Part shown: positions 1 through 64,000 of the stretch, in pieces
How positions within the stretch are numbered: position 1 is the stretch's first letter
Layout: every line of letters begins with the position of its first letter
NCBI RefSeq assembly: GCF_035084215.1
Contig: NC_090345.1
Location: forward strand, 2,294,001 to 2,358,000
Length of the DNA: 64,000 bases
From: Heptranchias perlo
Taxonomy: Eukaryota
Reading direction: 5' to 3'
Position numbers and translations under genes: made by a program
The notes under the pieces: model-generated
Told to the model about the DNA's origin: nothing
The model's database searches: none
The model's input: the letters and a program-made list of their open reading frames with translations, nothing else

Positions 1-1027
1 CCATTAGCGTTGATAGAACGAACACACGCACACAGTCATTCCGTCCGCGCACCACACCAGTGCTCGCTGGTGGAGACGCTGCTGAGAGGCAGGAGTTAAA
101 AGTTAGGCTTTTCATCTCTAGTGTGAATTGTGGAGAACTGTTTCTTTAGTCTAAAGACAAACGTATTTGTTTAAGGCACTGGTAGCAAATAACATTGGAG
201 GGAGTCTACGATTAGTGCAATTAACAGTCTTTGTCACCATCCTATTCGACATTAGCTTCTAAAGCAAATTACAAATGAACCCAAATTACATGGCATATTG
301 TATTGTTTATCAATTTCCATATTTACACATGATTTGTGTCAGAATTACTTGGTGTGATATTGTTATTAAAGATCCTTCTACAATTGTGCTAAAATATACT
401 TTCCAATCACATTGGTACATTGTAATCGAAACAATGAAGTTGATTTAAATTGTTTTATATAACTACTATCCGAAAGCCCTCAGTTGCCCCAAGGATTGTC
501 TCTCTTTATCTTTGTCCTTTGTCTCCCTCAGTTCAGGTTCCTGCCTGAACTAATGAGACCTGCAAGATGTACAATTGTAATGCAATATTTTTTAAAACCC
601 TGCTGAGGATTTAATGGGGCGGGGGGAACTTTAATTAAACTGTTCCCTATCCCCAAATTCACACGACTGATTTGACAGCTGTTTCGTATTTCTGACTCAA
701 TTTAAAAATTCTGATCGCACATGATTTATTTCTGTTTGAATCAGAAACATTGAGCTGATTCAACAAAAAGCTGATTGGAATCGTTCCCATCAGATCATTT
801 TTAATAAAGTATAAAGGAGTCTGATCTGCTCAATCGTAGTGCAACTTAATTTCATAAATTATATAAATTTATCAGCCAATATAATATTAAATTATTACAA
901 TTATCCATTATTTTGTACATTTGTTCTGTTTGTTATTTACCCTGAATAATGTTCTCTAAAAAGATCTTCCATTCAAAGTTGTGATTTTTTTCTTTTTTAC
1001 GGTGGTGCACACCCTTTATATCAGTGC

Positions 1028-2497
1028 ACACACCCGACACACACCACTCCGCACACACCCGACGCACCACCCCGCACACACCCAACGCACCACCCCGCAC
1101 ACACCCAACGCACCACCCCGCACACACCCAACGCACCACCCCGCACACACCCAACGCACCACCCCGCACACACCCAACGCACCACCCCGCACACACCCAA
1201 CGCACCACCCCGCACACACCCAACGCACCACCCCGCACACACCCAACGCACCACCCCGCACACACCCAACGCACCACCCCGCACACACCCAACGCGCACC
1301 ACCCCGCACACACCCAACGCACCACCCCGCACACACCCAACGCACCACCCCGCACACACCCAACGCACCACCCCGCACACACCCAACGCACCACCCCGCA
1401 CACACCCAACGCACCACCCCGCACACACCCAACGCGCACCACCCCGCACACACCCAACGCGCACCACCCCGCACACACCCAACGCGCACCACCCCGCACA
1501 CACCCAACGCACCACCCCGCACACACCCAACGCACCACCCCGCACACACCCAACGCACCACCCCGCACACACCCAACGCACCACCCAACGCACCACCCCG
1601 CACACACCCAACGCACCACCCCGCACACACCCAACGCGCACCACCCCGCACACACCCAACGCGCACCACCCCGCACACACCCAACGCGCACCACCCCGCA
1701 CACACCCAACGCACCACCCCGCACACACCCAACGCACCACCCCGCACACACCCAACGCACCACCCCGCACACACCCAACGCACCACCCCGCACACACCCA
1801 ACGCACCACCCCGCACACACCCAACGCGCACCACCCCGCACACACCCAACGCACCACCCCGCACACACCCAACGCACCACCCCGCACACACCCAACGCAC
1901 CACCCCGCACACACCCAACGCGCACCACTCCGCACACACCCAACGCACCACCCCGCACACACCCAACGCACCACCCAGCACACACCCAACGCACCACCCC
2001 GCACACACCCAACGCGCACCACCCCGCACACACCCAACGCGCACCACCCCGCACACACCCAACGCGCACCACCCCGCACACACCCAACGCGCACCACCCC
2101 GCACACACCCAACACACCACCCCGCACACACCCAACACACCACCCCGCACACACCCAACGCGCACCACCCCGCACACACCCAACGCACCACCCCGCACAC
2201 ACCCAACGCACCACCCCGCACACACCCAACGCACCACCCCGCACACACCCAACGCACCACCCCGCACACACCCAACGCACCACCCCGCACACACCCAACG
2301 CACCACCCCGCACACACCCAACGCACCACCCCGCACACACCCAACGCACCACCCCGCACACACCCAACACACCACTCCGCACACACCCAACACACCACTC
2401 CGCACACACCCAACACACCACTCCGCACACACCCAACACACCACTCCGCACACACCCAACACACCACTCCGCACACACCCAACACACCACTCCGCAC
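1028..2497. repeat. 23-bp CA-rich minisatellite (cgcacacacccaacgcaccaccc, with 25-bp variants) in a PDCD11 intron
   Basis: Direct tandem periodicity (cccaacg at 1081 and 1104); explains the five overlapping ~500-aa low-complexity ORFs. Confidence 0.97.
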
Positions 2498-2562
2498 ATG
2501 GCTGAAAACAATTAGACGGCACAAACACCACACGTGTAGGTGAGCAGAGGTGAATCACTCAC

Positions 2563-2769
2563 GCGCGAGTAGGCGAAGCTCCCATCTTCCAGCTGAAAGG
2601 TGACTCCAGCTCCCTTGTGGTAGCACAGCACGGTGCTCTCCTCCAGAACCTCGCCGATCTGGTGCACGCTCGGCTTCTGCAACACAGCCCCCGGCTGCAG
2701 CAAACGGGGCCGCAGTGTCAAGTGCACAGACTTCGAGTCCGGCTGCACATACAGGACACACGCCTTCAC
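2563..2769 (-). CDS. PDCD11: PDCD11/RRP5 coding exon 8 (VKACVLYVQPDSKSVHLTLRP...GSFAYSR); gene continues beyond the left edge
   Basis: cag acceptor, GTGAGT donor, 207 nt phase 0/0, S1-domain-like sequence. Confidence 0.9.
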
Positions 2770-2944
2770 CTGGAGGGGGACACATTCCTTGCAGTTTATT
2801 GCAGACAGGACAGCAGCAACAGAGGCATAAAATGAACAAAAAATGCAGCAAATTGGAAATAGAAGCATCCAATAGTTAGAGCCTCTCGATCAGGGACGGT
2901 GGGGGTCTCACAGTGAGACCTATCCCCATGTACAATGGAGTTAC

Positions 2945-3757
2945 ATCGAAACTACAGCACAGAAACAGGCCATTCGGCCCAACTGATCTGTGCTGGTGTT
3001 TATGCTCCACACGAGCCTCCTCCCTCCCTACTTCATCTCACCCTATCACCATAACCTTCGATTCCTTTCTCCCTCATGTGCTTATCTGGCTTCCCCTTAA
3101 ATGTATCTATGCTATTCACCTCAACCACTCCCTGTGGTAATGAGTTCCACATTCTCACCACTCTCTGGGTAAAGAAGTTTCTCCTGAATTCCCGATTGGA
3201 TTTATTAGTGACTATCTTATATTTATGGTCCCTAGTTCTGGTCTCCCCACAAGTGGAAACGTCTTCTCTACGTCTACCCTATCAAACCCTTTCATTATCT
3301 TAAAGACCTCTATCAGGTCACCCCTCAGCCTTACTAGAGAAAATAGCCCCAGCCTGTTCAATCTTTCCTGATACGTATATCCTCTCAGTTCTGGTATCAT
3401 CCTTGTGAATCTTTTTTGCGCCTTCTCCAGTGCCTCTATATCCTTTTTATAATATGGAGACCAGAACTGTTCACAATACTCCAAATGTGGTCTAATCAAG
3501 GTTCTAAACAAGTTTAACATAACTTCTCTGCTTTTCAATTCTATCCCTCTAGAAATGAACCCCAGTGCTTGATTTGCCTTTTTATGGCCTTATTAACCTG
3601 CCTCACTACTTTTAGTGATTTGTGAATCTGTACCCCCAGATCCCTCTGCTCCTCTACCCCATTTAGACTCTTATTTTCCAAGCAATATGCGGCTTCCTTA
3701 TTCTTCCTACGAAAATGCACCACCTCACACTTATCCATATTGAAGTTCATTTGCCAA
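2945..3757 (-). mobile_element. CR1-type LINE 3' fragment
   Basis: ORFs ...WQMNFNMDKCEVVHF...RDLGVQIH and LIRPHLEYCEQFWSPY...LRGDLIEVFKIMKG are typical CR1 ORF2 C-terminus. Confidence 0.9.
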
Positions 3758-4328
3758 TAACCCTTGTGGTAGGTCCCGAGATAGAGCCTCTCGATCAGGG
3801 ACTTTGGGGGTCTCACAGTGAGACCAAAGCCAGGTATAAGTTTCTCGAGGGCTCTCTACAGCGAGTCAGTCGGACCCACAAAGTCCCCAGTCTGTGTAGA
3901 GATGATTGATCTCAGTCAGGGAGCTACACGCAGCCTCAGGGCTCGTGGTCCAGGGAAGCAATAAAACAAAACAGCCAGGGTTCCTGCTCCTGTACATATC
4001 CGGCAGTCTTTGCTGGACATGTTCGTGTGTAGCCATTGGCTCAATAACCAACCCTTCGCAATCAATGGTATTAAAACCTTGCCCCATCAGTGGTAAAACC
4101 ATCAGCCGTCTCAGTCCTACTCTCCGAACTCCCTCCCTAAACATTGTCTTTCTTCTCCTTTAAAAAAGTCTCAAAACCCACCCCCCTTCAACCAAACTTT
4201 ACATCACCACTATAAACCTCCTCTTCCTGGCTCATTGCCAGTTCCTTATGCCTATTTGTGAAGTGCCTTGGGGTGTTTTTCTTTTAAAAACGTTAAAAGG
4301 TGCCGAACGGCGGTTTCCTCAAACTCAC

Positions 4329-4436
4329 CTTCTGACCCTGGCGGTAGGTCCTGACTTTCTGAGGGTCCAGGTGCATAAAATCGACAAAGCCCGACAAGCC
4401 GGAGAGGAACAGCAGAACCAGGCCGTGGAAAGTCAC
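4329..4436 (-). CDS. PDCD11: PDCD11 coding exon 7 ([36 protein letters not shown])
   Basis: cag/GTGAG boundaries, 108 nt; VDFMHLDP matches human PDCD11 as recalled. Confidence 0.9.
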
Positions 4437-4559
4437 CTGTGATCAAATCAGCACAAGGTTCTAGCAATGGAGCAGTCATCATAACAGAAGTTCAAAGCAA
4501 GTCATTGCAGCCATGGGCCAGCCTCAGAGGACAGAGCCAGCGAGAGAGAGAGCACAGGT

Positions 4560-4820
4560 TGGGCACTGAGCGGTCACACCAGGGACTGGAGTCCAGCACA
4601 CACCCCGAGGGGCCAGAGGGAGGAGCGTGGATCGGGGACTGAGCGATCACACCAGGGCCTCGAGTCCAGCACACACCCCGAGGGGCCAGAGGGAGGAGCG
4701 TGGATCGGGGACTGAGCGGTCACACCAGGGACTGGGTCCAGCACACACCCCGAGGGGCCGGAGGGAGGAGCGTAGATCAGGCACTGAGTGGTCACACCAG
4801 GGCCTGGGTCTAGCATACAC
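4560..4820. repeat. ~73-bp tandem repeat, ~3.5 copies
   Basis: actgag anchors at 4565, 4638, 4711, 4783. Confidence 0.85.
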
Positions 4821-5699
4821 TCCCTCACCAGGCGATCAGTCGCAGGCAGCCTCCCTCCGCCCAATCCTTTTTGCCGTGAAGTGCTCGGAGAAAACATGAA
4901 GGATGCTCACGGTCACCATTATTCTGAAAGCAGGGTGGCCATTTCAGAGAATCAGACAAACTTTGGAGCAGGTGGTGGTCATTTGGCCCATCGTGCTTGT
5001 GTCCAGTGCTAGCCCCCTCAGACCCAAGTTAATCCCATCTCCCTGTACCCTTCGCCCCTCCCCTTTTACACCTTCAGGACTAACCCGGAGATTCTGGCCC
5101 TCATTGCTGGTTCACCCACCAGTGGAAACAACCTTTCCCTGTTTACCCTCTCAAATCATTTAATTTTAATCACCTTTAAACTTCGCTACTGCAATCAGTA
5201 CAGTCCAGGCTGAAGTCTATCATCCCAGCCCCGGAATCGTCCTGCTGCAATCAGTGCTGCTCCTTTTCCCAGGCTTCAATCTCCTGGTTATACTGGGAGC
5301 CCTGAATCTGCAGACTGCTCACACTGTGGGCCAATCAATGTACTGTAGAGATTCATCATTAACCCCCTTTTATCTTCAATGCCCCATTATCAGACTCGAG
5401 AAAGCTGGCAGGTTTGTTGCAGACAAAAAGAAAAATTATCAATGGCACTAACGTGTAACAGGATGGAGAAAGTGGTGGTGGGCCACAGGTCAGAGACCAC
5501 TCGAGAGAAAAGACAGCTTAACATCTCGGCTAGGCCTCTTCACTCAACCTCTTCCCTCTGACCAAAGGTCACACCTGAAATGTGAACCCGTCTTATTTTT
5601 CCCCAAATAGGTTCTGCGTCCAACAGGCTGGCTGGAAGGGGCTGATGCAAGGCCACAGAACGGATTTTTATGAGTCTCGCAGGAATACCCCGTAGTTAC

Positions 5700-6100
5700 A
5701 TAGAATTTACAGCTCAGAAACAGGCCCAACAGGTCCATGCTCCACACAAGCCTCCTCCCACTCTTTATTTCATCTCACCCTATCAGCATATCCTTCTATT
5801 CCTTTCTCTCTCGTGTTTATCCAGCTTCTCCAAAAATGTATCTACACTATTCGCCTCAACCACTCCTGGTAGTGGCAAGTTCCACATTCTCACTACTCTT
5901 TGGGTAAAGAAGTTTCTCCTGAATTCCCTATTGGATTTATAAGTGACTTTCTTATATTTATGGCTCCTTGTTTTGGATTCCCCACAAGTAGAAACATCTT
6001 CTCTATGTCTACCCTATCAAACCCCTTTCATAATTTTAAAGACCTCAATCAGGTCATCCCTCAGACTTCTCTTTTCTACAGAAGACACCCAGCCTTTTCA
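5700..6100 (-). mobile_element. Degenerate CR1 LINE 3' fragment
   Basis: Similar to 2945-3360 (ttccacattctcac...gggtaaagaagtttctcctgaattccc). Confidence 0.8.
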
Positions 6101-6144
6101 GTGTTTAGGGAACGGGAGACAATACAAGATCCTAAAATCTTCAC

Positions 6145-6326
6145 CTTCTGAACCTCGGCCCTGATCATCAGCCCAGGGAGCAGGTTGCACAGGTTCCACT
6201 TCTGATCCTCAGCAGCTATCGCTGCAACCACATCAGTCGGACAGATTGAGAGCTGGACGATTCTGCCTTTATTCTTCACTGTCTCCACGAGGGAGTTTAA
6301 GTACTGCCCAACACGGAGAGGCAACC
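6145..6326 (-). CDS. PDCD11: PDCD11 coding exon 6 (GLPLRVGQYLNSLVETVK...NLLPGLMIRAEVQK)
   Basis: tag acceptor, GTGAAG donor, 182 nt phase 1/0. Confidence 0.9.
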
Positions 6327-6537
6327 CTAGAGCAGAACAAAATATACATGGGTGTCGGTTAGAGAAAGTGCCAGAAATACGAGAGCTGGATAGTCAGCAG
6401 AGGCCTCACCGACTGTAATATAAACTGCTCTCGGGACTCTACAGCTATTGAGCCAGGGAAAGAGAAAAGAGAAAAAATTACTTGCATTTATATAGCGTCT
6501 TTCACAACCTCAGGAAGTTCCAAAGCGCTTTACAGCC

Positions 6538-8498
6538 GTCCTTACCCGGTCTGGCCTATATGTGACTCCAGACCCACAGCAATGTGGTTGATTCTTAATT
6601 GCCCTCTGAAATGGCCTAGCAAGCCACTCAGTTATAACATCTCGCTAAAAAAAGTCATAATAAGAATCAAACCGGACGGACCATCTGTCATCGGACACAA
6701 CAAAGTCGACCCTGCAAAGTCCTCCTCACTAACATCTGGGGACTTGTGCCAAAATTGGGAGAGCTGTCCCACAGACTAGTCAAGCAACAGCCTGACATAG
6801 CCATACTCACAGAATCATACCTTTCAGCCAATGTCCCAGACTCTTCCATCACCATCCCTGGGTATGTCCTGTCCCACCGGCAGGACAGACCCACCAGAGG
6901 TGGCGGTACAGTGATATACAGTCAGGAGGGAGTGGCCCTGGGAGTCCTCAACATTGACTCTGGACCCCATGAAATCTCATGGCATCAGGTCAAACATGGG
7001 CAAGGAAACCTCCTGCTGATTACCACCTACCGCCCTCCCTCAGCTGATGAATCAGTCCTCCTCCATGTTGAGCACCACTTGGAGGAAGTACTGAGGGTAG
7101 CAAGGGCACAGAATGTACTCTGGGTGGGGAATTCAATGTCCATCACCAAGAGTGGCTCGGTAGCACCACTACTGACCGAGCTGGCCGAGTCCTGAAGGAC
7201 ACAGCTGCCAGACTGGGCCTGCGGCAGGTGGTGAGCGAACCAACAAGAGGGAAAACCTTACTTGACCTCGTCCTCACCAATCTACCTGTCGCAAACGCAT
7301 CTGTCCGTGACAGTATTGGTAGGAGTGACCACTGCACAGTCCTCATGGAGACGAAGTCCTGTCTTCGCACCGAGGACACCGTCCAACGTGTTGTGTGGCA
7401 CTACCACCGTGCTAAATGGGATAGATTCAGAACAGATCTAGCAGCTCAAAATTGGGCATCCATGAGGTGCTGTGGGCCATCAGCAGCAGCAGAATTGTAT
7501 TCCAGCACAATCTGTAACCTCATGGCCCGGCATATTCCTCACTCTACCATTACCAACAAGCCAGGGGATCAACCCTGGCTCAATGAGGAGTGCAGAAGAG
7601 CATGCCAGGAGCAGCACCAGGCATACCGAAAAATGAGGTGCCAACCTGGTGAAGCTACAACTCAGGACTACACGCATGCTAAACAGCGGAAGCAACATGC
7701 TATAGACAGAGCTAAGCGATTCCACAACCAACGGATCAGATCAAAGCTCTGCAGTCCTGCCACATCCAGTTGTGAATGGTGGTGGACAATTAAACAACTA
7801 ACGGGAGGAGGAGGCTCTGCAAACATCCCCATCCTCATTGATGGCAGAGTCCAGCACGAGTGCAAAAGACAAGGCTGAAGCTTTTGCAACCATCTTCAGC
7901 CAGAAGTGCCGAGTGGATGACCCATCTCGGCTTCCTCCCGATATCCCCACCATCACGGAAGCCAGTCTTCAGCCAATTCGATTCACTCCAGATGATATCA
8001 AGAAATGGCTGAGTGCACTGGATACAGCAAAGGCTATGGGCCCCGACAACATCCCGGCTGTAGTGCTGAGGACTTGTGCTCCAGAACTAGCTGCGCCTCT
8101 AGCCAAGCTGTTCCAGTACAGCTACAACACTGGCATCTACCCGACAATGTGGAAAATTGCCCAGGTATGTCCTGTCCACAAAAAGCAGAACAAATCCAAT
8201 CCGGCCAATTACCGCCCCATCAGTCTACTCTCAATCATCAGCAAAGTGATGGAAGGTGTCGTCGACAGTGCTATCAAGCGGCACTTACTCACCAATAACC
8301 TGCTCACCGATGCTCAGTTTGGGTTCCGCCAGGACCACTCGGCTCCAGACCTCATTACAGCCTTGGTCCAAACATGGACAAAAGAGCTGAATTCCAGAGG
8401 TGAGGTGAGAGTGGTTGCCCTTGACAGCAAGGCAGCATTTGACAGAGTGTGGCACCAAGGAGCCCTAGTAAAACATCCCATGAACGAATTAAAAAAAA
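6538..8498 (+). mobile_element. Non-LTR retrotransposon (APE endonuclease plus N-terminal RT), frameshifted and internally deleted, nested in a SINE
   Basis: APE motifs (DIAILTESYL, GGGTVIY, YRPP, LDLVLTN, SDH) and RT motifs (GPDNIP, NYRPISLLS, QFGFR, DSKAAFDRVWH) across three frames; ends in ...catcccatgaacgaatt(A)8. Confidence 0.9.
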
Positions 8499-9490
8499 GT
8501 GCTTTTGAAATGTAGTCACTGTTGTAATGTAGGAAACGGGACAGCTACTTTCCACACAGCAAGATCCCACAAATGGTTGAGAGATACATATTGACCAGGA
8601 CAGCAGTGAGAACTCCTCTGCCCTTCTTCGAAATAGGGCCATGGGATGTTTTACGTCTACCCGAGGGGGCAGACGGAGCGTTGGTTTAATGTCTGATCCA
8701 AAAGACTGACCCTCCGACAGCGCAGCGCTCCCTCAGTACTGCCCCTCCGACAGCGCAGCGCTCCCTCAGTACTGCCCCTCCGACAGCGCAGCGCTCCCTC
8801 AGTACTGCCCCTCCGACAGCGCAGCGCTCCCTCAGTACTGCCCCTCCGACAGCGCAGCGCTCCCTCAGTACTGCCCCTCCGACAGCGCAGCGCTCCCTCA
8901 GTACTGCCCCTCCGACAGCGCAGCGCTCCCTCAGTACTGCCCCTCCGACAGCGCAGCGCTCCCTCAGTACTGCCCCTCCGACAGCGCGGCGCTCCCTCAG
9001 TACTGCCCCTCCGACAGCGCGGCGCTCCCTCAGTACTGACCCTCCGACAGCGCGGCGCTCCCTCAGTACTGCCCCTCCGACAGTGCGGCGCTCCCTCAGT
9101 ACTGCCCCTCCGACAGCGCGGCGCTCCCTCAGTACTGACCCTCCGACAGCGCGGCGCTCCCTCAGTACTGCCCCTCCGACAGCGCAGCGCTCCCTCAGTA
9201 CTGCCCCTCCGACAGCGCAGCGCTCCCTCAGTACTGCCCCTCCGACAGCGCAGCGCTCCCTCAGTACTGCCCCTCCGACAGCGCAGCGCTCCCTCAGTAC
9301 TGCCCCTCCGACAGCGCAGCGCTCCCTCAGTACTGCCCCTCCGACAGCGCAGCGCTCCCTCAGTACTGCCCCTCCGACAGCGCAGCGCTGGGAGTATCAG
9401 TCTGGATTATGGACTAAAGTCTCTGGAGTGGGGCTCGAACCCACGACCTTCTGACTGAGGAGAGAGTGCTGCCCAATGGGCCAAGGCTGA
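8499..9490 (-). mobile_element. tRNA-derived Deu-domain SINE (SacSINE1-like) with an internal 33-bp unit amplified ~20x (8706-9388); its tail lies at 6480-6537, split off by the LINE
   Basis: Reverse complement matches the unexpanded copy at 11228-11660; B-box-like ggttcgagccc at ~9431-9441. Confidence 0.8.
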
Positions 9491-9826
9491 CGAGAGTGAG
9501 AGCAGCACTAGTTGCAATGAAGAGTATCTTTCAATTGCAAACTAAATACTCAGCATTCCTTGGTGGTTGGTGCATTCCCAATGACAGTTAGAAAGCACCT
9601 GGCCAGCAACATGTACAGGAATAAGCAAGGTACAGAGAATTAATCAACCGTATCTGATCACAGTCAGCACTCCCAATGCCTGGATGCCAGACCTGTCGTG
9701 AGCTGGTACCACTGGTCAGGAATAGTTTGCCATCTCGGTTGTGGATTCCGTTCCACTGAACGTCTGACTGGCCTGTTGAGAGTGAGGAGCAGCTTTATCC
9801 CTGCGCTACCACTGTGTGGGCCTCAC

Positions 9827-9950
9827 CTCGGTTTCTGTTCTTGATGTACTCCTGGGCTTTCTGTTGAGAGAGGAAGGCCGTGGTGGCATTGACCCCAATA
9901 TCGACCAGGTACCCGTGATCCTCCACACTCGACACGCAGCCTGAGAGCAA
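9827..9950 (-). CDS. PDCD11: PDCD11 coding exon 5 ([41 protein letters not shown])
   Basis: tag/GTGAG boundaries, 124 nt; [10 protein letters not shown] is a conserved Rrp5 S1 motif. Confidence 0.93.
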
Positions 9951-10555
9951 CTAAAGTTACACAGAGAGAGGAAAGGAACACTCAGTACGAGGACCAGGGG
10001 CCAGACCCGAGGTAATGGTGAACCAAATGTACAATTACAACAAATCAAGACGGACGCTCGATGGCCACACCCCCCACCCCCTCTCCCTCCCACCCCCCCC
10101 CATGCTGAAAATCAGTGAAGTGATTCCCAGTGACAGGGAAATCCCAGGAATTTCACCAGGAAAGGATAACAAGCCTCCGCATTTTACATTTTGAAATGAT
10201 TCCTGGGAACTAACGTCAGGTAAAGAGTCACGGATATGAGTAAAAGGAGAATTTGGTGTTAATTTTAAAACAAACAGTTCAGCAGAAAAAATAATCAATG
10301 CTGATAAATGATTTACAATTAACATATACTTTTTCCAGTTTAATATAACTTACACAAATGCTTCAATTTGGCATTGGAGAGACGATGCCCCTCATTGCCC
10401 ACCCCCTCACCCACTCAGAGATCCCCCAGGCATATTGTTAGTTCTGGAAATGTTGAGATGGAGGATGGATTTAGTCAAATCGCTGCCTTGGATCAGGGCT
10501 GACTGGGAATACCATGGCTGGATCCCGGAGTTCCCTACCACACCCACGCACTCAC

Positions 10556-10717
10556 CATGCCAGCTCGCAGTGCCCCCGGCGACAGTGCCCTGTTCACATC
10601 CTTCGGGTTAATGGAGAGTTTCAGGCTGTGGTGGCTGGCTTTTGTCTTTCCGAGCTCAGAGACAGTACACCGCACAACCATTCCGGGGCTGTACAGGTCT
10701 GGGAGAGCAGTCAGATC
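10556..10717 (-). CDS. PDCD11: PDCD11 coding exon 4 (DLTALPDLYSPGMVVRCTV...LKLSINPKDVNRALSPGALRAGM)
   Basis: cag/GTGAG boundaries, 162 nt phase 0/0; absent from the ORF track. Confidence 0.92.
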
Positions 10718-11227
10718 CTGGGGTTAGATTGGGACAAAACACAGCAGACCACAGGCATCAGAAGGCTGACAGCAGGAAGCAGCACAAAGGCACAAGCCAC
10801 AATCTCAGCATCATTCACAAAACTCAATCAGAAACTCCCTATCACCCCCTCTGAGATCAAGAGATGCCTTTACTGTCTCGACCCAGACCCAAGGCCATCT
10901 CTCTCTCTCGGCAGCTGAGGAACACACAGTCCTGGCAACTTACACCATCCCCACTTATCCCGGTCAGCCGCCTGTATCAGGCAAATGGCGCTAACTATCG
11001 TCCATGACCACAGGCATCAATTACAAGGGCACCACTTAAAGCGTATTAAACACGCCGACTATTTCAGGCGGTTTAAGCAGTTGTTTGCACCTGGCGATTA
11101 TCCATCACTAACTTACTCTCAGCTTGCAAGCAGCACTTTAGTTTTGAGCGTTCCTCAATTAATTTTCCCTTAATGAAAAATATGTTTCTTGAAGGTTAAC
11201 AAGAGGAAATGACTTTAAAAAGCCCGG

Positions 11228-11660
11228 GTGTGAGCCGAGGCTCAGTGGGTAGCACCTCCGTCTCGGAGTCAGAAGGTCGTGGGTTCAAGTCCCACTCCAG
11301 GTGACTTGATGACCAAAAAAAAGAGGCCGACACGCCAGTGCCGTACCGAGGGAGTGCTGCACTGTTGGAGGTGCCGTCTTTAGGATGAGACGTTAAACCG
11401 AGGCCCCGTCGGGCCCCCTTAGGAAGATGAAAAAATCCCACGGCAACTATTTCGAAAAAAAGAGCAGGGGAGTTCTCCCTGTTCAATATTTATCCCTCAA
11501 CCAACATCAGTAAAACAGATTATCTGGTCATTTATCTCACTGCTGTTTGTGGGACCTTGCTGTTTGCAAAATTGGCTGCTGCGTTTCCTACATTACAACA
11601 GTGACTACACTTCAAAAGTACTTCATTGGCTGTAAAGCGCTTTGGGACATCCTACAAGTC
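11228..11660 (+). mobile_element. tRNA-derived Deu-domain SINE, unexpanded copy
   Basis: A box (ggctcagtggg), B box (ggttcaagtcc), core gagggagtgctgcactgttggaggtgccgtcttt...gagacgttaaaccgaggccccg, tail cattggctgtaaagcgctttggga. Confidence 0.85.
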
Positions 11661-11865
11661 TGTCTTTCTTTAACTCCTGCCACTGATACGGAGATCCCTC
11701 ACGGTCAAATCTGCTTTCAACACTAACGCATGTGGCGTGGCTGGTTTGGAGGTACTGAGAGTCCCTGGGACCCTGGACCCTAGCAAGCAGTCAGCACCCT
11801 CAACCAAGGAAGACACGAGGAAACCCACAAAAAATAAATAACAGATAGGTAATGGGGTCACTCAC

Positions 11866-12030
11866 CTCCGGCAGCTCTTCATTCACCTGCTCCCTCAGGG
11901 ATTTTGTATACGCATCACAGACGTTGGTGAGACTCACATAACCAGTCAGCCCGTGGGGTAAACCAATCACAAGCTCAAAATCAGTCACTTCTTTCACGCA
12001 CCCGAGGAGCAGAGTCCCGACAGTCAGTTT
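11866..12030 (-). CDS. PDCD11: PDCD11 coding exon 3 (KLTVGTLLLGCVKEVTDFELVIGLPHGLTGYV...EELPE)
   Basis: cag/GTGAGT boundaries, 165 nt, first S1 domain. Confidence 0.93.
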
Positions 12031-12688
12031 CTGGGGGATGGCAGAGAAGGAGGGAAACAATGAACGACATCCAGAACAGATACAGTGGTGCTCAAGAGGC
12101 TACAGGCAGAAGAGAGCAACTCAAATTTACATCAACTTGATGTAATGTCCTTGATGGCCGAGGGGGGCAGATGAGGGTTGGGGTACAGCTGGGGCAGCAT
12201 GAATGGAGGGGTTCGAGAGCCAAGCTCACACAACATACTACATGGAACAGAAGGGGTTACTCCGAAGCCCATTTCAAGTTAAACCACGACAGCAAAACGA
12301 AGGCGCCCAGGGGCAACCTGGGAAAAGGCAGAATCAGGGCTGATGTCAGGGAGGGGAGTGGGAGCAAAATCTCAGGAGACTGAGCTGAAGGACTGTGGGG
12401 CAGGATGAGCGAGATGGGCTGAATCACCTGCCTCATCTGAACCGATCTTTGTCATCTGTTCAAATCTCCACAACCCACCCCTTCCGGACACTAGATTCCA
12501 CCTGGATGTCAACCAAGGATTCAGAGCCGGCACCGCCCACAGCGCCCGCCCGACTCAGAGACAGGAATGCTCCCGCTGAACCAAAGGGACGCTCCCGCGA
12601 GCGATGGTCACTGTAGCAAATTCTCCGACAATCCGAGCTCTTTCGTCCGTTTGATTAAATGCTCACTAGTCCACTTCCACTCACATAC

Positions 12689-12826
12689 CTTGAAGGAGAG
12701 AATTCCTGCCTCAATCGGCTGCTTGGCCCACGCTGATCCGCCTTTCTCCCTCCGCTGCTTTTTTGACTTTTGAGGCTTCAATTCCTTCTTCCTTTTTCGT
12801 TTCTTACTTTCATCCTCCTGGCGCTC
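12689..12826 (-). CDS. PDCD11: PDCD11 coding exon 2 (ERQEDESKKRKRKKELK...GILSFK), basic NLS-like
   Basis: cag/GTATGT boundaries, 138 nt phase 0/0. Confidence 0.85.
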
Positions 12827-12834
12827 CTGGACAC

Positions 12835-13614
12835 GGGGCAGGTACAGCACGGGTTAGATACAGAGTAAAGCTCCCTCTACACTGTCCCATCAAACACTCC
12901 CAGGGCAGGTACAGCACGGGTTAGATACAGAGTAAAGCTCCCTCTACACTGTCCCATCAAACACTCCCAGGGCAGGTACAGCACGGGTTAGATACAGAGT
13001 AAAGCTCCCTCTACACTGTCCCATCAAACACTCCCAGGACAGGTACAGGGTTAGATACAGAGTAAAGCTCCCTCTACACTGTCCCATCAAACACTCCCAG
13101 GGCAGGTACAGCACGGGTTAGATACAGAGTAAAGCTCCCTCTACACTGTCCCATCAAACACTCCCAGGGCAGGTACAGCACGGGTTAGATACAGAGTAAA
13201 GCTCCCTCTACACTGTCCCATCAAACACTCCCAGGGCAGGTACATCATGGGTTAGATACAGAGTAAAGCTCCCTCTACACTGTCCCATCAAACACTCCCA
13301 GGGCAGGTACAGCACGGGTTAGATACAGAGTAAAGCTCCCTCTACACTGTCCCATCAAACACTCCCAAGGCAGGTACAGCACGGGTTAGATACAGAGTAA
13401 AGCTCCCTCTACACTGTCCCATCAAACACTCCCAGGGCAGGTACAGGGTTAGATACAGAGTAAAGCTCCCTCTACACTGTCCCATCAAACACTCCCAGGG
13501 CAGGTACAGGGTTAGATACAGAGTAAAGCTCCCTCTACACTGTCCCATCAAACACTCCCAAGGCAGGTACAGCATGGGTTAGATACAGAGTAAAGCTCCC
13601 TCTACACTGTCCCA
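12835..13614. repeat. 67-bp (62-bp variant) tandem repeat of a dispersed family
   Basis: Unit gggcaggtacagcacgggttagatacagagtaaagctccctctacactgtcccatcaaacactccca, ~12 copies. Confidence 0.95.
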
Positions 13615-14479
13615 TGTGCCCCAGGGGAATACCCCGACTGAACCAGTGAGAGGCATCTGGTGATCCATTGGTGAATTTTCCAACTTGGTGCCAATTTGTA
13701 GAATCAGCGACAGCTCACCTACAAGGAATTGGTTGAGATTGTCCCAAACACATCTCACTCAGTAAAGTGGCTCCCTTCACAACTGTTCGAGCCGGTTTCA
13801 AACCTGGTCTTGAGGAGTGAAAGGAGTGTGTGCTAATCCACCACACTGCGAGGGGGTCCCTGTAAAACCTGCTGATCCTGGCGGCTTGGTATCCCTGAAA
13901 AATTACTGAATGTTTCTATGCTTAACCCACAGCAGCGTTGTCTGAGTTTTACCTCTGCGGGTACCCTGCTCCCACTGCGCTCGCCTGCCATCCTTTAATG
14001 GTGGCATTCTTTACCCATGCTCCTTAGTGCAAGTGAAACCACTCCAAGATGACAGTTTCACTCGCCTGACAAGCGGAGGCACCAGGTCCGAGAAACCTGG
14101 TCAAAGTGGCTGCCTTGCAGAGCCCGTCTGTTCCTCCTCTCACCCCAAACCCACTGGCAGATAAACCTCCACATGCAGCGTTTAACCACACCTGCTCTGC
14201 ACACCCCTGACTCCTGCAGGCAAGAGAGCAGCATATTATTAACTGCTGGCATTTTGAGCAGAACAGTTGTAAAGGGGATAGTCTCAAAAATTACCTGCTG
14301 AGTTCAAATCAATTCAATGGCGTCAGGAGTACATTTAAGGGATGAGCTAAAAATTTGTACCCAGGGCCCACGAGAGGGTCTCTCAAACCACTAGCACCCG
14401 AACAGAGCAGGAGACAGAGATCAGGCACAATCTCGGAGACTGGCACTTACGGAAACAGACACTTCAAATCCTTTTCCAA

Positions 14480-14840
14480 TTCATAGAAAGTTACGGCACA
14501 GAAGGAGGCCATTCAGCCCATCGTGTCCGTGCCGGCCGAAATAGAGCCACCCAGCCTAATCCCACTCTCCAGCACTTGGTCCGTAGCCCTGTGGGTTACA
14601 GCACTTCAGGTGCACATCCAGGTACTTTTTTAATGAGTTGAGGGTTTCTGCCTCTACCACCCTTCCAGGCAGTGAGTTCCAGACCCCCACCACCCTCTGG
14701 GGGAAAACATTCTCCTCATCTCCCCTCTAATCCTTCTACCAATCACTTTAAATCTCTGCCCCCTGGTCACTGACCCTCCGCTAAGGGGAACAGCTCCTCT
14801 CTACCTCAGCCCCTCAATTAATCCTCCCTCAGCCTCCTCT
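14480..14840 (-). mobile_element. CR1 LINE 3' fragment
   Basis: Characteristic CR1 3' end (gaaggaggccattcagccc...gagttccagacccccaccaccctctgg). Confidence 0.8.
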
Positions 14841-14891
14841 GTTCTCCCGCTGCTGATTTCCAGTTGAATCCTCTCCAGTTTCGATACTTAC

Positions 14892-14990
14892 TCCGAATAA
14901 GTTGTCCTTTATCACACTGCCCCTGGCCTGGCCCGGAGTCGCCTTTCTCTGCAGCCCTCCCCGAGGGAAGGCCTCGTCCACCGCGGCCAT
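14892..14990 (-). CDS. PDCD11: PDCD11 first coding exon (MAAVDEAFPRGGLQRKATPGQARGSVIKDNLFG); exon starts at 15000
   Basis: FPRGG and DNLF are the conserved Rrp5 N-terminus; acg ATG G context; GTAAGT donor. Confidence 0.93.
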
Positions 14991-15224
14991 CGTCACAAAC
15001 CTGGGGAGCAACAAACAACATCCAGATAATCCGCACATGATTGACGCACCCAGGGGGGGGGGGGGGGAGGGGGGGGCCCGGGGGGAGAGGGGGGCGGGCT
15101 GGGGTTTTAAAAGCCTGGAGATCCCGAGGGGCTGAATGGCCGCCTCCTCCTCACTCTATCCGGGCCCATCGCGCACTCCCAGGCCGGGGCCCGGGGCTGC
15201 CTCACTCCACCGCTAACCGCCTCC

Positions 15225-15590
15225 CCGGTCTCCGGCCCCCTCAGGCCCGGCCCCGATCCCCGGTCTCTCGCCCCCTCAGGCCCGGCCCCGATCCCCGGTC
15301 TCCCGGCCCCGATCCCCGGTCTCTCGGCCCCGATCCCCGGTCTCCCGGCCCCGATCCCCGGTCTCTCGGCCCCTCAGGCCCGGCCCCGATCCCCGGTCTC
15401 TCGGCCCCGATCCCCGGTCTCTCGGCCCCGATCCCCGGTCTCTCGGCCCCGATCCCCGGTCTCTCGGCCCCGATCCCCGGTCTCTCGGCCCCGATCCCCG
15501 GTCTCCCGGCCCCGATCCCCGGTCTCTCGGCCCCTCAGGCCCGGCCCCGATCCCCGGTCTCTCGCCCCCTCAGGCCCGGCCCCGATCCCC
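15225..15590. repeat. GC-rich ~21-bp tandem repeat (cggccccgatccccggtctct) in PDCD11 intron 1
   Basis: Direct periodicity; ends a few nt from the exon-1 donor. Confidence 0.9.
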
Positions 15591-15600
15591 CGCTCCTCAC

Positions 15601-15670
15601 CCTCCGATCACGCGGCCATCTCCATGACTCCGACCACCGGAAGGCCTCTCTGCCGATGCGCAAATACTTC
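15601..15670 (-). other. PDCD11: Probable PDCD11 non-coding exon 1 (5' end uncertain)
   Basis: AGG|GTGAGG donor at 15601/15600 inside a CpG-rich region next to ETS motifs. Confidence 0.65.
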
Positions 15671-16130
15671 CGGTGGTTTGCGCACATGCGCACTCACGCG
15701 TAAGGCCCCGCCTCCACTTTTGGACCAATCACAATCCGAACACAGCTTCAATCCGGGTCCCCAAGTCTTCTGCCGGGCTGGCCTATCGTTATTGAGCTTT
15801 GGTGTGATTGATGTCTGCACTGTCCAATCACAGCTGGGGAAGGCGGGACACGCTTTCCTTCGTCCAATCAGTGATAAGATCGGTAGTTCGAACCTATCGT
15901 TGTCGAGTAGGCGGGTCTATCCTTTGGGTCATCGAAACGCCAACCAATGGGTGATGAGAAAGGGTGATTGTCCAATGGATGTTGGGTAGAGGCGGTGTCT
16001 AATATGATTGACGTACTGATTGTCCAATCGACGACCAGATCTCAAAAACTGCGCTGGGCGTGGGATAATTGTGCTGAGTGACGTTGAATTGGACCAATGG
16101 GCGCAGCCCGTGGGCGGTACTTCCGGCGCC
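15630..16130. promoter_or_regulatory. Bidirectional CpG promoter shared by PDCD11 and ATP5MK
   Basis: Seven CCAAT boxes on +, one ATTGG, GC box (gccccgcctcc ~15705), ETS cttccgg/ccggaag at both ends, NRF1-like gcacatgcgca, TGACGT half-sites. Confidence 0.8.
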
Positions 16131-16182
16131 GGGCCTTGTGGTTATCGGGCCTCTGAAGGACGTTGTGAGCAGCGGAGTGAAG
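16120..16182 (+). other. ATP5MK: Probable ATP5MK non-coding exon 1
   Basis: Starts near cttccggcg; AAG|GTGAGA donor at 16182/16183. Confidence 0.6.
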
Positions 16183-16624
16183 GTGAGAGGCGCCGGGCGG
16201 GACTCGGGGACTGGGCCGCAGGAGCCTGCGGTGTGTGTTAGTGAGTCCCCGAGGCTTCTCTTGGGGCCCCACGGTCCCTTAATCAAGTATAAGGCCCTTG
16301 GGGTAAGGGAGAGCCCCGGGGGCCGGGCAGGGCAGGGCCTCACCTCATATACTTGGCTGATTTCCCCTCCCTCTCCCCGGGGCACTGAGGCCAATTCCAG
16401 GCCTCGGCTATGGGTTTCTCACCGAGCTGAGACCGGGTGTGGAGCCGGTCTAATTCAGCCCTTGCTGTTATTTATAAGTTTATAATGGGAAATGTCTATG
16501 TAAACTGTCACGCTGTAATTACACCCTCCAGCCTGTGGTGGCGCTGCAGCAGGAGGGTGCAGTTAGTGACTGAATTTCATGGGCAGTGCCCATTATAAAT
16601 ATCACAGGAATCTGTAATAGATTA

Positions 16625-17095
16625 ACTCCTGGGGTGAGAGGGTTGTCCTATGAGGAGAGGTTGAGTAGAATGGGCCTATACTCTCTGGAGTTTAGAAGAA
16701 TGAGAGGTGATCTCATTGAAACATATAAGGTTCTGAGAGCCTGACAGGGTAGATGCTGAGAGGTTGTTTCCCCTGGCTGGAGAGTCTAGAACTAGGGGGC
16801 ATCGTCTCAGGATAAGGGGTCGGCCATTTAGATTGAGATGATGAGGAATTTCTTCACTGAGAGGGTTGTGAATCTTTGGAATTCTCTCCCCCAGAGGGCT
16901 GTGGATGCTCAGTCGGTGAGTATATTCAAGGCTGAGATTGATAGATTTTTGGACTCTAGGGGAATCAAGGGATATGGGGATCGGGCGGGAAAGTGGAGTT
17001 GAGGTTGAAGATCAGCCATGATCTGATTGAATGGCGGAGCAGACTCGAGGGGCCGAATGGCCTACTCCTGCACTTAATTTGTATGTTGCTATGAA
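16625..17095 (+). mobile_element. CR1 LINE 3' fragment
   Basis: tatgaggagaggttgag...ctggagtttagaagaatgagaggtgatctcattgaaac...ggccgaatggcctactcctg. Confidence 0.88.
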
Positions 17096-17580
17096 AAGTT
17101 GGTGGGAAGTTTGTGCTGATTCTGTTAGTTGTACGTCTGCCCAGTGATGAGATGCCTGTTGAAGCTGCTCCTGTAGCTCAAGGCCTTGGGCTCACAGTCG
17201 GTCTCTTTGCAGTGAGGGACTGGCTGACGATGAGAGAATCCTACGTTGCTGTCCGTTGTGGCTGACTCTGAATAGGGGAATTGATGGGGATCTGGTCAGT
17301 CTGCAGTGAGGCTGTATCACTTTTCCCCTCAGAATCACCCCATCAAACACTCTGGAGATAGTTAACTTGCTAAATCAGCATACTGAAACTGCAGCCGTCT
17401 GATTCTAAGAGGGTCCTGTCAGATGTGGAAGTGAGGTGAAAGGTTTTCGAGCCCTGTCTGATAGCAGTGCTCCAAACCTGTTCTTTGATGGGCTGCACGC
17501 TCAGTCTGTGGTACGCTCAGTCCTGTTTCAGGGCTTGTTGTAACTTGTTCTGTTTCCCTTTGCAGTTTGTGTTAGTGAGC

Positions 17581-17667
17581 ATGGTGAATCACGATCCTGC
17601 CGGCCAGCACCAGTTCACTGGCTTCCAGAAGTACTTCAATGCATATACCATCACAGGCAGGAGGAAT
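17581..17667 (+). CDS. ATP5MK: ATP synthase membrane subunit K (DAPIT/USMG5), coding exon 1: MVNHDPAGQHQFTGFQKYFNAYTITGRRN
   Basis: QFTG..KYFN.YT.TGR.N signature; tgcag acceptor ending 17565; GTAAGT donor. Confidence 0.95.
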
Positions 17668-17710
17668 GTAAGTACAACTAACGGGGACACCTCCGAGAGC
17701 AGAGGGAGTA

Positions 17711-17928
17711 CATGCATTTATATAAATGTAAGGAGTCGTCCAACAGCTTTATTTGAAATCACAAGCTTTTGGAGCTTTGCTCCTTCGTCAGGTGAACGAC
17801 GAAGGAGCAAAGCTCCGAAAGCTTGTGATTTCAAATAAAGCTGTTGGACTGTAACCTGGTGTTGTACGACTCCTTACATTTGTCCACCCCAGTCCATCAC
17901 CGGCATCTCCACATCATGCATTTATATA
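17711..17928. mobile_element. Penelope-like inverted pLTR foldback flanked by a 14-bp direct repeat
   Basis: 52-bp arms 17738-17789 and 17798-17849; catgcatttatata at 17711 and 17915; gacgaagg...ccgaaagcttgtg...aataaa motif. Confidence 0.75.
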
Positions 17929-18087
17929 GTGCTTTATCACATCCATGGGAGATCCCAAAATGAATTACTATTGAAATGTAAACAATTTTACAACACCAAG
18001 TTATAGTCCAGCAATTTTATTTTAAATTCACAAGCTTTCAGAGACTTCCTCCTCATTGTTGGGCTACATGCAGCCCCCAACTCACTC

Positions 18088-18715
18088 ATAGGAACAGGAG
18101 TAGGCCATTCAGCCCCTCGTGCCTGCTCCGCCATTTGATAAGATCATGGCTGATCTGTGATCTAACTCCATATACCTGCCTTTGGCCCATATCCCTTAAT
18201 ACCTTTGGTTGCCAAAAAGCCATCTACCTCAGATTTAAATTTAGCAATTGAGCTAGTATCAATTGCCGTTTGCGGAAGAGAGTTCCAAACTTCTACCACC
18301 CTTTGTGTGCAGAAATGTTTTCTAATCTCGCTCCTGAAAGGTCTGGCTCTAATTTTTAGACTGTGCCCCCTACTCCTAAAATCCCCAACCAGCGGAAATA
18401 GTTTCTCTCTATCCACCCTATCCGTTCCCCTTAATATCATAAACTTTGATCAGTTCACCCCTTAACCTTCTAAACTCCAGAGAATACAACCCCAATTTGT
18501 GTAATCTCTCCTCGTAACTTAACCCTTGAAGTCCGGGTATCATTCTAGTAAACCTACGCTGCACTCCCTCCAAGGCCAATATGTCCTTTGGAAGGTGCGG
18601 TGCCCAGAACTGCTCACAGTACTCCAGGTGCGGTCTAACCAGGGTTTTGTATAGCTGAAGCATAACTTCTGCCCCCTTGTACTCCAGTCCTCTAGATATA
18701 AAGGCCAGCATTCCT
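18088..18715 (-). mobile_element. CR1 LINE 3' fragment
   Basis: ORFs LVRPHLEYCEQFWAPHL...LRGELIKVY and REKLFPL...RGHSLKIR...FCTQRVVEVWNSLP. Confidence 0.92.
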
Positions 18716-19079
18716 TGCGTTTATAGTTCTTATTGCCTGAATTGAATTTCCTGGGCCTTGGGGTTTGGAAAGGGCAGTTCTGAGCTCTGTTGCCTCATTG
18801 GTGGATCATTCATACATCAGGACACCCAGCCCCGTCAGTATCAGCAGCCTGAGATATCTGGGAATTACTGGGAACAGGGGATCTAAAGGCGAGTGGCTCC
18901 TGAGCCTCCGTGTAAGGGTGGGAGAGTGGAGTCGGACTTAGATCATCAGCCATGATCTCAATGAATGGCAGCGCAGGCTCGAGGGGCCGGATGACCGACG
19001 ACTCCTGATCTTTATGTTCTTATGAAAGGATTGACTATCCCTGGAATACGGTGCTTAGTTATTTCTTCAATGAAAGACA

Positions 19080-19270
19080 GAAAGACTTGCATTTATATAG
19101 CCCTTTCACGACTTCAGGACGTCCCAAAGCGCTTTACAGCCAATGAAGTACCTTTGAAGTGTAGTCACTGTTGTAACGTAGGAAACGTGACAACCAATTT
19201 CCGCACAGCAAGATCCCACAATCAGCAATGTGATAATGACCAGATAATCTGTTTTTGAAGGTGTTGGATG
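19080..19270 (-). mobile_element. Deu-SINE 3' tail fragment
   Basis: cttgcatttatatagc...cccaaagcgctttacagccaatgaagtac matches the other copies. Confidence 0.75.
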
Positions 19271-19445
19271 AGGGAGGAATGTTGCCACCCCCGTCCCCAC
19301 AGCTCTTCGAATAGTGGCAGTGGGGAAGAGGAGCTGCTCCAGGCCTCACTTTCTCAGTCTGAGTGATGTGAGCTCTCTCTGTTCGGGAGAGTGGCCGGGT
19401 TCCGTTTCCCCCTGATTGACGTGTACTCTCTCTCTCCGTTCACAG

Positions 19446-19544
19446 TATGTGCTGGCTACATATGCAGGGATCGCATCCATTATCTTGTTCTTCAAACTGA
19501 AACCCAAAAAGAAGACACCGCCAGCAATCACAGAACAGAAATGA
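19446..19544 (+). CDS. ATP5MK: ATP5MK coding exon 2: YVLATYAGIASIILFFKLKPKKKTPPAITEQK* (protein 61 aa)
   Basis: cacag acceptor, single TM helix with VLATY motif, TGA at 19542-19544, donor GTGAGG at 19551. Confidence 0.95.
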   Translation, partial: YVLATYAGIASIILFFKLKPKKKTPPAITEQK

Positions 19545-19584
19545 TGTGTGGTGAGGATTCCGCCTTCTTACTCAGTGCTATCGC

Positions 19585-19908
19585 TGCTCTGGGAGTGTTT
19601 GATATGATAGCGTAGAGGGAGCTTTACTCTGTATCTAACCCGTGCTGTACCTGCCCTGGGAGTGTTTGATGGGACAGTGTAGAGGGAGCTTTACTCTGTA
19701 TCTAACCCGTGCTGTACCTGCCCTGGGAGTGTTTGATGGGACAGTGTAGAGGGAGCTTTACTCTGTATCTAACCCGTGCTGTACCTGCTCTGGGAGTGTT
19801 TGATGGGACAGTGTAGAGGGAGCTTTACTCTGTATCTAACCCGTGCTGTACCTGCTCTGGGAGTGTTTGATGGGACAGTGTAGAGGGAGCTTTACTCTGT
19901 ATCTAACC
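19585..19908. repeat. 67-bp repeat family array (opposite orientation to 12835-13614)
   Basis: gggagtgtttgatgggacagtgtagagggagctttactctgtatctaacccgtgctgtacctgc, ~5 copies. Confidence 0.93.
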
Positions 19909-20088
19909 CCTCAGTACGAATATTAGTGTGTTCTATTCCTATCAAAGATGTCCTTCACCTCTGTGGTTACAAAAGAATTGTTGCCCGTTTAGTCTGAGAA
20001 TGTTGTGGTTTGTTTTTGAACTCTGAAATGGTCAGTCCTTGTGTAAATATGAAGTCTGACTGCATCTTTCTTTGATTTTTCATTTCAG

Positions 20089-20245
20089 GTTCTCCTCGGA
20101 GGGGCAAATGGGAATTTAAGGACCAGCATGTGGAGTTGTTTGTGGAACCTGTGGGAATGTTTGTAACCTCAACATTCGTGTCACTATAGTGGTGTAATAT
20201 AAGTTATCGGCTGTCACAAATAAAACTAGTGGGAATCCGTATCAG
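20089..20245 (+). other. ATP5MK: ATP5MK terminal 3'-UTR exon with AATAAA (20219-20224)
   Basis: Strong polypyrimidine tract ending tttcag|G; AATAAA downstream. Confidence 0.7.
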
Positions 20246-20969
20246 CAGCGTTTATTTTCGAGTGTAAATCGTCTCGTGTTGGTGCAGCTGTATAGGAGCA
20301 ATGGAATGTCTTAATAACTCCCAGCTCCCACCCTCGGGTATGGAATGTTGCTGGAGTGCAGTTACACACACACACACACACACACGGAGCAGGAACCCTG
20401 GCCAGTGGGAAAGCCTTCCTTGTTCTGGGAAATAATTGTTGCCCCATCAGAGCTCTATCCCCAATCCACAATTTCCAGTGTTTTTCAGATCAAATTCACC
20501 AATTGTTTTTCCTATGAAAACTGAAACTCAACACCCTGTTGTAAAATGTGCAAAAAGCTGTTACGATGGGCGTGCAACGTAATGTGAACTTAAAACAGCT
20601 GAACCTACGATTCCACCAGTTATGTTCGAGAACACACGAAAATTGTTAATTGGGGAGAGATCTTATGTCGCAACAATTATTTCCTGGAGCAGAGTGGGGG
20701 TTTAACCCCCCCCCCCCCTTGGAAATTTTGACCCCCTTTTCTTGGTGGGATTCCCAGTGTTTGGGGAGTCTCCTGCAAATCTGCTCTGCAGCCAAAAAGG
20801 GTGAGATGGGTTCCCTGGATGAGTTTGGCAGCAACATCATGTCAGAAATGTCTAGAGCAGACACTCATTCCAGTGTGTCACTGAAAGATAGGATGGGTGA
20901 CACAAATCAGCCTTACCCCACTTCTCATTTCAGATCAGTTCGGTAACTCATCCACCCTCGACATGTGGT

Positions 20970-21400
20970 ACAGCACAGGAGGTGGCAATTCGGCCCATCG
21001 TTCCTGTGCTGGCACTTAGAAAGAGCTATCCAATTGGTCCCACTCTTTTCTCCCACAGCCCTGTAAATATTTCTCCAATTCCTTTTTGAAAGTTATTGAA
21101 TCTGCTTCTACCCCCTTTCAGGCAGTGCGTTCCAGATCATTACAAATTGCTGTGTAAAAAAAATGTCTCCTCATGTCGCCTCTGGTTCTTTTGACAATCA
21201 CAAATCTGTGTCCTTTGGTTACCGACCCTTCTGCCACTGGAAACAGTTCCTCCTCATTTACTCTTCTCAAAACCCTTCATCATTTTTAATACCTCTATTA
21301 AATCTCCCCTTAACCTTCTCTGCTCTGAGGAGAACAATCCCAGCTTCTCCAGATAACTGAAGTCTCTCATCCCTGGAACCATTCTAGTAAATCTCCTCTG
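20970..21400 (-). mobile_element. CR1 LINE 3' fragment
   Basis: RRFTRMVPGMRDFSYLEKLGLFSSEQRRLRGDLIEV. Confidence 0.85.
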
Positions 21401-22160
21401 GTATTGGGCTGAAAGCAGGATGAAAACGAAGTCAGCTTGCTCCATGGCTGAACACGTTCTGCCATCTGGTATAAAGCTGCACACCACCTTATACATTCCT
21501 GATGTGAGGGCTTCCAAAGCATTCTATTAGTGAGCCATGACAGCCTAGAGAAACGCTTACTTCAGTGACACTGCCTGCCCACAAGTGAACAAATCATAGG
21601 GTGACTTACTGAGCAGTGCCAGACACGCACACACTGCTGGTTTGGCATGGATGAAGTTGGTGTAGTTACAACTCTGCCCTTGAACCTCTATCACCTGGTG
21701 GGTTTCAAGCACTGGGCTGGTTACAGGTCTCTGTGCCTCGTCCTTGCTCATTGGATGCGAGGTACTCGAGTTAAATGAGCGTTGCTGCTACTGCCTGAGG
21801 GAGCACACAAAGTTAACCCCTGAAATGGCAGATTACTAGATTTCTTCCTCCCCCCTCCCTGGAGCGAGCAGTAACTGGGACTGAGGCCAGTAAAACCAAT
21901 CATTGGGTACTGCCCTATTTCTGGAACAAAGGTGAAATCTCTTAAAACCCTGGGTTTGAGAGCTGTGTTTTTTAGATGAGGAAACATTACCCAGCTCGAT
22001 AAGGTGCCAGTTTCCCCTCTCTACCTGCTCTGGGAATGTTTGATGAGCAGTGTGAAGGGAGTCACTGCAAAATATTGCGCTGATAATTTACGTTTTGCGA
22101 AGGGAAAATTTTCTTCCTGTTCCCGCAAAAAATCCATAGGTCAACATAACTAATCAGTGT

Positions 22161-22166
22161 TTTATT
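22161..22166 (-). terminator. Candidate TAF5 polyadenylation signal AATAAA
   Basis: tttatt on +, preceded in the mRNA by U-rich sequence; first AATAAA I found downstream of the stop. Confidence 0.55.
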
Positions 22167-22885
22167 GTAAACTTCAAAAAGTAAAAAAATATACAAACAG
22201 AAACAAGAACGAACACATTCATCCACATTACGATGCAAAATATCCCAGTACGACAATGTGTCGCGTGTATGGCTGTAGGTGAGGCACCTCACGGAAGGGG
22301 AGGGGGCTAAATACAGGAATGTCACGGATACCGTGAAGATATCTACATCCTCCGTCGATTCTGGTAGTGGGGTGGGGACCGGGGAATGAGGATGGGAACA
22401 GACGGGAGAGACTTGGGTTCTTCATCCTGGAAAAGGTGACAACCCTGAGGGGTATCCTGGTGAACAGGCCAATCAATGAGCTGATTATCACACCCGAACC
22501 CTAGTGGTCCTGCTCACCAGCCTTGTGGGTGACGGTTGTTCACAGTGGCCCTTGACCTCCGGCTGCCCAATACAAGTCTGGGCAAAAGGTGAGTGACCGG
22601 AGCTCGCTGCGCCTCAGCGGGTGTGAGAATCAGAAGCCATGGACTGGATTGGAGATCCGGTGGATTGGAATCGGAAGGGGCTTAAACGGGATGTCCTGCT
22701 CTCAGGATGGAGATGCAATTGTCAAATCCAGACACGTATCAATAACGTGTGGAATCATCTGCTGCCAACCCAGCTCGGTCTCCCATTGGGGGGGGGGGGG
22801 GGGAGAATCGTTTCCCCAACAGACCCCAACGCCAGGGCAAACGACACAGTGAGAGCAACAAGGCTCGTGGCCTGAACCGGCATTC

Positions 22886-24358
22886 GGTGAGGGGGGGGGG
22901 GGGGGCGGTGAGTGAGCGAGCGGTGGGGGGGGGGGGGGGCGGTGAGTGAGCGAGCGGTGGGGGGGGGGGGGGGGGGGGGCGCGGTGAGTGAGCGAGCGGT
23001 GGGGGGGGGGGGGGGCGGTGAGTGAGCGAGCGGTGGGGGGGGGGGGGGGGCGGTGAGTGAGCGAGCGGTGGGGGGGGGGGGGGGGCGGTGAGTGAGCGAG
23101 CGGTGGGGGGGGGGCGGTGAGTGAGCGAGCGGTGGGGGGGGGGGGGGGGGGGGGTGAGTGAGCGAGCGGTGGTGGGGGGGGGGGTGAGTGAGCGAGCGGT
23201 GGGGGGGGGGGGGGGGGGGGCGGTGAGTGAGCGAGCGGTGGGGGGGGGGGGGCGGTGAGTGAGCGAGCGGTTGGGGGGGGGTGAGTGAGTGAGCGGTGGG
23301 GGGGGGGGGGGGGTGAGCGAGCGGTGGGGGGGGGGGGGGCGGTGAGTGAGCGAGCGGTGGGGGGGGGCGGTGAGTGAGCGAGCGGTGGGGGGGGGGGGGG
23401 GGGGGGGGTGAGTGAGCGAGCGGTGGGGGGGGGGGGGGGGGGGGGTGAGTGAGCGAGCGGTGGGGGGGGGGGGGGGGGGGCGCGGTGAGTGAGCGAGCGG
23501 TGGGGGGGGGGGGGGGCGGTGAGTGAGCGAGCGGTGGGGGGGGGGGGGGGGGGCGGTGAGTGAGCGAGCGGTGGGGGGGGGGGGGGCGGTGAGTGAGCGA
23601 GCGGTGGGGGGGGGGCGGTGAGTGAGCGAGCGGTGGGGGGGGGGGGGGCGGTGAGTGAGCGAGCGGTGGGGGGGGGCGGTGAGTGAGCGAGCGGTGGGGG
23701 GGGGGGGGGGGGGGCGGTGAGTGAGCGAGCGGTGGGGGGGGGGGGGGGCGGTGAGTGAGCGAGCGGTTGGGGGGGGGTGAGTGAGTGAGCGGTGGGGGGG
23801 GGGGGGGGGTGAGCGAGCGGTGGGGGGGGGGGGCGGTGAGTGAGCGAGCGGTGGGGGGGGGCGGTGAGTGAGCGAGCGGTGGGGGGGGGGGGGCGCGGTG
23901 AGTGAGCGAGCGGTGGGGGGGGGGGGGGGCGGTGAGTGAGCGAGCGGTTGGGGGGGGGTGAGTGAGTGAGCGGTGGGGGGGGGGGGGGGGGGGGTGAGTG
24001 AGCGAGCGGTGGGGGGGGGGGGGGGGGGGTGAGTGAGCGAGCGGTGGGGGGGGGGGGGGGTGAGTGAGCGAGCGGTGGGGGGGGGGGGGGGGGGGGTGAG
24101 TGAGCGAGCGGTGGGGGGGGGGGGGGGGTGAGTGAGCGAGCGGTGGGGGGGGGGGGTGAGCGAGCGGTGGGGGGGGGGGTGAGTGAGCGAGCGGTGGGGG
24201 GGGGGGGGGGGGGGTGAGTGAGCGAGCGGTGGGGGGGGGGGGGGGTGAGTGAGCGAGCGGTGGGGGGGGGGGGGTGAGCGAGCGGTGGGGGGGGGGGTGA
24301 GTGAGCGAGCGGTGGGGGGGGGGGGGGGGGGGGGGTGAGTGAGCGGTGGGGGGGGGGA
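22886..24358. repeat. G-run minisatellite, (G)n-(c)ggtgagtgagcgagcggt, starting ~5 nt after the TAF5 stop
   Basis: Direct observation; G-run lengths vary and may include homopolymer errors. Confidence 0.95.
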
Positions 24359-24363
24359 GCCCG

Positions 24364-24581
24364 TCACTGCGGATTGTACGCCCCTGCAGCCAGCAGCAGG
24401 TTGCGGCGAGTGAAGTGCAGGCCGATGACGGGGGTGGATTTGGTCTGGTAAGTGCCCAGCAGCAGCTCCTGCGAGTTATCGGGTAAGTTGATGTGCCCTG
24501 TGGCCGTGCTGAAATCGTCCGTCTCCAGGTCCTCAAAGGCCTTGACTGTGTCCCACATTCTCACTGTGTGATCCATGGAAC
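24364..24581 (-). CDS. TAF5: TAF5 last coding exon 10 (GSMDHTVRMWD...TKSTPVIGLHFTRRNLLLAAGAYNPQ*)
   Basis: Conserved TAF5 C-terminus; tttcag acceptor; TGA. Confidence 0.96.
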
Positions 24582-24804
24582 CTGAAACACAACAATTGGG
24601 AGGAGGGTCAGGACTTGTTTCCTGGCTGAAAAGCTCGATTCTCCAACGGACCCTGTGAATCAGCCTCGTCTCCGCCCTCCGCCCTCTGCCCTCCGCTCTC
24701 TGCCCTCTGCCCTCTGCCCTCTCTCCAGTGACAATATCACCCGTGTGGGTCGTCTGTATTCAACTCATGAAAGATGCTGGGACCTGGGCAGGTTGAAACT
24801 AAAA

Positions 24805-25225
24805 GAAAGAACTTGCATTTATATAGCGCCTTTCACAACTGCAGGACATCCCAAAGCACTTTACAGCCAATGAAGTACTTTGAAGTGTAGTCACTGCTGT
24901 AATATAGGAAACATAGCAGCCAATTTGTGCACAGCAAGATCCCACAAACAGCACTGAGACAAATGACCAGAAAATCTCCTTTTAGTAGTGTTGGTTGAGG
25001 GATAAATATTGGCCTCAGGACACCGGGGAGAACTCCCTGCTCCTCTTCAAAACAGTGCCGTGGGATCTTTTACATCCACCTGAAAAGGCAAAGGGAGCCT
25101 CAGTTTAACATCTCATCTGAAAGACAGCACTCCCTCAGTACTGCATTGGGAGTGCTGGCCTGGGTTATGTGCTCGAGTCTCTGGAGTGGGTGAGAGTGAT
25201 ACCACTGAGCCACAGCTGACACCCA
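24805..25225 (-). mobile_element. Deu-domain SINE, unexpanded
   Basis: Collinear with the reverse complement of 11228-11660. Confidence 0.8.
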
Positions 25226-25361
25226 AGTCAGAGTACACGGCCGGCCTATACTGACCCTGACCCCATGCTCGGTGGGTAAATGCACCTCGTGGGGCAGTGC
25301 CGATCCCCACAGACCAAGAAGCTCTCAGGCTCGATTCCCGCTCTGTTTCGGATAATCCCTC

Positions 25362-25482
25362 ACCAATGTGGTTGACTCTTAACTGCCCTCTGAAGAGGCC
25401 CAGCAAGACACCCAGTTGTATGGATGGGCAATAAATGCCGGCCTTGCCAGCGATGCCCACGGAGAGAATGAATTAAAAAAAT
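25362..25482 (+). mobile_element. Short SINE fragment sharing both ends with the LINE at 6538-8498
   Basis: caatgtggttgactcttaactgccctctgaa...gggcaataaatgccggccttgccagcgatgcccac...atgaattaaaaaa. Confidence 0.65.
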
Positions 25483-25531
25483 TCCTTTTCTTTGCTCCAC
25501 ATCCTGATCCCACGAAGACGCATAATCTCAC

Positions 25532-25709
25532 CCGAGGCTAAAATCTCTCCATCTCGGCTGAACTTCAGTGCGTAGACTGTGTCAGTGTGACCTTTCAACT
25601 CGCCCACAAGCAGCCCGTGCCCAATGTCCCAGAGCAGCACCCGCCCGTCTGTAGCACCGGATGCCAGGTACCTGCCGTTTGGAGAAAACACCAGCGAATG
25701 GATCGGCCC
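25532..25709 (-). CDS. TAF5: TAF5 exon 9 (GPIHSLVFSPNGRYLASGATDGRVLLWD...GEILAS), WD40
   Basis: cag/GTGAG boundaries, 178 nt. Confidence 0.96.
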
Positions 25710-25734
25710 CTGGGAGGAATAAATAAAAGGAACA

Positions 25735-26120
25735 TTATGAGACTGGAGAAGCTGGGGTTGTTCTCCTTAGAACAGAGAAGGTTAAGGGGAGATTTGATAG
25801 AGGTATTCAAAATCATGAAGGGTTTTGATAGAGTAAATAAGGAGAAACTGTTTCCAGTGGCAGGAGGGTCGGTAACCAGAGAACACAGATTTAAGGTAAT
25901 TGGCAAAAGAACCAGAGGGGAGATGAGGAGAATTTTATTTTAAGCAGCAGATTCAATAATAACTTTCAAAAAGGGAATTGGATAAATACTTGAAGTGGAT
26001 AAAAATTACAGGGCCATGGGGAAAGAGCAGGTGAGTGGGACTAATTGGATCGCTCTTTCAAAGAGCCGGCACGGGCACGATGGGCTGAATGGCCTCCTTC
26101 TGTGCTGTATCATTCTATGA
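25735..26120 (+). mobile_element. CR1 LINE 3' fragment filling most of TAF5 intron 8
   Basis: RLEKLGLFSLEQRRLRGDLIEVFKIMKGFDRV. Confidence 0.88.
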
Positions 26121-26184
26121 GATGGTTTCAGCGGGGATCTGAGAGAGTAATCGCTGAACTCACCAGCAGCTGTGGCCCTCCTAC

Positions 26185-26362
26185 CTTGTGTCCTGTGAGA
26201 ATTCGAACGCAGTTGCCGTTTAGAACGTCCCATAGCCGGATAGTCCTGTCTGCAGATCCCGTCACCACGTAATTAGAGTTGGGGTGAAACCTTGTGCATG
26301 TGACGTCAGAGAGGTGACCGGAGAATATTCGCAGCGGCTGGTAATGGTCAGTCACCCAAAGG
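26185..26362 (-). CDS. TAF5: TAF5 exon 8 (LWVTDHYQPLRIFSGHLSDV...RILTGHK), WD40
   Basis: cag/GTAGGA boundaries, 178 nt. Confidence 0.96.
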
Positions 26363-26986
26363 CTGAGGGGTGAAACATCCCAAACTGTTACTGAAATACG
26401 ACTGCATCTTACTAACGAGCCTGCAACGATGCCAATTCATCCACTACATTTGGTGTCGCTCCCACTGTATTCCTGGTCCCAGGGGCACATCGTACTGCTG
26501 AATTACAGTTCACTTGTGCCAAGTTCAGGACTGATTGCCAGAAGTGAATGTCGAGTCTTTAGACAGGCTCGGGGGGAAAGTTGGGGTGTGGTTGCAGGCC
26601 CTGTGAAGAAAGCACAAGCAACTGAACTGATTTTTGCGGGAGGAAAGACCGAGGGAAGACATGGTCCAGGTCTGTAAATATTGGAAGGTGTCGAGGAGGG
26701 ATGATGGAAGTAAAGAAGCTATTTAACCGAGACAATGAGCCCAGGACTGGAGGGCACTAGCACAAAATTCAGGAATCTGGAGCAAGGTCAGAGATTAGAA
26801 AAACTCCACGACCGCTCACAGGGTGATCGAGAGGGAACAGATTCCCAGAGAAAGGATTTGATTCAGGGTCACTTTGTACCTTTAACAGGAGCTGGATCGA
26901 CATCTGCTGGGATGGGGATTGGGGGTTAGAGAGATATTAACAGATTGGTGGTATTTCAGGGGAGGTACGGCAGGAACAGGCTGGGG

Positions 26987-27759
26987 AGACACGGACCCTG
27001 GGGGAGGGTCCCTGATGGAACAATCAGACACGGACCCTGGGGGAGGGTCCCTGATGGAACAATCAGACACGGACCCTGGGGGAGGGTCCCTGATGGAACA
27101 ATCAGACACGGACCCTGGGGGAGGGTCCCTGATGGAACAATCAGACACGGACCCTGGGGGAGGGTCCCTGATGGAACAATCAGACATGGACCCTGGGGGA
27201 GGGTCCCTGATGGAACAATCAGACACGGACCCTGGGGGAGGGTCCCTGATGGAACAATCAGACACGGACCCTGGGGGAGGGTCCCTGATGGAACAATCAG
27301 ACACGGACCCTGGGGGAGGGTCCCTGATGGAACAATCAGACACGGACCCTGGGGGAGGGTCCCTGATGGAACAATCAGACACGGACCCTGGGGGAGGGTC
27401 CCTGATGGAACAATCAGACACGGACCCTGGGGGAGGGTCCCTGATGGAACAATCAGACACGGACCCTGGGGGAGGGTCCCTGATGGAACAATCAGACACG
27501 GACCCTGGGGGAGGGTCCCTGATGGAACAATCAGACACGGACCCTGGGGGAGGGTCCCTGATGGAACAATCAGACACGGACCCTGGGGGAGGGTCCCTGA
27601 TGGAACAATCAGACACGGACCCTGGGGGAGGGTCCCTGATGGAACAATCAGACATGGACCCTGGGGGAGGGTCCCTGATGGAACAATCAGACACGGACCC
27701 TGGGGGAGGGTCCCTGATGGAACAATCAGACATGGACCCTGGGGCAGGGTCCCTGATGG
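26987..27759. repeat. 39-bp minisatellite (gacacggaccctgggggagggtccctgatggaacaatca), ~20 near-identical copies
   Basis: 13-aa periodic ORFs in four frames. Confidence 0.97.
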
Positions 27760-28010
27760 GTTGAATGGCTTTGTCTCACTCTGGACTTTGATCTTATGCC
27801 ACATGGTAGAGGGCAGTGATCACTCACAATTCTAGGAAAGCCCCCATTACTTGCCCAGTCCAAAACCCCACCACCCAGTTTCCAACATATTAACCACTTT
27901 ATATCAAATATACATCAACTGGACCAATGGAATATTATACAAAAAGCTCAAGGTGGCTTTGAACTGCCTTGCCGTGACCCCGCCCACTCGCCATGACCCC
28001 GCCCACTCAC

Positions 28011-28175
28011 CGTGCCACTCGGTCGTGCCCCCCCGACACGAAGTAGTAACCGTACGGAGAGAACTGCGTATCCCACACCGGGTAGTTGTGCCCTTTGTAG
28101 CCCACGAGACAGGTGAAGGTTTGCAGACTCCACAGTCTCACAGTCCCGTCCTCCGAGCTGGACAGCAGGTAATTC
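28011..28175 (-). CDS. TAF5: TAF5 exon 7 (NYLLSSSEDGTVRLWSLQTFTCLVGYKGHNYPVWDTQFSPYGYYFVSGGHDRVAR)
   Basis: cag/GTGAGT boundaries, 165 nt. Confidence 0.96.
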
Positions 28176-28844
28176 CTGAGGAGGAGGAGAGTGGAGAAAC
28201 ATCAAACACAACCAGATGTCCCACTCTGCAGCGTACGGTCTGTCTCAGTCACAACCCTCCTTGTCCGTCTTTCTATTCTGTTGCTGCTAACACAATACTC
28301 ATCATTCCTCCGCATGGTTCAAATCACGTCTGATTGCAGTCTCCTTCTCCCACGCTCTCCCAGCACCTTAAAACTGTGGGACTCCTCAGCTCCCCATATC
28401 TACCCTTCCTCTGACTATATACAGGCTTTTGTAATCACATCTTCCTGATTTATCTCATCTTCTCTCCCACTCTTTACATCTTCGGTGATGTCCTGCGCTT
28501 CGAGCCTGCCCTCTCACCGAAATAACCAGACAGACCGACAGAGTGCTGACTGGAGGAGAGGGACGACTCTCGCCGTTACGTGCCCGCGTGTGAGATACGG
28601 GAACTCCACGAGGGCGCAGACACACCTTCACCGCCATGTAAACACGGGTTGTAAAGAACAACTGGGTGCGTGGGAGCTCTGGAGCACGTTAGACCAGTTC
28701 GTGAGGAGAGACACTGCTGTGCCCAGCCAGCCCAGAGTAAGAACTGAACTAGATCAGAGAGTGGCAGCTTCTGCCCCAGTGAATTCACCGCACTTGGGGG
28801 GTGGGGGGGGGGGGGAGAACGGGACAGTGAATTCATCGCTCTGG

Positions 28845-29550
28845 GGGTGGGGGGGCAGTGAATTCATCGCTCTGGGGGTGGGGGGGCAGTGAATTCATCG
28901 CTCTGGGGGTGGGGGGGCAGTGAATTCATCGCTCTGGGAGTGGGGGGGGGGGCAGTGAATTCATCGCTCTGGGGGTGGGGGGGGCAGTGAATTCATCGCT
29001 CTGGGGGTGGGGGGGGCAGTGAATTCATCGCTCTGGGGGTGGGGGGGCAGTGAATTCATCGCTCTGGGAGTGGGGGGGGGGGCAGTGAATTCATCGCTCT
29101 GGGAGTGGGGGGGGGGCAGTGAATTCATCGCTCTGGGGGTGGGGGGGGCAGTGAATTCATCACTCTGGGGGTGGGGGGGGGCAGTGAATTCATCGCTCTG
29201 GGGGTGGGGGGGGCAGTGAATTCATCGCTCTGGGGGTGGGGGGGGCAGTGAATTCATCGCTCTGGGGGTGGGGGGGGCAGTGAATTCATCGCTCTGGGGG
29301 TGGGGGGGGCAGTGAATTCATCGCTCTGGGGGTGGGGGGGGGCAGTGAATTCATCGCTCTGGGGGTGGGGGGGGCAGTGAATTCATCGCTCTGGGGGTGG
29401 GGGGGGGCAGTGAATTCATCGCTCTGGGGGTGGGGGGGGCAGTGAATTCATCGCTCTGGGGGTGGGGGGGGCAGTGAATTCATCGCTCTGGGGGTGGGGG
29501 GGCAGTGAATTTGCCGCTGTGTGTGGGGGGTGGGGGGGGCAGTGAATTCG
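28845..29550. repeat. ~30-bp G-rich minisatellite (cagtgaattcatcgctctgggggtgggggggg)
   Basis: Direct periodicity; palindromic TGAATTCA core. Confidence 0.95.
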
Positions 29551-29579
29551 CCACTCTGGTGAATACTTCCCTGAACGGT

Positions 29580-29850
29580 GGGTGTAAAAGATCCCTTGAC
29601 ACTATTTCGAAGAGCAGGGGAGTTCTCCCCGGTGTCCGGGGCCAATATTTATCCCTCAATCATCATTAAAGCAGATTATCTGGTCATTTATCACATTGCT
29701 GTTTGTGGGATCTTGCTGTGCGCAAATTGGCTGCTGCGTTTCCTACATTACAACAGTGACCACACTTCAAAAGTACTTCACTGGCTGTGAAACGCTTTGG
29801 GATGTCGTGAGGTGGTGAAAGGCGCTGTATAAATGCAAGTCTTTCTTTCT
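29580..29850 (+). mobile_element. Deu-SINE 3' half
   Basis: Matches 11430-11650. Confidence 0.8.
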
Positions 29851-29932
29851 CACCAGTGACAGGCCCTCAGTCTGCTCGTTCACGCTGTTATAAAAGAACA
29901 CGTTAACTGATTTGTGGGGAGCTGCTCCTTAC

Positions 29933-30062
29933 TTGTCGGGACTGAAGCTGGTCCCGTAGACAGGGCCGCCATGTCCCAGTAACATTTTAAACTCGCACGC
30001 AGTCTTCTCGTCCATTATCCTCTCCAGCACATCTTCCGACTCCTTGTCGATTAAACTGAGAT
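29933..30062 (-). CDS. TAF5: TAF5 exon 6 (DLSLIDKESEDVLERIMDEKTACEFKMLLGHGGPVYGTSFSPD)
   Basis: cag/GTAAG boundaries, 130 nt. Confidence 0.95.
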
Positions 30063-30950
30063 CTGGAGGACAGATAAAACATTCAGAGTGACTGCTGCCT
30101 CTAGTCCTGCTGCGACTGAGAGCCGACCCATCTCCGGGGCCTCAGTCGCTCCCTGATGACACCAGAAACTTTATATATGAAGATAATCACAGTATGTCCC
30201 GAGAGACCAAAATATCCTTTGACTGTCCTGGACCACAGCTGAAACTACAACACGTGTAGGGGTGATGCACAGGGCTGCACGGCGCTATCGATGGAGCCCA
30301 GGAGTTACGGCGATCGCAAGAGAACCTGCACGCAGAGTCTGTGTGAAGCCTCCAGGTTAGCTACAGCCACTCACTCATGTTATATCAAGATTCACAATCC
30401 CAAGTATGGAGGGGACTCCCTGGCACGTTGCAGTGTGATGGGACACGGGTCTGTACCCGATATCCCAGGCAGTGAGCTCCTGATTTCAGGCATGACACTA
30501 AAGCCTGTGGCAATTCACCACAGGGGGGGGGGGGGGATAAAAGACTACAGGCCCAATAACAGGGCCCTTTCACTCACCGTGAGGGAGCTGGGATCCCCCA
30601 CTCCCAATAACATTCTCTCACCTTCTTTTGCTGGTCAGGGAGCAGCACAGAAATCCTGGCTCAGTTAACCATCACAACCATCTACAGCGGAGGCCCTGAG
30701 GCAGGTGGAGCAAGCCTGCTAAAGGGCCGTGAAGGGCAAGAGAGCTGTAAACAATCTCCAGGCCTTGGGCCAAGAGCAGCCCCGGGCTATTCTGCGAGGA
30801 GCCACGGAGGGTGAAACTGCTTTAACAAAGTGGCTGATCCCCAGCTCCCCGACACACCTGCCCCACTGCACTGGGACATTTCCGTCTCCCACTCCAATCC
30901 CCCGGGGGAGGCTGCAGAGGGCTGACGACCCCGGAGCGGAGTGACTTTAC

Positions 30951-31071
30951 CTGTAGCCCCTTTGACACTCCGCAGCCTCTTCGGTGTGACACTCCACACC
31001 CTCACTGTGGAGTCAGCGAATCCTCCCGCTATCAGACTAGAATCATCCGTGAAATCAACCGCCGTGAGACC
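30951..31071 (-). CDS. TAF5: TAF5 exon 5 (GLTAVDFTDDSSLIAGGFADSTVRVWSVTPKRLRSVKGAT)
   Basis: cag/GTAAAG boundaries, 121 nt. Confidence 0.95.
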
Positions 31072-31139
31072 CTGGACCGGTACAGAAAGGGGGAACGCAG
31101 ATTACAAACTAGACAGAACAAGACAGCCATTTCTGAGGA

Positions 31140-32280
31140 ATTAGTCATTAAATCATTAATGGTGCACACAGTACTCCAGTTGCAGCTGAATCAAGGTCTT
31201 CTACAAATTCAACAGCACTTCCTTGCTTTTACATTCTATGTACAGATTCAATCCCATTTAACTGCTTTATGCCTTTACTACCTGCACTCTCCCCTTTAAC
31301 GATCCGTGTACCTGCACCCCCAGATCTTTCTGTTCCTCCATTACATTAGGAATCTCATCATTTAACGGATATTTCCTTTCGCTGTTCATTTTCCCCAAAA
31401 TATATTGCTTCTCATTTCTCTGCACCTGCCACCTGTCTGCCCAATCTGCTAACCTTAATGTCCTCCTCCGTTTAATTTGATAAAAACACTCCCTAATCCC
31501 TAAAAGTGAAGCCAGAACTGCAGAATATTCATCCATCCTTCTGCTCTCCTCTAGGCCAGAGCTGTCCAATAGAAATCACTGACCAGCCACAGTGGTGGGG
31601 GTCTGGAACTCACTGCCTGAGAGGGTGGTAGAGGCAGAAACCCTCAACTCATTTAAAAAGTACCTGGATGTGCACCTGAAGTGCTGTAACCTACAGGGCT
31701 ACAGACCAAGTGCTGGAAAGTGGGATCAAGCTGGATAGCTCCTTTTCGGCCGGCAGTGACACCATTGTAGCCACAAGCACTAATTTTAATAGAAAACACC
31801 TTACACACAATACAGGTAAATGGACTCCACATGTGTATATTTACTTTACCATTCAGTAACCCAGGAAGTGAAGTGCTCACAATGATCAAACACTCCCACA
31901 CTCGGCTTTGCATTGTAACATTTTACCAACAAATGCACAAAAAGGTTAAAGTTCACATGCACACACCGTGCGAATGAGTATTGAGATCACATGCCCAACG
32001 AGAGTCTATTACTCATTTTTTATTTACTAAATCAGAAATACAATTAGCCACATCTGGATTCCCAATTAGCCACATGTCAGGCTGTGGAGGCCAAGTCACT
32101 GAATATATTGAAGAAGGAGATTGATAGATTTCTAGACACAAAAGTCATCAAGGGGTATGGGGAGAGAGCGGGAATATGGTATTGAGATAGAGGATCAGCC
32201 ATGATCATATTGAATGGCGGAGCAGGCTCGAAGGGCCGAATGGCCTACTCCTGCTCCTATTTTCTGTGTTTCTATGTGGC
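31140..32280. mobile_element. Cluster of degenerate CR1 fragments (~31140-31480 minus; ~31590-31760 and ~32075-32275 plus)
   Basis: KDLGVQVH motif; tggaactcactgcctgagagggtggtagaggcag; ggccgaatggcctactcctgctcct. Confidence 0.7.
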
Positions 32281-32590
32281 TAGTAGCTAACGTTTTGGAC
32301 GACACTGACCCAGAAGTCCTTTCACCAACCCCCCAGCTCTCTCCCTGGAACCATCCTTCTCTGTGCAATATTCTGCACCTGTGCCTCGAACCAACAATCT
32401 CATTTCCACCTGGATTTCTCCAAAGGTTGGAAAGTTCCTCGGCACAGCGAGGCACCGAGTGGGAAGACACAGGACTTCATCCACAACTCCCTGATTGCAG
32501 GCGGGTAACCGGGGGGAGGGCGAGCAGTTCCTGGCAGGGACAGGATTAATACTATAAGCTGCAGCATGTCGCTGGGCAGGCCTCACTAAC

Positions 32591-32726
32591 CTGGTAGGCA
32601 TTGAGGAAGGTGTAAAAGCAGATGGAGGGCAGGCAGTCTGGGCCAAGCTTCACCCTCTTTGTGGCTTCCTTCATTATCATGATCTTGTCCAGTTTGTCGG
32701 AATCTTTCAACTCAGGAAGCGGAATT
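32591..32726 (-). CDS. TAF5: TAF5 exon 4 (IPLPELKDSDKLDKIMIMKEATKRVKLGPDCLPSICFYTFLNAYQ)
   Basis: cag/GTTAGT boundaries, 136 nt. Confidence 0.96.
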
Positions 32727-33037
32727 CTGAGTTTGGGGGGGGGGGTGGTGGGGTGGGGAGGGGAGAAAATAGATTAAAGAACATAAGAAATAGGAGCAGG
32801 AGTAGGCCAATCGGCCCCTTGAGCCTACTCCGCCATTCAATAAGATCAATAAAGAACAATTCTCAACAATATTCTGAATCTGGCAGTGTCCAGTGGGCAT
32901 GGATTCACAGCACAAAACTGTTCATAATCAGGCAATCTCACTCAGACGGGATACAGGTTGACTGGTGGGGGAAATGGAAAATGTCACTGGAGGATCGGGT
33001 GCTCTTCTAAGTTTGGGGCAGAGGCACATTGTTCATT

Positions 33038-33560
33038 CAGTGTAGAGGGAGCTTTACTCTGTATCTAACCCTGTACCTGCCCTGGGAGTGTTTGATGGGA
33101 CAGTGTAGAGGGAGCTTTACTCTGTATCTAACCCATGCTGTACCTGCCCTCGGAGTGTTTGATGGGTCAGTGTAGAGGGAGCTTTACTCTGTATCTAACC
33201 CGTGCTGTACCTGCCCTGGGAGTGTTTGATGGGACAGTGTAGAGGGAGCTTTACTCTGTGTCTAACCCTGTACCTGCCCTGGGAGTGTTTGATGGGACAG
33301 TGTAGAGGGAGCTTTACTCTGTATCTAACCCGTGCTGTATCTGCCCTGGGAGTGTTTGATGGGACAGTGTAGAGGGAGCTTTACTCTGTATCTAACCCGT
33401 GCTGTACCTGCCCTGGGAGTGTTTGATGGGACAGTGTAGAGGGAGCTTTACTCTGTATCTAACCCGTGCTGTACCTGCCCTGGGAGTGTTTGATGGGACA
33501 GTGTAGAGGGAGCTTTACTCTGTATCTAACCCATGCTGTACCTGCCCTGGGAGTGTTTGT
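33038..33560. repeat. 67-bp repeat family array, ~8 copies
   Basis: Same unit as 19585-19908. Confidence 0.93.
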
Positions 33561-34150
33561 TGTAGCAAAAGTATGTTCACAACCTGGTATGTACTCTTTC
33601 CATCAAACATTAGAAACTTGTATTACAAAATTCACTTTTTTTGATTGAATAAAGGAAAGTTTTCCATAATAAATCTGGAACTGAGAAGTAAAATTCAGTG
33701 TTCTACAGTGTGACGGGCAGACTCCACCGTTACACCCTGGTTAGTGAGTGCTGCTAATGGCTAATAATGAAAGGAAAGGATATGATTAAATCAGAGCTGA
33801 AATACAGAGCACTGCTGCCAATTCCTGCACCATCAACACATGTGCTGATCACTGCAGCAAAACGTCCAGAGATCCCAGCAGTGTAGCTTCATGCCCCACT
33901 TGTGCCGGTGAGGGTGAAATATCACATCTCACTTCTCCTGCCTGTAGAATTGTTTCTCAAACAGTGCCAATACCTTAAACACGACTCCTTTTTTTTTAAT
34001 GAAGTTTAAATGCAAACTTAACCATCATTTGCTGAACCAGTTTTGGAGAGTGCTCCCCGCTATCGTCAGGGTCACATCCTTAACGCTACTGCCCTGGTTC
34101 TGCTCGCCTCAAGATGCACACAGCTGACACTGGCTGATCGATTTTAAAAC

Positions 34151-34328
34151 ACACTGGGGGTAATTTTAACTCTGGGTGAGTGTGTAACGGGCGATATCGA
34201 ATCAGCTGTCTGTTGTACACTTCTCCTGAATTTCATAATGGAAATTAAAATGGGGAGAGCTGTCACGGGCGGCTGATCCACTATCGCCCGTTTTACACCA
34301 TCGTTCAAAGTTAAAATTACCCCAGTGT
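34151..34328. mobile_element. ~180-bp foldback MITE-like element
   Basis: Terminal inverted repeats acactgggg(g)taattttaact / agttaaaattaccccagtgt; internal acgggcgata / tatcgcccgt symmetry. Confidence 0.75.
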
Positions 34329-34491
34329 CTCGTAAAAAAATATTTTAAAAATTGCCACTCTACTGGCAACAATTAATCATTGAGGACAGAGCTCAGCTGC
34401 TAAGTGTAGACATTATCCAACAGCTTGACAGCGCTCACTGAGACTGAGGAGGTGGAAGGATGCAGCTTGTGTACAGTGCTGCCCCACTCAC

Positions 34492-34655
34492 CTGTTCTGC
34501 GGAGGGGCGTTGGGGTCCTGCTTCTTGCTCTTTGCACTCAGGCTGTCCTTCTTTGGCTTTTTCTTCTTTGGCTTCCCTTCCTCGTTCTCTCCTTCCTCAT
34601 CCTCATCGTCGAGGGGCAGCTCAATCTCCGGCTCCTTCAACAGCCCAAAGAAAAC
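34492..34655 (-). CDS. TAF5: TAF5 exon 3 (VFFGLLKEPEIELPLDDEDEEGENEEGKPKKKKPKKD...DPNAPPQNR)
   Basis: cag/GTGAGT boundaries, 164 nt. Confidence 0.96.
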
Positions 34656-46879: not shown

Positions 46880-46999
46880 GTAAGGACAACTTCACCCAGG
46901 CCCACCTGGCAAAGACGATCACCAGAGGCAGAGAAACAACGAGCAGAAACTAGTGTATGGAGTGTATGTAAAGTGACATAATGCGAAACACTACATTTT

Positions 47000-48245
47000 G
47001 GTGCAGTACAGGGGGACTGCCGCACTGTCGGAGGGTCAGTACTGAGGGAGCGCTGCACTGTCGGAGGGTCAGTACTGAGGGAGCGCCGCACTGTCGGAGG
47101 GTCAGTACTGAGGGAGTGCTGCACTGTCGGAGGGTCAGTACTGAGGGAGCGCCACACTGTTGGAGGGTCAGTACTGAGGGAGTGCTGCACTGTCGTTTTA
47201 TAGCCAATGAAGTACTTTTGAAGTGTAGTCACTGTTGTAATGTAGGAAATGCGACAGCCAATTTGCACACAGCAAGATCCCACAAACAGCAATGTGATAA
47301 TGACCAGATAATCTGTTTTTTAGTTATGTTGGTTGAGGGATAAATATTGGCCAGGACACCGGGGAGAACTCCTTCAAAATAGTGCCATGGGATCTTTTAA
47401 GACCACCCGAGTGGAGCCTCACTTTAACGTCTCATCTGAAAGCCCCTCCAACAGTTCGGCACTCCCTCAGTACTGACCCTCCGACAGTGCAGCGCTCCCT
47501 CAGTACTGACCCTCCGACAGTGCAGCACTCCCTCAGTACTGACCCTCCGACAGTGCAGCACTCCCTCAGTACTGACCCTCCGACAGTGCAGCGCTCCCTC
47601 AGTACTGACCCTCCGACAGTGCAGCGCTCCCTCAGTACTGACCCTCCGACAGTGCAGCGCTCCCTCAGTACTGACCCTCCGACAGTGCAGCGCTCCCTCA
47701 GTACTGCCCCTCCAACAGTGCAGCGCTCCCTCAGTACTGACCCTCCGACAGTGCAGCGCTCCCTCAGTACTGACCCTCCGACAGTGCAGCGCTCCCTCAG
47801 TACTGACCCTCCGACAGTGCAGCGCTCCCTCAGTACTGCCCCTCCAACAGTGCAGCGCTCCCTCAGTACTGACCCTCCGACAGTGCAGCGCTCCCTCAGT
47901 ACTGACCCTCCGACAGTGCAGCGCTCCCTCAGTACTGACCCTCCGACAGTGCAGCGCTCCCTCAGTACTGACCCTCCGACAGTGCAGCGCTCCCTCAGTA
48001 CTGACCCTCCGACAGTGCGGCACTCCCTCAGTACTGACCCTCCGACAGTGCAGCGCTCCCTCAGTACTGACCCTCCGACAGTGCAGCGCTCCCTCAGTAC
48101 TGACCCTCCGACAGTGCAGCGCTCCCTCAGTACTGCACTGGGAGTGTCGGCCTGGATTTTGTGTTCAGGTCTCTGGAGTGGGATTGAACCCACGACCTTC
48201 TGACTCAGGGGTGAAAGGGTGACCCGCTGAGCCACAGCTGACACT
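47000..48245. mobile_element. Deu-SINE (minus, ~47195-48245) with a 33-bp array (47445-48135), preceded by an inverted array of the same unit (47000-47194)
   Basis: Units ctccgacagtgcagcgctccctcagtactgacc and its reverse complement. Confidence 0.82.
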
Positions 48246-48279
48246 TGGTCTGGGTTTCTTCCACTGCCATTTAAATGAG

Positions 48280-48895
48280 AAACATAGGAACAGGAGGAGG
48301 CCATTCAGCCCATCGAGCCTGTTCCACCATTCAATTAGATCACGGCTGATCTGTATCTTAACTCCATTTACCCGCCTTGGTTCCATTTCCCTTAATCCCC
48401 TCACCCAACAAAAATCGATCAATCTCAGTTTTGAAATTTTCAATTGACCCCCAGCCTCAACAGCTTTTTGGGGGAGAGAGTTCCAGATTCCCACTCCCCT
48501 TTGTGTGAGGAAGTGCTTCCCGACATCACCCCTGAACGGCCTGGCTCTAATTTTAAGGTTCTGCCCCCTTGTTCTGGACTCTCCCAAACAGAGGAAATAG
48601 TTTCTCTATATCTACCCTATCAAATCCTTTAATCATCTTAAACACCTCGATTAGATCACCCCTTAATCTTCGATACTCGAGGGAATACAAGCCTAGTCTG
48701 TGCAACCTGTCCTCGTAATTTAACCCTTTTAGCCCCGGTATCATTCTGGTGAATCTGCGCTGCGCCCCCTCCAAGGCCAATATATCCTTCCTGAGGTGCG
48801 GTGCCCAGAACTGAACACAGTCTCTCCGGACGGGGGTCTGACCAGAGCTTTATATAAACTGTAATATAACTTCCACCCCTGTGTATTCCAGCCCC
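48280..48895 (-). mobile_element. CR1 LINE 3' fragment
   Basis: LEGAQRRFTRMIPGLKGLNYEDRLHRLGLYSLEYRRLRGDLIEVFKMIKG. Confidence 0.9.
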
Positions 48896-49072
48896 GAGGG
48901 TCGAGTCCAATGGTTCCTGGAACTTACACAGATTTATCAGCCCAAGAACCGAAAGATCATGTGACAAGTGATGCGTCCTTGACTGTACATTATTCAAATG
49001 AAGGGAATAGTTTGCTCTGTTTCTGAACCTGTTTCTTTCCTTCCTGTGCTTTTGTCTCTGTTATTTATTTAG

Positions 49073-49198
49073 GAAATTAGCGGGACAAGTCCTGCAACTG
49101 TCGCTGTCTCCAACTTCACCTTCGATCAGAAGGCTGTCTTTGTGATCCACGGATATTTGGAAAATGGAGATGCCAGCTGGGTTATGGATCTGTGCAAG
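49073..49198 (+). CDS. Lipase coding exon 3 (EISGTSPATVAVSNFTFDQKAVFVIHGYLENGDASWVMDLCK)
   Basis: tttag acceptor, AAG|GTATGG donor, 126 nt; IHG(Y) oxyanion-loop motif. Confidence 0.92.
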
Positions 49199-52100
49199 GT
49201 ATGGACTGTGTATCTGTGCAGGGTATGGACTGTGTATCTGTGCAGGGTATGGACTGTGTATCTGTGCAGGGTACGGACTGTGTATCTGTGCAGGGTACGG
49301 ACTGTGTATCTGTGCAGGGTACGGGCTGTGTATCTGTGCAGGGTACGGACTGTGTATCTGTGCAGGGTACGGACTGTGTATCTGTGCAGGGTACGGGCTG
49401 TGTATCTGTGCAGGGGGTGGACTGTGTATCTGTGCAGGGTATGGACTGTGTATCTGTGCAGGGTACGGACTGTGTATCTGTGCAGGGTACGGGCTGTGTA
49501 TCTGTGCAGGGGGTGGACTGTGTATCTGTGCAGGGTATGGACTGTGTATCTGTGCAGGGTATGGACTGTGTATCTGTGCAGGGTATGGACTGTGTATCTG
49601 TGCAGGGGGTGGACTGTGTATCTGTGCAGGGTATGGACTGTGTATCTGTGCAGGGTATGGACTGTGTATCTGTGCAGGGTATGGACTGTGTATCTGTGCA
49701 GGGGGTGGGCTGTGTATCTGTGCAGGGTATGGACTGTGTATCTGTGCAGGGTCTGGGCTGTGTATCTGTGCAGGGTCTGGGCTGTGTATCTGTGCAGGAT
49801 ATGGACTGTGTATCTGTGCAGGGTATGGACTGTGTATCTGTGCAGGGTCTGGGCTGTGTATCTGTGCAGGGTATGGACTGTGTATCTGTGCAGGGTACGG
49901 GCTGTGTATCTGTGCAGGGTACGGGCTGTGTATCTGTGCAGGGTATGGACTGTGTATCTGTGCAGGGTATGGACTGTGTATCTGTGCAGGGTATGGACTG
50001 TGTATCTGTGCAGGGTATGGACTGTGTATCTGTGCAGGGTATGGACTGTGTATCTGTGCAGGGTCTGGGCTGTGTATCTGTGCAGGGTACGGACTGTGTA
50101 TCTGTGCAGGGTACGGACTGTGTATCTGTGCAGGGTACGGACTGTGTATCTGTGCAGGGTACGGACTGTGTATCTGTGCAGGGTACGGGCTGTGTATCTG
50201 TGCAGGGGGTGGACTGTGTATCTGTGCAGGGTATGGACTGTGTATCTGTGCAGGGTACGGACTGTGTATCTGTGCAGGGTACGGGCTGTGTATCTGTGCA
50301 GGGGGTGGACTGTGTATCTGTGCAGGGTATGGACTGTGTATCTGTGCAGGGTATGGACTGTGTATCTGTGCAGGGTATGGACTGTGTATCTGTGCAGGGG
50401 GTGGACTGTGTATCTGTGCAGGGTATGGACTGTGTATCTGTGCAGGGTATGGACTGTGTATCTGTGCAGGGTATGGACTGTGTATCTGTGCAGGGGGTGG
50501 GCTGTGTATCTGTGCAGGGTATGGACTGTGTATCTGTGCAGGGTCTGGGCTGTGTATCTGTGCAGGGTCTGGGCTGTGTATCTGTGCAGGATATGGACTG
50601 TGTATCTGTGCAGGGTATGGACTGTGTATCTGTGCAGGGTCTGGGCTGTGTATCTGTGCAGGGTATGGACTGTGTATCTGTGCAGGGTACGGGCTGTGTA
50701 TCTGTGCAGGGTACGGGCTGTGTATCTGTGCAGGGTATGGACTGTGTATCTGTGCAGGGTATGGACTGTGTATCTGTGCAGGGTATGGACTGTGTATCTG
50801 TGCAGGGTATGGACTGTGTATCTGTGCAGGGTATGGACTGTGTATCTGTGCAGGGTCTGGGCTGTGTATCTGTGCAGGGTACGGACTGTGTATCTGTGCA
50901 GGGTACGGACTGTGTATCTGAGCAGGGGGTGGGCTGTGTATCTGTGCAGGGTATGGACTGTGTATCTGTGCAGGGTCTGGGCTGTGTATCTGTGCAGGGT
51001 CTGGGCTGTGTATCTGTGCAGGGTCTGGGCTGTGTATCTGTGCAGGGTCTGGGCTGTGTATCTGTGCAGGGTATGGACTGTGTATCTGTGCAGGGTACGG
51101 GCTGTGTATCTGTGCAGGGTACGGGCTGTGTATCTGTGCAGGGTATGGACTGTGTATCTGTGCAGGGTATGGACTGTGTATCTGTGCAGGGTCTGGGCTG
51201 TGTATCTGTGCAGGGTACGGACTGTGTATCTGTGCAGGGTCTGGGCTGTGTATCTGTGCAGGGGGTGGGCTGTGTATCTGTGCAGGGTACGGACTGTGTA
51301 TCTGTGCAGGGTCTGGGCTGTGTATCTGTGCAGGGTACGGACTGTGTATCTGTGCAGGGTATGGACTGTGTATCTGTGCAGGGTACGGACTGTGTATCTG
51401 TGCAGGGTCTGGGCTGTGTATCTGTGCAGGGTACGGACTGTGTATCTGTGCAGGGTCTGGGCTGTGTATCTGTGCAGGGTACGGACTGTGTATCTGTGCA
51501 GGGTACAGACTGTGTATCTGTGCAGGGTCTGGGCTGTGTATCTGTGCAGGGGGTGGGCTGTGTATCTGTGCAGGGTATGGACTGTGTATCTGTGCAGGGT
51601 CTGGGCTGTGTATCTGTGCAGGGTCTGGGCTGTGTATCTGTGCAGGGTCTGGGCTGTGTATCTGTGCAGGGGGTGGGCTGTGTATCTGTGCAGGGTCTGG
51701 GCTGTGTATCTGTGCAGGGTACGGACTGTGTATCTGTGCAGGGTACGGACTGTGTATCTGTGCAGGGTCTGGGCTGTGTATCTGTGCAGGGTATGGACTG
51801 TGTATCTGTGCAGGGTCTGGGCTGTGTATCTGTGCAGGGTCTGGGCTGTGTATCTGTGCAGGGTATGGACTGTGTATCTGTGCAGGGGGTGGGCTGTGTA
51901 TCTGTGCAGGGTACGGACTGTGTATCTGTGCAGGGTCTGGGCTGTGTATCTGTGCAGGGTACGGACTGTGTATCTGTGCAGGGTCTGGGCTGTGTATCTG
52001 TGCAGGGGGTGGGCTGTGTATCTGTGCAGGGTATGGACTGTGTATCTGTGCAGGGTCTGGGCTGTGTATCTGTGCAGGGTACGGACTGTGTATCTGTGCA

Positions 52101-52593
52101 GGGTACGGACTGTGTATCTGTGCAGGGTACGGACTGTGTATCTGTGCAGGGTCTGGGCTGTGTATCTGTGCAGGGGGTGGGCTGTGTATCTGTGCAGGGT
52201 ACGGACTGTGTATCTGTGCAGGGTCTGGGCTGTGTATCTGTGCAGGGTACGGACTGTGTATCTGTGCAGGGTACGGACTGTGTATCTGTGCAGGGTACGG
52301 ACTGTGTATCTGTGCAGGGTCTGGGCTGTGTATCTGTGCAGGGTACGGACTGTGTATCTGTGCAGGGTACGGACTGTGTATCTGTGCAGGGTACGGACTG
52401 TGTATCTGTGCAGGGTATGGACTGTGTATCTGTGCAGGGTATGGACTGTGTATCTGTGCAGGGTACGGGCTGTGTATCTGTGCAGGGGGTGGGCTGTGTA
52501 TCTGTGCAGGGTACGGACTGTGTATCTGTGCAGGGTACGGACTGTGTATCTGTGCAGGGTCTGGGCTGTGTATCTGTGCAGGGTCTGGGCTGT
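49199..52593. repeat. 24-bp minisatellite (gtatggactgtgtatctgtgcagg and variants), ~140 copies, starting at the exon donor
   Basis: Direct periodicity; 8-aa periodic ORFs. Confidence 0.98.
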
Positions 52594-53269
52594 GGCCGCT
52601 CTGTCAGCCGGTCACTGTCACGTTCCTCTCCTTGCAGCCGTTGTGTGAAGGCCCTCTCCCACCGTGAAGTGATTCATTCAAACCCCAATTTTAACTTGGG
52701 GTGGGAATCGGGTGGGTGAGCAGGGGGTCACGGAGGGTAGCCAACCTTCCTGACCCCAGTGGAGTGAGACCCGGGAGACTGGAACGCACCTGCATGCCCC
52801 CCGGATGGCGTCCGCCTGGAACTGACGGGAAGTGGGAGCTGGGAGCGGACAGTCAGGTGAGAGGAGGCCACCCCCAGGGACTGAAGGAACGGTCCCCCCC
52901 TCACCCAGGGGAGGGTTACCAGGAGCACCTCACAATTGGTTGAGGTGGGAAGCCCAGGATTGGGGAGGCCTGAACTATCTTTGTAGAGACCAGAGGAGAA
53001 TTCCTGCTCCTTCTGGCCCCACTAAGAGAGTCAGGAGAAGGTAGGAAGGCTCGGCCTCTTTGGGTAACCTCTGACTCTGATTCCTCTTCCCGCTTGCTTG
53101 ACCTGGCGGGAAAGGCAGACTTCGTCTCCCCGCTCAGGCCCGTGGTCAAACTGGGGCCTGATGACCACCCTTGTTATATGTTAATGATCCCGTCCCCAGG
53201 ATTTGAGGCAGGGTCGCTGTGAGGCCAAATCAGTGGGCAGATATAAGATTGCCACGAGCAGAATTCAGG

Positions 53270-53525
53270 AGGAGGAATTTCTGTACAGGGAGTGGTGAGA
53301 ATGCGGAACTCGCTGCCACAAGAAAAGATTAAAGCAGAAAGCACACGCATTTAAGGGGAGGCTTGATGTATACACGAGGGAGAAGGGAATAGAGGGATAT
53401 CGGGGGCGGGGGGAGGGAGGGTGGGAAGAGGTAATTAGAGTGGGAAGAGGCTCCTGTGGAGTATAAGTGCTGGCATAGACCAGTTGGGCCGAATGGCCTG
53501 TTTCTGTGCTGTACATTCTGTGTAG
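53270..53525 (+). mobile_element. Degenerate CR1 3' end
   Basis: gtggtgagaatgcggaactcgctgcc...gggccgaatggcctgtttctgtgctgta. Confidence 0.7.
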
Positions 53526-53586
53526 TTTTGTGATCCCCACGGTGGGTGCTGGGAAATGGTGAGGTCACCAAATTACTGGGAACCAT

Positions 53587-56064
53587 GGGTAAAGACTCAC
53601 TCTGGGTAAAGTCTCACTCTGGATAAAGTCTCACTCTGGGTAAAGTCTCAATCTGGATAAAGTCTCACTCTGGATAAAGTCTCACTCTGGGTAAAGTCTC
53701 ACTCTGGGTAAAGACTCACTCTGGATAAAGTCTCAATCTGGATAAAGTCTCACTCTGGATAAAGTCTCACTCTGGGTAAAGACTCACTCTGGGTAAAGAC
53801 TCACTCTGGATAAAGTCTCAATCTGGATAAAGTCTCACTCTGGGTAAAGTCTCAATCTGGATAAAGTCTCACTCTGGATAAAGTCTCAATCTGGATAAAG
53901 TCTCACTCTGGATAAAGTCTCACTCTGGGTAAAGACTCACTCTGGATAAAGTCTCAATCTGGATAAAGTCTCACTCTGGATAAAGTCTCACTCTGGGTAA
54001 AGACTCACTCTGGGTAAAGACTCACTCTGGATAAAGTCTCAATCTGGATAAAGTCTCACTCTGGATAAAGTCTCACTCTGGGTAAAGACTCACTCTGGAT
54101 AAAGTCTCACTCTGGGTAAAGACTCACTCTGGATAAAGTCTCAATCTGCATAAAGTCTCACTCTGGGTAAAGACTCACTCTGGATAAAGTCTCACTCTGG
54201 GTAAAGACTCACTCTGGGTAAAGACTCACTCTGGATAAAGTCTCACTCTGGGTAAAGACTCACTCTGGATAAAGTCTCACTCTGGATAAAGTCTCAATCT
54301 GGATAAAGTCTCACTCTGGGTAAAGACTCACTCTGGGTAAAGTCTCACTCTGGATAAAGTCTCACTCTGGGTAAAGACTCACTCTGGATAAAGTCTCACT
54401 CTGGGTAAAGTCTCACTCTGGGTAAAGACTCACTCTGGATAAAGTCTCACTCTGGATAAAGTCTCACTCTGGATAAAGTCTCACTCTGGGTAAAGACTCA
54501 CTCTGGATAAAGTCTCACTCTGGGTAAAGACTCACTCTGGATAAAGTCTCAATCTGGATAAAGTCTCACTCTGGGTAAAGACTCACTCTGGATAAAGTCT
54601 CACTCTGGGTAAAGACTCACTCTGGATAAAGTCTCAATCTGGATAAAGTCTCACTCTGGGTAAAGACTCACTCTGGATAAAGTCTCACTCTGGGTAAAGA
54701 CTCACTCTGGATAAAGTCTCACTCTGGATAAAGTCTCAATCTGGATAAAGTCTCACTCTGGGTAAAGACTCACTCTGGGTAAAGACTCACTCTGGGTAAA
54801 GTCTCACTCTGGGTAAAGACTCACTCTGGATAAAGTCTCACTCTGGGTAAAGTCTCACTCTGGGTAAAGACTCACTCTGGATAAAGTCTCACTCTGGGTA
54901 AAGACTCACTCTGGATGAAGTCTCACTCTGGGTAAAGAATCACTCTGGATAAAGTCTCAATCTGGATAAAGTCTCACTCTGGGTAAAGACTCACTCTGGG
55001 TAAAGACTGACTCTGGGTAAAGACTCACTCTGGATAAAGACTCACTCTGGATAAAGACTCACTCTGGGTAAAGACTCACTCTGGATAAAGTCTCACTCTG
55101 GATAAAGACTCACTCTGGATAAAGACTCACTCTGGGTAAAGACTCACTCTGGATAAAGTCTCACTCTGGATAAAGACTCACTCTGGGTCAAGACTCACTC
55201 TGGGTAAAGACTCACTCTGGGTAAAGACTCACTCTGGGTAAAGTCTCACTCTGGGTAAAGACTCACTCTGGATAAAGACTCACTCTGGGTAAAGACTCAC
55301 TCTGGGTCAAGACTCACTCTGGGTAAAGACTCACTCTGGATAAAGTCTCACTCTGGGTAAAGACTCACTCTGGGTAAAGACTCTCTGGGTAAAGTCTCAC
55401 TCTGGATAAAGTCTCACTCTGGGTAAAGACTCACTCTGGATAAAGACTCACTCTGGGTCAAGACTCACTCTGGGTAAAGTCTCACTCTGGGTAAAGACTC
55501 TCTGGGTAAAGTCTCACTCTGGATAAAGACTCACTCTGGATAAAGACTCACTCTGGGTCAAGACTCACTCTGGGTAAAGTCTCACTCTGGATAAAGTCTC
55601 ACTCTGGATAAAGTCTCACTCTGGATAAAGTCTCACTCTGGGTAAAGTCTCACTCTGGGTAAAGTCTCACTCTGGGTAAAGTCTCACTCTGGATAAAGTC
55701 TCACTCTGGATAAAGTCTCACTCTGGGTAAAGTCTCACTCTGGATAAAGTCTCACTCTGGGTAAAGTCTCACTCTGGGTAAATTCTCAATCTGGATAAAG
55801 ACTCACTCTGGATAAAGACTCACTCTGGGTCAAGACTCACTCTGGGTAAAGTCTCACTCTGGGTAAAGACTCACTCTGGATAAAGACTCACTCTGGGTCA
55901 AGACTCACTCTGGATAAAGTCTCACTCTGGGTAAAGACTCACTCTGGATAAAGTCTCACTCTGGATAAAGTCTCACTCTGGATAAAGTCTCACTCTGGAT
56001 AAAGTCTCACTCTGGATAAAGTCTCACTCTGGATAAAGTCTCACTCTGGGTAAAGTCTCACTCT
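53587..56064. repeat. 17-bp minisatellite (ctgg[a/g]taaag[t/a]ctcact) running into the next acceptor
   Basis: Direct periodicity. Confidence 0.98.
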
Positions 56065-56081
56065 GTTTTCTTCCCTTTGAG

Positions 56082-56216
56082 GCGATTCTGCGAGTGGACA
56101 ATGTGAACTGTATTTGCGTTGACTGGAGGGGAGGGTCTCAATGTCCGTTCAGCCAGGCTGCTCAGAACATCCGTGTAGTGGGGGCAGAAATCGCATATTT
56201 CCTTGATGTTCTGGAT
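56082..56216 (+). CDS. Lipase coding exon 4 (AILRVDNVNCICVDWRGGSQCPFSQAAQNIRVVGAEIAYFLDVLD)
   Basis: VNCICVDW and NIRVVGAE motifs; 135 nt; tttgag acceptor, GTAAGT donor. Confidence 0.92.
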
Positions 56217-56224
56217 GTAAGTAA

Positions 56225-56580
56225 TAATCACTACCAATCACCCTATAGAACAGGGGGGAATAATCTAATAGAACAGGAGTAATCACCCTATAGAACAGGA
56301 GTAATCACCCTATCGAACAGGAGGGGAATAATCTGATAGAACAGGAGTAATCACCCTATAGAACAGGAGTAATCACCCCATAGAACAGGAGTAATCACCC
56401 CATAGAACAGGAGGGGAATAATCTGATAGAACAGGAGTAATCACCCTATAGAACAGGAGGGGAATAATCTGATGGAGCACGAATGATCACCTTACATAAT
56501 ACGTGTGAGAATCCTATTGAGCAGAAGTAATCACCTTATAGAATAGGGGTAATCACCCTATAGATGAGGGGTAATAACCT
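56225..56580. repeat. Degenerate ~22-bp repeat (tagaacaggagtaatcacccta)
   Basis: Direct periodicity. Confidence 0.85.
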
Positions 56581-56947
56581 CACCAAACAGGGCAATGCTC
56601 TTATTATATGTAACAATCCTTATTGATTGGGTCAAAAGACCCACATGGTTTTTGATTAGACCACCAGATAAGTCATGTACCCTGGAACTCGATTGTAAGT
56701 GGTTGGATGAGGAGATGATGGGGCATTGGCCAAATGCAATGAGCCATATGGTCCCATTAGAGACAGGCGATCTTCACCCCTCTATCTGGGCTGGATTTGA
56801 ATCCTGCTCCCAGGGTGTTCTAAAGTCACGTTAGATTGAATTGAGAGGGGATTCACACAGAGATTTGGATAGCTCTTCCCTTTGAACTACGAAATTAACT
56901 TCAGATATCTGTCGATTTACCTACCTGCTTCTCTTTTTCTGTCCCAG

Positions 56948-57056
56948 AGCAACTACAATTATACCTTGCCTGATGTGTACCTGGTGGGACATGGTCTGGG
57001 TGCACACACTGCAGGCGAAGCAGGCAGACGAAGGCCAGGCATTGCTCGCATTACTG
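56948..57056 (+). CDS. Lipase coding exon 5 ([37 protein letters not shown]); nucleophile elbow reads GHGLG
   Basis: cccag/GTGAGT boundaries, 109 nt. Confidence 0.93.
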
Positions 57057-57392
57057 GTGAGTCATTCTATCCACACACCCAGTATTAGGTCAACCTGGTG
57101 TTTGAATGGGAGTCAAAGAGAAGGCGTTTGGCCCAATGGAATCCCATATAATGGGAGTCAAAGAGAAGGGGTTTGGCCCATTCAAATACTATTCAATGGG
57201 AATTAATGGGGTAGGTTCGATCTATTGGGATACTATTCAATCATTGGGATTCTACGCAATGGGAATAAATGGGAAGGGGCTCAGTTAGCAATCTGGGATT
57301 AAACCCCCTTTCTGTGATGTCTATGAATATTCTAGTGAAGATCTCGAAAAGCAATTCACGGATAACTGACTGATGCCAGAATTGTTCCACAG

Positions 57393-57512
57393 GGCTTGAT
57401 CCCGTCGAGCCGTACTTCCAGAACACTCCAACTGAAGTCCGACTGGATCCCACTGACGCATCATTCGTTGATGTGATTCATACGGATGGCTCGTCTCACA
57501 TCCTAAGTATTG
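57393..57512 (+). CDS. Lipase coding exon 6 ([41 protein letters not shown])
   Basis: cacag/GTAAGT boundaries, 120 nt; catalytic Asp in LDP retained. Confidence 0.94.
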
Positions 57513-57599
57513 GTAAGTGCTATCGCTGAAATATTCAACAAATGAGATACCTAGGCAGGGGCGACAGTATAAGGTTATTGGACTTACACCAGAGGCAAG

Positions 57600-58690
57600 A
57601 TAGGGCCACTGAGGCAATATTGGGTCATTGGTACTGTAACAGGGGCAGTATAGGGCCACTGGGCTTGTAACAGGGACAGTTTAAGGCTGCTGGGCTTGTA
57701 ACAGGAGCAGTGTTTCTGGCCACTGAGCTTGTAACAGGGGCAGTATAGGGCCACTGGGATTGTAATAGGGGCACTATAGGGCTACTGAGCTTGTAACAGA
57801 TGCAGTATAGGGCCACTGGGCTTGTAACAGAAGCAGTACAGGGCCATTGGGCTTGTAACAGGAGCAGTATAGGGCCACTGGGCTTGTAACAGGGGCAGTA
57901 TAAGGCCACTGGGCTTGTAACAGGAACAGTGTAAGGCCACTGCACTTATAACAGGCAATATAAGGCCACTCAGCTTGTAACAGGGGCAGTATAGGACCAC
58001 TGGGATTACAACAGGGGCAGTATAGGGCCACTGAGCTTGTAACAGGAGCAATAAAGGGCCACTGGGCCTGTAACAGGGCCATTATAGGGCCACTGAGCTT
58101 GTAACAGGGGCAATATAGGGCCACTGAGATTGTAACAGGGGCAGTATAGGGCCACTGAGATTGTAACAGGGGCAGTATGGGGCCACTGAGATTGTAACAG
58201 GGGCAGTATAGAGCCACTGAGATTGTAACAGGGGCAGTATAGGGCCACTGAGATTGTAACAGGGGCAGCATAGGGCCACTGAGCTTGTAATAGGGGCAGT
58301 ATAGGGCCACTGAGATTGTAACAGGGGCAGTATAGGGCCACTGAGCTTGTAACAGGGGCAGTATAGGGCCACTGAGTTTGTAACAGGGGCAGTATAGGGC
58401 CACTGAGCTTGTAACAGGGGCAGTATAGGGCCACTGAGCTTGTAACAGGGGCAGTATAGGGCCACTGAGTTTGTAACAGGGGCAGTATAGGGCCACTGAG
58501 CTTGTAACAGGGGCAGTATAGGGCCACTGAGATTGTAACAGGGGCAGTATAGGGCCACTGAGCTTGTAACAGGGGCAGTATAGGGCCACTGAGTTTGTAA
58601 CAGGGGCAGTATAGGGCCACTGAGATTGTAACAGGGGCAGTATAGGGCCACTGAGATTGTAACAGGGGCAGTACAGGGCCACTGGGCCTG
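57600..58690. repeat. 31-bp minisatellite (tatagggccactgagcttgtaacaggggcag), diverged at the left end and homogeneous at the right
   Basis: Direct periodicity. Confidence 0.95.
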
Positions 58691-58704
58691 TAAATTAAGA
58701 GATG

Positions 58705-59882
58705 AATCAAAATCATGAAGGATCTAGACAGAGTAGATAGAGAGAAACTGTTCCCATTGGCGGAAGGGTCAAGAACCAGAGGACATAGATTTAAGGTCAT
58801 TGGCGAAAGAACCAAAGGTGACATGAGGAAAATCATTTTTTCTGGAATTCACTGCCCGAGGGGGTGGTGGAGGCAGATTCAATCATGGCCTTCAAAAGGG
58901 AACTGGATAAGTACTTGAAAGGAAAAAATTTGCAGGGCTACGGGGAAAGGGCGGGGGGAGTGGGACTAACTGGATTGCTCTTGCATAGAGCCAGCATGGA
59001 CTCGATGGGCTGAATGGCCTCCTTCCCTGCTGTAATCTTTCTATGATTCCATGATTCTATGATGTGATGAGTCTTTACTTGAACACAGTGAAGTTGCAGG
59101 AAGGAGGAAGAGTTGTGGGATTGGGGAATAGGAGATCAGCAGGAACAAGAGAGGAAAGTCCTGTCCATAGAATAATGGGACAAGAAAGATTGTGAGAGAA
59201 GGCGAGAGGGAGAGAAAGGGTGAGAGANNNNNNNNNNNNNNNNNNNNNNNNNNNNNNNNNNNNNNNNNNNNNNNNNNNNNNNNNNNNNNNNNNNNNNNNN
59301 NNNNNNNNNNNNNNNNNNNNNNNNNNNNNNNNNNNNNNNNNNNNNNNNNNNNNNNNNNNNNNNNNNNNNNNNNNNNNNNAGAGAGTGCAGAGAAGATTTA
59401 CAAGAATGTTGCCGGGGCTTGAAAATTGCATCTACGAGGAGAGATTGGATAGGCTGGGGTTGTTTTCCTTGGAGCAGAGGAGGCTGAGGGGAGACTTGAT
59501 TGAGGTGTACAAAATTATGAGGGGCCCAGATAGAGTAGACAGGAAGTACATGTTTCCCCTAGCGGAGAGTTCAAGAACTAGGGGACATAGATTTAAGCTG
59601 ATTGGCGGAAGGATTAGAGGGGACATGAGGAAAAACTTTTTTACCCAGAGGGTGGTGGGTGTATGGAATTCGCTGCCCGAATTGGTGGTAGAGGCAGGGA
59701 CCCTCAACTCTTTTAAAAAGTACCTGGACCTGTACCTAAAGTGCTGTAAGCTGCAGGGCCACGGACTGGGTGCTGGAAGGTGGGATTAGAATGGGCACCT
59801 GGTTGTTCTTCGAGCCGGCGCGGACACGATGGGCTGAATGGCCCCCTTCTGTGCTGTATCTTTTCTATGGTTCTATGGTTCT
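58705..59882 (+). mobile_element. Two CR1 LINE 3' fragments (58705-59060, 59380-59882) either side of an assembly gap
   Basis: RVQRRFTRMLPGL...YEERLDRLGLFSLEQRRLRGDLIEVYKIM; (attct/ttctatg)-type tails. Confidence 0.88.
59228..59379. other. Assembly gap (N run)
   Basis: Ns in the sequence. Confidence 1.
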
Positions 59883-59989
59883 AGAAGTTGGAGGCTAGAG
59901 GTGAGAGGATCATGGCCTTTCTGTTATGGGAGTGTGAGGGAGGGGGTGTCTCTCCATGGACCACTCTCATTGCCTGCCTCCTGTCGCAG

Positions 59990-60109
59990 GATTTGGGATG
60001 TACCAGGCCTGTGGACATGTCGACTACTACCCAAACGGGGGAGAGAATATGCCAGGCTGCTCCAAGAACATCCTTTCAACCATTTTGGACATCGATGGGA
60101 TCTGGACAG
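59990..60109 (+). CDS. Lipase coding exon 7 ([40 protein letters not shown]); gene continues beyond the right edge
   Basis: cgcag/GTGGGT boundaries, 120 nt; GH.D.YPNGG..MPGC and lid DIDGIW motifs. Confidence 0.94.
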
Positions 60110-60204
60110 GTGGGTGGTGTGAATGTTACTTAGACACGTGCCACTGGTGGGAATGAAACTCCCCACAGCACGCAGGGTATCGTTTAAAGGAAGACCGTCC
60201 TGTG

Positions 60205-63200
60205 TCGGGTGTCCCTACAGGGAGTGGGACGGTGTCCGGTGATTCTATAGGGAGTGGGATGGTGTCCGGTGTTTCTATAGGGAGTGGGATGGTGTCCGGT
60301 GATTCTACAGGGAGTGGGACGGTGTCCGGTGTTTCTACAGGGAGTGGGATGGTGTCCGGTGATTCTACAGGGAGTGGGATGGTGTCCGGTGTTTCTATAG
60401 GGAGTGGGATGGTGTCCGGTGTTTCTATAGGGAGTGGGATGGTGTCCGGTGTTTCTATTGGGAGTGGGACGGTGTCCGGTGATTCTATAGGGAGTGGGAC
60501 GGTGTCCGGTGATTCTATAGGGAGTGGGACGGTGTCCGGTGATTCTATAGGGAGTGGGACGGTGTCCGGTGATTCTATAGGGAGTGGGATGGTGTCCGGT
60601 GTTTCTATAGGGAGTGGGACGGTGTCCGGTGATTCTATAGGGAGTGGGATGGTGTCCGGTGATTCTATAGGGAGTGGGACGGTGTCCGGTGATTCTATAG
60701 GGAGTGGGATGGTGTCCGGTGATTCTATAGGGAGTGGGACGGTGTCCGGTGTTTCTATAGGGAGTGGGATGGTGTCCGGTGTTTCTATAGGGAGTGGGAT
60801 GGTGTCCGGTGTTTCTATAGGGAGTGGGATGGCGTCCGGTGTTTCTATAGGGAGTGGGACGGTGTCCGGTGATTCTATAGGGAGTGGGATGGTGTCCGGT
60901 GTTTCTATAGGGAGTGGGATGGTGTCCGGTGTTTCTATAGGGAGTGGGATGGTGTCCGGTGTTTCTATAGGGAGTGGGACGGTGTCCGGTGTTTCTATAG
61001 GGAGTGGGACGGTGTCCGGTGTTTCTATAGGGAGTGGGACGGTGTCCGGTGTCTCTATAGGGAGTGGGACGGTGTCCGGTGTCTCTATAGGGAGTGGGAT
61101 GGTGTCCGGTGTTTCTATAGGGAGTGGGATGGTGTCCGGTGTTTCTATAGGGAGTGGGACGGTGTCCGGTGATTCTATAGGGAGTGGGACGGTGTCCGGT
61201 GTTTCTATAGGGAGTGGGACGGTGTCCGGTGTCTCTATAGGGAGTGGGACGGTGTCCGGTGTTTCTATAGGGAGTGGGATGGTGTCCGGTGTTTCTACAG
61301 GGAGTGGGATGGTGTCCGGTGTTTCTATAGGGAGTGGGACGGTGTCCGGTGTTTCTATAGGGAGTGGGATGGTGTCCGGTGATTCTATAGGGAGTGGGAT
61401 GGTGTCCGGTGTTTCTATAGGGAGTGGGATGGTGTCCGGTGTCTCTATAGGGAGTGGGACGGTGTCCGGTGTCTCTATAGGGAGTGGGATGGTGTCCGGT
61501 GTCTCTATAGGGAGTGGGACGGTGTCCGGTGTTTCTATAGGGAGTGGGAGGGTGTCCGGTGTTTCTACAGGGAGTGGGATGGTGTCCGGTGTCTCTATCG
61601 GGAGTGGGACGGTGTCCGGTGTCTCTATAGGGAGTGGGACGGTGTCCGGTGTTTCTATAGGGAGTGGGATGGTGTCCGGTGTTTCTATAGGGAGTGGGAC
61701 GGTGTCCCGTGTTTCTATAGGGAGTGGGACGGTGTCCGGTGTTTCTATAGGGAGTGGGACGGTGTCCCGTGTTTCTATAGGGAGTGGGACGGTGTCCCGT
61801 GTTTCTATAGGGAGTGGGACGGTGTCCGGTGTTTCTATAGGGAGTGGGATGGTGTCCGGTGTTTCTATAGGGAGTGGGACGGTGTCCCGTGTTTCTATAG
61901 GGAGTGGGACGGTGTCCGGTGTTTCTACAGGGAGTGGGATGGTGTCCGGTGTCTCTATCGGGAGTGGGACGGTGTCCGGTGTCTCTATAGGGAGTGGGAC
62001 GGTGTCCGGTGTTTCTATAGGGAGTGGGATGGTGTCCGGTGTTTCTATAGGGAGTGGGATGGTGTCCGGTGTTTCTATAGGGAGTGGGACGGTGTCCGGT
62101 GTCTCTATAGGGAGTGGGATGGTGTCCGGTGATTCTATAGGGAGTGGGATGGTGTCCGGTGTTTCTATAGGGAGTGGGATGGTGTCCGGTGTCTCTATAG
62201 GGAGTGGGACGGTGTCCGGTGTTTCTATAGGGAGTGGGAGGGTGTCCGGTGTTTCTACAGGGAGTGGGATGGTGTCCGGTGTCTCTATCGGGAGTGGGAC
62301 GGTGTCCGGTGTCTCTATAGGGAGTGGGACGGTGTCCGGTGTTTCTATAGGGAGTGGGATGGTGTCCGGTGTTTCTATAGGGAGTGGGACGGTGTCCCGT
62401 GTTTCTATAGGGAGTGGGACGGTGTCCGGTGTTTCTATAGGGAGTGGGACGGTGTCCCGTGTTTCTATAGGGAGTGGGACGGTGTCCCGTGTTTCTATAG
62501 GGAGTGGGACGGTGTCCGGTGTTTCTATAGGGAGTGGGATGGTGTCCGGTGTTTCTATAGGGAGTGGGACGGTGTCCCGTGTTTCTATAGGGAGTGGGAC
62601 GGTGTCCGGTGTTTCTACAGGGAGTGGGATGGTGTCCGGTGTCTCTATCGGGAGTGGGACGGTGTCCGGTGTCTCTATAGGGAGTGGGACGGTGTCCGGT
62701 GTTTCTATAGGGAGTGGGATGGTGTCCGGTGTTTCTATAGGGAGTGGGATGGTGTCCGGTGTTTCTATAGGGAGTGGGACGGTGTCCGGTGTCTCTATAG
62801 GGAGTGGGATGGTGTCCGGTGATTCTATAGGGAGTGGGATGGTGTCCGGTGTTTCTATAGGGAGTGGGATGGTGTCCGGTGTTTCTATAGGGAGTGGGAT
62901 GGTGTCCGGTGTTTCTATAGGGAGTGGGATGGTGTCCGGTGTTTCTATAGGGAGTGGGATGGTGTCCGGTGTTTCTATAGGGAGTGGGATGGTGTCCGGT
63001 GTCTCTATAGGGAGTGGGACGGTGTCCGGTGTTTCTATAGGGAGTGGGATGGTGTCCGGTGTTTCTATAGGGAGTGGGACGGTGTCCGGTGTTTCTATAG
63101 GGAGTGGGACGGTGTCCGGTGTCTCTATAGGGAGTGGGATGGTGTCCGGTGATTCTATAGGGAGTGGGATGGTGTCCGGTGTTTCTATAGGGAGTGGGAT

Positions 63201-64000
63201 GGTGTCCGGTGATTCTATAGGGAGTGGAATGGTGTCCGGTGATTCTATAGGGAGTGGGATGGTGTCCGGTGTTTCTATAGGGAGTGGGATGGTGTCCGGT
63301 GTCTCTACAGGGAGTGGGATGGTGTCCGGTGTTTCTATAGGGAGTGGGACAGTGTCCGGTGTTTCTACAGGGAGTGGGATGGTGTCCGGTGTCTCTATAG
63401 GGAGTGGGACGGTGTCCGGTGTTTCTATAGGGAGTGGGACGGTGTCCGGTGTCTCTATAGGGAGTGGGATGGTGTCCGGTGTTTCTATAGGGAGTGGGAT
63501 GGTGTCCGGTGTTTCTATAGGGAGTGGGACGGTGTCCGGTGTTTCTATAGGGAGTGGGATGGTGTCCGGTGATTCTATAGGGAGTGGGATGGTGTCCGGT
63601 GTTTCTATAGGGAGTGGGACGGTGTCCGGTGTTTCTATAGGGAGTGGGACGGTGTCCGGTGATTCTATAGGGAGTGGGACGGTGTCCGGTGTTTCTATAG
63701 GGAGTGGGATGGTGTCCGGTGTTTCTATAGGGAGTGGGACGGTGTCCGGTGTTTCTATAGGGAGTGGGACGGTGTCCGGTGTTTCTATAGGGAGTGGGAC
63801 GGTGTCCGGTGTTTCTATAGGGAGTGGGATGGTGTCCGGTGTTTCTATAGGGAGTGGGACGGTGTCCCGTGTTTCTATAGGGAGTGGGATGGTGTCCGGT
63901 GTTTCTACAGGGAGTGGGATGGTGTCCGGTGATTCTATAGGGAGTGGGACGGTGTCCGGTGTTTCTATAGGGAGTGGGACGGTGTCCGGTGTTTCTATAG
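60205..64000. repeat. 30-bp minisatellite (ggagtggga[c/t]ggtgtccggtgtttctatag), >125 copies, running off the window
   Basis: Direct periodicity. Confidence 0.98.

Follow-up and report, generated by a model that had tools for sequence, protein, structure and literature searches.

The lipase-like gene and the array at its splice junction

The window analysed here, 64,000 nt of Heptranchias perlo contig NC_090345.1 (positions 2,294,001 to 2,358,000, forward strand), carries a gene of the pancreatic lipase family. One of its introns holds a 24-nt minisatellite at 49199-52594 on the plus strand, which consists of 141 full units plus 12 nt (TRF gives 142 copies starting at 49188). The features used below are as follows, with a slash in a motif marking the exon-intron boundary.

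49073..49198, plus strand: coding exon of 126 nt (EISG...DLCK), ending TGCAAG, with the authentic donor AAG/GTATGG at 49198/49199
49187..49210, plus strand: founding 24-nt segment, the last 12 exon bases and the first 12 intron bases
49142..52648, plus strand: read-through ORF of exon and array, 1168 codons plus stop
53586..56065, plus strand: unrelated second array in the same intron, 17-nt unit, 146 copies, ending 16 nt before the acceptor
56082..56216, plus strand: following coding exon (AILR...VLD), to which 49198 is spliced directly in contig X1
56993..56995, plus strand: codon for Gly in place of the lipase nucleophile Ser (GHGLG for GHSLG), residue 173 of protein P0001

The host gene encodes lipase and PLAT domains (PF00151, E 3e-130, and PF01477), and its best PDB match is 1rp1. 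The exons of this locus encode, one after another, P0001 (472 aa), which its source names a pancreatic lipase-related protein of Heptranchias perlo and which is the one member of its 90% cluster; in it DLCK is followed by AILR with no insert between them. In the Ser-Asp-His triad the Asp and His are kept and the Ser is replaced by Gly, and GHGLG is read in the window, on a second copy of the locus (contig C301, see below) and in both spliced contigs covering the site. Among the best 120 of 375 homologues, Asp and His are kept in all 120. The Gly is common to five ray orthologues (P0009 and P0012-P0015), whereas six other shark orthologues keep Ser, as does the paralogue P0108; two changes are needed on the tree, although its well-supported branches still allow one origin. 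Judged from these sequences, the gene is likely an elasmobranch pseudo-lipase in which the serine was lost twice or reverted. A narrow literature search for a serine-less elasmobranch lipase found nothing. On the minus strand, at about 39500-40170, the lipase gene is faced head to head by the first exon of a gene that we take to resemble TAF5; this exon contains a Pro/Ala-rich coding repeat.

The original prediction had described a donor amplified about 140-fold, in a unit copied from the junction itself and in phase 0 with the true donor, and all of this is borne out by the 141 full units, each made of 12 exon and 12 intron bases. Compared with the exon, the unit carries two changes, G to T at −12 and A to G at −2, and the G at −2 is present in 141/141 copies. 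The downstream sites read AGG/GTACGG (46), AGG/GTATGG (43), AGG/GTCTGG (33) and AGG/GTACAG (1), and the remaining 18 lack GT. Thus the predicted AGG/GT(ATGG/ACGG/CTGG) form holds for most units, but none of the 141 sites is the exact true donor AAG/GTATGG. Duplex energies, computed against the U1 5′ end, were −6.2 kcal/mol for the true donor, which is itself weak in U1 pairing, and −5.6 to −4.2 kcal/mol for the common copies; the three nearest copies belong to the strongest copy class, AGG/GTATGG, which is weaker than the true donor by 0.6 kcal/mol.

The array was also expected to be free of stops in the lipase frame, and indeed the ORF 49142-52648 stays open for 1168 codons. However, five of the six reading frames of the array are stop-free, and in the 894 kb around the window the unit was divisible by 3 in 56 of 128 arrays, of whose frames 232/336 were stop-free, so that an in-phase unit with an open frame is expected by chance in about 30% of local arrays. 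For these two reasons the open frame is uninformative, and the 24-nt length and openness of the array are presumably coincidental. The read-through ORF had no match as a protein, nor any in RNA-like contigs. The derivation of the array from the exon-intron junction, on the other hand, exceeds chance.

Origin, variation and surroundings of the array

When a 20-nt piece of the unit was searched for across the 3.25-Gb genome, 115 places matched exactly (85 in forward and 30 in reverse orientation); these are the counts expected from the window array together with the C301 copy (100 of the 115 places are among the matches listed). Because the genome matches are those of these two arrays, the unit arose at the lipase locus and is not a member of a dispersed family. 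C301 is an unplaced contig of 46.7 kb that repeats the window from about 33,000 onward with ~99% identity in unique DNA (12 of 13 unique stretches compared, one anchor missing). Its array has 63 units in an order unlike that of the window array, and its fourth unit, at +96, is the exact donor AAG/GTATGG (1/63 units, against 0/141 in the window). Since the ~99% identity includes the flanking DNA, C301 is likely the second haplotype, left uncollapsed in the assembly; read in this way, the difference of 63 and 141 units makes the array likely a VNTR. The window allele also contains an exact internal duplication of 32 units (units 7-38 equal units 40-71), which is what unequal exchange would leave. 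At C24:16.7 Mb a paralogue shows this AAG/GTAT junction but no array, so the donor predates the repeat.

The array may have begun as a local 24-nt duplication across the junction, with a 2-nt TG microhomology at its ends, and would then have expanded through slippage and unequal exchange; the region is rich in repeats, lies near a contig end and is probably subtelomeric. At −2, an early change from A to G would have made the copies pair slightly less well with U1 than the true donor does. Tandem repeat makes up 39% of the surrounding region, where 15 arrays reach at least 100 copies, and 3.5% of the 60 kb around the paralogue. In shark genomes simple tandem repeats are commoner on short chromosomes, and chromosome ends are distinct, according to the available parts of one survey (PMC10620051).

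The lipase intron consists of arrays for 85% of its length when both are counted, and measures 6,883 nt in the window and 4,009 nt on C301. The 17-nt array contains CTCAC 128 times, with the last A at −22 from the acceptor, and 64 donor-like sites TGG/GTAAAG; its CTCAC is presumably branch-point-like. In a later intron of the gene about 1,610 copies of a 30-nt unit fill 48 kb (from window position 60202 to about 2,402,500 on G000:C24), against 267 copies on C301, and 3′ of the gene lies a 59-kb array of a 19-nt unit.

The four common variant sites of the units fall at donor positions +2, +3, +4 and +7, with none at the other 20 positions, a pattern poorly predicted by neutral drift. One explanation is that the copies compete for U1 and that selection favoured unit variants with a damaged donor. 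The −2 change in every unit would fit such erosion, and only 1 of 40 local arrays with four or more common variant sites had all sites inside a third of the unit; with the variant events grouped by us, 8 of 10 fell within −3 to +8 (post hoc p about 0.03). However, the best-placed competitors, units 1-3, are the least damaged. Moreover, +4 is a CpG site, +2 and +3 change together, and the +3C/+7G type equals the array's own 3′ end, so that independent variant events are few; and three of six arrays with exactly three variant sites cluster as well, the test again being post hoc. We therefore regard such erosion as unlikely.

Donor-spanning arrays are not confined to the lipase gene in this genome. 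A collagen IV NC1 exon (L106:337-1514, G000:C6 at about 110.692-110.693 Mb), one exon among 24 C4-domain matches, is followed by CAG/GTTAGT 31 times in a 34-nt array; the donor is repeated as in the lipase array, but the unit length is no multiple of 3 and each copy of the donor is exact. In the 894 kb, 183 arrays were searched for exon-like stretches whose donor recurs in the array; a loose filter let through 58 array ends, and 25 hand-picked candidates were scanned against Pfam, with the lipase exon as control. Apart from the control, none gave a convincing Pfam match, and no second donor-spanning case was verified in that region. The best candidate lies at L069:2995-4107, where an exon-like stretch of 128 nt (L069:2995-3122) follows a long pyrimidine tract and ends CAC/GTAAAT. 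This donor is repeated in a 24-nt unit of 41 copies with an in-frame stop, and the candidate exon had no homologue, no atlas match and one weak unannotated match.

Use of the first donor

RNA material consisted of three contig runs (X1, X2 and X3) from one sample, presumed to be RNA, in which joins across GT..AG introns are present. A contig of X1 (431 nt, depth 6) covers 49071-49199 and then continues into the exon at 56082; its path is 46880/49073-49198/56082-56216/56948, and its loose ends match neighbouring exons. The contig is spliced, because 56216 is joined to 56948 across GT..AG, and reading back from the acceptor the end of the 49198 exon precedes 56082. The X2 contigs stop short of the junction and X3 gave nothing there. 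No contig entered the array in the three runs, a lack of cover to which we give no weight as evidence of absence, and no other loose end was found at the acceptor, as far as contigs, which drop rare variants, can tell; donors beyond about unit 5 would be visible only through such loose ends. The most upstream donor is thus the one mainly used in one spliced contig from one of three runs of one sample, an observation that concerns the main form only. Since this sole assembled transcript across the intron uses the first donor, the array copies are likely silent, with the caution that the RNA support amounts to one contig of depth 6 from one sample; minor use of the first few copies may be compatible with the contig data.

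We consider it most probable, at roughly 0.8, that the locus carries a variable-number minisatellite of an exon-intron junction, here in 141 copies, nearly all of whose extra donors probably go unused, since the spliceosome probably selects whichever donor comes first after the exon. Two other roles for the units were rejected. A translated, coding VNTR was set aside on the absence of repeat units from contig X1 and P0001. Recursive-splicing sites have AG/GT juxtaposed after a polypyrimidine tract, and ratchet sites of this kind were rejected here, the unit reading CAG-G-GT without such a tract.

The original prediction proposed instead that the nth donor inserts n Cys-containing octapeptides, giving a ladder of in-frame isoforms that would diversify the protein. 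The 24-nt unit, its phase 0 and the lack of stops suit this idea, and a protein without its nucleophile serine may be under constraints other than those of an enzyme. But frame and openness are found together in about 30% of local arrays, the insert is absent from the transcript and from the annotated protein, and the copy number differs between the two arrays. The position of the junction is also unfavourable: it falls in a Cys-x10-Cys loop, the cysteines being 11 residues apart, and by alignment both cysteines stand at fixed spacing in 118 of the best 120 of 375 homologues, none of these 120 having a longer loop at the junction. These cysteines, which we take to be the Cys90-Cys101 disulfide of human pancreatic lipase, would likely be disturbed by octapeptide inserts that bring a further Cys. 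Exons have a size limit of about 300 nt, and with retained units the exon would pass 250 nt once n reaches 6 and 300 nt once it reaches 8. In narrow literature searches, too narrow to show absence, no precedent for an in-frame ladder was found. The isoform ladder is thus unsupported, X1 using the 49198 donor, P0001 lacking an insert and the loop being invariant in length, and as a functional device it is extremely improbable.

Leaky use of the nearest copies deserves more weight. On this account the first one to four pseudo-donors would be used in a minority of transcripts, as noise and not as function, and the resulting proteins, 8-32 residues longer and in frame, would probably misfold; a small leak of this kind would be compatible with first-donor choice. 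The nearest AGG/GTATGG units are only 0.6 kcal/mol weaker than the true donor, and the exact AAG/GTATGG at +96 on C301 would imply a larger leak from that allele, because its fourth unit recreates the true donor. Cryptic-donor exons span 50-250 nt in the available parts of one report (PMC1557585), which would allow n up to 5, and use of pseudo-donors is on record: two further donors are used in IFI6 and in CBS (PMC1557585), and one unit is retained in ABCA7 (PMC5954066). Some leak is therefore plausible at the lipase junction too, and exon definition together with a 5′-to-3′ preference would confine it to the first few units. Against it stand the three runs, which gave no matching contig or loose end, and the finding that human F7 pseudo-donors stronger than the true donor still failed to compete, as reported in the same parts of PMC1557585. 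We hold such a leak to be possible but doubtful.

A stronger form of the same idea is that the pseudo-lipase makes use of the first in-phase pseudo-donors for Cys-octapeptide isoforms that escape nonsense-mediated decay, in amounts that depend on the allele, one haplotype having a perfect donor at unit 4, and that selection on the donor positions tunes the leak. This combination is very unlikely.

Relation to known donor-spanning VNTRs

The preferred reading, a junction minisatellite with nearly silent extra donors, has close precedents, and the shark array belongs to the known kind of donor-spanning intronic VNTR represented by F7 intron 7 (IVS7) and ABCA7: its unit spans the boundary, the donor is reiterated with GT kept in 123/141 copies, and the copy number varies between 141 and 63 with C301 inferred to be the other haplotype. 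The following comparisons draw on the accessible parts of the two reports. In the 37-bp VNTR of human F7 intron 7, the first unit spans the exon-intron boundary, and only the first of the identical donors is used, whatever the repeat number; in-frame pseudo-sites were ignored too (Borensztajn et al. 2006, PMC1557585). The F7 and shark arrays have in common a first unit across the boundary, a donor repeated into the intron, a polymorphic length and use of the first donor. F7, however, has 5-9 units whose donors are identical to the true one and whose unit is not divisible by 3 (PMC1557585), whereas the shark array has 63-141 units of 24 nt that are all in phase and nearly all weakened at −2.

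The 25-bp VNTR in human ABCA7 intron 18 also starts at the donor and ranges from 12 to about 427 units (PMC5954066), so that it resembles the shark array in start and unit size and covers its 63-141 copies. Retention of one unit is the only form described in those parts of the report, and long alleles raise skipping of the next exon (PMC5954066); unit retention would shift the frame in ABCA7 but not in the shark lipase. Among other minisatellites, those of IFI6 (6-16) intron 2 and CBS intron 13 are the two that allow use of two further donors, while in LMNB2 and PDGF intron 4 only the true donor is used (PMC1557585). All four span a donor like the shark array, but with 10-25 units (PMC1557585).

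The F7 in-frame pseudo-donors, unused in the parts of PMC1557585 that describe them, speak by analogy against the isoform ladder as well. The other original suggestion, that the array is a dense set of U1 decoys that must be silenced, comes nearer to the data than the ladder, but the F7 experiments favour a positional preference for the first donor over active silencing.

As it stands the array is one more donor-spanning VNTR, with a copy number inside the ABCA7 range, and as such it matters little. Because every pseudo-donor is in phase and the array has no stop, it could nevertheless serve as a clean natural test, outside mammals, of whether the first donor is preferred; for the same reason any leak would escape nonsense-mediated decay and be countable. 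Such a test could draw on two alleles of unequal length, of which one has a single perfect decoy. The loss of the nucleophile serine may merit more attention than the array itself.

Follow-up and report, generated by a model that had tools for sequence, protein, structure and literature searches.

The catalytic triad of pancreatic lipase is formed by Ser152, Asp176 and His263 (PMC8287333), and the S152G protein has served as the inactive mutant control of human PNLIP (PMC12208342). Mammalian PLRP1 is described as an inactive protein that binds colipase as the active enzyme does and lowers the activity of the latter (PMC6386725). In insects, non-catalytic neutral lipases and the yolk proteins of higher dipterans associate the PF00151 fold with a broken triad; the non-catalytic neutral lipases tend to have short lids and are thought to be kept for binding or storage (PMC7240578). 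For sharks, published activity concerns SmDL, a smooth-hound lipase whose published sequence displays GHSLG and DPAKP; this enzyme is reported to be colipase-independent, and that of a stingray colipase-dependent (PMC7094207). Finally, a comparison of fish and mammalian lipases calls the triad conserved, and the word ‘shark’ is absent from the available part of its text (PMC9386070).

The locus analysed here lies in a window of 64,000 nucleotides of the Heptranchias perlo genome, for which the original prediction was an intact pancreatic-lipase gene with Gly in place of the catalytic Ser. Verification on the window sequence confirmed the elbow VGHGLGAH, in which Gly (GGT) replaces Ser152, and the LDPVEP motif of the next exon, with Val (GTC) at position 178 (coordinates in table 1; residue numbers are those of pancreatic lipase, transferred via alignment to 1rp1 and 2ppl). 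The seven coding exons of the window are indeed in phase and bounded by usable AG/GT splice sites, and join into an open frame of 271 codons. The following exons, located by a family search of the same genome approximately 50 kb downstream, are intact, include the catalytic His and contain neither frameshift nor stop, as the reading of an intact gene demanded. The whole gene (window plus downstream G000:C24) thus comprises 12 AG/GT-bounded coding exons with an open frame of 470 codons, and the 470 residues correspond without mismatch to residues 3–472 of P0001, a database protein attributed to H. perlo by its source.

By its structure, P0001 belongs to the pancreatic lipase gene family. Its lipase domain (PF00151, 435 bits) and its C-terminal PLAT domain (PF01477, 49 bits) are both above cut-off, and the predicted model is a two-domain fold (overall pLDDT 80 and pTM 0.80; pLDDT drops under 50 in the beta-9 loop and in the lid, the shape of which is thus not predicted) with TM values of 0.85–0.89 to pancreatic lipases, the closest structure being human PLRP1. 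The expected retention of the catalytic Asp and the lid was also borne out: Asp176 is present, the conserved cysteines and the full-length, disulfide-bounded lid (23 residues) are in place, with Cys257–Cys281 aligning gap-free to 1rp1 and 2ppl, and the N-terminus displays a hydrophobic stretch over a helix of the model, by eye a putative signal peptide.

Table 1. Features of the lipase gene of Heptranchias perlo. Positions refer to the window unless a contig is named.
Feature	Position	Strand	Remark
TATA-like box	42284..42290	+	read from sequence
Possible untranslated exon 1 after the TATA-like box	GT donor at 42339	+	inferred
Coding exon 1: ATG and hydrophobic signal-peptide-like stretch	45902..45950	+	model: helix 2-17
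Coding exon 2: first Cys pair	46725..46879	+	third-position C/T difference vs C301 at 46801
Coding exon 3: beta-5 loop HGYLENG, Asp79 to Glu	49073..49198	+	
Coding exon 4	56082..56216	+	joined to 56948 in RNA contigs
Coding exon 5: nucleophile elbow VGHGLGAH	56948..57056	+	
GGT, Gly at catalytic Ser152 position	56993..56995	+	residue 173 of P0001
Coding exon 6: Asp176, Val178, Pro180, calcium-site residues, beta-9 loop	57393..57512	+	
GTC, Val at position 178	57404..57406	+	residue 198 of P0001
Coding exon 7: clade-specific Cys241, most of full-length lid	59990..60109	+	RNA contig loose ends reach in
Five downstream exons, span	G000:C24 2404022-2409120		
Downstream exon with catalytic His in CNHFRA	G000:C24 2404022-2404140		
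Further downstream exons	G000:C24 2406069-2406198; 2407270-2407381; 2408470-2408637		
Last exon	starts at G000:C24 2409051		

GGT differs from AGT by one base and every run examined comes from a single sample, two points in favour of a sequencing error, a rare allele or a decaying pseudogene, the first two of which had been envisaged from the outset. However, all covering contigs read GGT and none AGT. Contig C301, which contains the whole gene, has the same codon; it differs from C24 at two third positions over 1413 coding bases, encodes an identical protein, and presents scattered intron differences (e.g. 11/873, 6/590 and 0/336 bases). The C301 copy is probably the other allele, a recent duplicate being the alternative. 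The codon at 56993 is moreover covered by DNA (one contig of X1) and by spliced contigs of X5 and X6, all of which read Gly. The RNA contigs of X5 and X6 bridge 56216–56948 across a GT..AG intron, and contigs of X5 and X7 continue from exon 6 into exon 7, so that the transcript called for by the prediction was found in spliced form. These data (X1, X5–X7) are assembled contigs of one sample rather than raw reads, and are informative on presence and splicing but on neither level nor tissue; X5–X7 lack an RNA label in their records and were taken as RNA, which the splicing bears out. As these three runs were picked through the present gene, the absence of cover for the exons of its paralogue (clade A, below) in them says nothing on tissue. 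With Gly being, in addition, common to eight batoid species, and with 12 intact exons in which all coding differences between C24 and C301 are silent, error, private allele and pseudogene were largely ruled out, the probability left to them being very small.

Searches by exon and by P0001, combined with a cluster look-up, retrieved a set of proteins 71–83% identical to P0001 (12 cluster representatives), beyond which the next relatives reach at most 58% identity; this set is hereafter called clade B. Counting one protein per species, we compared 20 clade-B proteins with 11 of a second cartilaginous-fish group, clade A (to which SmDL belongs by its published sequence), seven mammalian PLRP1 and 89 other lipases, seven fused or short rows being left out along with 16 others (isoforms, partial sequences or sequences that could not be aligned). 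A catshark B fragment, without the elbow and with Val178, is among the rows left out. Position 152 is Gly in nine of the 20 species, namely H. perlo and all eight batoids (Narcine, Pristis, two Mobula, Hypanus, Hemitrygon, Amblyraja and Leucoraja), and Ser in the 11 other sharks as well as in 100/100 comparison lipases (clade A and other vertebrate). Gly is thus shared between species and not private to H. perlo. At position 178, clade B displays Val (19) or Ile (1) and mammalian PLRP1 Val (7/7), the 100 others having Ala (98) or Cys (2). Asp176 and His263 are present in all 20 proteins, the nine Gly forms included.

Other active-site surroundings are modified clade-wide, with 34 B-diagnostic residues on the alignment. 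In pancreatic lipase, the open conformation of the lid is stabilised by Asp79, Arg256 and Tyr267; in clade B, Asp79 is replaced by Glu (18) or Lys (2), Arg256 by Lys (18) or Met (2), and Tyr267, four residues past the catalytic His, by Val (19) or Ile (1). The beta-9 Pro is lost, and in batoids Lys occupies the Leu213-equivalent position (8/8) and His that of Phe77 (5/8). Cys133 and Cys241 are invariant in the 20 proteins, Cys241 being nearly unique to B, and Cys124 is lost in eight; from this pattern, Cys133–Cys241 is a possible new disulfide of the clade. On the other hand, the HGY of the oxyanion loop does not indicate inactivity, as Tyr is also found in 10 of the 11 clade-A enzymes.

None of the 20 clade-B proteins has a broken reading frame. 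Across 28 species pairs (eight species with both genes), identity ranges from 71 to 94% for B and from 79 to 96% for A; for the PLAT domain, the ranges are 57–92% versus 67–92%, B being lower in most pairs. Within-group identity of the N-terminal domain (batoid Gly forms, 82.5%; shark Ser forms, 83.9%; A, 83.6%; PLRP1, 83.4%) allows a rough comparison only, as these groups are unlike in age. Judged from these identities, B is under persisting constraint, a little more relaxed than A and far from decay. The proposal of a conserved pseudo-lipase is, at the level of sequence, well supported by the nine Gly orthologues out of 20, the open frame and the spliced transcript.

Further searches added little to clade B. 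A short-protein search for more fragments gave 67 matches among 73 candidates, none of clade B. Among the 150 cluster representatives listed of 8895, one further clade-B-like gene model was found (P0289, with Ser), and no B protein of chimaera or lamprey; the Callorhinchus cluster (11 members) contains clade A only, which does not imply that chimaeras are without B. Database names of clade-B proteins (‘inactive PLRP1-like’, ‘PLRP2-like’, ‘triacylglycerol lipase-like’) appear to be similarity labels, and the annotation deserves correction, as several batoid copies carry the names of active triacylglycerol lipases or PLRP2-like.

Of the known systems, mammalian PLRP1 is the best solved-structure match of B by both sequence and fold (54% identity, TM 0.87 to 2ppl). 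Both display Val178, Gln at position 132, a full lid, and Asn/Asp instead of Tyr404. However, PLRP1 retains Ser152 and has Ala180, whereas B has Gly152 in 9/20 and, at position 180, Pro in 19 proteins, the sole Ala being that of P0006. The Val178/Ala180 pair inactivates mammalian PLRP1, and Val178 alone would impair activity. The PLRP1 signature put forward for this locus holds for Val178 and fails for Ala180 (Pro in H. perlo and in 19 of the 20 orthologues); a complete triad and orthology to PNLIPRP1 are lacking as well.

Clade A resembles B in its two-domain layout, its location on the same contig and 52% identity, but has Ser152 and Ala178 in 11/11 proteins, a measured activity, and a position in the tree other than that of sister to B. 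The A gene of this genome, P0108 (G000:C24, 16.71–16.72 Mb), carries GHSLG and DPAKP and lies approximately 14 Mb from B. The P0108 model is extended at its N-terminus by a stretch that matches PF13873 (Myb/SANT-like), likely a transposon exon misjoined to the gene model. A sturgeon protein, P0019, differs from B in retaining Ser152, Ala178, Asp79 and Phe77 and, from its sequence, looks like the active ancestral state of B; an unnamed protein, P0225, is 71% identical to it. As for insects, the yolk-protein type tends to have a short lid, whereas B is a vertebrate clade with a full lid and a PLAT domain. GHGLG was also found outside B, in the insect protein P0187 and in three unnamed proteins among the 150 representatives listed (P0247, P0319 and P0218), with best named matches 32–47% identical and none in clade B; in P0247, Asn moreover stands in place of the catalytic Asp. 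Loss of Ser to Gly thus seems recurrent in the lipase family as far as these sequences go, and this kind of change was already known.

To examine the history of clade B, 59 rows, which include 18 of the 20 B species, were placed on a maximum-likelihood tree (columns 152 and 178 removed, LG+G4 alone, with an unsure root on four long, half-filled invertebrate rows). On this tree, B is one clade (support 100/100) with sturgeon P0019 as its sister (95/86), and mammalian PLRP1 nests within amniote lipases. Two other origins were rejected, namely orthology to mammalian PLRP1 (B + PLRP1 clade, p-AU 5.7e-9) and a shark-specific duplication of A (B + A clade, p-AU 1.9e-4). Since B is not mammalian PLRP1, its Val178 is convergent. 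P0019 matches 16 of the 34 B-diagnostic residues and the next best sequence four; P0019 and P0225 are likely active-type orthologues of B, and the sturgeon sister with its shared diagnostic residues suggests that B likely arose before sharks and bony fishes separated. Among the bony-vertebrate matches listed, this old paralogue was seen only as P0019 and P0225. Three features thus go beyond what the original prediction could see: Ser in the same gene of 11 other sharks, Val178 (Ile in one) throughout the clade, and a likeness to PLRP1 that is convergent.

The serine was probably lost twice, in the ray ancestor and in the H. perlo line. Indeed, there are 15 sites at which H. perlo B agrees with the other sharks, against two, one of them Gly itself, at which it agrees with batoids, and this favours two losses. 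A single gain of Gly in the shark–ray ancestor, followed by a return to Ser in galeomorph sharks and the sawshark, is improbable, even though holding the eight Gly rows of the tree together in one clade lowers the log-likelihood by 13.8 and is not rejected (p-AU 0.23), Gly needs two changes on the gene tree either way (the base of B being open), and Pro165 is common to H. perlo B and six of the eight batoids. A shark-only B clade costs just 5.3 log units and is not rejected either (p 0.20), and on the accepted species tree reversal takes three steps and independent loss two.

Regarding function, no hydroxyl is available at position 152 of the Gly forms, so that the acyl-enzyme step cannot form, and no Ser or Cys occurs elsewhere in the elbow as a replacement nucleophile. 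In comparison with an active pancreatic lipase (EC 3.1.1.3), Asp176 and His263 are retained and Ser152 in G-H-S-L-G is missing. The Gly forms very probably have no serine-lipase activity. Since B is nevertheless conserved in rays, skates and one shark, its function there cannot be ordinary serine catalysis. The B gene product would be a secreted, catalytically dead protein that binds colipase and the bile-salt/fat surface and, in the manner of mammalian PLRP1, damps the active lipase. It would have started as an old jawed-vertebrate paralogue with Ser and Ala178, as in the sturgeon copy; Val178 and other active-site changes would have arisen before the shark/ray split and impaired catalysis, and the serine would have gone afterwards, most simply in two events. 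Taken as a whole, this account of an intact, dead, decoy-like second pancreatic lipase is our best explanation, and the chances for and against it are about balanced.

With its lid and the majority of its colipase-contact residues conserved, B most likely has the role of a PLRP1-like decoy, and we would give even weight to its being, and not being, what B is kept for. Among the contacts listed in PMC7094207, Asn241, Ser244, Asp248 and Lys400 are present in 20/20 B proteins and Val247 is Leu; the Tyr404 contact is Asp, Asn or Ser in B, likewise not Tyr in A, and Asn in 7/7 PLRP1. However, these contacts are conserved in nearly all family members and do not single out the decoy. The colipase gene of this genome (L020, G000:C30 26199651–26202749) has three open exons. 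In its product, the CPCE motif is directly followed by Gly, at what we take to be the position of mammalian colipase Arg65, the contact of lipase Tyr404; if so, both partners of this contact may have been lost in H. perlo. Several observations go against the account as a whole: the 11 other sharks retain Ser, more than pure neutrality requires; across most species pairs, the PLAT domain has diverged further in B than in A; and Ala180 is absent in 19/20. In addition, SmDL is reported to have no need of colipase, so that in the smooth-hound a decoy would have nothing to compete for. In the catshark, the pancreas expresses colipase together with two transcripts that bear the labels Pnliprp1 and Pnliprp2, labels not matched to B or A by sequence (PMC4362833).

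A dead enzyme could also hold another job, and B might bind or carry lipid or bile-salt micelles in gut, liver or plasma, an enlarged serine-free pocket, the lid and the PLAT domain serving this purpose as in insect neutral lipases and yolk proteins. This is a minority reading, although the remodelling of pocket and lid is fixed throughout the clade (the 34 diagnostic residues, invariant Cys241), a feature for which a pure colipase decoy would have no obvious use; the spliced transcript comes from three runs without a tissue label, and insects provide a precedent (PMC7240578). The Lys that replaces a hydrophobic beta-9 residue in batoids speaks against a kept acyl groove. As to the stronger conservation of the N-terminal domain, PLRP1 shows the same pattern (83% versus 72% for the C-terminal one), which therefore brings no support to a carrier.

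It is less probable still that B is an active, specialised enzyme, for instance a colipase-dependent one in the Ser sharks, or that in the Gly forms a water molecule, lodged where the serine was and activated by His and Asp, hydrolyses slowly. The retention of Ser in every other shark, of His263 and Asp176 in all 20 proteins and of Pro180 in 19 is compatible with such an enzyme, and a second, colipase-dependent smooth-hound lipase has been suggested (PMC7094207). Yet inactive PLRP1 keeps His and Asp as well (7/7), every Ser form has Val or Ile178, P0006 displays the full Val/Ala pair, P0135 is without His151, and the elbow offers no Ser or Cys to take over as nucleophile. Moreover, Gly forms are conserved like Ser forms (see the N-terminal identities above), as expected were the function never Ser-dependent.

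A literature search, which most subscription journals lie outside, found no description of a shark or ray lipase that lacks the serine or has Val178, and a conserved vertebrate clade with staged loss of the serine appears to be undescribed. Clade B is a real, conserved pseudo-lipase clade of sharks and rays that likely works like PLRP1 without being PLRP1. A dead-lipase brake on fat digestion might even have evolved twice in vertebrates, B going beyond PLRP1 by its independent serine losses, a wider proposal that we hold tentatively and consider more doubtful than the decoy itself. If it is true, living species hold each stage (Ser/Ala, Ser/Val, Gly/Val, and Gly/Val with a charged acyl loop) and constitute a natural series from enzyme to pseudoenzyme, offering a direct test of what PLRP1-type proteins do. 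The function ascribed to PLRP1 has long been deduced from a protein with its triad in place, for which a hidden substrate is still conceivable. Were B to serve as a decoy for colipase, dead lipases would have come to regulate fat digestion convergently in carnivorous fishes and mammals; were it a lipid carrier, this would be a new use of the lipase fold in vertebrates.

The surroundings of the gene present some further features. A minus-strand TAF5-like gene runs from 40169 downwards (exons at 39488–40169 and about 35950–36255), with TFIID NTD2 matches in two exons, a weak LisH and a long Pro-Ala-Gly repeat N-terminus. It stands head to head with the lipase gene, approximately 2.1 kb from the TATA-like box of the latter, and a promoter region common to both could cause leaky transcription of the lipase. 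The intron after exon 7 measures approximately 50 kb on C24 versus 9.6 kb on C301, a difference that may be an allelic or assembly effect; it starts with a 30-base tandem array, and other introns contain large arrays as well (about 42900–45600, 49200–52590 and 53600–56060).
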